Assembly: GCA_964016885.1 (NCBI GenBank)
Contig: OZ024742.1
Span: forward strand, 240,932,001 to 240,996,000
Direction: 5' to 3'
Source of the DNA: Eledone cirrhosa
Lineage: Eukaryota
Length of the DNA stretch: 64,000 nt
The notes beneath the pieces are model-generated. The model was given only the letters and a program-made list of their open reading frames with translations, did not search any database and was not told where the DNA came from. The position numbers and the translations under genes were made by a program. Shown piece by piece: positions 1-64,000 of this stretch; the first letter of the stretch is position 1; each line of letters begins with the position of its first letter.

Positions 1-796
1 AAGTAGATTGGATGAGTAATAATTAGCAATATCCAATTGAATAAACTTATTATTATAGTTATATTTAATTTCCTTAAACCATTCGATAACTTCATTAGTT
101 ACTTTCCATAATTTTAAATAAGAAAATTCCTTAATTTGTGGTATTATTCTGTCTAAAATATTCTTGCTAAGTATGCCAAGGTCCGATTTAGATGGTGCAA
201 TTAATCTGACTGGTAATTCAGTTTCAAAGTTCCTTTTATGGTCCTTCATATTAATTTTAGGTTTCCTTGGCATGAAGGGTTGTGTGCTATTTTCAATGCC
301 TAATTCAGGCATTATATAAGAGGCATCTGTATTCAATTTTTCAAGGTCGTCATAAGTTGTTATTTTATATTTCTTCCTTAATTCTTTTAATATAAGATCG
401 TTATAGATGTCCTTTTGTATTCCGTAAATATTATTGGTTTTGTCTGACTTGACTAGAGTCTTTTCCGTTTTCTCCAATTTTTCAATATTGTTTTTGATAT
501 TTCTTAGGTAATCCTGGCCTTTGAAGTTGTTTTTGAATTTGATGCTTTGGATAATAGATATGATTACACTTTCAAAATCCATTAGTAGTTTGTTGGGGGG
601 GTGGATTTTTTTTAGATTTGATGATTTTATCAAGATTGGAAACATTCTCATTTACATCAGATTTATCGAAGTGGAAAGCACGCCACCTGATTCTTCTTAT
701 AAAAGAGTCTGATTTTTCTATTTATTGTTTAATAAAGTCTTTATTCCTAGGTAAAGGTATGTCCTTTAGAGAAGAAGAGATCTTAAAGAATTCCAT
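1..796 (-). pseudogene. Penelope-like element (tentatively Nematis-type) ORF, N-terminus and start of RT, degraded; runs off the window
   Basis: Manual translation from ATG at 796: MEFFKISSSLKDIPLP..*IEKSDSFIRRIRWRAFHF. Further on, LPVRLIAPSKSDLGILSKNILDR and FIQLDIANYYS closely match the RT at 34513-35178. In-frame stop present. Confidence 0.8.
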
Positions 797-979
797 TTTT
801 CAGTTATAATATAAAGCGCACGACAATAAAGGAGAAGAATATATGTAGAAGTTCTATTTAAATTGTTGGGATAAAAACAAGCAAATATTTTTATAACTGA
901 TATAAAGCACTCAACAAATTATTGGAGTAAAAATACGATATATTAACAAATGGAAACTATATTTATAAAACCATATTTA

Positions 980-1040
980 TTTCATTATACATATTTCAAG
1001 GACACCAAGTTAAATTATGGTGTGCTTTCATCAGATAAAA
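980..1040 (-). ncRNA. Type I hammerhead ribozyme in pLTR (mirror copy 3484-3544 +, core mutated to CTGATGG)
   Basis: Minus strand reads ttttat CTGATGA aag-cacacca..tggtgt-c-ctt GAAAT ATGT ATA atgaaa, with stems I, II and III present. Confidence 0.75.
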
Positions 1041-2122
1041 TATAATATAGATCAATTTTATAAATAAATATTGACATACCCTTAAAGAATGCGACCATTT
1101 CTGTTGGAAGCTCCCGGATAGTGGGGTTATAAATTTATTTATACTATTATGCAATTTAGTGTCGGATATTTTTAAATCACAGTAGATTTAAAATAAGCCG
1201 ATGGGGTATGGAGAAAGGGTAAGAGAAAAAAGAAAAAAAGAGAAAAAAACAGCTTTAAGAGGAAAATAAGAAAACAAGAAAAAGAGAAAGAGAAGAAAAA
1301 AGAAAAGAGAAAAGAGAAAGAGAAAGAGAAAGAGAAAGAGAAAGAGAAAGAGAAAGCCCTAAGTGATAGGTTGTTGTATTAGCATAACTTTTAAGATGAA
1401 GTGAAAAAATAAATATTTTTTGGGGATGAGTAAAGTAAATAAGTAAATAAGCGTGAATGGAAAATACTCGTGAATGGAAAATGAATTTTAACCAGTGTTT
1501 AAATATGATTAAATGTTTAGTTTCTCAATTAAATTATCCATCAAATTATTGAGATCTATATATTATTAAAAAATCTATATATTATTAAAACCCATATATT
1601 ATTAAAAGAATATATTCATATATATACGTACGCACACATATATACATATACATATAAATATATATATACATACCTACACATACCATACACATAGATAAAG
1701 GACTTTTTATGTATAAGATATAGGAATTTTCTTAAACTTATTGATATTTCTGAGAAACCAGAGAAAAAAAAACAGAGAAAAAACCCGGAGAAAAAACATT
1801 TCCATGTAATAGCAAAACAGCGTGAAGGAAATTAAGTTATTTCCTTATATTAAAAATTATAAATGTCAAGATAACAAAGGAAATTTAAGATTATAGAAAC
1901 CTTATGTTATAATACAAACCTTATATTATAAATTTTATATTTACTAAATCCACTTGTTACGTAGTTGTGACTGTTATTATATAAGTTTGTTTATCACGAA
2001 CCTTAAGGAAACCCTTATAATCTAGTGCATTTGAATTGTATGCATATATATATATATATATATACACACAACTCCCACATGTATACAAATAGACATAGAT
2101 ACACATACAGGTAGATATGCAT

Positions 2123-2177
<55 letters not shown>

Positions 2178-2644
2178 GGAGAGAGAGGGAGAGAGGGAGA
2201 GAGAGATAAATGTACAGTACATAGTATAATTGAAGTACATAATATCTAAAAAATAAATATGAATTATATTATGATTTGGAAATATATTCTTACAATTACA
2301 AGCAATATAACTTTAAAGCAATATAATTAAAAAAAATTACAGAATATTTTAAGATATAATTTTAAAATAAGAATATGTCTAAAAATATTCAGTATAAAAT
2401 TTAAATTTTTTTACAATATTTAACTCTCAGTATGTTTAACTTAATTTTATAACTATATGGGAAATTTTCAAAGAAAAAGAAAGAGAAACTTTCAAAAATA
2501 GGAGAAACCTTTCAAAGAAAATATTTTCCCGTTTTAAGAGCTTTCTAGGAACATTTTTTTTAATATTTGAGAGTTTAAGCAGTCAAATGAAGGAATCTAA
2601 TGATTTATCGATAGGTTCAATATATTAATAGAATTAATTATATA

Positions 2645-2950
2645 TTACATTTTAAATTTATATTTAAACGTTGAGTTCAATCTATGTCTGCAGCAACTGA
2701 ATAGATGGCTTCTTACATTTAGGGAATTTTTGCTTTTTAATATAAAGAATATTTCCTCTATACAAAGATCACAATTTTCTGAAGAGGAATTAAAAGGAGT
2801 AGCTTATGAGTAGATTATGAAATAATATTCCAAAGTAACAAATATTTAACGTTCTTTAATTTGAGGTCCCATAATAAGCTAGATAGAGAAGTTGAAGATT
2901 TTTTGTTTAAATGCGTAAAAGAGCTTTTATGGTTATTAAAACGAGATTTT
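2645..2950 (-). pseudogene. GIY-YIG C-terminal fragment of the same PLE family
   Basis: Nucleotide similarity to 33537-33830 (FNSSSE.CDLC.EEIFFILKSKNSL..FSCC.HRLNSTFKYKFKM*). Confidence 0.75.
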
Positions 2951-3682
2951 TTAATAATATATAGATCTCAACTTTTAATGTATAGATCTCAATAATTTGA
3001 TGGATAATTTAATTGATAAACTAAACATTTAATCATATTTAAACACTGGTTAAAATTCATTTTCCATTCACGAGTATTTTCCATTCACGCTTATTTACTT
3101 ATTTACTTTACTCATCCCCAAAAAATATTTATTTTTTCACTTCATCTTAAAAGTTATGCTAATACAACAACCTATCACTTAGGGCTTTCTCTTTCTCTTT
3201 CTCTCTTCTCTTTTCTTTTTTCTTCTCTTTCTCTCTTTCTCTTTTTCTCGTTTTCTTATTTTCCTCTTAAAGCTATTTTTTTCTATTTTTTCTTTTTTCT
3301 CTTTCCATTTCTCCATACCCCAACGGCTTATTTTAAATCTACTGTGATTTAAAAATATCCGACACTAATTTGCATAATAGTATAAATAAATTTATAACCC
3401 CACTATCCGGGAGCTTCCAACAGAAATGGTCGCATTCTTTAAGGGTACGTCAATATTTATTTATAAAACTGATCTATATTATATTTTATCTGATGGAAGC
3501 ACACCATAATTTAACTTGGTGTCCTTGAAATATGTATAATGAAATAAATATGGTTTTATAAATATAGTTTCCATTTGTTAATATATCGTATATATATATC
3601 GTATATATATGTATATATATATATATATATATACGATATATATACGATATATATATATGTTAATATATCGTATATATATATC

Positions 3683-3817
<135 letters not shown>

Positions 3818-3827
3818 TATACACACT

Positions 3828-4345
3828 TAAACGGAAAAAATGAAACGATATTTCATTTCCCACTCTTAGTACGGCTGTTACTTAAATATAAGTATGTACA
3901 CGTACATACATATATGTATACCGACGTATATGTATAACGGCTGAGTTTTCGGTGCACCCGGCCGTTTAACCCACTCGATATGAAAATTGGGCTACTCAGC
4001 CGTTAATATGCATAAGGTAAGTATATACGTTCAACAATCTGGCAGGAAGGTATACGTTGCTGACGATAGCTAACAAGCTTGAAACTAGTACAGCGTTCCT
4101 TTGTCAGTGGTGAACAAACGAGCAACGATGGTTGCTAGACACGACGGCTTAATACGGGATGTTTGTTTACAAACACACCGAGCATTATAATAAATGTTCG
4201 GTGAATCCATACGTACATATATATATGTATGTATGTATGTATATATATATATACATACTACTGTACGTCGGTATACATATATGTATGTACGTGTACATAC
4301 TTATATTTAAGTAACAGCTGTACTAAGAGCGGGAAATGAAATATC
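3828..4345. mobile_element. HHR-bearing fold-back repeat family A (other copies ~4811-4890, 10340-10845, 10800-11840, 20226-20830)
   Basis: Terminal inverted arms aaacggaaaaaatgaaacgatatttcatttcccactcttagtacggctgttacttaaatataagtatg, bounded by (TA)n, with an internal HHR. Confidence 0.7.
4055..4095 (+). ncRNA. Minimal hammerhead ribozyme, family A
   Basis: cgttg CTGACGA t-agct aaca agct-t GAAAC TA GTA cagcg: intact core, palindromic stem III (ACTAGT), GUA site. Confidence 0.85.
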
Positions 4346-4359
4346 GTTTCATTTCTTCC

Positions 4360-4470
<111 letters not shown>

Positions 4471-4609
4471 ATTAAGTTAAAGATGTACATCCATATATGT
4501 ATACTGAAATACTAGTATGTATATGAATACACACACGTATACATATGTAGATGTACCAAGTTTTTTCATATATATATATACATATATATATATACATATA
4601 TATATATAC

Positions 4610-4815
<206 letters not shown>

Positions 4816-4888
4816 GGAAGAAATGAAACGATATTTCATTTCCCACTCTTAGTACGGCTGTTACTTAAATATAAGTATGTACACGTAT

Positions 4889-4973
<85 letters not shown>

Positions 4974-4983
4974 AATATATATA

Positions 4984-5139
<156 letters not shown>

Positions 5140-5184
5140 CATATATGTCGTTCCTGGGACGTTTAGCCCTAGGAAGGGAAAATG

Positions 5185-5264
5185 CTTCTCTGATGAGCTT
5201 TGGTTTTCCATCATAAATCCATCGGATTTATGAGGTTTTACAAAGCGAAACTGATCAGTAAGGG
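5185..5264 (+). ncRNA. Hammerhead ribozyme with long stem II
   Basis: cttct CTGATGA gctttg..tcataaatcc atc ggatttatga..caaagc GAAAC TGATCA GTA aggg. Confidence 0.8.
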
Positions 5265-5345
5265 CCACTAGAAGAGGTAAATATTTATATTATATTTTTT
5301 AATGTATTTTGAAAAATTGATTGAATTTTACTTGTTCTGCTTATC

Positions 5346-5383
<38 letters not shown>

Positions 5384-5390
5384 TATATAC

Positions 5391-5576
<186 letters not shown>

Positions 5577-5733
5577 TGGAATAAATGCTCTGAAATAGCG
5601 ATATATATGTGAATATAGACATAGAATATTCGAAAATATTCTGTATGTTTATAATAAACATTTTGAAGACCTAATCGCTATAGAATAGGATACGTCACGT
5701 ATTACAATTAGATTCTCGATAAAAGCAAGGGAA

Positions 5734-5776
5734 GTAATCTACGCGTTTCATTCTTATTAGAAATCTTCAGGACTAC
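5734..5776 (-). ncRNA. Minimal hammerhead ribozyme
   Basis: gtagtc CTGAAGA tttc taataa gaat GAAAC GC GTA gattac, enclosed by a 16-bp inverted repeat (5712-5727 / ~5785-5800). Confidence 0.85.
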
Positions 5777-5933
5777 ATATCCAGTGCTTTTATCGAGAAT
5801 GACACAGCTAGAGACTTATAGAATACTTAGCTGTGTACAGGAACTATATACACATATATATATATACACATATATATATATATACATATATATATATACA
5901 TATATATACATATATATATATATACATATATAC

Positions 5934-6068
<135 letters not shown>

Positions 6069-6089
6069 GGGTAATGGTCTGTAACGGTT

Positions 6090-6275
6090 TGATTGGCAGT
6101 ATCGGTAGAGGGTCCAATGCCATGCTTTGCAGCGTAGAACTAGGCCTCTTTACGGTCTTAGTTCATATCTCGCCGAGGTTAACTTTGCCTTTCATCCTTA
6201 CGGGGTAGATAAAATAAAGCACCAGTAATGCACTGGGATAATTGCTGGGCTTGTGCCAAAAGTAGAAACAATTAT
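6090..6275 (+). mobile_element. tRNA-derived SINE (MetaSINE/MESC-like core)
   Basis: A-box-like tggcagtatcggtag, B-box-like gttca.atc, core gcctttcatccttacgggg.gataaaataaag, tail ttgtgccaaaagtagaaacaatt. Confidence 0.8.
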
Positions 6276-7360
6276 ATATATATATATATATAAGAAATAT
6301 ATTAAGAAATGAATAGACATGATGTAAAGGAGGTGATAGATTTTAACCACTAGCTATATTATTATAGAATTGGCTTTCTGCATGAGTAGGAGAGAAAATT
6401 ACAAAAGCGAAAGCTGACAAAAGAATTCACCACCAAAATGTATATATAGATAAGTAAATTTTCTCTCCAGTTTTGAAACTAGAACAATTGTATAACACAT
6501 TCAACTAACTATTGACTTTATTCCTTGAGCAATTAATCATCTCCCGCCTTCTTTTAGAGGAAATACTTTTAAAACAATATAAAATCGAACGAACAATAAA
6601 GAAGAATGCTGTTAATTAAAATGATAACAACAGTAGCGCCAAAAACATTAATCAGAGAGTTTTGATTAAAACAAATCAGAAAAAAAGAAAATACAAGAAT
6701 AAAAATTTCTAATCGCATTTCTAATGATATAGTTTGAATTGATTTTACCTTTTTGTTACACACGTTTAAAAAAAGACATTACAAAAACAAACAAAACACA
6801 CACATACAGTAAAGAAAAAAAGAATTACATTTTTGGGAATAGATATGATTTAGAAATGTCATTGAAGTGTAGTTTAGATTACTTCGGTTTTTAATAGGAA
6901 AAGGTGTCTTACCAAGTCGTCGTATCAATAATTATTACAGAATGACAACGTTTATCAGTTCGAATATATAAGAAAAAAATGTTTATTCATGTATTTAACA
7001 GAATGTTATACACATTTATTGTTTGACATATGTATACACACACACACGCTCACCCCCCCACACAAACAAACGCACACACACACACACACACACACACACC
7101 CGCACACACACACACATACACACACGCATTTTTCTGGAATATACAGTGACTGATCGGCCTGATTTGCATATTAGCAGACTGCCTGATCAGCCAGATTTGC
7201 ATATCAGCAGATAGGCTAGTCAGTCTCATGTATACGAGCGATTAATGTCTGGCTTTGCCATAGTCAAATAACTAGTAAATAGTTTTATATATATGATATT
7301 AGTTTTATCGCTCTACATTACTGAATGTAAGAAATATAAATCTGAGTTTTTCGAATATTA

Positions 7361-7468
7361 ATTATTGTTTCTACTTTTGGCACAAGGTCAGTAATTATCC
7401 CAGTGCGTGACTGGTACTTTATTTTATCAACCCCGTAAGGATGAAAGGCAAAGTTTACCTCGGCGGGA
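7361..7468 (-). mobile_element. SINE, 5'-truncated
   Basis: Reverse complement of the SINE core and tail. Confidence 0.75.
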
Positions 7469-8248
7469 TTATCAATAATACTATTCCATTCGTTTGCAAT
7501 TATGCAAACAGCCTCTGTGAGTAGAATGACCCCATCATTTAGTTCTACAATCATTAGCCCTAAAAAAACTTTTTAAGTCGATACATCTTTACATACTAAA
7601 TCTTTCTATTTTTACTTATTGATATATAGAAACTCTCTAATATATAGAATGTCTTACGGGAATTACCTCTCCTTTATTTTTATTTTCGTCTTAACCATTT
7701 TTTAAGGATAAATGTTTTTAAGTTCCATGCCAAGATGGAGGTTTTTTACGCTTAATGATATATGACTTCGTCTCCTCTATTTAACTATGTAGTACTTTTG
7801 GATGATGTGTCTTGATGACACTTGATCAATATTTGATTTTTTTACTATGATGATTCTACTTAGTCAACATTAACTCTTTTGAACGATTTGTGAAATAATA
7901 ATTATTATTATGACTGAATTATGGTGGCGAACGTTTTTAAATGCATTACTAAAAATATTTTTTGGAGATGTATTTTTAAATTTATATTTGAATTACATGC
8001 CTTCTCTTATTAACTTTATTAATTTTCTTTATTGTTTATGATATATGTTTTTCAGTGTACTTAACTTTTCTGTAGCAACATATTTTATAAATTTTCTCTA
8101 ACAGCATATTTAAGATTTTTTTTTAATTTTTAATTTTTAATGCTCATAATTTTTATTGTATTTATATGCTCCTATTCTTCATATGCTTCTTCCGCCTCTG
8201 TTATCTTCTATAAATGTTGATACTTATACTTATCTAGCCTCCCATATA

Positions 8249-8432
8249 ATTATTTCTACTTTTGGCACAAGGCCAGCAATTACCCAGTGCATTACTGATA
8301 CTTTATTTTATCGACTCCATAAGGATGAAAGGCAAAGTTAACCTCGGCAGGATTTGAACTGAGAAAGGCAAGGGCCGTAACTCTATGCGTCAAAGCATAG
8401 CGTCCGACCCTCTACCGATACTGCCAATCCAC
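8249..8432 (-). mobile_element. SINE with target-site duplication cctcccatataat
   Basis: Full SINE consensus; the direct repeat is present on both flanks. Confidence 0.85.
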
Positions 8433-8673
8433 CTCCCATATAATGTATCCTCCTAATGTTCTTGTGACAAAGTTCTGATATTATATTTGTGTTTGACCTT
8501 TATTATCTACTGCGATGAACCCGGCCTTGTGGTAGGATGAAACGATCGTAAGTGATTAAATGTTTTAAACACTCTTTGATTGTCAGTTACATTGAACTAT
8601 TTTCATACGTATAATTAGGTAACATTTATTGTTACTCACATTATATATAGCTATAATTATATATTTATACACA

Positions 8674-8796
<123 letters not shown>

Positions 8797-8877
8797 GTAT
8801 GACCAGGGAACAGCTTTTCTTTCAAACATGTTAAATTATAACATGAGTATATAAGTGTGACTGCGTTCTTGTGTTTG

Positions 8878-9006
<129 letters not shown>

Positions 9007-9749
9007 CTCTCTCTCTTGCCCTCTTTTACACACATTTTTTATATGTATCGTTTTTGTAAGTTTCTAATTTAACTTCAATTTCGGAAGCAATCTGTGAAAC
9101 CAGATTTCGAAGTATTACTCTTGGTGCTTTCACCATTATTTCTATTGAATCTTATTCATTTCAAGTCCGTCTATGACGAGCAATCAATTATTGTCTCGTC
9201 TATTATCCTTCACTTTGAGTCATTCTCCATTATTTGACACCACATCCTCTATAGACTATTCTCCATCTATGCAAACTGTTCGTCGTGTCTCATTCATTAT
9301 AGCAACATTGCGAAATACATTGTCATAAAAATAAAATATCTTATACACAAACATAAACAATAAACCAAGGATTAATAAGTAAACTAAAAACAGAAGATAT
9401 GATTAAATAGAATTACACGGAAAAATAAATTAAAGGAAAATTACAATAAGAGCAGCAACAACATAAGTACTCGTAACTTCTCTACAAAAAAAAAAAAAAA
9501 AAAAAAAAGGAATGATCGTCTCCTCGTCTCCGGTGTATTCGTATTCTCAATTTTCTCTCTCTGGTACAATATTGTCTAAAACACCCTTAACGGATTTCAA
9601 TTTCCAACAATATTCTTCCATATTAGAAATGGTGGAATAGTTGTGTTATAATTCAAATGAAATAAGGTTTTGTTTTCATTTGCTGCTATTTGTTACAATA
9701 TAGTGGTGTGGAAGTATATATTTACACAGGCACATAAACATAATTACAT

Positions 9750-9791
<42 letters not shown>

Positions 9792-9850
9792 ACACACACA
9801 CCCACACACACGCGCACACACACGCACACACACACACATACACACACACA

Positions 9851-10010
<160 letters not shown>

Positions 10011-10310
10011 CGCACACACACAATACATAATATATATGCTTACATTCAGATGTACTAACTCGGTTTTTGTTAGCGGCAAATGTTCGCAACAATGTATTTT
10101 ATCCATATTTGGTAGTTCGGAAAGGAAATTTCTCATAAACATCATGCAGAGACGCGCGCATTCATTCTCCCTCTGTTTCCTCCTCCACACACACACATGC
10201 ACGCACGCACACACACACACACACACACACATACACACACACACACATACACACACACACACACACATACACGCATTCATACATACACACACACATACAC
10301 GCACACACAC

Positions 10311-10346
<36 letters not shown>

Positions 10347-10538
10347 GGAAAAAATGAAACGAAATTTTATTTCTCACACTTAGTACGGCTGTTACTTAAA
10401 TATAAGTATGTATACGTACATACATATATGTATACAGACATACAGTAGTATGTATATATATATACATACATGCACACATATATATATGTACGTATGGATT
10501 TACCGAACATTTATTATAATGCTTGGTGTGTTTGTACA

Positions 10539-11215
10539 CTGACGATAGCTAATAAGCTTGAAACTAGTACAGCGTTCCTTTGTCAGTGTTGAACAAAAGA
10601 GCAACGATGGTTGCTAAACACTGTACGGCTTAATTCGGGATGTTTGTTTACAAATACACCGAGCATTATAATAAATGTTCGGTAAATCCATACGTACATA
10701 TATATATGTGTGTATGTATGTATATATATATACATACTACTGTATGTCTGTATACATATATGTATGTACGTATACATATTTATATTTAACTAACAGCCGT
10801 ACTAAGAGTGAGAAATGAAATTTCGTTTCATTTTTCCGTTTATCGTTTTCGGTGGCCCGGGCCGATTAACTCACTCAATATGCAAATTCGGCTGCTCAGC
10901 CGTTAATATGCATAAGGAAAGTGTATACTTTCAGACGTTCAATCACCTGGCAGGAAGGTATACGTTGCTGACGATAGCTAATAAGCTTGAAACTATTACA
11001 GCGTTCCTTTGTCAGTGTTGAACAAAGGAGCAACGATGGTTGCTAAACAGTGTACGGCTTAATACGGGATGTTTGTTTACAAACACACCGAGCATTATAA
11101 TAAATGTTCGGTAAATCCATACGTACATATATATATATATGTGTGCATGTATGTATATATATATACATACTACTGTCTGTATGTCTGTATACATAAATGT
11201 ATGTACGTATACATA

Positions 11216-11290
<75 letters not shown>

Positions 11291-11599
11291 GGAAAAAATG
11301 AAACGAAATTTCATTTCTCACTCTTAGTACGGCTGTTACTTAAATATAAGTATGCATACGTACATACATATATGTATATGAACGTACAGTAGTATGTATA
11401 TATATATATATATATACATATATACACACATATATGTACGTATGGATTTACCGAACATTTATTATAATGCTCGGTGTGTTTGCAAACAAACATCCCGAAT
11501 TAAGCCGCACAGTGTTTACCAACCATCGTTGCCCCTTTGTTCAACACTGACAAAGGAACGTTGTACTAGTTTCAAGCTTATTAGCTATCGTCAGCACCG
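10539..11599. ncRNA. Three family-A hammerheads: 10539-10574 (+), 10963-11003 (+, GUA mutated to UUA), 11559-11599 (-)
   Basis: CTGACGA tagct aata agctt GAAAC TA GTA motif in the direct and inverted repeats of the 10340-11840 array. Confidence 0.8.
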
Positions 11600-11859
11600 T
11601 ATACCTTCATGCCAGATGATTGAACGTCTGAAAGCATATACTTTCCTCATGCATATTAACAGTTGAGCAGCCTAATTTGCATATCGAGTGCGGCTTAATT
11701 CGGGATGTTTGTTTGCAAATACACCGAGCATTATAATAAATGTTCGGTAAATCCATACGTACATATATATGTGTGCATGTATGTATATATACATATACAT
11801 ACTACTGTATGTCTGTATACATATAAGTATGTACGTATACATACTTATATATATATATA

Positions 11860-12466
11860 TGTCAGGTCACCAGTTGGTGCTACTGGTAACATGTATCCCA
11901 GTACAACCTGTCCCATGGTCGGGTCGTTGGCGACTAAACTGGCAACCCCACCAAGGTTTCTTGGTGAGGAGGGTGACTTTGGACATCCTGCAGGACTAAA
12001 AACAAAACCTGTCAAAAGGCAAAGGAGCTCTTAAGAGTCAATGGCCATCCAAAATCACCGGGAGAGATGACCCCTTAGCCTTTGTCAAGGCAGAATTCTA
12101 GGAGAAGGAAAACTCTGATATAACACCTGCAACCCTGATGGTATCCAATGATGTTGACTTGTTCTTCTTTTTGGTAAATATCATCTTGGTTAAGAGAGTG
12201 GGACTGGCTTTGTGCAGTGCCTTTGCTCACTATAAAAGCTTCACGGCACAGGCATTGCTTTATATCTGGAGATCTCTCTGCACTTGTCGTCACATGGTAC
12301 CATGGGCCCAGCACTATGTGTCAGTAATTGTCACAAGTGTAGTGTTTGTACCAGAGTTTTCAAGTCGCTGGCTGGACTAAAAAGTCACACTCGTTCAGCG
12401 CATCGGTAGGGGTTCTCCTACATGGATATAAAGTAGTGGCCGTACTCGAAAACGAGTTGGCAGCCA

Positions 12467-12468
<2 letters not shown>
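11860..12468 (+). mobile_element. Internally deleted RTE-like LINE (5' UTR-like part plus 3' end)
   Basis: 3' part encodes CHKCSVCTRVFKSLAGLKSHTRSAHR* (C2H2 end typical of RTE ORFs). 5' part has ctaggagaaggaaaactctga, recalled as RTE 5'UTR-like. Flanked by (TA)n. Confidence 0.55.
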
Positions 12469-12525
<57 letters not shown>

Positions 12526-12614
12526 GTAGGAGGTGAGTTTTATTGTAGTACAATAAAGCAATGCAGATATCGGATAAGAAGCACTCTACAGGTTGTGGGA
12601 CTGGAGTATAAATA

Positions 12615-12898
12615 ATATAAGATCAAAGGATGGTTAAAAGAGTTCCATGTATTTTATTATGCGCATTTCAAAAACAAATATCATCATGAGATGACATTTG
12701 CGTTTTCGTCACATAAAATAGGGAGACATGATATGAAGGTTAAAAAAGTGCACTATTCACAAGTGTTTTTTAACCTTCATATCATGTCTCCCTATTTTAT
12801 CTGACGAAAACGCAAATGTCATCTCATGATGATATTTGTTTTTGAAATGCGCATAATAAAATACATTGAACTCTTTTAACCATCTTTTGATCTTATAT
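12615..12898. repeat. Fold-back unit with paired hammerheads (12793-12863 +, intact; 12649-12720 -, core GTGACGA)
   Basis: ~133-bp inverted arms. tattttat CTGACGA aaac-gcaaatgtcatc tcat gatgatatttgt-tttt GAAAT GCGC ATA ataaaata. Confidence 0.85.
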
Positions 12899-12902
12899 AT
12901 TT

Positions 12903-12943
<41 letters not shown>

Positions 12944-13287
12944 GACGCCATGGTCGCAAGTTTTGCGATCGATGTACTGTACATCTACCAAAGATTGTAA
13001 ATCTATCATAGATATTAAGCTCTTCTAGCGCGTCACCCTCACCAACCCCTGGGGAAACGCCTTCTCTATGATGTCCGCCGGAGCCGCGGGGCAGCCACCA
13101 CGTGAGCGCCCATTTGCTTATAATAGTGAGAGGTGGGGCGAGCGGGAGAGACGGAGTGAGTGACAGTGGGAGTTTGGTTCCATTGTGTTTGTACCTGGTG
13201 TATATATATATATTTATTTACCACACTACAATATAGACATCGCAGTATTCCCCATCTAAGTTGTAGATATTAAGCACAATCAATAAT

Positions 13288-13473
13288 TGTTTCTACTTTA
13301 GGCACAAGGCCAGCAAATTACCCAGTGCATTACTGGTACTTTATTTTATCGACCCCGTAAGGATGAAAGGCAAAGTGAACCTCGGCGGGATTTGAACTCA
13401 GATCGTAAAGGGACGTAACTATGCTAGAAAGCATGGCGTCCGACATTCTACCGATACTGCCAATCCACCGCCC
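13288..13473 (-). mobile_element. SINE with 18-bp TSD ttaagcacaatcaataat
   Basis: TSD at 13270-13287 and 13474-13491. Confidence 0.9.
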
Positions 13474-13765
13474 TTAAGCACAATCAATAATATTATCAGG
13501 AGTCATAATAGCGAACTAATTCTACCGTCCTTTGATAGCCTTGCCTACTCTACAGTTTGTTGCATCATATGGCAGAAGAGGGATGGCAGGATAATAGAAA
13601 TATCACAAGAAACTTGAGCACAATCACCCCAGTACTCATTCTCTGTGCGATTGTTGCTGAAAAGTATTATGTATAAAATCATAGAAAATTAATTAACCCA
13701 TACTAATATAATTCTGCTCTTGCGGTGTCCTGGTAAAGTTTGGTGGCAATTTTTTTCAAATCTAA

Positions 13766-14369
13766 TAATTGTTTCTACTTTTGGCACAAGGCCAGCAATT
13801 ACGCAGTACATTACTGGTACTTTATTTTATCGACCCCGTAAGGATGAAAGGCAAAGTTAACTTCGGCGGGATTTGAACTCAGAATGGAAAGGGCCGTAAC
13901 TCTATGCGTCAAAGCATGACGTCCGACCCTCTACCGATACTGCCAATCCACCGCCATTCCACCGCCCTTTTTTCAAATCTAATAATTGTTCTACTTTTGG
14001 CACAAGGCCAGCAATTATCCCAGTGTATTACTGGTACTTTATTTTATCGACCCTGTAAGGATGAAAGGCAAAGATAACCTCGGGGGGATTTGAACTCAGT
14101 CCGTAAAGGGACGTAACTGTGCTGCAAAGCATGGCGTCCGACTGCCAATAATGATTTCTAGTATAGGCACAAGACCAATAATTTGGGGAGGAGGGGAAAG
14201 TCGGTTAAATCGACCCCAGTGCGTGACTGGTACTTTATTTTATCGACCCCGTAGGGATGAAAGGCAAAGTTAACCTAGGCGGAATTTGAACTTAGACCGT
14301 AAAGGGCAGTAACTCTATGCTGAAAAGCATGGTGACCGATCCTCTATCGATACTGCGAATCCACCGCCC
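13766..14369 (-). mobile_element. Three tandem SINE copies
   Basis: SINE consensus x3. The target ttttcaaat(c/t)taataat recurs at ~13752, ~13969 and ~14369. Confidence 0.85.
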
Positions 14370-14938
14370 TTTTCAAATTTAATAATAGATTCTCTAAACA
14401 CACACACATACACACATACACCCACGCACATACAGGCACTCACTCACTCACTCACTCACTCACTCACACACAAAAGAAGTAAGACCAAAGACTGGTGATT
14501 TTTCCGTAACAATAATAACTCCTATACCGAGTAGATGGTGGCAACAGTTTTGTTGAAAAGTTGTGTTGGCAAGCTTGATGAGTCTTACGGTTTACTTGCG
14601 TTCTTTTGTATTTTATATGCCAAAATTTATTAGTGTTGATATTAAAAAATATATAATTGTAGAATATTTGATTAATTAAGTGAAATATGCATAAAATAAA
14701 AACCGTCTCTTGTTGCAATTCAAACAATATTAGATATTCAGTTTATATATGCAGAACAATTCGTATAATTTCCGATTGGCAGTCCGCATAATGTATGGAA
14801 ATAGTCTAAAGTTGTAATATTTTTTTTTAGTCATATCTTCTACACACACACATAAAGACACAAACAGGCGCATACACACACATAGACGCGCGCACACACA
14901 TATTTAAAATTTGATTTAAGACTAGTTTTTATCAGCAT

Positions 14939-15352
14939 TGGATTGGCAGTATCAGTAGAGGGTCGGACGCCATGCTTTGCAGCATAGAGTTACGGCCCTT
15001 TATGATCTGAGTCCAAATCCCGTCGAGGTTAACTTTGCCTTTCATCCTTACGGGGTCGATAAAATAAAGTACCAGTCACGCACTGGGGTCGATTTAATCG
15101 ACTTTCCCCAATGTTGCTGGCCTTGTGCCTATAGTAGAAACCATTATTATCATTATTAGTGGATTGGCAGTAACGGTAGAGCGCCAGACAGACACCATGC
15201 TTTGAAGCATAGAGTTATGGCCCTTTACGTTCTGAGTTCAAATCCCGCCGAGCTTAATTTTGTCTTTCATCCTTACGGGGGTCGATAAAATAAAGTACCA
15301 GTAATGCACTCGGATAATTGCTTGCCTTGTGCCAAAAGTAGAAACAATTATT
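14939..15352 (+). mobile_element. Two tandem SINE copies
   Basis: SINE consensus x2 separated by attattatcattatt. Confidence 0.85.
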
Positions 15353-15539
15353 AGACTATTCGTAAAACATGCATTTCATCGCTTCGATTTATTGTTTGCA
15401 TTAATGTAATTTGTATTTTAACAACCACCAGAGCGTTCACATCACAGACTGAGAGAGTAATAGACACAACTGGTAACTACAACGGTGGCTGTACCACGGT
15501 AGTGAGCCAGTAAGAAGATACTTTGTTGCCTGCCAAGTC

Positions 15540-15770
15540 GAACAGGGTTAACTCTCAAATTATCAGCCCCTCTCTGATAGGTTTGTGGTAGAGCCTGTGG
15601 TAGTGGAGACCTCTTGACCACATACCTACTCACTGCTATCGGAGCTGAGTTAGCTACCTGCAAGTACAAGCCCCGCGAGGTAAAGTGTCTGTTCAAGCGC
15701 GTCTCCCTCGCCATCCTCTTGGGCAATGTCTTTTCCATCATGTCGGCCGGGATCACGTGGTGGATTTAAA
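15540..15770 (+). pseudogene. CRE-clade non-LTR retrotransposon, RLE C-terminal remnant
   Basis: Manual translation NYQPLSDRFVVEPVVVETS...PREVKCLFKRVSLAILLGNVFSIMSAG resembles the CRE motifs (F.P.AVET.G; LfQRlSlAi.rGNa.si). Confidence 0.55.
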
Positions 15771-15825
15771 GATAGAGTTTACCATTAAACTACCATAATG
15801 ATGATTATGATGGCAACAACATCAA

Positions 15826-15859
<34 letters not shown>

Positions 15860-16933
15860 AATAGTAAATTCAGTAGGCATTGTTGTAGCAGAAAAACGAG
15901 GGTTTAGATGTCAAGAAGAAGAAAGACAATAGGGGAACCAGAGAATAGAGCCATGATGGAAAAGTAGAATACAGGCCAGTATAGATACAGCAGCAGCAGC
16001 CCCAAGATTCCTACCGTTGCCACCAACAAGAAAACCGTCCTCTTAGTCCTATCCTACGTCGAGCACTCAAAAGAAAACAAGTGACCGATTATCTTCCGAT
16101 TAGAGTTGAACGACAGGATGTTTTCATGTCTATAGAAGCGCTAATAACGTGAATAGGTGTCTGAAATTTCACTTTACAGGCCTCTTGTATTGTGTGGGAG
16201 TAGTATATAAGAGAGATGTCATATATAGGCTTTGCAAACCTACTTAGGGGTCAATTGGAATTTCCCAATGAGCCAATGTGACAAATCTCATCAAGTCATC
16301 CAGATCGTATCTAAAAAAAAAAAAATTGTTAAATGAGCAGATAGAGATCGGATAGGGTGCCCACATATTCGGTTAGTCCAATATACAGACCACGAGGTTG
16401 AACCATGCACGGTCAATCTTGATATAGCGCACATATATAAGGCTGGGTATTGGAAGTGGAATACACCGGTTCTGGTGCTGAATAGCTGTAGCATGAGATT
16501 GGACACGAATGAAACAGAGGTTTTTACTTGTGTAACCCTCTCTCTCCTCTATTTCTCCTTCGTTCTCCCTCTGTTTTTCCTATCTCTTTCTGTTTCACTC
16601 TCTTTCATGTTTTCCTTGTTCCTCACGCTATCGTTCTCTTGTCCACTTCCTCCTTCGCGTTTGTTTGACTCATCTTTTGTATCTCAACCCCGGTAAGTTT
16701 TACACCAATTTTCTTCAGCTCAGTAGCCCAATCACATTTACTCGAAGGAAGTCAAACGTTTCAACTTTTCATTCCTTCTAGCGTTAACATGTTAACATGT
16801 TGCATATTTTACATGCCGAGTTTTTGTCCATATACTTCTAGTCGTAACTTTTAACGTATTCATTTCTGCTTTTATCGACAGACACACCTGTGTATTTTCC
16901 TATCCATTCTTCGTTTTGTTATCACCTCACATG

Positions 16934-16999
<66 letters not shown>

Positions 17000-17016
17000 A
17001 TATGAAATAAACATAG

Positions 17017-17053
<37 letters not shown>

Positions 17054-17159
17054 CAAAGAAGGTGTGGTAAGATACCACCAGGTGAACCATAACGCACCAA
17101 AGTGTTCGATACGTAGGGTACTAGAGTGAGTAATAGGCAGTAGAGTGGGTAATATATAA

Positions 17160-17392
17160 ATATATTAGGTAAATAAGAAAAAAATGTAGAAAATATTAAT
17201 ACGATTTTCTCATAGAATAACAGCAAAACATTAAAAAATATTTAGGTAGTGCCAGTTTCAGTCGATAAATATTTCGACTTCATGCTACAGGAAATATGAT
17301 AAAAAGTATATGATAAAATTAAGGTATATATTTATTAGAAAAGGATATTAGAGAACATAGTTTACATATATATAAATATTCACAATTTCGTT

Positions 17393-17426
<34 letters not shown>

Positions 17427-17604
17427 TCTTTGTGTCTCTCACTCTCTTGCTGTTTCTCTCCCACTCTCTCTCTCCCCCCTCTCTCTCTTTTCCTTGGTGG
17501 CTTCGTGTTAGTAACAGCTAAAATAGAAGTTGGTTTGACCCCTGTTACTGTCTGACAAAATGTTAGCTGCTACTACCACCAAACCACAAAGGAAGAGAGA
17601 AAGA

Positions 17605-17702
<98 letters not shown>

Positions 17703-17950
17703 GAAATAAAAAATGTGAATTCTTATATATATGTAGATTATGTTCTCTAATATCCTTTTCTAATTAATATACACCTTAATTTTATTATATACTTTTTATC
17801 GTATTTCCTGTAGCAAGAAGAAGTCGAAATATGTATCGGCTGAAACCGGTACAATAAATTATTATTCAAAATAAAATGTTTTGCTGTTATTCTATTAGAA
17901 AATCCTATTAGCATTTTCTACTTTTTTTCTTATCATTTTCCTAATACATA
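17160..17950. repeat. Diverged fold-back unit with degenerate HHR pair (17246-17291 -, 17808-17856 +)
   Basis: 17180-17400 vs 17700-17945 are inverted. agtcga aatatgta tcggct GAAAC CG GTA is retained; the CUGANGA box is decayed. Confidence 0.6.
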
Positions 17951-18007
17951 TAAATTCGTGTGTCACTTCTCAACACACACACACACACTCTCTCTCTCTC
18001 CTCTCTC

Positions 18008-18118
<111 letters not shown>

Positions 18119-18195
18119 TATATTATATATACATAGTGAACATATACATATGAAACAGTCAAATTATTCAGAGCATAATACAAACCTATATATAG

Positions 18196-18247
<52 letters not shown>

Positions 18248-18287
18248 ATCATTTTCCTAATATATATAAACTCGTGTGTCACTTCTC

Positions 18288-18324
<37 letters not shown>

Positions 18325-18410
18325 ATACACACACACTCTCTCTCTCTCTCCCTCTCTCTCTCTCCTGCCACCAGAAAAGATATAAATACCACCATAGTAC
18401 TTGGACAGTC

Positions 18411-18461
18411 GGCTTACTGATGATTTCTCCCGAATGAAACAGTTTTATCCCTGTAATAGCC
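18411..18461 (+). ncRNA. Type I hammerhead ribozyme
   Basis: ggctta CTGATGA tttc tccc gaat GAAACAG ttttatcc CTGTA atagcc; same family as 20173-20219. Confidence 0.75.
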
Positions 18462-18585
18462 TTTTCTATATTAAATATTTATACTCTGCTTTGTATTGAG
18501 TACCTTACTTACTGTGGTTACCCCCGATTGCACCCGGGATAAACTTATATATATATATTATATATAGGTTTGTATTATGCTCTGA

Positions 18586-18649
<64 letters not shown>

Positions 18650-18660
18650 TTAAAACAATC

Positions 18661-18943
18661 AATACATTTATTTGCTGATAATTGTTTCTTCCAGAGGGAC
18701 GTCTGGAATCATCGGAACATAGGGAATGTCTAAACAGGTGATTAAAATCCTAGTCTTCAGAACATTCAGGTAGATACATGTGTTGTTAGTGTCCTAGACA
18801 TCCTGTCGGATACGAACAATACTTATGTATCTACCTGTATGTTCTGAAGACTAGGATTTTAATCACCTGTTTAGACATTCCCTATGCCCCGATGAGCCCA
18901 GACATCCCTCTGGAAGAAACAATTATCAGCAAATAAATGTATT
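18661..18943. repeat. Fold-back unit with degenerate HHR pair (core CCGATGA)
   Basis: Arms ~18661-18780 / 18826-18943; CCGATGA (t)tccaga cgtccc tctggaa GAAAC AATT ATC agca. Confidence 0.7.
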
Positions 18944-19110
18944 AAACTAAGATTTGATTGTTTTAACACTTTGTATCTCGGCTCTGTAAAACACTTGATA
19001 ATTTGCATTGAGCCTTTTGCCATACCGGTAACTGGCTAGTACTTTGTACTACCCTCCATATTTATAATTGTATATTAAACATATATAAGTATAAATATTG
19101 TTATTATTAC

Positions 19111-19146
<36 letters not shown>

Positions 19147-19152
<6 letters not shown>

Positions 19153-19516
19153 ATTAAATAAATGGAAACTATATTTATAAAACCATATCTATTTCATTAT
19201 ATATATTTCAGGGATATCATATTAACAATATGCTATGCCTTCCTCAGACAAAATACAATATAAACAGTTTTATAGATAAATAGATTCGACATACCGTAAC
19301 ATCTACTTGCATTTGAGAAGGTTGATTTGGTATCAAATCAACCTTCTCAAATGCAAGTAGATGTTACGGTATGTCGAATCTATTTATCTATAAAACTGTT
19401 TATATTGTATTTTGTCTGAGGAAGGCATAGCATATTGTTAATATGATATCCCTGAAATATATATAATGAAATAGATATGGTTTTATAAATATAGTTTCCA
19501 TTTATTTAATATTGTA
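19147..19516. repeat. Apparently perfect 183-bp-arm palindrome of pLTR sequence with paired hammerheads (19192-19253 -, 19410-19471 +)
   Basis: Symmetric about 19331/19332. ttttgt CTGAGGA agg..catat tgtta atatg..cct GAAAT ATAT ATA atgaaa. Same pLTR family as 32120-36603. Confidence 0.9.
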
Positions 19517-19600
19517 AATATACTCCAAATATTTGTCGAGTGCTTTTATATCAGTTATAAATATTTACTAGTTGTAACCCAACAATTTAAATATAACCTT

Positions 19601-19718
<118 letters not shown>

Positions 19719-20074
19719 GCACAATGTACAATTGAACACCAGTGCAATAATGGAAGTAGAATAATATTTAAGTAAATGAAGAACCACACTTAATATATCT
19801 ACGAAAACTATTTAACTATGGCTTCATGTTTCGAATCATTGAAAATAAAGGGTCAAATGAGATAGCTGTAGTGTAGTTAAGTAGTACTTATCCAGTGTTG
19901 TCCTTTATTATTATATATATATATATATAGTAATAATAATAAAATTGAATACTAAAATCCAAAGAGGGCTCGATAAGGAAAATATATATCAAATATATAA
20001 GAACCGTAGAGCAAATATTTATTAAAATAACAGATTAAAGCGATTCTTTGCTTCAACTTTAATCTGTTATTTTA

Positions 20075-20121
<47 letters not shown>

Positions 20122-20172
20122 TAGATATATATATATACATATATATATATAGATAGTTTTAATATAGATGAG

Positions 20173-20219
20173 ATTCTACAGGACTAGAACTGTTTCATTC
20201 GTTAGAAATCATCAGGAAT
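20173..20219 (-). ncRNA. Type I hammerhead ribozyme
   Basis: attc CTGATGA tttc taac gaat GAAACAG ttctagtc CTGTA gaat. Confidence 0.85.
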
Positions 20220-20491
20220 ATATATATGGAAAAGAATGAAATGAAATTTCATTTCTCACTCTTAGTACGACTGATACTTAAATGTAAGTATGTATGTATA
20301 CGTACATACATATATGTATACAGACGTACAGTAGTATGTATATATATATATACATACATGCACACATACATATATGTACGTATGGGTTTACCGAACATTT
20401 ATTATAATGTTCAGTTTGTTTGTTTGTAAACAAACAGCCCGAATTACGCCGTAACCATCGACGCCCTTTTTTTCAACACGGACACAGGAAC

Positions 20492-20530
20492 GATGTACTA
20501 GTTTCAAGCTTGTTAGCTATCGTCAGCATC
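20492..20530 (-). ncRNA. Minimal hammerhead ribozyme, family A
   Basis: gatg CTGACGA tagct aaca agctt GAAAC TA GTA catc. Confidence 0.85.
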
Positions 20531-20924
20531 ATATACCTTCCTGCCAGATGATTGAACGTCTGAAAGTATATACTTTCCTTATGCCTATTAACGGCTGAGA
20601 AGCCTAATTTGCATATCGAGTGAGTTAGTCGGCTGGGCGCACTGAAAACGATAAATGGAAAAGAATGAAACGAAATTTCATTTCTCACTCTTAGTACGGT
20701 TGATACTTAAATGTAAGTGTGTATGTATACGTACATACATATATGTATCATGACGTACAGTAGTATGTATATATATACATACATGCACACATACATTTAT
20801 TATAATGTTCAGTTTGTTTGTTTGTAAATACATATATAGTGAACATATACATATGAAGGAGTCCAACATATACTAATTTTGCTCGATAAAGGAATTAATA
20901 AAAAACAATTATTCAGAGCTTAAT

Positions 20925-21480
20925 AAGATAAAGAAATATTTACCTATATACTGCAGTTTCATTGAGCAAAATTCAGCATTTTGAGCTGTGAAAATCTCAA
21001 ATCGTCAGGAAACAAATCACGTGTACGAATTCTGAAGAAACAAATCAAAACGACCTGAGTTACCGCCCTATTTTTAAAGGTGGACACGAATGCACTTGCG
21101 GCCCGCCTGATGATGAACCATAACTCATGCGGCCCGCTTCTCGAAAAAGGTTGCCCATGCCTGATGTAGACAATGGCAAGTTACAAGGCTGCTAAATGTA
21201 GCAGTCCGATTCAGCGAAATACTTTACTCGATATTTAGCAGCCTTTTAACTTGCCATTGTCCATATACATCTGCCCCTGTGTAGGACGCTAATCACGTGA
21301 TAATTCTCCCGTTCCAATTTTATCGCTGCTAGCGGACAACCCATTCGAATTCTTTCTTGTGTGAAAATCTTCCCTCACAATTTGAGATTTTCACAGCTCA
21401 AAATGCTAACTCTTGCTCTGCTCAATGAAACTGCAGTAAGAGCGCTCTGAGTATAAAAATAAATATTTCTTTATCATATT
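20925..21480. repeat. Fold-back unit with HHR pair (20949-21008 -, intact core; ~21375-21443 +, decayed)
   Basis: CTGACGA t-ttgag...ctcaa-t GAAAC TGCA GTA. There is an inner inverted repeat at 21169-21262. Confidence 0.65.
21098..21163. mobile_element. hAT/Charlie-like MITE terminus
   Basis: gcggcccgc repeats ending in aaaggttgcccatgcctg (reverse complement CAGGCATGGGCAACC). Confidence 0.45.
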
Positions 21481-21884
21481 TGCGTGGTTGCACATGGGTT
21501 ACATATGATAAAATTAGTCCTTCGTCAGTGATTTGCCAACCATCATTGATATTTCAACGCATTAAAAATCATATACCTCAGGTTGGTGCGAGCAATAACT
21601 AAAAAAAGCTATTGGGACAAGTAAATCGCGTAAAGCGAGTGAGACAAGTAAACAACATAGAAGGATAAAAGCAAACCGAAGATAGGAAAATAAACAAGCA
21701 ACATGGTTATCCGGTCAGCATAAGCTGGGTGGATTTCATGAGCGATCAAGAGACAGACCGTACGACGTGAGTGAGATGTGAGCAAGAAGAGAACCCACTA
21801 CTAGCCAAACGGGAGGAAGTGAGAAGGGGAGAAACAGAGAGTGAGTGAGTGGAAGTGCGAGGAAGAGGTCAGTCGAGAGAAAGT

Positions 21885-21934
<50 letters not shown>

Positions 21935-22136
21935 TTTGTTTTGACCTGTTTAGCTTGATTTGGTTTTTGGCTTGGGTGGTTAATGCTTTCTTGACCACCT
22001 TTTCAGTTTTGTATGGCTTCTTAACACATTGTTTAGCTCTGGTTTTTAACTATTGAGCACTTTGCCAGTATCATTTCTGATTTTTGCGTTTCGCTTCGCT
22101 TTTCCTGCTCGCCGAAAATGCGATTCTCGCTGAATC

Positions 22137-22194
<58 letters not shown>

Positions 22195-22342
22195 TACACA
22201 CAATTTAGTGGTTTGCAACTTTACGTTTCACAAACTTTAGCAGTCTTTGCATAGGCGGGTCTGTTTTAGTATAGTATGTGGTGTTGTACATTTTGTGTTA
22301 TACTATGGTCTGTCTCCTTCATAAGCCGAGTGTTAATAATAA

Positions 22343-22804
22343 TAATTGTCTCTACTTTTGGCACAAGGCCAGAAATTAAATCAGTGCATTACTGGTACTT
22401 ATTTTATGGACCCCATAGGGATAAAAGGCAAAGTTAACCTCGGCGGGATTTGAACTCAGACCGCAAACGGCCATAACTCTATGCTGCAAAACATAGCGTC
22501 CGACACTCTACCGATACTGCCAATCTACCAGTGTTAATAATTGTTTCTACTTTTGGCACAAGGCCAATAATTACCCAGTGCATTACTGGTACTTTATTTT
22601 ATCGACCCCGTAAGGATGAAAGGCAAAGTTAACCCCGGCGGGATTTGAACTCAGATCGTAAAGGGACGTAACTATGCTGGAAAGCATGGCGTCCACTCTC
22701 TACCGATACTGCCAATGCACAGAGTTAATAATAATAATTGTTTCTACTTTTTTGGCACAATGCCAGCAATTATCCCAGTAAATGACTGGTACTTTATTTT
22801 ATCG
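22343..22804 (-). mobile_element. Two full SINEs and one partial SINE in tandem
   Basis: SINE consensus; the target (agt)gttaataat recurs between copies. Confidence 0.85.
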
Positions 22805-22829
22805 TTAATAATAATAATAATAATTAGGA

Positions 22830-23028
22830 ACGAGGTGTCGAAGTATCAGTATTAATTTCATTCAGGCATGACGTACGTTTCGCGATTGATTAGCTTAAGG
22901 AAACCCCTAATCTGATGAGCTATTGATTCCAGAGTTGGTCCCGATCCATACGGATCGAACCTTGAGCTAATCAATAGCGAAACACACGAATAAACTTAAT
23001 GATGATGATACCTTGACATCTTGTTCCT
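22830..23028. ncRNA. Hammerhead with branched stem II (22912-22990 +) and an inverted 3' half-copy (22866-22900 -)
   Basis: CTGATGA gctattgatt...aatcaatagc GAAAC. The inverted half keeps GAAAC GTAC GTC. A related remnant lies at 63170-63245. Confidence 0.6.
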
Positions 23029-23130
23029 ACTCCTTATTGTTATATATAATATAATATAATATAATATAATATAATATATATATATATATAGTAATAATAA
23101 TAAAATTGAAGACTAAAATCCAAAGAGGGC

Positions 23131-23197
<67 letters not shown>

Positions 23198-23481
23198 TGT
23201 ATATATATATATATAGTAATAATAATAAATTTGAAGATTAAACTCCAAAGAGGGCTCGATAAGGATAAATATATATCAAATTATCAAATATATAAGAACC
23301 GTAGAGCAAGATTAAAGTTTAAGGAAAGAATAGCTGCTTTCACCCTTAACGGGATCATCATGCGTGTGTGTGGATGTATGTATACACACCCACACACACA
23401 TATATATTATATATATTACATTAAAAAATGTTTAAGCTTGTTGAATCCCAACAAATTAAATATAACTTCTGCATATATTAT

Positions 23482-23572
23482 TTTGCCTTTCATCCTTACG
23501 GGGTCGACAAAATAAAGTACCAGTAATGCACTGGGATAATTACTGGCCTTGTGCCAAAAGTAGAAACAATTA
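23482..23572 (+). mobile_element. SINE 3' fragment
   Basis: Core and tail only. Confidence 0.75.
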
Positions 23573-23575
23573 TAT

Positions 23576-23676
<101 letters not shown>

Positions 23677-24147
23677 TAAACGGAATAGAAAATGCTGACA
23701 GATTGTTCACAGTTGAACAATGGTTTAATTAGGAATAAAAGAGTATTAGTGATTGTATGGGTTAGTATTCAGTTGTGGTTTTAAGTTTTTAAGTTTTTAC
23801 CGGTTGCGCATTTCTAAATGCTTTTCAAAAATAATTTTGAGATAGAGTGTCCGTGCTGTTTGCTCTGATCTGATTAGTTTTGGGAATTCTACCTGTTTTT
23901 ATGTTAAAAATGTGGCTCCAGCGTCACTTTGGTGTTGCAAAAATTCTTGTGGTCAAAACAATTTTGATTGGTCGGTAGAGGTCATGTGAATGTAAAAAAT
24001 TGATTTTGCGCCAAGACTGTTTTTATGTTAAAAAAGTGGCTCCAGCAAAAATTCTTGTGGTCAAAACAATTTTGATTGGTCGGTAGAGGTCATGTGAATA
24101 AAAAATTGGTTTTGCTCCAAGATTGAGAAATGACTCTTTCACAACAA

Positions 24148-24235
<88 letters not shown>

Positions 24236-24330
24236 TAGTAGTAGTAAGGTGTTCCATGTTGTGATAATGGTTAGCAGCGATGTGTGTCAAATGGCTATTA
24301 AGATAAGTATGTGTGTGTGTGTGTGTGTGT

Positions 24331-24393
<63 letters not shown>

Positions 24394-24572
24394 GCAGAGT
24401 AATTCGTGGTGGCAGGGATGGTCAGTAAGAATGTGTCTGAAAGCAATGGGGGGTATTTTAGCATGTCAAAAGATATTTTTCAGCTTTTGTCTTATACGGA
24501 GAAGTGCGTGTGTGTGTGTGTGTATATATAAGTCTCTTTGTATGTTGATGTACGCGTGTGTATGTGTGTGTG

Positions 24573-24614
<42 letters not shown>

Positions 24615-24939
24615 AGGGTGGGTGGACCAGTATTTTTTCCCCCTGGTAAAATGGTGTACATTATTCGAGTTTTTCAGTAAAATCGGTTCTCTTAATAGAA
24701 CATCAAAAATCTTAACAATAAAAGGTGTGAAATGATATTCACTATATATACACATACATATATTCACTATATATATATATATACATATATACACATATAT
24801 ACATATATATATGCACATATATTTCTTTGTGTTGCACCATAGAGCATGTGTGTTTACGTATGTCATTGTGTTTATATGTGGGTAGAGATGTGTGCTGATG
24901 TAGGTATGTATGTTGACGTGTGTATGTTGTGGGTTCATC

Positions 24940-27264
24940 TTAGGGAGAAGTGTTTAGACGGGGTCCGTATTTGTTAATGAAGTAAGATTCCTTGCTGATG
25001 CGCTGGGTGTGGGTGGCATTATCTTTAAATTTGTAGAGGGGAAAGATTCTGAAGTTGGGGTGATTTTGGGCGGCACAGGTATCAATGTGTTCACTCAGTG
25101 GTATTTTCCTGTATTCCCGTATTTTGATTTGGGATCTATGGACAGTCATGCGTTGGCGGAGGCTGTTTTTGGTCTGGCCTATGTATTGTTCTCGACAACC
25201 TGAACAAGTTAATACATATATTAGATTTTCTGATGCACATGTGAAATTGTGTTTTACTATAAAACGTTGTCCATCTTTGAAATAGAATTCCAAACCCTCT
25301 ATTAGGTTGATGCAAATGCCACAGTTGGGTCTATCGCATTTTTTTACTGTGGGTTTCGTTGTTGTGGTTGGCAGTACTTTGGCATGTGTTAAGATGTTTT
25401 TCATTGACTTGGATTGTCTTTTGCTCTTTATGATATCGTGTGTTCGTAGAATTTGGTTCATTATATGGTCCTTTTTCAATACAGGGATGTTCTGGAGGAT
25501 GGTGTCAAAGGCCTCATTGTTGAGGGGGTTGTGTGTGGAGATGTATGGAAGAGCTTTTAGTTTTGGTTGATTTACTTTAGGGTGTCTAAGGTCCTGGGTA
25601 CTGAGTTTTAGGGCACGTTGGATTCCATTGTCAATTAGTGATGCAGGGTAGTCCCTGCCTATGAGTGTGTCCTTTAGTTCTTGTAGCCGTAAGTAGCAGA
25701 TGTTTTTATTGGAGACTATAGTACAGATTCTCTTGGCTAAGTTGTAGGGAATATTAATTTTAACGTATCTAGGGTGGCAAGAGTTGAAGGGGAGATATTG
25801 CTTGGAGTCTGTGGGCTTGTAGTATATGTCTGTTTCTATTTTTTTGTTATGGATCTTAATGAGGATGTCGAGGAAGGGGAGTTGTTGATGGCTGTATTCC
25901 ATCGTGAAGTTAATATGTGTGTTGAGCCCATTTATAAGGGTGTGAAATTCTTTAAGTTTTTCGATGTTTTCGTGCCAAAGGATGAAGCAGTCATCTAGAT
26001 ATCGCTTCCAGTTCCTTTCAATGTGTAAGTGGAGGGTGTTTCCAAATTTGTTTAGGACTTTAGTGTAGAGGGTGATTTCCAGGTATCCCATGACTAGGTT
26101 GGCATAAGTGGGGGCTGTTTTCGTTCCCATAGCGGTTCCAGATTTCTGCCTGTAGGGTTTGTTATTGAAAATGAAGTAATTGTTCTCCAAGATAAATTTG
26201 AGTCCCTCTATCACGAATTCTTTTTTGATGCGTTGTGGGAGTTCATTGTGGAAATTATCCAGCCAGAATTGGATAGCTTCTATTCCTAGGTTGTGGGGGA
26301 TGTTGGAGTATAGGTTGACTACATCGAACGTCACTAGTAGGGTTTGTTCAGAAAGTGGTATATTAGGGAGGTGATTGAGCATATCTAGGTCGTCCCTTAT
26401 ATAGCTTTTGATGTGCTTGAGGAAGGGTTTGAGAAGGGTATCAATGAAGTTGCTAAGACGGTGCGTTTCGCAAGCGGGGCCTGCTATTATAGGTCTTAAT
26501 TTGAGATCATTGGGTGAGGGGACATTGATGACTATGTCTGTGGCCTCCTTGCATGCCTTACTTATTGATTCGCTTTTATTTACTTTAGGGATACCGTAGA
26601 AAAGGCTGGATTTACTTGTGAAGTCTGTGATGAAGCTGAATTCCTTGTTAGTGAGTCCTTCTTTGTATTGGTTGATTAGAGTTTTTAGGTTTCTCATAAT
26701 TTTCTGTTGATTGTAGTGTTCAGCCTTTTCGTAGTATGTTTCGTTTTCCAAAGTGGAGAGCGCTAAGTTGATATAGAATTCTGTCTCCATTAGGACTACT
26801 GTACTCCCTTTATCAGCCTCTTTAATTGTAATGGTTCTGTCGGTTTTTAATCTATTTAATTCTTCCCATTCTTTCTTGTTGAGGTTTGGCTTGTGTTTTT
26901 GTCTGTGCAAGTGTTGGTAAGGGAAGTTTGTGATGTGTTCACATAATTCGTCCAGGATTTTATTTCTACCTTTTGAAGGGGTGTAATTGCTTCTATTTCT
27001 GGCTAATGATTCATCCTCATTGTACTGGTCGAATAGTTGTTCACTAAGTCGTAACTTTCTACAGAAGTCTGTGATGTCTACCTTCATTTCATAGTAGTTA
27101 GGACGTAGTGGGGTCGGTGTGAATTTAAGACCTTTGGAGAGTAAGTTGATAAGGTTGGGTGTTGGTTCTGCACTAGTAAGATTGATAACTTTTATTACTA
27201 TCGGTTTCTCCTCCCTGTCTTGTGTTATTTTGTTTGCCTGTATCTGTGTGCTGTGTCTAAAAAA
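24940..27264 (-). CDS. PLE reverse transcriptase-GIY-YIG endonuclease ORF2 (first ATG 27087; frame open from 27294)
   Basis: Motifs LLSKGLKFTPTP, IKEADKG, FYGIPKVNK, LRPIIA, FDVVNLYSNIP, GTAMGT, RYLDD, FLD, C-x4-C-x2-C linker and NLIY..C..C..QYIGQT..LRQR. No stops. Confidence 0.95.
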   Translation of the reverse strand, partial: FFRHSTQIQANKITQDREEKPIVIKVINLTSAEPTPNLINLLSKGLKFTPTPLRPNYYEMKVDITDFCRKLRLSEQLFDQYNEDESLARNRSNYTPSKGRNKILDELCEHITNFPYQHLHRQKHKPNLNKKEWEELNRLKTDRTITIKEADKGSTVVLMETEFYINLALSTLENETYYEKAEHYNQQKIMRNLKTLINQYKEGLTNKEFSFITDFTSKSSLFYGIPKVNKSESISKACKEATDIVINVPSPNDLKLRPIIAGPACETHRLSNFIDTLLKPFLKHIKSYIRDDLDMLNHLPNIPLSEQTLLVTFDVVNLYSNIPHNLGIEAIQFWLDNFHNELPQRIKKEFVIEGLKFILENNYFIFNNKPYRQKSGTAMGTKTAPTYANLVMGYLEITLYTKVLNKFGNTLHLHIERNWKRYLDDCFILWHENIEKLKEFHTLINGLNTHINFTMEYSHQQLPFLDILIKIHNKKIETDIYYKPTDSKQYLPFNSCHPRYVKINIPYNLAKRICTIVSNKNICYLRLQELKDTLIGRDYPASLIDNGIQRALKLSTQDLRHPKVNQPKLKALPYISTHNPLNNEAFDTILQNIPVLKKDHIMNQILRTHDIIKSKRQSKSMKNILTHAKVLPTTTTKPTVKKCDRPNCGICINLIEGLEFYFKDGQRFIVKHNFTCASENLIYVLTCSGCREQYIGQTKNSLRQRMTVHRSQIKIREYRKIPLSEHIDTCAAQNHPNFRIFPLYKFKDNATHTQRISKESYFINKYGPRLNTSP

Positions 27265-28340
27265 TGGTTGGGGTAGAGGGGTTGTCTGCTGATGTTAAGT
27301 GGTCTCGTGTGTTTGTTATATTCCTTGTTGTTGTAAAATGTGGTTCGGGTTGGTGGTTGTAGATTGAATGGGGTGTTCCTGTACTGCGAGTATGGGTGTG
27401 TGTTTCTATGTGCCATGTTGTATTGTGGTGTTATAAGTGGCCTACGTTGTTGGTTGTATCGTGTGGTGTGGGTTTGTTGTGTATTGTGGAAGCGAGAGTT
27501 GAGAAAATGGTAATTACCTTGCTGTCCCCTTGAAGCGGGGAAGTTGTTACATCTATCATGGCGGTGGTATCTTTTCCCTATGTTTGACGATGAGGGATCC
27601 GCGTAGTAGTTGAGTGATTTGGTATGGTGTCTCCTTGAAGGGGGAAAGTTGTAAATGTCATTCTGGGGGAGATGATTTCTTGGGTTTTGGTTCCTTCTTA
27701 TGGTAGCGAGGTTGGGAAGTACATCTTCGGTGTGGTGCTTCCTTCTTCGTTTGTTAGAGGCTTGGGGGTTTGAGAAGTTGTTGTGCGGTTCAGTTATGGG
27801 TTTTCCTATTTTTATGAACGGGTTATTGAAGCTGTAATCCGTTTGCAAAGTCGATTCATAGTGTAGGAACAAAGCGGCACTTTTTTCCCAGCGTTGAAGG
27901 GATTTCAGTTCTTCTCTGTTGCAGTCCCCTTTCCATAATTTGGAGATCTCCTCTACCTTGGGGCCTTCAGTTTTGTTGTTGATTTCCAGGAGGATCTCTT
28001 CATCGATGGTTTTGATTTTTTCCTCATTTGTCTGGGCCCTCAGTTTAAGAAGTTCAATTTCTGTCTTCATTTTTTCCAATGCCATTCTTTCCCTAAGGTG
28101 TCTTTGAGGTTCGGGTTCATTTGGAATGGACTTTATTTGTAGTTTACGGGGGAGAGTTAGAGGGGTTGAGTTGAGCCATTTTTCATATATCTCTGCTTTG
28201 TTGTGATTTTGTATCATCTTCCAGAATGAGAACTTTCTGTCTCTGAGGGATTTGTTCCATTTTGGAATTGTTCGAATTTTCATTTTGTGTGAATCAATCT
28301 CACATGGTTCTTCGTTGGTTTTTCCTGGGTTTTTCCCCAA
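27225..28340 (-). CDS. PLE upstream ORF1 (coiled-coil-like region plus N/Q/R/H-rich low-complexity tail), 5'-truncated by the inverted arm
   Basis: 371 open codons, heptad-like RERMALEKMKTEIELLKLRAQTNEEKIKTIDEEIL. The annotated start coincides with the inversion junction. Confidence 0.75.
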   Translation of the reverse strand: MGKNPGKTNEEPCEIDSHKMKIRTIPKWNKSLRDRKFSFWKMIQNHNKAEIYEKWLNSTPLTLPRKLQIKSIPNEPEPQRHLRERMALEKMKTEIELLKLRAQTNEEKIKTIDEEILLEINNKTEGPKVEEISKLWKGDCNREELKSLQRWEKSAALFLHYESTLQTDYSFNNPFIKIGKPITEPHNNFSNPQASNKRRRKHHTEDVLPNLATIRRNQNPRNHLPQNDIYNFPPSRRHHTKSLNYYADPSSSNIGKRYHRHDRCNNFPASRGQQGNYHFLNSRFHNTQQTHTTRYNQQRRPLITPQYNMAHRNTHPYSQYRNTPFNLQPPTRTTFYNNKEYNKHTRPLNISRQPLYPNHFLDTAHRYRQTK

Positions 28341-28982
28341 CTTCAGAATCTTTCCCCTCTACAAATTTAAAGATAATGCCACCCACACCCAGCGCATCAG
28401 CAAGGAATCTTACTTCATTAACAAATACGGACCCCGTCTAAACACTTCTCCCTAAGACGAACCCACAACATACACACGTCAACATACATACCTACATCAG
28501 CACACATCTCTACCCACATATAAACACAATGACATACGTAAAAACATGCTCTATGGTGCAACACAAAGAAATATATGTGCATATATATATGTATATATGT
28601 GTATATATGTATATATATATATATATATATATAGTGAATATATGTATGTGTATATATATATAGTGAATATCATTTCAAACCTTTTATTGTTAAAATTTTT
28701 GATGTTCTATTAAGAGAACCGATTTTACTGAAAAAATCGAATAATGTACACCATTTTACCAGGGGAAAAAAATACTGGTCCCCCCCCCACACACATATAT
28801 ACACACACACATACACACGCGTACATCAACATACAAAGAGACTTATATATACACACACACACACACACGCACTTCTCCGTATAAGACAAAAACTGAAAAA
28901 TATCTTTTGACATGCTAAAATACCCCCCATTGCTTTCAGACACATTCTTACTGACCATCCCTGCCACCACGAATTACTCTGC

Positions 28983-29039
<57 letters not shown>

Positions 29040-29145
29040 ATCTTAATAGCCATTTGACACACATCGCTGCTATCCATTATCACAACATCGAACACCTTAC
29101 TACTACTACTACTACTACACACACACACACACACACACAGACACA

Positions 29146-29198
<53 letters not shown>

Positions 29199-29515
29199 TT
29201 GTTGTGAAAGAGTCATTTCTCAACCTTGGCGCAAAACCAATTTTTTTATTCACATGACCTCTACCGACCAATCAAAATTGTTTTGACCACAAGAATTTTT
29301 GCTGGAGCTACTTTTTTAACATAAAAACAGTCTTGGCGCAAAATCAATTTTTTACATTCACATGACCTCTACCGACCAATCAAAATTGTTTTGACCACAA
29401 GAATTTTTGCAACACCAAAGTAACGCTGGAGCCACTTTTTTAACATAAAAACAGGTAGAATTCCCAAAAATAATCAGATCAGAGCAAACAGCACGGACAC
29501 TCTATCTCAAAATTA

Positions 29516-29553
29516 TTTTTGAAAAGCATTTAGAAATGCGCAACCGGTAAAAA
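29516..29553 (+). ncRNA. Variant minimal hammerhead in pLTR (mirror 23794-23831 -)
   Basis: ttt TTGAAAA gcatt taga aatgc GCAAC CG GTA aaa: U3-A8 core plus GAAA>GCAA change. Confidence 0.5.
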
Positions 29554-29744
29554 CTTAAAAACTTAAAACCACAACTGAATACTAACCCATACAATCACTA
29601 ATACTCTTTTATTCCTAATTAAACCATTTTTCAACTGTGAACAATTTGTCAGCATTTTCTATTCCGTTTACCAATATATAATAACTTGTGTGTTACACCT
29701 CTATTCTTTTAACTATATATATATACATATATATATATTACAAC

Positions 29745-30486
29745 ACTATTCACAATAACATCCCACTACTAAAACAAAACCCAAGAATGAAAAAAGCCCT
29801 TGAAACACACAAAATAATCAAAAGCAAAAGACAACCAAAATCACTGAAAACATTACTCACCAATGCCAAATTACCTACCACAAACCCACAACCAAGTATC
29901 AAAAAATGTGGTCGCTCTAATTGTGGAACCTGCACTCACCTCATTGAAGGCAACACGTATACATTTAAATCAGGACAAAATTTTACTGTAAAAAATCACT
30001 TCACTTGCTCATCAAAAAATCTAGTTTATGCCATTAAATGTAAAGGATGCAATGAAGATTATATAGGACAAACTAAACTCACACTCAGAAACAGAATGAC
30101 AGTTCATCGCCAACAATTACGAGATCCAACCACGAGACAGATACCACTAAGTGCACATCTAGACATTGGCGCAAGTAATAAGACACCCAAATTCCAAGTC
30201 TTCCCATTTTACCTTTGCGCTAACAACACAACAGAACAAATACGAATAAATAAGGAAAATATGTTTATTCAAAAATATAGACCAACATTAAATAAGATTT
30301 AATATACATTATGTCAACACCATAATATGACATACACACACACACATAACACCTTCTACTTTAGAAAATAAAAACCCGAACTAAATAAACCTTAACATAC
30401 GTTTGCACTGGCAATACAACAGCAAACACGAAAAAGTCAGGAAAATATGTTCATTCAAAAATATTCCTACTAAAGGAATCACTTTC

Positions 30487-30563
<77 letters not shown>

Positions 30564-30812
30564 TCTTCATCTTAACATGCTAACCATACTCCCACACACA
30601 TAACACCCATACACACACATAACAACCCCCACACCTACAACTCCCTCCCCATTTCTACTAATAGAACCACTTTCCTACACACATATATATACACACACAC
30701 AAAATATATATTCTCTCCATCTTAACATACTCGCACACACACACATAACACCCATATACACACACACACAACTCCCTCCCCCATTTCTACTAATAGAATC
30801 ATCTTCCAATAC

Positions 30813-30843
<31 letters not shown>

Positions 30844-31815
30844 TACACACACACAAGCACACAAATAAACATACATATCTTCACTTCAATAGAAAATCTG
30901 AACTCTGACACCCCAGTGAACTAACCATATTCACTGAACCAGAACAATCCTCCCAATCCCATTTCTCTTGACCACTAACTTTCCATTGTCATAACATTCG
31001 CTATAAAGACTACAGAATAGTTTTCCAAATAAGGGCGCAAAAATGTAATGAAAACTTGTTCACGTGACAGCCAAATTTCATTTATAACCAATCAAATCAC
31101 GTTTATTAAAAAAAAGCCTTCGTGAGCCACCTTTTTTTAAAGTAAAGAAATTCAAACACACACACACACACGCATACACACACACAAGCACACAAATAAA
31201 CACACATATCTTTACTTTCTTTATTCAATAGAAAATCTGAATTCTGACACCCCAGCGAACTAACCATATTATCAAAAAATTCTCTAAAAAGGCTACAGAA
31301 TGGATTTCCAAATAAGGGCACAAAAATTTAATGAAAATTTGTTCACGTGACAGCCATAATTTCATTTATAACCAACCAAAAAAAAGCCTTCGTGAGCCTC
31401 CTTTTTTCAAGTAAAAAGAAATTCAAACACTCATATATGAAAAAACAACCTGTGACAACCCCCCTCTTATTTGAAGAACTATTGTAACGCGAACTGGCGC
31501 GAAATTTATTATAATTATTGACAAACTAATCAAATTACTTCTCGAAAAACCTTGCATTTCGAGTCACTTTTTCCATATAAAACAAGTAACATTCAGAGAA
31601 CAACAAGATGTGAGAAAAACCACAGACCCTCCATCTCAACTCACCTTTTGAAAAGCAGAAGAACTGCGAAACCGGTAAAGGAACCAAATAAATATATATA
31701 TATTTTTTTAAAAATAAGACTCCAGTTGCATTTTCGATTTGATCTCTTTTTCTTTATACTTTCACTCGTGTAGGACACCGGTTATTTTTCAATTTGTAAA
31801 ATAAACCTCACTTTC
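29745..31815 (+). mobile_element. 5'-truncated second Neptune-like PLE: GIY-YIG ORF end (to 30302) plus pLTR
   Basis: CGRSNCGTC...NLVYAIKCKGCNEDYIGQT..LRNRMTVHR is homologous to the 24940 ORF. Followed by a 3' region with an HHR. Confidence 0.85.
31644..31681 (+). ncRNA. Minimal hammerhead with U3-A8 covariant core
   Basis: cctt TTGAAAA gcag aagaa ctgc GAAAC CG GTA aagg; all three stems pair. Partial copy at 63358-63383. Confidence 0.75.
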
Positions 31816-31858
31816 TAATACATATATATATATACACATATATATATATGTATGTGTA

Positions 31859-31933
<75 letters not shown>

Positions 31934-31972
31934 GTATATATATATATATACATATATATATATGTATGTGTA

Positions 31973-32033
<61 letters not shown>

Positions 32034-32119
32034 GGAAAGTTATATTTAAATTGTTGGGTTACAACGAGTAAATATTTATAACTGATATAAAAGCACTCAA
32101 CAAGTATTTGGAGTATATT

Positions 32120-35100
32120 TACGATATTAAATAAATGGAAACTATATTTATAAAACCATATCTATTTCATTATATATATTTCAGGGATATCATATTAACA
32201 ATATGTTATGCCTTCCTCAGACAAAATAGAATATAGACAGTTTTATAAATAAATAGATTTGACATACCTTTCAACATCGACTTGCATTTGAAAAGTTGAT
32301 TTGGCAGTGAAAATTGTAAACAGAAAGAAAGAAAGAAGGAAAGAAAGAAAGAAAACGAAGAAAAAGAAGAAATGCATGCAACTAAATAGAGAGATGGAAA
32401 GATAGATAAAGAGAAGAACTTCATGTAAAGACACAGAGAGAGATATATAGAGAGAGGAAATAGATAGAGATAGATATATATAGAGAAAAGTAGGTAGTTG
32501 AACATCCGTTGAATGACGTATCAATGATACATTTATTTATTTATTTATTTATTTAGCTCTAGTATTAATGTAGGAGAGATATATGTGGTTAGGAGAGAAA
32601 CCAGCCGTTATATATAGAGAAAAAATGAAAAGTAACCAGACATAGGCGAGGCAGAATTTAAAAACCCTATGTTTCAATGTAGAAATATTAGTTTGTATAA
32701 AAACAGGCACTATAATGTAAATATCAGTATTCATGAATGAGACACGTATCTATAATGTGTGAAAAGTAATGATCTTATGTCTAGTTTTAAAAATTCATAT
32801 GTTTATATGATAACTACAAACATCGATGTGAATTTACGTGATCAGCTCTGCAAACTCCTATTTCACACGGAGAACATTCTCATTGTGCTATAAAAATTTA
32901 AGTATACATATATGTGTATATATACACATATATATAGAGTCTATATTAATTTTAACAATACTATTCTTGTCTTTACTCTACATGATTATCTATCAAGCAG
33001 AAATAGAGAACAGATTTCAATATATTAATAAAAATATCAGAAACAAAAACAAAAAATAATAATAAATAAATAAAACAGAAAACTAAAAAATATTACATAT
33101 TAAAAATAAAAATATAAAAAATATTAAAAAATATTAAAAAAATTATTAAAAAATATTAAAATAATAAAAATAAAAATAAAAACATAGTATGCCACGCAAA
33201 TCGACCACAAAGATCAACCCTTCAAAATTAATTGCCAAGTTCATTATAAGCATCAGAGTCGAAAACAGATAAAACTAAAAATTATTTACCAAATCCTGTC
33301 TAGCAGAAATCATTTCAAAAGTTTAGGATACCGATTTGGTCTACATATGTTCTTATATTTAATATAGAAGTTTATCTAGTGTAACATTTATTCGATATAT
33401 TTGGAGCATCAACTTTTAGGGTAGTTTAATTTTTCATGAAGAATGTTTAAAATAAAAATAAAAAGAAGAATAAAAAGAAGAAATCGAAAGATTTATCGGC
33501 TAGTTTCATAAATAATTACAAATCAAACTAAATATACTACATTTTAAATTTAAATTTATATTTAAAAGTTGAGTTCAATCTATGTTTGCAGCAACTGAAT
33601 AAATTTGTCCGTAGATTAAGGGAATTTTTAGATTTTAGTATAAAGAATATCTCCTTCGCGCAGAGGTCACATGTCTCAGAGGATGAATTAAAAGGAATCC
33701 CTCTTGAGACTATATTCCAAGCCGTCGAATATCTAACGTTATCATGCCTAAGTTGCCAGAGTACGCCTGATAGTGCTGTTGAAGATTTTTTGCTTGGATC
33801 TGTGAAAGAATTCTTGTGGTTATTATAGCGAAGTTTAAATTCCGTCGATGTGGAACCAACGTAGTTAAAAGAATTAGAGTCCGTTTTAACATTACAGTTG
33901 TATATTATATTTTTAACTAAGCAGTTGTTATTTAACGGGCATTTAGATCTATCTCTACAGTTACATTTGTTAACTTGTATATTATTTATGCTATTATCGC
34001 TAGGTTTTAAGTTCCTATTATTTATTCTATTAATATTTTGTGCTAAATTTTTGGTGGATGAGTAGGTTAATTTTATAGTATGTCTATTGAAAATTGAGTG
34101 ATACCTATGTGTTCTAGGGAAGCGATTATCAAGAGCTTTAAAAAATAGTTTAGCGATGTGGGTTTTAATGTTTAGTGAGAAAGGGGGGGGGGGGGGGGCA
34201 AACCATATTATGTTCCTAGTTCTATTTCTTTTTTGGCTTTTGGAATTATTGTAATGCTTTCTATTATAGTTGTTAAGGTTGTGGCCGTAATTAAAATAGC
34301 TGTTATTTTGTTTAGTTTGTCTATCATTATCTATGTACATAATTTTATCACTATATCCTGCTCTAGCTAACGCTTCATTGTAGTACTGGGCTTTTTCGTC
34401 GAAAATCTTTCTATTAGACGAGATTCTAGAGATACGTTTTTGAACAGAGTTTACTATAGTATTTTTAACAGATCTAGGGTGGTTAGAGTTAAAGCTGACA
34501 TAGTTTAAGTTTTCATTCAACTTGTGAAATGGATAGTGAAGACGTGTTGAGATTTAATGTTATATCTAGGAAATTGACTATTCTATGGTTATTCTCAATT
34601 TCTATTTTTAGATTAAAGTAATTAAAAAATTGTGTAATTTGTTTTCTTTTTCTATTTAGTTCAGAGTTATTATTATCAATAAGTAAAAGCATGTCATCTC
34701 TATATAAACCTCCAGTAGTACCAGGTATTTTCCTATGCAGCGAATTGATTAAAAATAAGCCCACAAGGTCAGTTACCTGAGCTGAGTCGGATGATCCCAT
34801 AGTAATGTCAAAATTGCTATCTCTATCTGCTCTGGTCCATAGTTGGTCATTAAATTCTATCAATGTTTTCCTAGCCGATAATATAATGTGCATTTCATTG
34901 CTAGTTAGGTCTGTATGTTTGAATGCGTAATTTAGTGCCTTATTTAGTAGATTAGGGGTAATAGAAGAATAATAGTTAGCAATATCAAGTTGAATAAACT
35001 TATTATTATTGTTATATTTAATTTGCTTAAACCACTCAACAACCTCTCCAGTTCCCTTCCACAAGCTCAGGTTAGGTAAACAATCCAAGTTTTTAATTTG

Positions 35101-36600
35101 CTGTATCACCCTGTCAAGAATGTTTTTGCTTAATTTACCCAGGTCCGATTTTGATGGTGCGATCAATCTGACAGGCAAGTCATTTTCAAAATTCCTTTTG
35201 TAATTATTTATTTATGAAACTAGCCGATAAATCTTTCGATTTCTTCTTTTTATTCTTCTTTTTATTTTTATTTTAAACATTCTTCATGAAAAATTAAACT
35301 ACCCTAAAAGTTGATGCTCCAAATATATCGAATAAATGTTACACTAGATAAACTTCTATATTAAATATAAGAACATATGTAGACCAAATCGGTATCCTAA
35401 ACTTTTGAAATGATTTCTGCTAGACAGGATTTGGTAAATAATTTTTAGTTTTATCTGTTTTCGACTCTGATGCTTATAATGAACTTGGCAATTAATTTTG
35501 AAGGGTTGATCTTTGTGGTCGATTTGCGTGGCATACTATGTTTTTATTTTTATTTTTATTATTTTAATATTTTTTAATAATTTTTTTAATATTTTTTAAT
35601 ATTTTTTATATTTTTATTTTTAATATGTAATATTTTTTAGTTTTCTGTTTTATTTATTTATTATTATTTTTTGTTTTTGTTTCTGATATTTTTATTAATA
35701 TATTGAAATCTGTTCTCTATTTCTGCTTGATAGATAATCATGTAGAGTAAAGACAAGAATAGTATTGTTAAAATTAATATAGACTCTATATATATGTGTA
35801 TATATACACATATATGTATACTTAAATTTTTATAGCACAATGAGAATGTTCTCCGTGTGAAATAGGAGTTTGCAGAGCTGATCACGTAAATTCACATCGA
35901 TGTTTGTAGTTATCATATAAACATATGAATTTTTAAAACTAGACATAAGATCATTACTTTTCACACATTATAGATACGTGTCTCATTCATGAATACTGAT
36001 ATTTACATTATAGTGCCTGTTTTTATACAAACTAATATTTCTACATTGAAACATAGGGTTTTTAAATTCTGCCTCGCCTATGTCTGGTTACTTTTCATTT
36101 TTTCTCTATATATAACGGCTGGTTTCTCTCCTAACCACATATATCTCTCCTACATTAATACTAGAGCTAAATAAATAAATAAATAAATAAATGTATCATT
36201 GATACGTCATTCAACGGATGTTCAACTACCTACTTTTCTCTATATATATCTATCTCTATCTATTTCCTCTCTCTATATATCTCTCTCTGTGTCTTTACAT
36301 GAAGTTCTTCTCTTTATCTATCTTTCCATCTCTCTATTTAGTTGCATGCATTTCTTCTTTTTCTTCGTTTTCTTTCTTTCTTTCCTTCTTTCTTTCTTTC
36401 TGTTTACAATTTTCACTGCCAAATCAACTTTTCAAATGCAAGTCGATGTTGAAAGGTATGTCAAATCTATTTATTTATAAAACTGTCTATATTGTATTTT
36501 GTCTGAGGAAGGCATAACATATTGTTAATATGATATCCCTGAAATATATATAATGAAATAGATATGGTTTTATAAATATAGTTTCCATTTATTTAATATC

Positions 36601-36603
<3 letters not shown>
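32120..36603 (-). mobile_element. PLE (tentatively Nematis-type) with near-identical 1.4-kb inverted pLTRs (32120-33521 / 35197-36603)
   Basis: Mirror ORFs in the track are almost identical. HHRs at 32165-32226 (-) and 36497-36558 (+). (TA)n flanks. Confidence 0.92.
33537..35199 (-). pseudogene. PLE RT-GIY-YIG ORF, 5'-truncated, one frameshift near 34535
   Basis: FIQLDIANYYSSI, DITMGS, GLYRDD, NFLDITL; then CNCRDRSKCPL..C, YVGSTSTEFKLRYNNH, CDLC. Confidence 0.9.
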
Positions 36604-36642
<39 letters not shown>

Positions 36643-36668
36643 GTATATATATATTTATATATATATAC

Positions 36669-36700
<32 letters not shown>

Positions 36701-36729
36701 GTATGTGTATATATGTGTATATATATATG

Positions 36730-36795
<66 letters not shown>

Positions 36796-36849
36796 TATGT
36801 TGCCTCCCTTGCTGAACTCTACGTGGGGTCAGTAATAGTCACACTTATG

Positions 36850-37215
36850 TATAGCATTTGAGCAAAAACCCGTTGATAACACGGCTTCCTTGTTCAGTCA
36901 TCTTACCAGAAGCCTAACATTGTTTATGTAAGCGGACATTAATTGATTTATGGAGTCGCAGAAACCCAAATACTGGATTTTACCATCCGTCCAGGGGTCC
37001 GGGTAAATTTTCAATCACATATATTTTTATTGTTTGACCCGAATGACTTTTTTTCGTTTTTTTGGCTGTTCGGATGATTGGTTTAACCATCATCTCAGTG
37101 TGTTTGGCCCTTAACGTATGTTGTAGCTCTGATTCATATGAATCATCGAGCGTTTGCCACACATCTCGGCAGTTGTTTTTCGTTAATCCCTGAGCTGAAA
37201 TACGACTCTCGCTAA
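36850..37215 (-). pseudogene. Possible decayed Gypsy-type integrase fragment
   Basis: Weak resemblance only (..NLPGPLDG followed by YLGFCDS in another frame, vs the integrase HIDFAGP..G..YL..VD motif). Confidence 0.25.
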
Positions 37216-37254
37216 TTTGTATATGTATATATATATACATACTATATATTATAT

Positions 37255-37391
<137 letters not shown>

Positions 37392-38310
37392 TATATAATA
37401 TATACTATATATACATACATATATATATATACTTGTAGTAGCGTAGAGACTAAAGTACACATTAGCTCTAGAAAACCAGTGATATGTTTGCGTGATTTAC
37501 GTTTCAATAGATTTATAAAATGTTTACTCATTAAAGTATGTTGTCACGTATTTATATCAAGCTAAATAAACAGACACAAACTCATGACAAGTGAAAAAAA
37601 GAATAGCTAAAACAAAGTGTAAAAGGAAAACTGTGACAACAAGAAACAAACAAAAACACGTAAGCGACAACTATTTTCTTAATGAATATATGAATGAATG
37701 AATAAAACAGTATAAATAAGGACTCTAGAGATATTTTTTATAGAAATCGTATAAAGGAAGTGTATAAATAAATATTACATAGAAATACTTTAAATATAAT
37801 ATTCACAAAAAGATGTGCGTGTTTATTTGTAGTATGCTTATGCACATATATTTATTAGTTGAAACGATTTTAACGCATTCAGAATATATTTTTATGTTCT
37901 TCACCTCGCCATCAAGCTTAAAACAGCTTATCATAGCTATCATAGTCTACGAACCCCGCCTAAGTCTATATAGACTTTGCCAAATAAATGTTGTATTTTC
38001 TGTATAAAGTGCACGAAATGTTATTGTTTTGTTGTTGTTGTTGATGATGATGATGATGATGACAACAAAAGTAATATCATTAAAGACAATATTAACAACG
38101 AGAAGGGTGTTATTCTGTAGAAATATAGGCACTAAGATCCAGCTAACATTACTGGTTGGGAGACATTCAAATTAATCTGTGTTGCTAATAGAGAGAGAGA
38201 GAGAGAGAGGATATATATATATCAGAAAGGGTGTGGGAAAATACCAGGTGGACCATAACACACCAGAGTACTCGATACTTAGGGTAGTAGAGTGGGTAAT
38301 ATGAAAAGAC

Positions 38311-38385
38311 TGAGGACCCCGACAGCTGAGCTCCGGCCGTTTCGACAACTAAATCTAGCTGTCGAAACGCCCGGAGCTCAGCCTT
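38311..38385. repeat. Hairpin made of a duplicated hammerhead 3' half
   Basis: GTTTC-GACA..TGTC-GAAAC symmetry; minus strand reads GAAACGGC..GCTGTC ggggt. Confidence 0.6.
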
Positions 38386-39532
38386 CCTGAATGCTGAGCA
38401 GATACCATGATAGCCTAGAGATTGATTCTGACACAGCCTTTCTAATTTGGCCAACATCTTTATAACACACACACATTTTATTTTACTTGATTTTTCATTT
38501 GTTTTGTTTTCTTCACCTTATTGCCTTATATTTAAGTTGAGAATGGTTATAACACACACACTCTTTATTTAATTATCTTATTTCGTTTTATTCTTTTACC
38601 ATCTTGTTCCTCCTACCACTTTATCCAACATCTTTCTGACCTTGAGATTGGTTATAGCACACACACATTTTATTTTATTTGAATCTTTCCTTCTATTTTC
38701 CACTTTCCATTCTCATATTTCATTTTTCATTTTTCAATTTCCATTTTCATTTTTCTTTTCTGATCTTTCATTTTTCATTAATTAATTTTTCATTTATTGT
38801 CTATTTATTATTTATTTTCTGTTTTCTTCATTTTATTACCTTCCATTTCTTCTATACATGGCAGAAACCCCCTTCTTCATATACATGGCAGACCCCCCCC
38901 CCCCCCACCACCACCACGAGAGATGGTGGCAGGATGGGTGAAGAAACACACACAGATGCTTATAAATGTCAGCAGCAGCAAGACATAGACTGACCAAAAC
39001 ACCAACAACACTACCAACTTAAGGGTAGAGATCAGATGTACTTAACAATAGCAAAAACAAACACTAGGGAACCTCACTTCAGAAAGAATTTCTATAGACT
39101 TTTGACTGAGGAATGCTCTCAAAACTGACCAATGGGAAGATTGAACTTACACATTTTTATAACATTGAGATTGGTATAACACACACACATTTTATTTGAT
39201 TATTTTATTTGGTTCCTCTGCCACCTTATTCCTTCTACCACTTTATCATTTTTTGAGCTGACTCTAAAACCGACACCACTACGAACATAAGAGTAGAGGT
39301 CAGATGTACTTAGCAATAACAAGAAAAACCACTACAGATGGCCTTGCTTCAGAATGAATTTCTATAGAATTCTGACTGAGAAATGTTCTCACAACTGACC
39401 AATGAGAGATGATGTCCTTTGACACTGAAATTCGTTTGTTTAAATTCATATGATTCCAGTTCCTCAATGAAACAACAACCCAACCAGGAACTGGGCATAT
39501 CAGATGTGTACTCGTCTACCACACTAATTCGG

Positions 39533-39587
39533 ACTGCCTGAAGAGGTCACAACCAAAGATGGCTGTCACCGAAATATATATAGCAGT
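39533..39587 (+). ncRNA. Hammerhead ribozyme at the end of a repetitive pLTR-like block (38440-39630)
   Basis: actgc CTGAAGA ggt-c-aca-a-cca aaga tgg-c-tgt-c-acc GAAAT ATAT ATA gcagt. Confidence 0.85.
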
Positions 39588-39633
39588 AATAAACGAAGCC
39601 AAATTTTAAACATTTGACTTATTTATTTTATTT

Positions 39634-39703
<70 letters not shown>

Positions 39704-39710
39704 TATATAC

Positions 39711-40077
39711 TAATAAAAGGAATTCCAACTTTGTCTGATTTACTCGTTTTATTTACAATCCTTAAAATTATAATGATATTATAATGATATTATAATGGTA
39801 TTAAATGTTAAATGTTAATTGAACAAGTACTTTCATGCTTTCGCAATCTTCAGGTTCATATTCAGTGGTGACAGTCAAGTTTGCAATTTTCAACTGTGAA
39901 AATTGCAAACTTGACTGTCACCATTGAATATGAACCTGAAGATTGCGAAAGCATGAAAGTACTTGTTCAATTAACATTTAATATTCTACCATACTATTTC
40001 ATTATAATATCATTATAATTTTAAAGGATTGTAAATAAAACGAGTAAATCAGACAAAGTTGGAATTCCTTTTATTAA
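39711..40077. repeat. Fold-back unit with two intact opposite-strand minimal hammerheads (39820-39858 -, 39931-39969 +)
   Basis: tgaac CTGAAGA t-tgc gaaa gca-t GAAAG TA CTT gttca; symmetric about ~39894; (TA)n flanks. Confidence 0.88.
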
Positions 40078-40108
40078 TATAATCTTCTATACACAATCAT
40101 ACACACCC

Positions 40109-40188
<80 letters not shown>

Positions 40189-41408
40189 TGTAAAACACCT
40201 GATGTTCTTACATTGAGCTATTTCTCTTACTGGTAATAAGGTAGTAGGAAATTACTGACCTTTCCTGTTTATAGTTGTTTATAGTATATAAATAACTATA
40301 AATAGTATTATTATTATTATATATATATATAGGGGGGGGAGGGAGAAAGAGAGGGGGGGTGGGGTTACTAAAAGCCAGTTTACATTACTGGTTGTGAGAC
40401 ATTCAAGTTAATCTATGTTGTTAACGTAGATTTAAATCGTACGAAACCATTCTGCTGGTTTGAGAGCTGAGGAGGGTGTCTTGTACATTGCCTTTCTTTA
40501 TTTCCTTCTTCCAGTCACTTCTATGCACCACCGCACTTCTCCTGGTCCTCCTCTTCTTTCAGTCTTTTCTATATTTCATCTACCTGTCACCCACCTTGTG
40601 GATTGTCTCTCTGTTGACCACTGGCCGCTGGTCTCTGTCCTCTGAGGAATTTTGCCCATTGCTGGTTTTGACAGCATTTAACTTTTTTAATGGATGTTCT
40701 ATCGATGAGTTTTCACATTTCTATATATACATATTCGTATATATGGAGAACAGCCAATCTTTTATAGACGTGTTGTTTCAATTTCTACATTTGAATCTTC
40801 TCACCTTTTTTTATAAGTCCTCTACAGTTCGTTTGCAACAATAGTTCATAAGTTTCCAGACTTTCACAGTCAGTGGCGGACTGGCCAGGTTGCCAGGTTG
40901 CCCAATGGCAAGTGGGCCGCAGGGGGACCATGGTAGCATTGCAGAGGCCCACAGTAGCATTGCAGGGCCAACTGTAGTATTTTAGGGGCCAATGCTTTGC
41001 TTTAAAAAAATACCTGCAGTCTAAGAGAAAGAATAAATTAAAAAAAGACATAAATAAAACAATTAAGCAAAGCATTTGACCAAACAATTCCTCAGGGAAT
41101 GAATAGAAACAAAAATATATGATAGAGCAAATAGCCGGAATCAGTGGTTGTAGATTGTACAAAATCTAAAGCTTAGTGTATTCATTCATGCATGCAAACA
41201 TACATACACACACACACACTAACACACACACATATATATATATATACTTACACATACACATGAACTACTGACCAAATAATGTTTGGTATCAACGGGTTAA
41301 AGACATCTGTCAAGTCAATTAGTGGGGAAGGTGGTGTATATATATACATACACACATACATATATATATGTGTATATATATACACATACACACATACGCA
41401 CACATATA

Positions 41409-41457
<49 letters not shown>

Positions 41458-41582
41458 GCCAATTAGATCTCTAGGGATTTTTGTACAAATTGAAATCATG
41501 TTATGTATACATATATATAAATCTATATATACACATGTACATGCACACATATACACGCATTCCCATATATATATATATATAT

Positions 41583-41678
41583 ATAGGAACGAGTAGGACC
41601 CCGACGGCTGAGCTCAAGCCGCAGAATTAGCCGTTGAAACGGCTTGAGCTCAGCCGTCGGGGTCCTACTCGTTCCTAA
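41583..41678. repeat. GC-rich hairpin from a duplicated hammerhead 3' half
   Basis: taggaacgagtaggaccccgacggctgagctcaagccg / cggcttgagctcagccgtcggggtcctactcgttccta; contains GAAACGGCT tgagctc AGCCGTC. Confidence 0.75.
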
Positions 41679-41758
41679 TACCCACTCTACTACCCTAAGT
41701 ATTGAGTGAGTACTTTGGTGCGTTATGGTCCACCTGGTTCCTTACCACATTTCCTTCG

Positions 41759-41849
<91 letters not shown>

Positions 41850-41916
41850 TATTTAAATATATATATATATATACATTGAGTGAGTGTGAAAGACCAGAGG
41901 TCATTATTATGAAAAC

Positions 41917-42098
41917 TGGATTGGCAGTATTGCTAGAGGGTCGGACGCCATGCTTTGCAGCAAAGAGTTACGTCCCTTTATGGTCTGAGTTCAAATCCCG
42001 TTAACTTTGCCTTTCATCCTTACGGGGTCGATAAAATAAAGCACCAGTAATACACTGATATAATTGCTGGCCTTGTGCCAAATGTAGAAACAATTATT
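41917..42098 (+). mobile_element. SINE
   Basis: SINE consensus. Confidence 0.85.
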
Positions 42099-42299
42099 GG
42101 AAATCTTTGGATTTCGCAAAATACATATTTTATTGGAGAAGATATTTTCCCGCAAAAATTTGATTGCACTGTTCTGTTTCCACTTATGTATTTTCTGAAA
42201 ATGTTATTTATTCATTATAAAAATTAAATGATAGCATTCTATATAGGTGGCCCCCCTTCTTCTCCTGGCAACCAATATTTTTATACACAGTCCGCCACT

Positions 42300-42372
<73 letters not shown>

Positions 42373-42506
42373 CTGTTATACTTTGGGAGGGTCATGTTAC
42401 CAATAAGAAACGCACGCACCAAATGTTTTCACTTCAATTTATTATAATTTATTATAAATTTCCGGTTGGCTGGCTGGTTCCACAACCGGATGGTTGTTCA
42501 TATATT

Positions 42507-42549
42507 GTCAAAGTTCTTTCGTCACACATTCTGTGACCTCTTCAGTGAC
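42507..42549 (-). ncRNA. Minimal hammerhead 3' of the Naiad-like PLE
   Basis: gtca CTGAAGA g gtcac agaatgt gtgac GAAAG AA CTT tgac. Confidence 0.7.
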
Positions 42550-42745
42550 TGGGGATTCTTTTCTTTGTTTTGTGTCTCTCCTTTGTTCTGTCCTACGCCA
42601 TCTTGTTTTTGTGTGCTTTGTGTGCTTAGTTTGCGCATGTGTTACATCCGGGTGTCTGTGTGTGTTTTAATTTGTTTATTTATTTGTTTATTTACATGTT
42701 ACTAGTTGGTTGTTTGTTCTATGTGTGTGTGTTTTCATTTTGTCC

Positions 42746-44352
42746 TTAATTGTAAGTTGTGATGCTGCTATTCCATTCATATTTTCTATTTAATTTTGCT
42801 TGTAATTCTTTTATATTTATTGCCTCTGTGATTTGTCTAAACATTGCGTCTTTTCTGTGTGTAGATTCTATTTTTATCTCTATGTTCTCTAATTTGCCCT
42901 TATGTTCTATTTTAGCATGTTGTTGGAGTATTGATGAGTCTTTTCCATCTTGGAGTTCTCGCCCGTGTTCATTTAATCGTTCTCCTATGCTACGAGCTGT
43001 CTCACCTATGTACATTATATTCTTATTTTTACATTGTCCCTCAGTACATCTTATGCTATATACTATGTTTCTAGTTTTACAGTTAATATGGGGGCTTAGC
43101 TTACAGATTATGCATTTCCTATCTATACAGAGAGGTCTTTGAAAAGGGTATGTATTACTAATTAGTGTTTTTATGGAGGTACCTGGTCTTTCCACTATCT
43201 TAATATTTAGTTTAACTTTATCTAGGGCCCTTCTAAATTTGTAAACTAGTTCACCTCTAGGGTTGGTTTTGATGAACATTACACTCTGGTATGTATTGCT
43301 ATCATACCATGAGTTTATTCTATTAACCTTATTCCTAGTTCTTTCTATTCTATTCCAAAATTTGCACCTATACAAGGGGCAGGTCCCATTTGTATCATTA
43401 TTTACCATTTTTTCCCATTTGGTTCTGGCTCCTCTATATACTCTGATTTTATCTCTCTGATTGTAACCAGAGAACTGCATACGGTGGATGAAGTGTTGTA
43501 GGTGTCTCTCTAATACTTTGGAGTTGCACATGCGGGACACGTTCCTCATCACCTTTACTAAATCCACAATCAGTATGTTGATTTTGGTGTGGTCCGAAAC
43601 AGCTGAGTTTCGGTGGATCAGATATTTGGAAGTCATGGCGTTGGCATAATGGGAATGGAGGATTTGTTTTTTGTTATTAATGGTTTCTAACCAGAGCTCT
43701 GTGTCTAGTACAGGTAATCGATGGTTGGGTGTTTGCTTGGGTAGTCTATAGTAACTTTGATACTCTGGTGGATGGAGTTAGCTATTTGCTGGATGCTTTC
43801 CATGGTGTTTTTCTCTAATTCCTGACTGTTCTCTAGTGGGGGTGTTTTTACTACGATGTTTATATCATCAACGTAGCGGGAGTACATAATCAGGGTTAAG
43901 AGATTGTTGTCTTCTAATTGTTTCTTAAGTTTATTGTCCCACCATACCATAAATAGGTTAGCTATCTCGCCTGCAATGCTAACGCCAATGGCCGCTCCCT
44001 CCTCTTAGGCATATGTTTTACCATTAAATTTGAACATATGTTCCTTAAGGGTTAGTTTTATACTGGCCTCCACCGCATGTGCGGTCATTTTCTTTAGTTC
44101 ATCATGGTTTTCGGGGGTCCGTATGGCTCTGGTCCACCCGTTCCATCTCTCTGTGTGGGTTTTCTTGGCCATTGAAGTAATGGTAGGTGGTCTGCCTCTT
44201 GCTGGCCTTGTGGGGCAGAGGTTGCTAAGGTCATATGTATCTAGGTATTCATTATTGTATGTAAGTTTAAGTAGGAGTCCCAGCTCACTGGTATCAATCC
44301 CACGGAATTCAACATTGCTCTCACTGATCATTTCCACGCATTTCTCCACAGC
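42746..44352 (-). pseudogene. Third PLE lineage (Naiad-like) RT-GIY-YIG, 5'-truncated, one stop and a frameshift
   Basis: EGAAIGVSIAGEIANLFMVWWD, YSRYVDD, LPVLD, C-x4-C-x2-C, VYSIRC..C..MYIGETARSIGERLNEH. Clade call is from recalled motif style. Confidence 0.85.
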
Positions 44353-44730
44353 AAAATCTACGAGATCGAATTTCGGCAGTGGTCGAAAACAAAGCGAAAC
44401 GCAAATTCCGAGATATGCGGCAAGCGCTCCATGAACTAAAAAAAGACCAGAGTAATAAACATAGGTTATAGAGGCCAAACAAACTGAGAATGGCGGTCAA
44501 GAAGCCATCAGCCACCTAAGCCAAAAAAAACAAAGCAAGCTAAACAGGTCAAACAAAGGAATATATATATATAATTGTTTCTACTTTTGGCACAAGGCCA
44601 GCAAATAACCCAGTGCATTACTGATACTTTATTTTATCGAATGCCAATCTTTGTAAGCTTGAATCTGACATGCAAAAACATATATATATATATGAATAAG
44701 GTAAGCCCAAGCCATAGTAGATTGAAATAT

Positions 44731-44822
<92 letters not shown>

Positions 44823-45050
44823 GGTGAGAAATGAGGTGCAACAGAAATAAAATATTGATTACAGGTAAAAATATAATCTAGATAGATGAGAAACAAATCG
44901 AGGATGTAGCTTATGGAACACCCAAATCATTTAGAAGTCAGCCTTAAGTAGGAGCAATAATATTAAGAAAGATATGAACGACCCCACATCATTTTGTATT
45001 GAAAATTTTGAAAGTAGGTTTATAAATGTGAATTTTCCGTAGATTTGCGT

Positions 45051-45125
45051 AGCTGGCTCAGTGGACTAGCCGTAGATACTAGAGTCGGTGGCGATCCTGG
45101 TTTTAGGTTCAATCCTGGTCGAGAG
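45051..45125 (+). other. tRNA-like head (pseudogene or second SINE family)
   Basis: A box TGGCTCAGTGG and B box GGTTCAATCC with plausible spacing; no clean cloverleaf. Confidence 0.45.
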
Positions 45126-45519
45126 GCACATGTAATCTTTTTAAACATAATTGGTGTATAATGCCACGAACAAAATAAAACAAAACAAAACAAAACAAAA
45201 CGAATACGAACCAACATTTCGAGCATAAAAAACATTGTCAAAATAAAGAAGAAGAATAAAGGAAAGAGCTAGTGAATTTCCTTTATATACGTGTAATTGA
45301 AGAGTGTGTTTGGCAAGAGTGTGTTTGGCATAGCAAAATGTGGGAGGGAAGGAAATATGGTTAAAGGCAGGGAAGGAGGACAGGGGGTTAGAAGAATGAT
45401 GGATATCTTAGGTTCAAGTTCTCTAAAAAGCGCATATTCTTAGAAAAGTTCTTTCTGTCAAAGGGCGTTTGGTAAAGTTTGACAGGTAGTTTGAAGAAAA
45501 AATATAATAATTATGATGA

Positions 45520-47187
45520 TGATGATGATGATCGAATAAAAACAATTAACAATGAAAATTATTACAATAAAAGTCCTCAATTGGCGAAGAACCTCCCATG
45601 GGCGACTCAGGTACCCCACCATTCCTGAACCACCCAACGCTTCGAGGGCACACAGAATAGGCACCCCTATCCTCATCAAATCAACCAGCCTACAGACGCA
45701 TGCTCAGAGTAGGTCCATTCAGATAGGCCATTCTCGCCACATTCACCCACCTTTTAGCAAATCTACTGCGTGCAAAACGGTTTCGTTGCTCTGCGCGCAT
45801 CTTGAACAGGTCCGTTTGACAGCACTTCCGTGCCTGTAGAGTTTATCGCGAACCGGCAGTGCCCCTCTCCCAGTAGATATGACAAGCGAGAGATTTCTGG
45901 AAGTTGTCCATAGCACCCGGCTCGAAAGTTCTCCGGAACAGACTGGTCACTTCAATTTCGTCGACGCCCAGATACTCGCTGAGTGCGTCGTCGCACTTGT
46001 CCACCAATAATTCTCAATATAATTCAAGAGTGGAAGTTCCACTGACCGCATTGCCTGTTCACCGTTTAGGCAGAATATCTGGAGATGCTGCAGCCTCAGT
46101 GCAGGTTTGCGCATAATTAGCCAAGTAGAGGATGCTGGCAGCAGATGGACCGCCTCACTAACGGAACCTCTCAACTCCACAAGAAGTTGAAGAGGCGCCG
46201 TTTCAGTTTGGCGAGGCGCGTACGGACGGTCAGGCGGTAGTAGATGACGGATGCGATGTATGCGTTCGCTACCTCCACCCGACTCTTCAGGGACAGATTC
46301 CTCTCGCCCATTTCTGGGTGGGAGTGGCTACCTAGTTCGTAACTTCGTTCAAAATCTTATCCATCTAGAGATCTGATCAGAACCAAATCTGGAGCAACTT
46401 TATTGGTCCGTCCGTCCAGCGCCCGGTGACGTTGTTGGCGGGTATGGATTTGCCTCTTCAGGTGCCGAGCTGCAAGCCCATCGACTGTTCCGTGTTTAGT
46501 TTTGTTCCCGCCAATCTTTATATTCCCCTAAGAAGTTGGAAACCATCTCGATGTCCTAGGTTCTAGCCATCATCACGGTGATGTCTACATATGCCGACGA
46601 AGCCTTTCCACGTCCCAGTTCGAGCGGAATGCCCTGTCACAGCTCCAGCTTCCGCAGTAAAAGCTCGAGAGTCAATACAGAAGGAAGGAGAAAGGGCGCC
46701 CTTGACGGGCTGATTGGGAGATCTGAAACGATTCCGATATCTAATGTATCCCTCTTGTTCTCGTCTTTCCTTATCAACGTGACTACACCCCGGCTCAGAG
46801 AACTGGGAATACTTCCGTTCTGCTGCCAGTTTCAGTAGAGCGCTTCGAAGAGATCGGAGAACAAGTCTGTCATATCTACGTAAAGCTCATAGGGCAGACC
46901 ATCCAAACCGGGTGACTTGTGGCTCGTGCAGTCGACCAGGGCACCACGAATCTCGGCTGAAGTCATCAGCCTTTCGCAGCGAACCAGTATTGGTTGGCGA
47001 GAGACGCAATAGGCAATCGAGGTAGAGACTGAAACCTGCTACCGTCTCCGGCGCCCCGTTCTTCCAGCACAGCTGAGCAAAGTGCTGGCGAAAGACATCT
47101 GGCATCTGCCTGGCATCATTCAGATCGCGCTCGTTTCGGTCCGTCAAAGACCAAATTGTAGTTTTGTTACAACTCTGCGCCTCAGCG
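45520..47187 (-). pseudogene. Degraded Tx1/L1-clade LINE ORF2 and 3'UTR remnant
   Basis: Reverse complement parallels 53520-55950 (FRQHFAQL, SPGLDGLPYELY, SAYVDIT, GRWTDGP, NAYIASVIYYRLT). Confidence 0.8.
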
Positions 47188-47194
47188 TGTATTG

Positions 47195-47341
47195 TAGGAG
47201 GAAACCTGGAAATGGGCGCTTGCCCTAGCGGTCAGGGTGACCGTGGCTTTTTGTGAGCTTTCACCACGGGTGACCCTCGGAGGTCTCCCCTCTATTGGTG
47301 AATTTTTCCGTGTTCCTTTTTTCTGTTACATCCTTTGTTTT

Positions 47342-47372
<31 letters not shown>

Positions 47373-47484
47373 CGTTGTTTTTTTTACACGCAGATAGGCC
47401 CCTTGTACCTTCCTGTATTGTTCTGTGCTGTACTTAATGTTATACTTTATGTCAACGCTTGTGGCTAATAAAGAAAGCATTATT
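47195..47484 (+). mobile_element. Tx1-family 3'UTR fragment
   Basis: Matches 55825-56078 and 50640-50947; ends ttgtggctaataaagaaagcattatt. Confidence 0.8.
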
Positions 47485-47890
47485 GGATTGGCAGTATCGG
47501 TAGAGGGTCGGACGCCAAGCATATAGTTACGGCCCTTGCCATTCTGAGTTCAAATCCCGCCGAGGTTAACTTTGCCTTTCACCCTTACGGGGTCGATAAA
47601 ATAAAGTACCAGTAATACTCTGGAATAATTGTTGGCCTTGTGCCAAAAGTAGAAATGATTATTATTACTATTATTATTATTATAAAGAAATCATTATTAT
47701 TATTATTATTATTGTATCGGTAGAGGGTCGGATGCCATGCTTTGAAGCATAGAGTTACCTCCCTGTATGATCTGAGTTCAAATCCCGCCGAGGTTAACTT
47801 TGCCTTTCATCCTTCCGGGGTCGATAAAATAAAGTACCAGTAATGCAGTGGTGAATTGCTGGCCTTGTACCAAAAGTAGAAAACAATTAT
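47484..47890 (+). mobile_element. Two SINE copies within (ATT)n tails
   Basis: SINE consensus at 47484-47665 and 47714-47890. Confidence 0.85.
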
Positions 47891-47899
47891 TATTATTAT

Positions 47900-50255
47900 T
47901 GTCATTTTTATTTTCTTTCATTATTGTTTCTGAGATATATGCCGAGTGTCATCCTGACACCTAGGGCAAATATATTCACAGTGTGCATTGGTAAGCCAGT
48001 TAATACAGCACATTGATTATAATTAAAAAAACAAAAAAAAAACAGTATGCATTTATACACATGTGTATATGCATATGTAAATACAAGGAGGGATATCAAT
48101 CTTACAGTGCTCTTCTCAATACGTGTGCAGTACCAGTCAAAACAATTTTATGCACGTCGTGCAGAGAGGGTAAACCAGGAATCATTTGCAAATATTGTTC
48201 TGTTCCTTTCTTGATTATTCCCAGTCCTCCCACAATCACTGGTATTGTAACGGCCTTGAGGTGCCACATTTTCTCAATTTCAATAAGCAGATCTTTATAT
48301 TTTCGTAGCTTGTCAAATTCTTTTGCCGCGATATTGTGATCACATGGGATACTCATATCTATCAATAAACAGACCTTGTTATGTTGATATTTTACAATGA
48401 TGTCAGGTCTATTTGCTTTTATGGTCCTGTCAGTATGTACAGGAAAGTCTCAAAGAATCGTTACTTTTTCTCCTTCAGTTACAGCTTCAGGGTGATGATT
48501 GTACCACTTGTCTTCAGCTTTGATTTTATAATGCCGACATATTACCCAGTGTAGATATTGGTCAACTCTGTCATGTCTATATTTGTATTCTACTGGTGCT
48601 AAAACTTTACACCCAGAGACTAAGTGATCCACTGTTTCAACCTCAGCATTGCAGAATCGGCACTTTGGGTTTATTCCGTTTCTCATCACATTGGCCTGGT
48701 AATTACGAGTCAATAAGCTTTGATCTTGGGCAGCTAAGATGAAGCCTTCACTCTCCGCCTTTAGCCACTGATAGGTGTGCTTTTGGTCAACCTCAGCTTG
48801 TTTTCTACGGGCCACATATTTGCCATGCAGAGGTTTCTGCTCCCAATTTGATGCCCTTTTACTTTTGCCAGTGATTTTATGTGCCTAGCAGCATCAGTTG
48901 CAACAGTTTCATTAGTCTGTCCAGCTTGGATATCAAGAATGAGATCAGTAGCATATTTTTTGCTCTCCTTCAAGATAGAATGAAGCGTCTTACTTCTCTC
49001 ATGCTTTTCAACAAGTTTCAGCATACAGTCATTAGTTCTTTCAAGGTATTTGGCCAGTCCAATGATGGTGGTTTTGTAAGCAAGTTCAAATTGGATCAGG
49101 CCACGGCCTCCTTGAGTTCTAGGAAAGTAAAGACGGTCCACATCTGCTTTTGGGTGGTGCATCCTATTACAGGTCAGTAGCTTACGGACTTTGGTGTCGA
49201 TTCTTTTGATTTCACTCATATTCCAGTTCAACACACCGAAGCTATAAGTGCCAACTGGGACTGCCAAGGAATTTATGGCTAACATCTTGTTATGAGCGTT
49301 TAGTTCTGATCTCAGAACTGCACGTACTCTCCTGTACCATTCTTTCCTTATCCTCTCTTTCATACTTGCATGCTGTATGCCAGAGCCCTCATTAATCCCT
49401 AAGTATTTATAGGTTTGTTCCTGCTAAAGTTCCTTTATGATTGTTTCAGCATCCAATTCAACTGAGTCTGAGTTGACAAACTTCCCCTTCTTGAAAGTGG
49501 CTTTTGCACACTTTTCAAGTCCAAACTCCATCCTGATGTCATCGCTAAACTTTTTTACTGTCCGCAAAAGGCCTTCCAGTTCGTCATTATCTTTGCAATA
49601 TAGCTTCAAATCAACTATATAAAATAGGTGGCTTATTATTTTGTTGTCAATTCTATAACCTGTTCTATTAAGTTCGGATGTAAGGGGTATTAAATATATG
49701 CAGAAAAGCAAGGGTGAAAGTGAGTCCCCCCTGGAATATACCACAGTTGATGTTTATATTCCTAGAGCACAGTACCCCAGTGGAATGAGACAATTGGAGA
49801 TTTGTGTTCCATAATGACATATTGTGTTTCAGGAAGTTTGAAATCACAGGTGAGATTTTGAAGATGTCCAGTGATTTCAGAATCCATGAGTGTGGTATGC
49901 TGTCAAAGGCTTTTTTATAATCGATCCATACAGAACTGAGATTTCTGTGTTTATTATGACAGTTCTCAAGGATCATACGATTAATCAAAAGTTGATCTTT
50001 GCAGCCATATGAACCTCGTCGGCACCCTTTTTGTTCAATTGGGAAAAGATTGTTCTCCTCCAAAAACACATGATTTTTCCATGAAAATAAAGGTTAATAG
50101 TTTATAAGTGGTGGACAAGCAGGTTATGGGCCGATAGTGTTTTGGATCTTTGGTTTCGTTGTTCTTTGGTAGAAGGTAGGTAATGCCACTTGTTATCCAA
50201 TCAGGTGTATTTTTTGGATCTTTCATAATTCTATTAAACAGCTTGACCATCATTA
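47900..50255 (-). pseudogene. R4/Dong-like RLE non-LTR retrotransposon, 5'-truncated, frameshifted
   Basis: YRPITCL, EQKGCR, WIDYKKAFDSIPHSW, GIFQG/DSLSPL, HLFYIVDLKLY, CRFC..ETVDHLVSGC, RHD, RPDI..IDMSIP. 3' end runs into (TAA)n. Confidence 0.88.
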
Positions 50256-50298
50256 AACAGCTTGACCACCATTAAACAGCTTGATCATTATTATTATT

Positions 50299-50939
50299 GT
50301 CGAACAGTTGCTGACGCGTGTAGGACTGATCCGGTTATCAACTGAGTTCATTGTGCATATGGTCTCGCCGTCTTCCTTCGAGGAGGAAGAGCAGGCGGTT
50401 TTCATCTGCCAGGTGGCCATGGCGAAAGAGATTGTGTGGTGGACAAGGTTGAAAGGGTTAAAGACAGACACTTTCCTCTTCGCCGAATCCCTAATTAACT
50501 TTTTCAAGTTTCATTTGAAGAGGAAAATCAGGGTGGAGAGGCAAGTGCTGCCTTCTAGCAAGTTTGTTGAAAGGTGGGTGAATGTAGTCAGAATGGTCCG
50601 AGTGAACGGGACCGCTCTGAATATACGCTTGTAGTTGGAGGAATGGAAAAATTGAGAGAGGGCGCCAGCCCTGGTGGTCAGGGTGACCGTGGTATTTTGT
50701 GTGGTTTTCGCCACAAGTAACACTCGGAGGTTCCCCCCCCTATTGGGGAATTTTTCATTGTTTCAATTTTCACTTTTATTGTTTATATATATATAAATAT
50801 TTCTATGTCTTTTTTTTTCTTTTCTTATATAAATAATAAAAATCTTTACACGCACAAAACCCACATCGTACCGTCCTGTACCGTCCTGTGCCGTCTGTAA
50901 TGTTTTTCTTGATATCAGCCCTTGTGGCCAATAAAGAAA

Positions 50940-50989
<50 letters not shown>
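50299..50989 (+). mobile_element. Tx1-family 3' fragment with (ATT)n tail
   Basis: EEQAVFICQVAMAKEIVWWTRLKGLK matches 55335-55817; (ATT)n on both sides. Confidence 0.88.
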
Positions 50990-51338
50990 GGCGAGCTACG
51001 TAGGAAATCGTATTATCGTGAGCTCCGCAAAGGTTTGTCGTTTTCAGTAGTTTCAACTTGCCAGTTATGGAAAATTTTTGTTGTTAAGTGTTTATAAGTT
51101 CACATATATTGCTTTCTGAAAAGGACACAAAAGATATTGGGGCCTTAAGCCCAAAACTTAAACTTTTTATTTATCAAACAAAATATTTCTTTGAAAAAAA
51201 AACATGGACGAAAAATTTACTGTTTTTAACAGACCAACACCCCTCCCCCACCAACACCATTGTAAGCCTTGCCACGGTTGCCAACACTGAAAATATAATT
51301 AATAGCAGTCTCAATTATTTAGATTTGCCGCATAAAGA

Positions 51339-52930
51339 CATGGATTTCCCGCCATTACCAATAACTGCAGGTGTTAAAACCGCCACCCCCACCACCACAA
51401 TGTCAAAAAGAACAACGAACACCACTGATACCACCAGCACCACCACCATCACACCACCACCACCATAGCGACAACAGAACCCCCCCCCCAAAAAAAGAAT
51501 TATTATCTCGTGACATCGAAATGGGTTCACCCAGAATCGACTCTTCCACGCCGAACACCACTAACATCACCACCACCTCCACCACAACTGAAACTAAAAA
51601 TAATAATAACAACAACATCAACAACAACAATGAGAATAACAACAACATCAACACCACCGCAAAACGAAATGAGTTTGCCAAAGCAGCCAAGAAAAGCGAA
51701 ACAATCGAGGTAAGCCAGGATGAATTAAATGAAGCCAAGCGAATGGTAAAAAACGATGGGTACAGGGTCAGCCTAACCCCCCCCCCCCCCCCACACCTAA
51801 TAAAATGGAGCATCCGCGTCTATGCAGCGTGTCATATCGGACGATAAACACAAAATTACGCCGAGTGGAACGGGAATCCGAATCCCAAATACAAAAAGCT
51901 TTGGGACATGTTTGGGCGAAAAAAACCCACATCAGACGTGGGCAGAAATATGGAACTGTGGACGTGTTCTTTGGAACACCACAGGAAGCCAGAGAGCACT
52001 CCAAGGCCCCATTAAGAAGTGACGACTTCACACTCGTCCCAAGCTATTGCGGTCAGAGACTCGTGAAGATCAGGGTGACCCACGTTCCACCGGCCATCGA
52101 AATTTCCTGGCTAATGGCTGCCGTCCCCGCCGGCATAGAGGCCAACACGGAAATAATGGCAGTAACAAAAGAAAAGCAGGAGAACTGGTCCGGATCTGGG
52201 ATGGAGCTCCTGATCCAAGCGGACCAAAAAAACATTGAGGAAATTTCAGAGGCGATAGACTTCACTGACGGCAGCCACCTCACCGTAATCGTCGAGGGTA
52301 GAAGGCCTAGGTGTGTCGTTTGTGGTGAAGGAACCCACCCAAAGGCTTTCTGCCCTCAGGCTAAAAAGTTGAGGCCACCTCTCTTACCCACCCCAGTGAC
52401 TCAACCATCAACACCACCACCAGCAAAAATGGCAGCAACAACTGTAGCAGCAAGAACAGAAGCAACTGTAGCAGCAACAACCCCAGCAACAGTAGCAAAA
52501 CAACACCACCACCACCCACCGCACCAGAACTAGCACTAGCGCCTACACCATCCACTACGCTACAACCAAAACCAACGCCTGTGGAGGATTTTCCACTCCC
52601 CGGCCTATCGCAACTGGAGACAGATTGTGACGACGAGGAGTGGGAAACTATATCAGGAAAAAAGAAAAAAAGAAAAAGAAGCCAAAAAAGAAAAAAAATC
52701 ATCTTCCTTCCCCCTCCAAAAACAATATACAGGGTGAAACAAATAATCTAACAAACAAAAAAGTTAGGACAGCTATGTCACCATCATCATCATCACCAAC
52801 CCCGTCACCACAAACACCAACCCCATCACCATCATTAACCCCAACACCACCATCACCAACACCACAAAAGTCACCAAAAAGCGAAACAGAAACAAACCCA
52901 CAACAAATGCAAACAAAACAACCAGAACGA
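51339..52930 (+). pseudogene. Tx1 ORF1 (zinc knuckle), disrupted
   Basis: VIVEGRRPRCVVCGEGTHPKAFCP (CCHC) and P/T/K-rich tails. Stop near 51466 and frameshifts at homopolymers. Confidence 0.75.
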
Positions 52931-52959
52931 TACACACTACACAGCATTAAATTTGAACA

Positions 52960-55817
52960 ACAACCAAATGTGCCAATGTGGACTTGGACAAACGTTATCG
53001 GGTCATCCAGATCATATCTAGATAGAGTATTTTGTAGGGAAATAGATAGGTCTAGTATAGGCTCTCCACAATTCAAGATAATCAGCTACGCGGACCACAA
53101 ATTCGTGATCTGTGTGCTTGACTTAGATAGACTTCATAGACGAGGACCCGGCTACTGGAAGCAAAACGCGTCCTTACCAGCGCGCAAGGCCTACAGAGAC
53201 CGGATTAGCGAACTAGTTAAGCGGGCGTTGACGGAGGCCATCGTCAACAACAAGTGGTGGTTTGCTCTGAAAAGAGCGATTAGAATAGAGTCCATTAGGT
53301 TTAGTAAGGCTTTAGCTATAGAGAAAAATAGAGCAGAGGGAGAACTAGTTAGAAAATTAGACGAGGCGCTTAGCAAAGGCATCGCGACCGACGTACTTGC
53401 GGCGAAATTGGCCCTTGACCAATTCTTCAATGCAAAGCACGAAGGCTGCGTTGTCAGAGCTAGGGTGCGTGCTCTCAGACACGAGGGGACGAAAGCCGTT
53501 CAATGGGCCCGAGTGGAGGAGGCGCGTCGTGGCAACAAAGCCACGATCCGGTCTTTGGTGGACCACGACGGGCGCATGCTACTCGATCCCGGGCAAATAT
53601 GTGAAGCTTTTCAGCGACACTTCGCACAGCTGTTCGGGGGCAACGGCGGGCCGGATCGAGGGATGGACTTTAGTGTCTACCTCGACGGACTGCCGCGGCT
53701 CTCGGCCACTGAGGCGGAGTGTTGCGAAAAGCCGATAACAGCCGCTGAAGTACGGGGCGCAATGACTGGCAGCACAAGGGGTAACTCGCCTGGTTTGGAT
53801 GGTCTGCCTTATGAACTTTACGTACAGATGCCAGACTTGTTCGGAGGCCTCTTGGCGGACGTCTACTGCAACTGGCAACAGAACGGGAGAATTCCCAGCT
53901 CTGTGAGCCGAAGAGCGGTGGCGCAGCTGAGAAAGGATCCGAACAATGGGGATAACATAGATAATTTCAGGCCCATAACTCTGCTAAACACAGAGTTCAA
54001 GATTTTGGCCAAGGTGCTAGCAAAGAGGTTGGCGCTTGTCGTTGGCGGTCTGGTGGGAGAGGCGCAGACATGCGCCATTCCCGACAGATCCATCCACGAC
54101 AACCTCCACCTCATGCGATACATCGTAGAGATGGTAGCTAGGGAACCTGGCACGGGTGGGTCCTTGATAAATTTAGATCAGTCGAAAGCTTTCGATAGAG
54201 TCGACCATCGTTACCTAGCAGCAGTCCTGAGGGCTGCTGGCTTTGGGCCCGTCTTCAGAGGCTGGATCGCTGCCATGCACAGCGACATCTGCTCTGTGAT
54301 GAGAGTAAACGGTCACCTTTCTGAACCGTTCAACATCATGCGCTCGGTCCGCCAAGGATGTCCCCTCTCGTCCCTCTTGTACGTATTGACTCTCGAGCCA
54401 TTACTGCACAAACTGGAGACGTTGAGGGGGGTCCCGAGCGAACTAGGATGCGGAAGATCCGTGTCAGCATATGCGGACGATGTCACCGTAGTGGTGTCGA
54501 ACGCCAAACACATCGAGGCGATCGGCACTACACTAAGAGAATACGAAGCGGTGACAGGAGCAATGATCAACCAGGAAAAGTCACCTGGAGAGGCAGGTCC
54601 ATGCCGTCCAACAGCGTCGTCGGGCGCTGGACGGACGGACCGGTTAAATTGCTAGGAGTCTGGTTGGGTCCGGACCTCCAGACGGACAAAAACTGGGACG
54701 AGGTGACGAGCAGGGTGCCTTCTCTCACCCAGAAATGGGCCGAGAGGAAGCTGTCCCTGAAAGGTCGAGCGGAGGTGGCGAATGCGTACATCACGTCCGT
54801 CATCTACTACCGCCTGACCGTCGTACCTTGTCCTAAGCCCCGCCTGACTGCGCTGGAGCGTTTGCTCTTTCGCTTCTTGTGGAAGGGACGTGCTCCGATG
54901 ATCAGGCGGTCCATCTGCTGTCAACACCCGCTACGTGGAGGGCTGGGCATGCCGTGGATGATGATGCGCAGACACGCGCTCAGGCTACGGCATCTCCACC
55001 TCTTCCTCGACGGTGATCAGGTGTGGTCGCCGTTTGCTAGACGCGTCTTTCCCCAGCTCGTCTCCTTGACGGAGCTGCAGTCCTGGGTCAAGCGAAGACC
55101 GAGAACGCGCGCTTGGAGACTGGAACGTCTTCAGGCGCTCACAGCCCTCGGCCAATCGGGCAATGTGATCGGTGGAAACTCCACCCTGGCGTTCTATAGA
55201 GGATTAGTGGAGGAGAAGAGCGACGACGTACTTGGAGAAACTCTAGGCGTCGACGAAAATCAACTAGCCAATCTCTTCGGAAGGACTTTCGGACCGGGGC
55301 CTATGGAAAATTTCCAGAAATCCCTGGTCTGGCAGTGCTACCGAGGAGTTTGCCAGTTCTGGATAAACTCTACAGGCATGGAGGTGCCGTCAGCCGGGCA
55401 TGTCCGAGATGCGTGCAGGGCGACGAAACCGTCCTGCACGCACTCGTCCAGTGTCCGAGCATTGCTGACTTGTGGGTTTATGTCGAACACCTGCTGTCAC
55501 GTGTAGGACGGATCCAGCTATCAGCTGAGTCCATCGTGAGGATTGCCCCGCCGTCTTCCTTTAGCCGGGAAGAGCAGGCAGTTTTTATCTGTCTTGTGGC
55601 CATGGCGAAAGAGATAGTATGGTGGACACGTTTGAAAGGGCTGAAGACGAGCACCTACCTCTTCGGTGATGCCCTGATTAACTTTTTCAAATTTCATTTG
55701 AAAAGGAAAATCAGGGTAGAGAGGGAAGTGCTCTCTTCCCAGCATTTTGTTGAAAGATGGGTGAGAGAAGCAAGTATGGCCCGAGTGAATGGGCCTACTC
55801 TGAGTATGTGTCTGTAA
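52960..55817 (+). pseudogene. Tx1 ORF2 reverse transcriptase; APE domain mostly deleted; frameshifts near 54585 and 55350
   Basis: YLDRVF..YADHK, GPGYWK.N, SPGLDGLPYE, FRPITLLN, LDQSKAFDRVDH, SVRQGCPLS, AYADD, CPRC..ETVLHALVQC. Confidence 0.92.
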
Positions 55818-57080
55818 ATTAAAGGTGGAAAACTGGGAGAGGCCACTTGCCCTGGTGGTCAGGGTCACTGTGGCCTTTTAATGGGCTTTCTCCACAAATG
55901 TCCCTCGGAAGTCTCCCCCCTATTGGGGAAATTTTCATTGTTATTCTTTTTGTTACATCCTCTGTTTTTGTTTTTTTTTACACGCAGAAATGCCCATTTG
56001 TACCGTCCTGTATTGTCCTGTACTGTCCTTAATGTCTACTTTATGTAAACCCTTGTGGTTAATAAAGAAAGCATTATTATTATTATTATTATCATTATTA
56101 TTATTATTGGAACGATGATGAAAAGGTGAGTGATCTCCCGCTGTGCTCATTATAATATAGTTAATAAAACATTTCTTTCAATTATAAATGACGTATCTAT
56201 ATTAATTTTTGTTGACTATAATATGTTTGTATAAGTATACAAGTGGGATACGTGTGCGAATGAATTTTTGGAAGATTTGCATGTATTTACGTGCGTGTGT
56301 ATCTGCGTTAGTTATTCTTTATGTATTTGTGCTTGAGTATAAAATTATATATTTCTCAGTTGAATGTATGTTTGTGTGTGTGCGTGTATGTGGGAGGGGG
56401 GGGGGGGAGTATTTGTTGATATGTGAAGTGTATATACATTTGCACTTGCGAAAATTATTACGGATAACCTCAGCTCAATGTGTGTGCCTGTTTGCGTGCC
56501 TGCGTGCGCACCACGCTGTGTGAACTTCTCTGGTTGTATGTACATATTGCTTATGTGTGTGCTTGTATATTTGTGAGTGCATTTTTGTGCGTGTGTGTGT
56601 GCGTGTTTGTGCTTTGTTATCTCTCTCAGATAGATTGTGTGTGGTGTACGCGTGTTCGTGTTCGTGTGTGTTCGTGTGTGTGCGTGTACCAGTCTGCGTG
56701 TGTCTTTGAAAATCACAATTATTTTTTATCGACATTAAAAATAAATGAAAATCACGAAATAGAGATCTTATATAATAAAGAACAGCAAGAGCTCAACAGG
56801 AAAAATTAATCAATCTGTTAATTAATTGCACTGAAATTCAAATGATACTTTCAAACATTCTACACATGAATTTCCTCATCTTGATTTCTAGTTGTATATA
56901 TGTATATATAACTACAAAAAGGTAACACCACAGTGTATCCATAAATTGTATTAATGTACACACACAGCCAGTCATGAATGCCATGGGTAATGTACATACA
57001 CAAATACATACACACACACATACACACACACATACATACATACACGCACACATACATACATACATACATACATACATACA

Positions 57081-57174
<94 letters not shown>

Positions 57175-57239
57175 CATATATACATACATGTACGTCGGTA
57201 CATACATACGTATATATATATATACATACATACATAAAC

Positions 57240-58069
57240 ACTGTACAATGCAGTTCATAAAAAAGATAGCCCCGATAATAAACACATTAAAAGCTACAAC
57301 AATGTGGAAGACATCCATGTACATAATATGAAAGAGTACTGCTGGAATGTTCCAGTAAAAACCCCAATAAAATGCAGGCATAACAGACCAGATATTATGA
57401 TATGGGACAGGGAGAAGAAAACATGCACAGTAGTGGAAATTAGCTGCCCAGCAGATGCCAATATAATATCAAAGATTAGTGAAAAGGGGAATATTTATGC
57501 AGAACTGATGAGAAATCTGCAGATACTCCACCCTGATTACACCTTCAGATTTATGCCTGTGATTATTGGGGCACTGGGATATATTAGTAACTGCCTCAAT
57601 ACAAATCTTGAGAAGCCAGGCTTCACAGGAACAGAAAGACACAACTAGTTAGGAAATTACAAGTACAATCCTTTAATGGAACAGTAAAAATATGTAAAAA
57701 ATTCCAAAAATTTTGCATCTAATAACTGCATATACACATGTACACATACAACTCAAAATATACACATCCGCACATACAATAACATCCATATCTACACATG
57801 CATGCATACATACATATCTACCTAGTTGATGTTGTGTAAATTCCAATGAGAGAGTCTTGTGTCTATGTTAGAAACCGACTCTCTCTCTATTGGTAACACT
57901 TTGTGAAATTATAAAACCAGAAGAACATACATACATACATACATACATACATACATACATACATACATACATACATACATACATACCTACATATGTATAT
58001 ATACAAGCTTACCTACTATGCATATTCAATCAATCTGAATGACACATGCACACATACACACATATCTGC

Positions 58070-58119
<50 letters not shown>

Positions 58120-58126
58120 ATGTGTA

Positions 58127-58170
<44 letters not shown>

Positions 58171-58525
58171 TAGTACATGTATACATGTGTACACAACCAT
58201 ACATACATATATACATACATAGGAAATTACAAGTACAATCCATTAATGGAACAGTAAAAATATGTAAAACATTCCAAAAGTTTTGCATCTAATAACTGCA
58301 TATACACATGAACAGGTACAAAGCATATACACATGCACAGATACAAGTCAAGACATACACATCCACACATACAATAACATCCATATCTACACATGCATGC
58401 ATTCATACATATCTACCTAGTTGATGTTGTGTAAATTCCAATGAGAGAGTCTTGTGTCTATGTTAGAAACCGACTCTCTCTCTATTGGGAAAAATTTATG
58501 AAATTATAAAACCAGAAGAACATAC
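57240..58525 (+). pseudogene. 3' fragment of an RLE-type LINE (R4/NeSL-like) with tandemly duplicated 3' end and (TACA)n tails
   Basis: HNRPDIMIWDREKKTCTVVEISCP...PVIIGALG; 57650-57930 is repeated at 58221-58525. Confidence 0.8.
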
Positions 58526-58682
58526 ATACATACATACATACATATATAGATATACATACATATATACATACACACACACACACACATACATACATACATA
58601 CATACATATATAGATATACATACATATATACACACACACACACACATACATACATACATACATACATACATACATACATACA

Positions 58683-58718
<36 letters not shown>

Positions 58719-58759
58719 CACATACAGATATACATACATGTACGTCGGTACATACATAC

Positions 58760-58798
<39 letters not shown>

Positions 58799-58941
58799 CA
58801 TATATATGATACATATTCTTTATGTATATCTATATATATTTGTATACACACACACAATCACACACACACATGTGTTGTTACTACCTTATATGCAAGCAGG
58901 AGCATAGAAATACATAGGCTTAAACACACTCATACAGTATA

Positions 58942-58985
<44 letters not shown>

Positions 58986-59025
58986 ATTAAATAAATGGAA
59001 AACTATATTTATAAAACCATATTTA

Positions 59026-59087
59026 TTTCATTATATATATTTCGGGGATATCATATTAACAATATGCTATGCCTTCATCAGACAAAA
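59026..59087 (-). ncRNA. Hammerhead in a solo pLTR fragment (58981-59240)
   Basis: ttttgt CTGATGA agg..ccc GAAAT ATAT ATA atgaaa; same family as 19410 and 36497. Confidence 0.75.
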
Positions 59088-59236
59088 TACAATATAAACA
59101 GTTTTATAGATAAATAGATTCGACATACCGTAATAACACCGACTTCATTGTAAATATACTCCAAATATTTGTCGAGTGCTTTTATATCAGTTATAAATAT
59201 TTACTAGTTGTAACCCAACAATTTTAAATATAACTT

Positions 59237-59281
<45 letters not shown>

Positions 59282-59399
59282 ATACATGTACGTGTATATA
59301 TGCACATATAATAAACATTTTGATTGTACTCAGTTTTCTATTTTCAATATCTAGTTAAATATTTCAGAACTGTTAGAAAAAATATGAACAGACATCTAA

Positions 59400-60500
59400 C
59401 AAAGGACTATATCACGTCGACAGTCTCTTCGCCGATTGGGTCCGGAAGAACGTAATACCTTCTTCAGTAATCTAGGTTTAAGGATCACCATAGAGTCGTA
59501 CACCACTACATTAGATTTAGCATCTTCTCTCCACAAAGCAAACGAATCCCTTAAACGCATTAGTGTTAACTAAGTGTTAACCGAAAACATGTTACAAATA
59601 ACCTAGTTACAAACGTATTTGATACAATTTCGACTCTTTCAGCCAACGAAGACAACTTTAGAGCATCCGCCTCCTACTATAACGAGGCTGTAGCCCGTAA
59701 CGGTTTTAACCCTTTAGCATTAACATTATTCTATATATACTAATGGCCAGTGGATTGGCAGTATCGGTAGAGGGTCGGACGCCATGCTTTGACGCATAGA
59801 GTTACGGCCCTTGCCATTCTGAGTTCAAATCCCGCCGAGGTTAACTTTGCCTTTCATCCTTATGGGGTCGATAAAATAAAGTACCAGTAATACACTGGGT
59901 AATTGCTGGCCTTGTGCCAAAAGTAGAAACAATTATTCTATATATACTATTATATTTTAATGGTAAAGGCTTTACCTCACATAATTATCTCACATAATAT
60001 CGAATCTATGAGATTTTGAAAGTATTTCATCTGAGAACAATACCTTAACATCAGTTTGAGCGACCAGTTACAGCCAGTTTCAACAGAAAGAGGTAGTGAA
60101 TATTCTGGCCGGTTTTGGCCGTTTTGAACATTAAAGGGTTAAGGACAAGATTACCTATACAGACGGCACACTCCAACTCTTTAACAGAAATATATACAGG
60201 TAGATAAGTTGGAAATCCCCCCCCCCCTAACAGGCTGGTGTCAACACCAATATCTAGGATCAAATTATTAAACAAGCATTTTTCTATGCAAACACAAGTA
60301 TTGTAAAATCTTTAACAGGAACACTATTGGACATTCCTACTCAACAACACATGATTTAGCTAGGAACATAGCCAACCTAAAGTGAATAAGTTCATAACTT
60401 CCAAAACCCACGGCCGTAGTGGGGCACCGTACAACTGCCTAACAATGATACCTAGCCACTGGAAAACGAATGTTTGGTGGACGATATCGTATACAAATGC
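59400..60500 (+). pseudogene. Degraded PLE RT-thumb fragment interrupted by a MITE
   Basis: ISTLSANEDNFRASASYYNEAVARNGF|KDKITYTD...KIFNRNTI.HSYSTT parallels 33537-34520. Confidence 0.65.
59710..60138. mobile_element. TTAA-targeting (piggyBac-like) MITE containing a nested SINE (59743-59931 +)
   Basis: TTAA|CCCTTTA...TAAAGGG|TTAA; SINE TSD attattctatatatacta at 59725-59742 and 59932-59949. Confidence 0.75.
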
Positions 60501-60701
60501 GATACAATTACATATATACATACACACACACACATATATATATATTTTTTATGTGTATTTGGTGTATAAGTTCGTATGTGTGCGGATTTATGTATGTGTG
60601 CACGTGTTTATGTGTACGTGCATGTATATGAATGCATGGCGGGTGTTTTCGCGTATGCACGTGTATGTACGTATATAGATGCGTGTATGTATATATTTAA
60701 T

Positions 60702-60751
<50 letters not shown>

Positions 60752-60754
<3 letters not shown>

Positions 60755-61190
60755 TAGAAGAGGTACCCGGCGTTGCTCGGGTATTAAATGGCAGTTGTGT
60801 ATACCATTTATGTCAATACTTCAGTGCTGCTTCGAAAACTATACTTTTACAAAATCATCGGCTTTTTCCAAAAGGGGATTCCTGCCCCCCAGGGGTCCCC
60901 TACTCAATATGTGCCAATTCTGAGAGTTCACATTCAACTGTAGGACAAACGTAGCCCATGTGTCAAGTTTTGTGAAAATCGGTTGCGAACTCCAGAAGTT
61001 ATGACGTTTTGTTGCATTGCACTGCAGTGCTTCAGTCGACTCCAAGGAGCGGTTAAAGGGGGTTATCTGCCGGGAAGCCCTATAATCAATATCTGGAAAA
61101 ATGAAAGTGCCTATGACCACCCGGAGTACATAAGTAACCTATGTCTTAAGTTTGGTGAAAATACTGTAGAAATGCATAAGGTTTATACAT
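60752..61190 (+). mobile_element. Possible non-autonomous Helitron/Helentron-type element
   Basis: Subterminal palindrome tacccggcgttgctcgggta after (TA)n; repeated aagttt.gtgaaaat motifs. Confidence 0.4.
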
Positions 61191-61206
61191 ACGCGCGCGT
61201 GCGTGC

Positions 61207-61299
<93 letters not shown>

Positions 61300-61397
61300 T
61301 GGGTGTGTATGTAATTGTGTGTGCGTATGTATGTGTATGTCCGTCGGGGCATACGTATGTACTGGCCTAAATCTTCACTATTTACTTTTACTATTTT

Positions 61398-63291
61398 AAT
61401 AACCTCTGTCATTTTCGTTTTCAATTTTATTTACGTCATTCTTAAACTCCGGGGCTGGAAATCATTCTGTTATTTTAAATAGAATATTAATCTAACGACT
61501 CCATTTATACCATAAACTTGGTCTTGTCTTTGCATGAAATTGTTCTTCCCGCTCCACATATCGACGTATTATCCTCGCTTTTTTCCGTTCATTGCCAGGG
61601 AACGTCTTCACGAACCAAAATATCGTCTTCCTGTTTTCCTTCGGTTTCAACGTTTCTCGAAATATTTACTTCTGCGTTCACAGATTACTCTCAGTTCAAT
61701 TTGAATGGGAAATTCATGTTTCATCGATTTTCTCCGTAACCATGGAAGCTTGTAGCTTGAAAGTCGACCCAACGCCTCCTCGGGTCATTCTGCATAACTG
61801 TATAAATTTTCGCTGCATTCCACCAAGCCGTTTCGACGTTTATCCGACTACACCTACATATACAACGTCCGACCACTTCCAATTTATATAGTAGATATAT
61901 ATATATATATTTATGTATTTGGATTGGTGCTCTCAAATAGCGATGTATAGTATATTTAGCAATATACCGTATGTTTAATAAAAAAACATTTAGAAGACCA
62001 TACGTTATCGGTTTTAAAGTAGTGACTATATCACTTACTTCTTTTCGGCGAAAGAAGGGAGAGAAACTAACAGAGCCACCCCCCACCCTGCTTCCGCCGA
62101 AAATGATAGAAGCTGGATTCTTATAGAATCCCTAATAATAATCAGGAACGACAGAGATGGGGGGAAGGTGAGAGGCAATGTGAAGGTGTTTTACATATAT
62201 ATGTGTGTGTATATATGTATGTTTATGTATGTGTGTGTATGTGTACGTCTGCATATATGTATATGGGTAAATCTGACTGTATGTGTAGGTGACCTCATAT
62301 ATGTGCATGTGCGTGTATGTGTGTATTGCCGGTACATGTGTGTGTATATATATATGTATATATATATGTGTGAGTATACGTGTGTGCGAGTGTGTATGTG
62401 TATATCTTGCATACATGAGTGTGAGTCCATGTGCCCATACCCATGTGTATGTATGTGTATGTATATATGTAAAACACCTTCACATTGCCTCTCACCTTCC
62501 CCCCATCTCTGTCGTTTGCCACCCCCACCGATACTCCCCCCACTCTCCATATTCGTGTCCGCATGCGCGCATACACATACACGTGTGTACATATACATAT
62601 TGGCTGTGTGTGAGCGTATGTCGATATGTGTGGGCAGGGATGTGCGTATGTGTTTTATGTTGTGTGTGTTTATACATATATACATATATGTGTGTGCGTA
62701 TACGTATATACAAGGTATCTGTCAGACGAAGAGCGTCTAACTATGTATCTATGTAAGGACCTGACGCCACCAATACATCCACCACACCACCACAAACGCC
62801 GCTACCTTAGACAATGGCACCACTACCACACCCCCACCCACACGCCAACCCGTCTACTGACAATCCACTAACCTCATACCACAGTCCATCCCACTAAATA
62901 ACCTTAACCACCACCATATCATCACATCCACCCCCAGATACTCTACACGCCAAGGCCAACCCACCACCACTACACCACAGCCAACCTCATCCACAGACCA
63001 TCACCAACATCTCACCATCACACCCACCCCCATATACACTACAGGCCAGTACATCGCCTTGATCCTTCCCACCAATCAAAACAACTCATTTTGTCAAACT
63101 CTTGAAACTCTGACTTTACCACATAGCATGTATTTCATTTTCTTATAGCATTTTAAGAGGGTCCGTCGAGCTGCCGATTATTGAGTCGGGTAGGATCGAT
63201 ATAGATCGAACCTTGAGCTGATCAGTGGCGAAACGCGCGTCACCTATCAATAAATGCAATGAAGGAATAATCAATCGTCCTTTTTATCCTT

Positions 63292-63324
<33 letters not shown>

Positions 63325-63451
63325 GTATACCCATGATGTTTGCTCTAATCTGAGATTAGAAGAACTGCGAAACCGGTAAAGGAACCAAATAAATATATAT
63401 ATTAAAAAAAAAAATAAGTCTCCAGTTGCATTTTCGATTTCATCTCTTTTT

Positions 63452-63512
<61 letters not shown>

Positions 63513-63852
63513 TAACAGATTAAAGTTTAAGCAAAGAATCGCTGCTTTCACCCTTAACGGAATCTTCTGAAATTAAAAAATCAATCTGTGAACGCAGAAG
63601 TAAATATTTCGAAAAACGTTGCAACCGAAGGAAGACAAGAGGACGATACTTTGGTTCGTGGAGACGTTCCCTGGCAATGAACGGAAAAAACGAAGATAAT
63701 ACGTCATTATTTGGATCGGTGAGAACAATTACACGCAAAGACAAAACCACCTTTATGGTATAAATGAAGTCGTAGACCAAAATTCTATTTAGGAAACCGA
63801 ATGATTCTCGGCTTCAGAGTTAAGAATAATGTAAATAAATTACAGAGGTTAT
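61398..63852. repeat. Diverged long inverted repeat (61398-61686 / 63583-63852; extends to 60560-60705 / 63865-64000)
   Basis: e.g. ttcattgccagggaacgtct.cacgaaccaaa vs tttggttcgtggagacgttccctggcaatgaa. Inner inverted repeat at 62148-62200 / 62463-62514. Confidence 0.7.
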
Positions 63853-64000
63853 TGAAATCAACAATAATTAAATATATACATGCACGCATCCATATATGTA
63901 CATACACATGCATACGCGAAAACACCCGTCATGAGTATACAAATACAGGCACGTACACAAAAACACGCACACACATATAAAAACCCGTGCAACGCCTGTA

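Follow-up and report, generated by a model that had tools for sequence, protein, structure and literature searches.

A conserved in-phase slippery heptamer joins two overlapping ORFs in a branch of endonuclease-bearing Penelope-like elements and points to -1 frameshifting

The window, a stretch of 64,000 nucleotides of the Eledone cirrhosa contig OZ024742.1 (positions 240,932,001 to 240,996,000), contains a young, high-copy endonuclease-bearing Penelope-like retrotransposon (EN+ PLE). Its ORF2 (24940..27294, minus strand) runs for 784 aa from stop to stop and encodes a reverse transcriptase (RT, aa 265-451) and a GIY-YIG endonuclease (EN, aa 691-780), with RVT_1 and GIY-YIG both scoring above the Pfam cut-offs, as in other EN+ PLEs. 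A CX4CxxC linker (about 25338-25312, minus strand, from the translation) precedes the GIY-YIG domain and CCHH lies within the EN, the features that mark the Neptune/Nematis type (linker CX2-5CxxC). ORF1 (27225..28331, minus strand) consists of a helical, coiled-coil-like core and a low-complexity tail rich in N, R, Q, and H, and ends in NHFL followed by 10 codons and TAA. The 3' pLTR region (23667..25060, minus strand) carries a (TA)n microsatellite at its end, and an inverted 5' copy (28335..29715, plus strand) lies beyond ORF1; the paired arms (23667-25060 and 28335-29680) are 88 to 100% complementary, and the 5' copy extends about 35 nt past the end of the 3' copy. ORF1 meets the inverted pLTR at about 28331 and is truncated there to 368 of 436 aa, having lost its first 68 codons and with them the ATG. 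Sister copies carry the full ORF1 of 436 aa, and 5' truncation is seen among them too, so that pLTRs and truncation are both present as in EN+ PLEs. The first-pass annotation had called the element uninterrupted; this copy is not complete. The element departs from the single-ORF organization of EN+ PLEs in having two overlapping ORFs, in the window's own family (A), in a second family (B), and in 15 metagenome loci. A search of the pLTR for a hammerhead ribozyme gave no Rfam match at an E value of ≤1 and no canonical core by a simple pattern; a degenerate form may be present.

We then re-read the letters of the junction on the minus strand, and all the coordinates given in the first-pass annotation (the stops, the heptamer, the ATG, and the overlap) matched. 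ORF1 and ORF2 overlap by 70 nt in the -1 phase. The overlap contains a heptamer, T_TTT_TTA (27258..27264), in X_XXY_YYZ phase (codons CAT TTT TTA GAC, 27266-27255), which is the predicted -1 shift site and, as had been claimed, stands in frame; it is also the sole X_XXY_YYZ site in the overlap. TTTTTTA occurs once in the 3.4-kb coding part, where slippery-type heptamers in any phase number 13. The -1 frame is closed by a TAA (27295..27297) 10 codons upstream of the heptamer, and the earliest in-frame ATG of ORF2 is at 27087, which bears out the earlier reading that ORF2 has no AUG ahead of the RT N-terminal motifs. Downstream, a spacer of 30 nt (27228..27257), unstructured by folding, separates the heptamer from the ORF1 stop TAA (27225..27227), which is the 11th codon past TTA and the predicted position of a ribosomal roadblock. 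Folding found no hairpin downstream of the heptamer (z of -0.12 and 0.00, and of +0.86 in a second run), in agreement with the first-pass annotation; z in family A ranged from about 0 to +0.9. The absence of a stimulatory hairpin in family A means that the frameshift efficiency may be low. Missing from that annotation were the 5' truncation, the clade-wide occurrence of the site, and its conserved 10-codon distance to the ORF1 stop.

To place the junction within the genome, we took 60 loci of family A (54 places after removal of 6 duplicates, with the window and L048 then subtracted), about half of them chosen by the ORF1 protein and thus independently of the junction. The six Ts were kept in all 52 non-self copies spanning the junction, and TTTTTTA in 51; the identity among copies of family A is about 99%. 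A frame longer than 1100 aa was found in a single one of the 150 ORF1 matches (L056), where a +C private to that locus precedes the T run and accounts for it. The heptamer and the -1 phase are thus retained among sister copies, and a fused ORF is not the family state. Family B, whose ORF1 and ORF2 are 43% and 55% identical to those of family A, has the junction AAT CAT TTT TTA GAC in the -1 phase and without an ATG in 19 of the 20 loci fetched, with diverged flanks. Genome searches with the distant queries P0002 and P0041 returned families A and B only, as judged by position and frame length.

The same arrangement was found in more distant elements. Of the metagenome loci that carry an ORF1 homologue, 15 could be read across the junction; all 15 were in the -1 phase, 13 of them with T_TTT_TTA (L093 has T_TTT_TTG and L090 T_TTT_CTA), so that the phased heptamer first noted in the window is conserved clade-wide; 14 of the 15 had no ATG ahead of the RT motif. 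The -1 frame begins exactly at the heptamer in L094, L096, L100, and L143, and ORF1 terminates one codon past it in L096 and L099; in these cases the overlap therefore hardly exceeds the heptamer itself. Among ORF1 homologues of at least 320 aa, 65 of 78 had FL within the last 45 aa (shuffled sequences, mean 7, maximum 15; preceding window, 2). The residue before FL was never K, Q, E, M, or W (0 of 65, against a background of 20%; P, 4e-7), which fits T_TTT_TTA, since codons for these residues cannot end in T. In a FastTree RT tree, all the placeable loci with an ORF1 (14 rows) fell in one 26-row branch with a support of 100; the tree has no named Neptune references, and placement as Neptune or Nematis rests on the linker and CCHH features. 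The heptamer is thus in phase, within the overlap, and conserved, as for a -1 programmed frameshift site, while the stem-loop that would follow after a spacer of 5 to 9 nt is lacking in family A, and of the 17 junctions just two, L094 and L136, gave a z below -2. At the level of sequence, these comparisons confirmed that two overlapping ORFs joined at a conserved slippery site are general for this EN+ PLE branch.

The reading that we favor, with a probability of roughly 0.87 on sequence evidence, is that a -1 frameshift on U_UUU_UUA yields an ORF1-RT-EN fusion in a clade of EN+ PLEs. The tRNA-Phe and tRNA-Leu would slip back one base in tandem on the heptamer, and the products would stand in a ratio like that of gag to gag-pol, with abundant ORF1 protein and a minor ORF1-RT-EN fusion. 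The competitor named by the first-pass annotation was that ttttttAG serves as a splice acceptor; RT-EN would then be made from spliced mRNA and ORF1 from unspliced. Of 17 DNA junctions, 14 do have an AG adjoining the T run, and 47 of 65 proteins have a G after the heptamer (background, 19%), leaving an AG, so that dual use with splicing is possible. Upstream in family A stand TTAAC, which resembles the branch-point consensus, and a run of pyrimidines. In another RT branch, 7 of 7 loci (L135, L142, L144, L151, L159, L161, and L165) carry a pyrimidine-CAG just before the RT N-terminal motif, and PLEs are reported to retain introns (PMC8557442). However, the AG is absent in L143 (TTTTTTA-TAC) and L093 (TTTTTTG-TGG), and 18 of 65 proteins have a non-G codon after FL (Y, S, W, P, N, H, L, or R) and so cannot have an AG there, which argues against an acceptor. 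None of the 17 junctions has the CAG of the seven controls, an acceptor needs no fixed phase relative to ORF1, and splicing from the best donor-like sites in ORF1, judged by eye, would not bring ORF2 into frame. At the DNA level it is the phased heptamer, not the AG, that is conserved across the clade, and we consider splicing very unlikely.

Translation of ORF2 by termination and reinitiation at the codon overlapping the ORF1 stop, the heptamer being incidental, is highly unlikely. That codon is ATA in the window, where it overlaps the stop as A-TAA, GTG in family B, and ATG in some relatives, and the database relatives of ORF2 P0003, P0004, P0005, and P0007 are annotated with Met at the aligned position. 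These Mets, however, may be gene-caller starts on an NTG left by a change of the stop to TGG; where the spacer has 10 codons (eight DNA junctions), the codon reads ATA, CTA, or GTA and in no case ATG, ATG variants are absent from the element's own genome, and reinitiation leaves the conserved phased heptamer unexplained. RNA polymerase slippage on the T6 run, adding one U and so fusing the ORFs in some transcripts, would give the same product with no need of RNA structure. Slippage of this kind ignores codon phase, yet T_TTT_TTA stands in 15 of 17 DNA junctions and FL, not FF, in 75 of 79 proteins; T6 is, moreover, short for polymerase slippage, and we regard it as extremely unlikely. The 99% identity within family A implies a recent common ancestor and would suit a junction that arose by mutation in a dead master copy, with a helper of the single-ORF type mobilizing that copy in trans. 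That explanation is already largely refuted: the same junction occurs in the 55%-identical family B and in distant metagenome elements, and no fused homologue was found among the best 150 of the 756 clusters (at 50% identity) that make up the ORF1 family, the longest having ≤553 aa. A fused homologue was also sought among longer proteins and not found, which is weak evidence.

HIV-1 gag-pol and alphavirus 6K/TF use -1 sites of the U_UUU_UUA type. The PLE junction shares with them the heptamer, the phase, and the logic of fusing a structural ORF to an enzyme, but it belongs to a non-LTR retrotransposon instead of a virus, and a stem-loop is missing from family A; the likeness to HIV-1 drawn in the first-pass annotation therefore extends to the heptamer and not to the stem-loop. 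PLEs with an ORF1, a frameshift, and a pseudoknot are probably of the EN-minus Athena/Terminon type. In these, too, a coiled-coil ORF1 precedes the PLE RT across a frameshift, whereas the present element has an endonuclease, is genome-wide, and in family A lacks a downstream hairpin. For some PLE types, ORF1 frameshifts as such have been described before; the legend of Fig. 1 in PMC8557442 marks types with ORF1, frameshift, and pseudoknot. Neptune and Nematis resemble the present element in their RT with a C-terminal GIY-YIG, CCHH, and CX2-5CxxC linker, and in their pLTRs with a 5' inversion and (TA)n target; they are described as single ORF (PMC8557442), whereas here a conserved ORF1 of about 430 aa is joined in the -1 phase. 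PLEs have been said to come in two layouts, one ORF that combines RT and EN or a pair of ORFs without EN (PMC6431247), and a killifish Neptune to have two non-overlapping, ATG-called ORFs, with an ORF1 of no known similarity and no frameshift mentioned in the available portion of the report (PMC12602865). A slippery site in EN+ PLEs was not found in the literature searched, a scope outside which subscription papers and Repbase reports fell. For the whole branch, the picture of EN+ PLEs would change from one ORF to a pair like gag and gag-pol, and in reconstitution of the retrotransposon the natural RT-EN would probably be an N-terminal fusion.

The distance from the heptamer to the ORF1 stop was examined next. 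It is exactly 10 codons in 27 of 79 homologues and below 10 in none (unfiltered set, 27 of 86, with 1 below 10), while spacer identity is only about 10%. The null probability of a distance of 10 is 0.037; alternatively, 6.6 cases are expected from the later stop hazard. The 10-codon class is clustered, with 22 of its 27 members in one 31-row subtree, so that binomial P values overstate independence; the spacing class changes 11 times on the ORF1 tree, and counting 11 origins instead gives a P of 0.005. A constraint on an aliphatic residue of ORF2 as the cause is disfavored, since the 11th codon in the 31-row subtree is a stop in 22 and Trp in 4, with no other codon starting with T, and members with 10 codons differ in their distance to the RT motif. 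Twenty codons, the distance in 5 of 79 homologues and in family B, looked like a second peak, but this was rejected as a sign of trisomes: in the B lineage the stop is created by the codons that encode the conserved N-terminal motif of ORF2.

Ten codons is the spacing of collided ribosomes, and a terminating ribosome may thus act as stimulator. Granted the frameshift, we tentatively suggest that a ribosome terminating 10 codons downstream, on the stop of ORF1, would stimulate it by a pause, holding the following ribosome on the slippery site; the window copy has this spacing and no hairpin. A minority of relatives have a conventional hairpin, instead of or besides the proposed roadblock. That a large EN+ PLE clade uses ribosome collision at disome length as a programmed -1 stimulator is possible but doubtful. 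Counted against it were the one-codon stops of L096 and L099, the 20 codons of family B, the longer spacers in 52 of 79 homologues, and the joint presence of hairpin and 10-codon stop in L098, L100, and L136. In SARS-CoV-2, a nearby 0-frame stop has been proposed to let the pseudoknot refold, and frameshifting falls with trailing ribosomes, which counts against the collision step (PMC8168617). The SARS-CoV-2 stop, however, is 5 codons off, while the PLE peak is sharp at 10, which is also a lower bound, and occurs without a hairpin as well. In the titles and beginnings of abstracts that made up the literature covered, no description of a programmed stimulator consisting of a terminating ribosome was found. 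If the collision proposal is true, the stimulator would be neither an RNA structure nor a bound protein, and RT output would be tied to the ribosome load on ORF1. The fixed 10-codon stop makes the question testable with a 60-nt reporter insert, and nature supplies controls in dozens of variants, some with a hairpin and some lacking one.

Finally, we searched for relatives of the ORF1 protein beyond its own family. At most 1 of 100 members matched any one Pfam family, PDB sequences gave coiled-coil or low-complexity noise alone, Foldseek against PDB and BFVD gave nothing at an E value of ≤0.001, and ESM Atlas gave no match. Searches of viral and metagenome contigs with ORF1, and of viral contigs with ORF2, gave no match either. 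ORF1 thus represents an unannotated but conserved helical family without a Pfam or PDB match, and its role may be structural, as part of an RNP. The model of the ORF1 core, built on the sister copy L038, is all-helical, with a mean pLDDT of 88.8.

The minus-strand Penelope-like element (PLE) in the window carries a coiled-coil-like ORF1, ending in a TAA stop at 27227-27225, and a 784-aa ORF2 (27294-24940) with RT and GIY-YIG domains (translation and domain search), which overlap by 70 nt in the -1 phase. A sequence scan located the heptamer T_TTT_TTA (U_UUU_UUA in RNA) in the correct phase at 27264-27258, the sole slippery-type heptamer in the overlap, while the earliest ATG of ORF2 lies at 27087, past the N-terminal motifs. 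All this agrees with the first-pass annotation, but the element it called uninterrupted is not: an inverted pLTR at 28335-29715 removes the first 68 ORF1 codons, so this copy is truncated. ORF1 has 436 aa in complete copies of the same family (family A). The 3' pLTR of the window element ends in (TA)n. The window also holds, on the plus strand at 29757-30302, a 3' fragment (endonuclease part) of a second PLE family (family B), adjoining the inverted pLTR across a short TA run, and, on the minus strand at 33537-34553, a 338-aa open frame resembling by eye the C-terminal part of a more distant PLE, from the thumb to a GIY-YIG-like end.

We then determined the state of the junction in other copies within the 3.0-Gb assembly. 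The family-A DNA search gave 1,615 candidates (40 scored, 99 to 100% identical; 30 fetched) and the ORF1-protein search 1,984 (150 scored, 30 fetched); the 60 fetched loci represented 54 places, or 52 once the window and L048, which has no junction, were left out. Older copies are under-sampled here, since the fetched ones were the best scoring. Six Ts were kept in all 52 and TTTTTTA in 51, which answers in the negative the earlier question of a private indel in the T run. An ORF1-ORF2 fusion occurred in 1 of the 150 scored ORF1 matches; this copy, L056 (G000:C1:238047374-238050763), has a 1183-aa frame and a private +C insertion upstream of the T run. Family B, reached via the 29757-30302 fragment, is a young two-ORF PLE with 25,332 first-look candidates, from which 150 matches were scored and 20 fetched, selected for long ORF2 frames. 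One was 5' truncated; the other 19 showed a 91-nt overlap in the -1 phase, the sequence AAT CAT TTT TTA GAC common to both families, no ATG, and, where intact, an ORF1 of about 400 aa. Identity between the families is 43% in ORF1 and 55% in ORF2, and the junction flanks have diverged.

A profile built from three ORF1 proteins matched 756 clusters, the best 150 of which were all at most 553 aa long. Phe-Leu, the reading of the heptamer, fell within the last 45 residues in 65 of the 78 homologues that were 320 aa or longer (shuffles: mean, 7; maximum, 15), in a tail otherwise unconserved around it, and in none of the 65 did the preceding residue have a codon unable to end in T. The best 79 of at least 455 metagenome relatives found with ORF2 included 16 with an ORF1 match; L095 starts inside the site and was left out of the junction count. 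Among the matches listed, all 15 remaining loci were in the -1 phase, with T_TTT_TTA in 13, T_TTT_TTG in one, and T_TTT_CTA in one, and L136 alone had an ATG ahead of the RT motif; the -1 frame began exactly at the heptamer in four, and ORF1 terminated one codon past it in two.

The two-ORF -1 junction with its heptamer is real and clade-wide. A phased heptamer of such distribution is the pattern that selection on a ribosomal slippery site would be expected to leave, and we put the probability of the predicted programmed -1 frameshifting, judged from sequence, at about 0.87. The T run and the adjoining AG could be read as a splice acceptor, which fits poorly; the codon after Phe-Leu is unable to start with G in 18 of the 65 homologues. 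Reinitiation on ORF2 and polymerase slippage on the T run also fit poorly.

Folding, with pseudoknots outside the model, found no RNA structure downstream of the heptamer in family A, in line with the first-pass annotation, which saw no obvious hairpin; by the same model, fold z was below -2 in only 2 of 17 DNA junctions, and a short hairpin was also seen in those of L098 and L100. The distance from the heptamer to the ORF1 stop is strongly non-random. In a filtered set of 79 homologues (length at least 260 aa; FL or FF among the final 45 aa; five entries excluded as core-truncated or off-target), it was exactly 10 codons in 27 and shorter in none; unfiltered, it was 10 codons in 27 of 86 and 6 in one. 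The null expectation for 10 codons is 3.7% if based on the +1-frame stops along ORF2, and 6.6 of 79 if based on the later stop hazard. Eight of the 17 DNA junctions, the window included, were at 10 codons, two at 1, and the others at 12 to 31. The 10-aa spacers are about 10% identical to one another. On a quick IQ-TREE phylogeny of ORF1 the class changed 11 times, with 22 of the 27 within one subtree; allowing for this shared ancestry, a P of about 0.005, from 11 origins, is more realistic than one of 1e-10.

A ribosome terminating at the ORF1 stop might hold the following one on U_UUU_UUA. We infer this capacity from the 10-codon spacing, the minimal gap of 10, sometimes 11, codons between collided ribosomes, and the enrichment in human cells of disomes whose leading ribosome sits on a stop codon (bioRxiv 2023.02.01.526718); in bacteria, ribosomes are known to queue behind arrested stop codons (PMC7544508). 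Against collision stand the longer spacers of most homologues, the one-codon spacer of two loci, the hairpins present as well in some 10-codon members, and the SARS-CoV-2 precedent, in which a nearby stop is explained by structure refolding and trailing ribosomes lower frameshifting (PMC8168617). The available text of a review says only that trailing ribosomes can change frameshifting (PMC8915115). Overall, collision-based stimulation of the predicted frameshift seems possible, though less likely than not.

EN+ PLEs (those with an endonuclease) are canonically single-ORF (PMC8557442), as the first-pass annotation had it; PLEs in general have one ORF if they bear the endonuclease and two if they lack it (PMC6431247). 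A fish Neptune element has two ORFs, with frameshifting unmentioned in the available text (PMC12602865), and the accessible parts of PMC5408684, PMC5718144, and PMC11494300 held nothing decisive. The Fig. 1 legend of PMC8557442, similar in its bioRxiv version, states that a frameshift with a pseudoknot can set ORF1 apart. That legend may already mention the frameshift for Neptune. Its frameshifted ORF1 with a pseudoknot is reportedly of the EN-minus Athena type.

Every ORF1-bearing locus whose RT was long enough for placement fell in a single RT branch (unrooted FastTree; 26 of 72 rows, with support of 100), and none of the listed loci of a second branch matched ORF1. Seven of the latter (L135, L142, L144, L151, L159, L161, and L165) have a pyrimidine-CAG acceptor-like site immediately before the N-terminal motif of RT, at the position of the predicted frameshift in the ORF1-bearing clade, which suggests an intron connecting RT to an upstream exon. 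Within the ORF1-bearing clade, two of three loci of one sub-branch (L101, L102, L104) carry an in-phase A_AAA_AAC in place of T_TTT_TTA just where the RT frame opens (L101:125-131 and L104:313-319), on contigs too short to reveal any ORF1; the slippery-site type has possibly switched there.

Sequence and fold searches returned no significant matches to ORF1. The N-terminal 250 aa of ORF1 from L038, a family-A sister copy, gave a confident all-helical predicted model (pLDDT, 88.8; pTM, 0.69), and the position of ORF1 and its basic disordered tail suggest that it may serve in an RNP or as a chaperone, much as LINE ORF1 or Gag does. The Mytilus gene model P0006 unites ORF1-like and ORF2-like sequence, apparently via a predicted splice, and such models may be mis-annotated frameshifted elements. 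Five junctions (L089, L090, L106, L112, and L114) share a short motif, AACCTAG, that follows the heptamer, and in three of these loci the tail of ORF1 contains the peptide DHNW, which may represent a lineage-specific RNA or peptide element.
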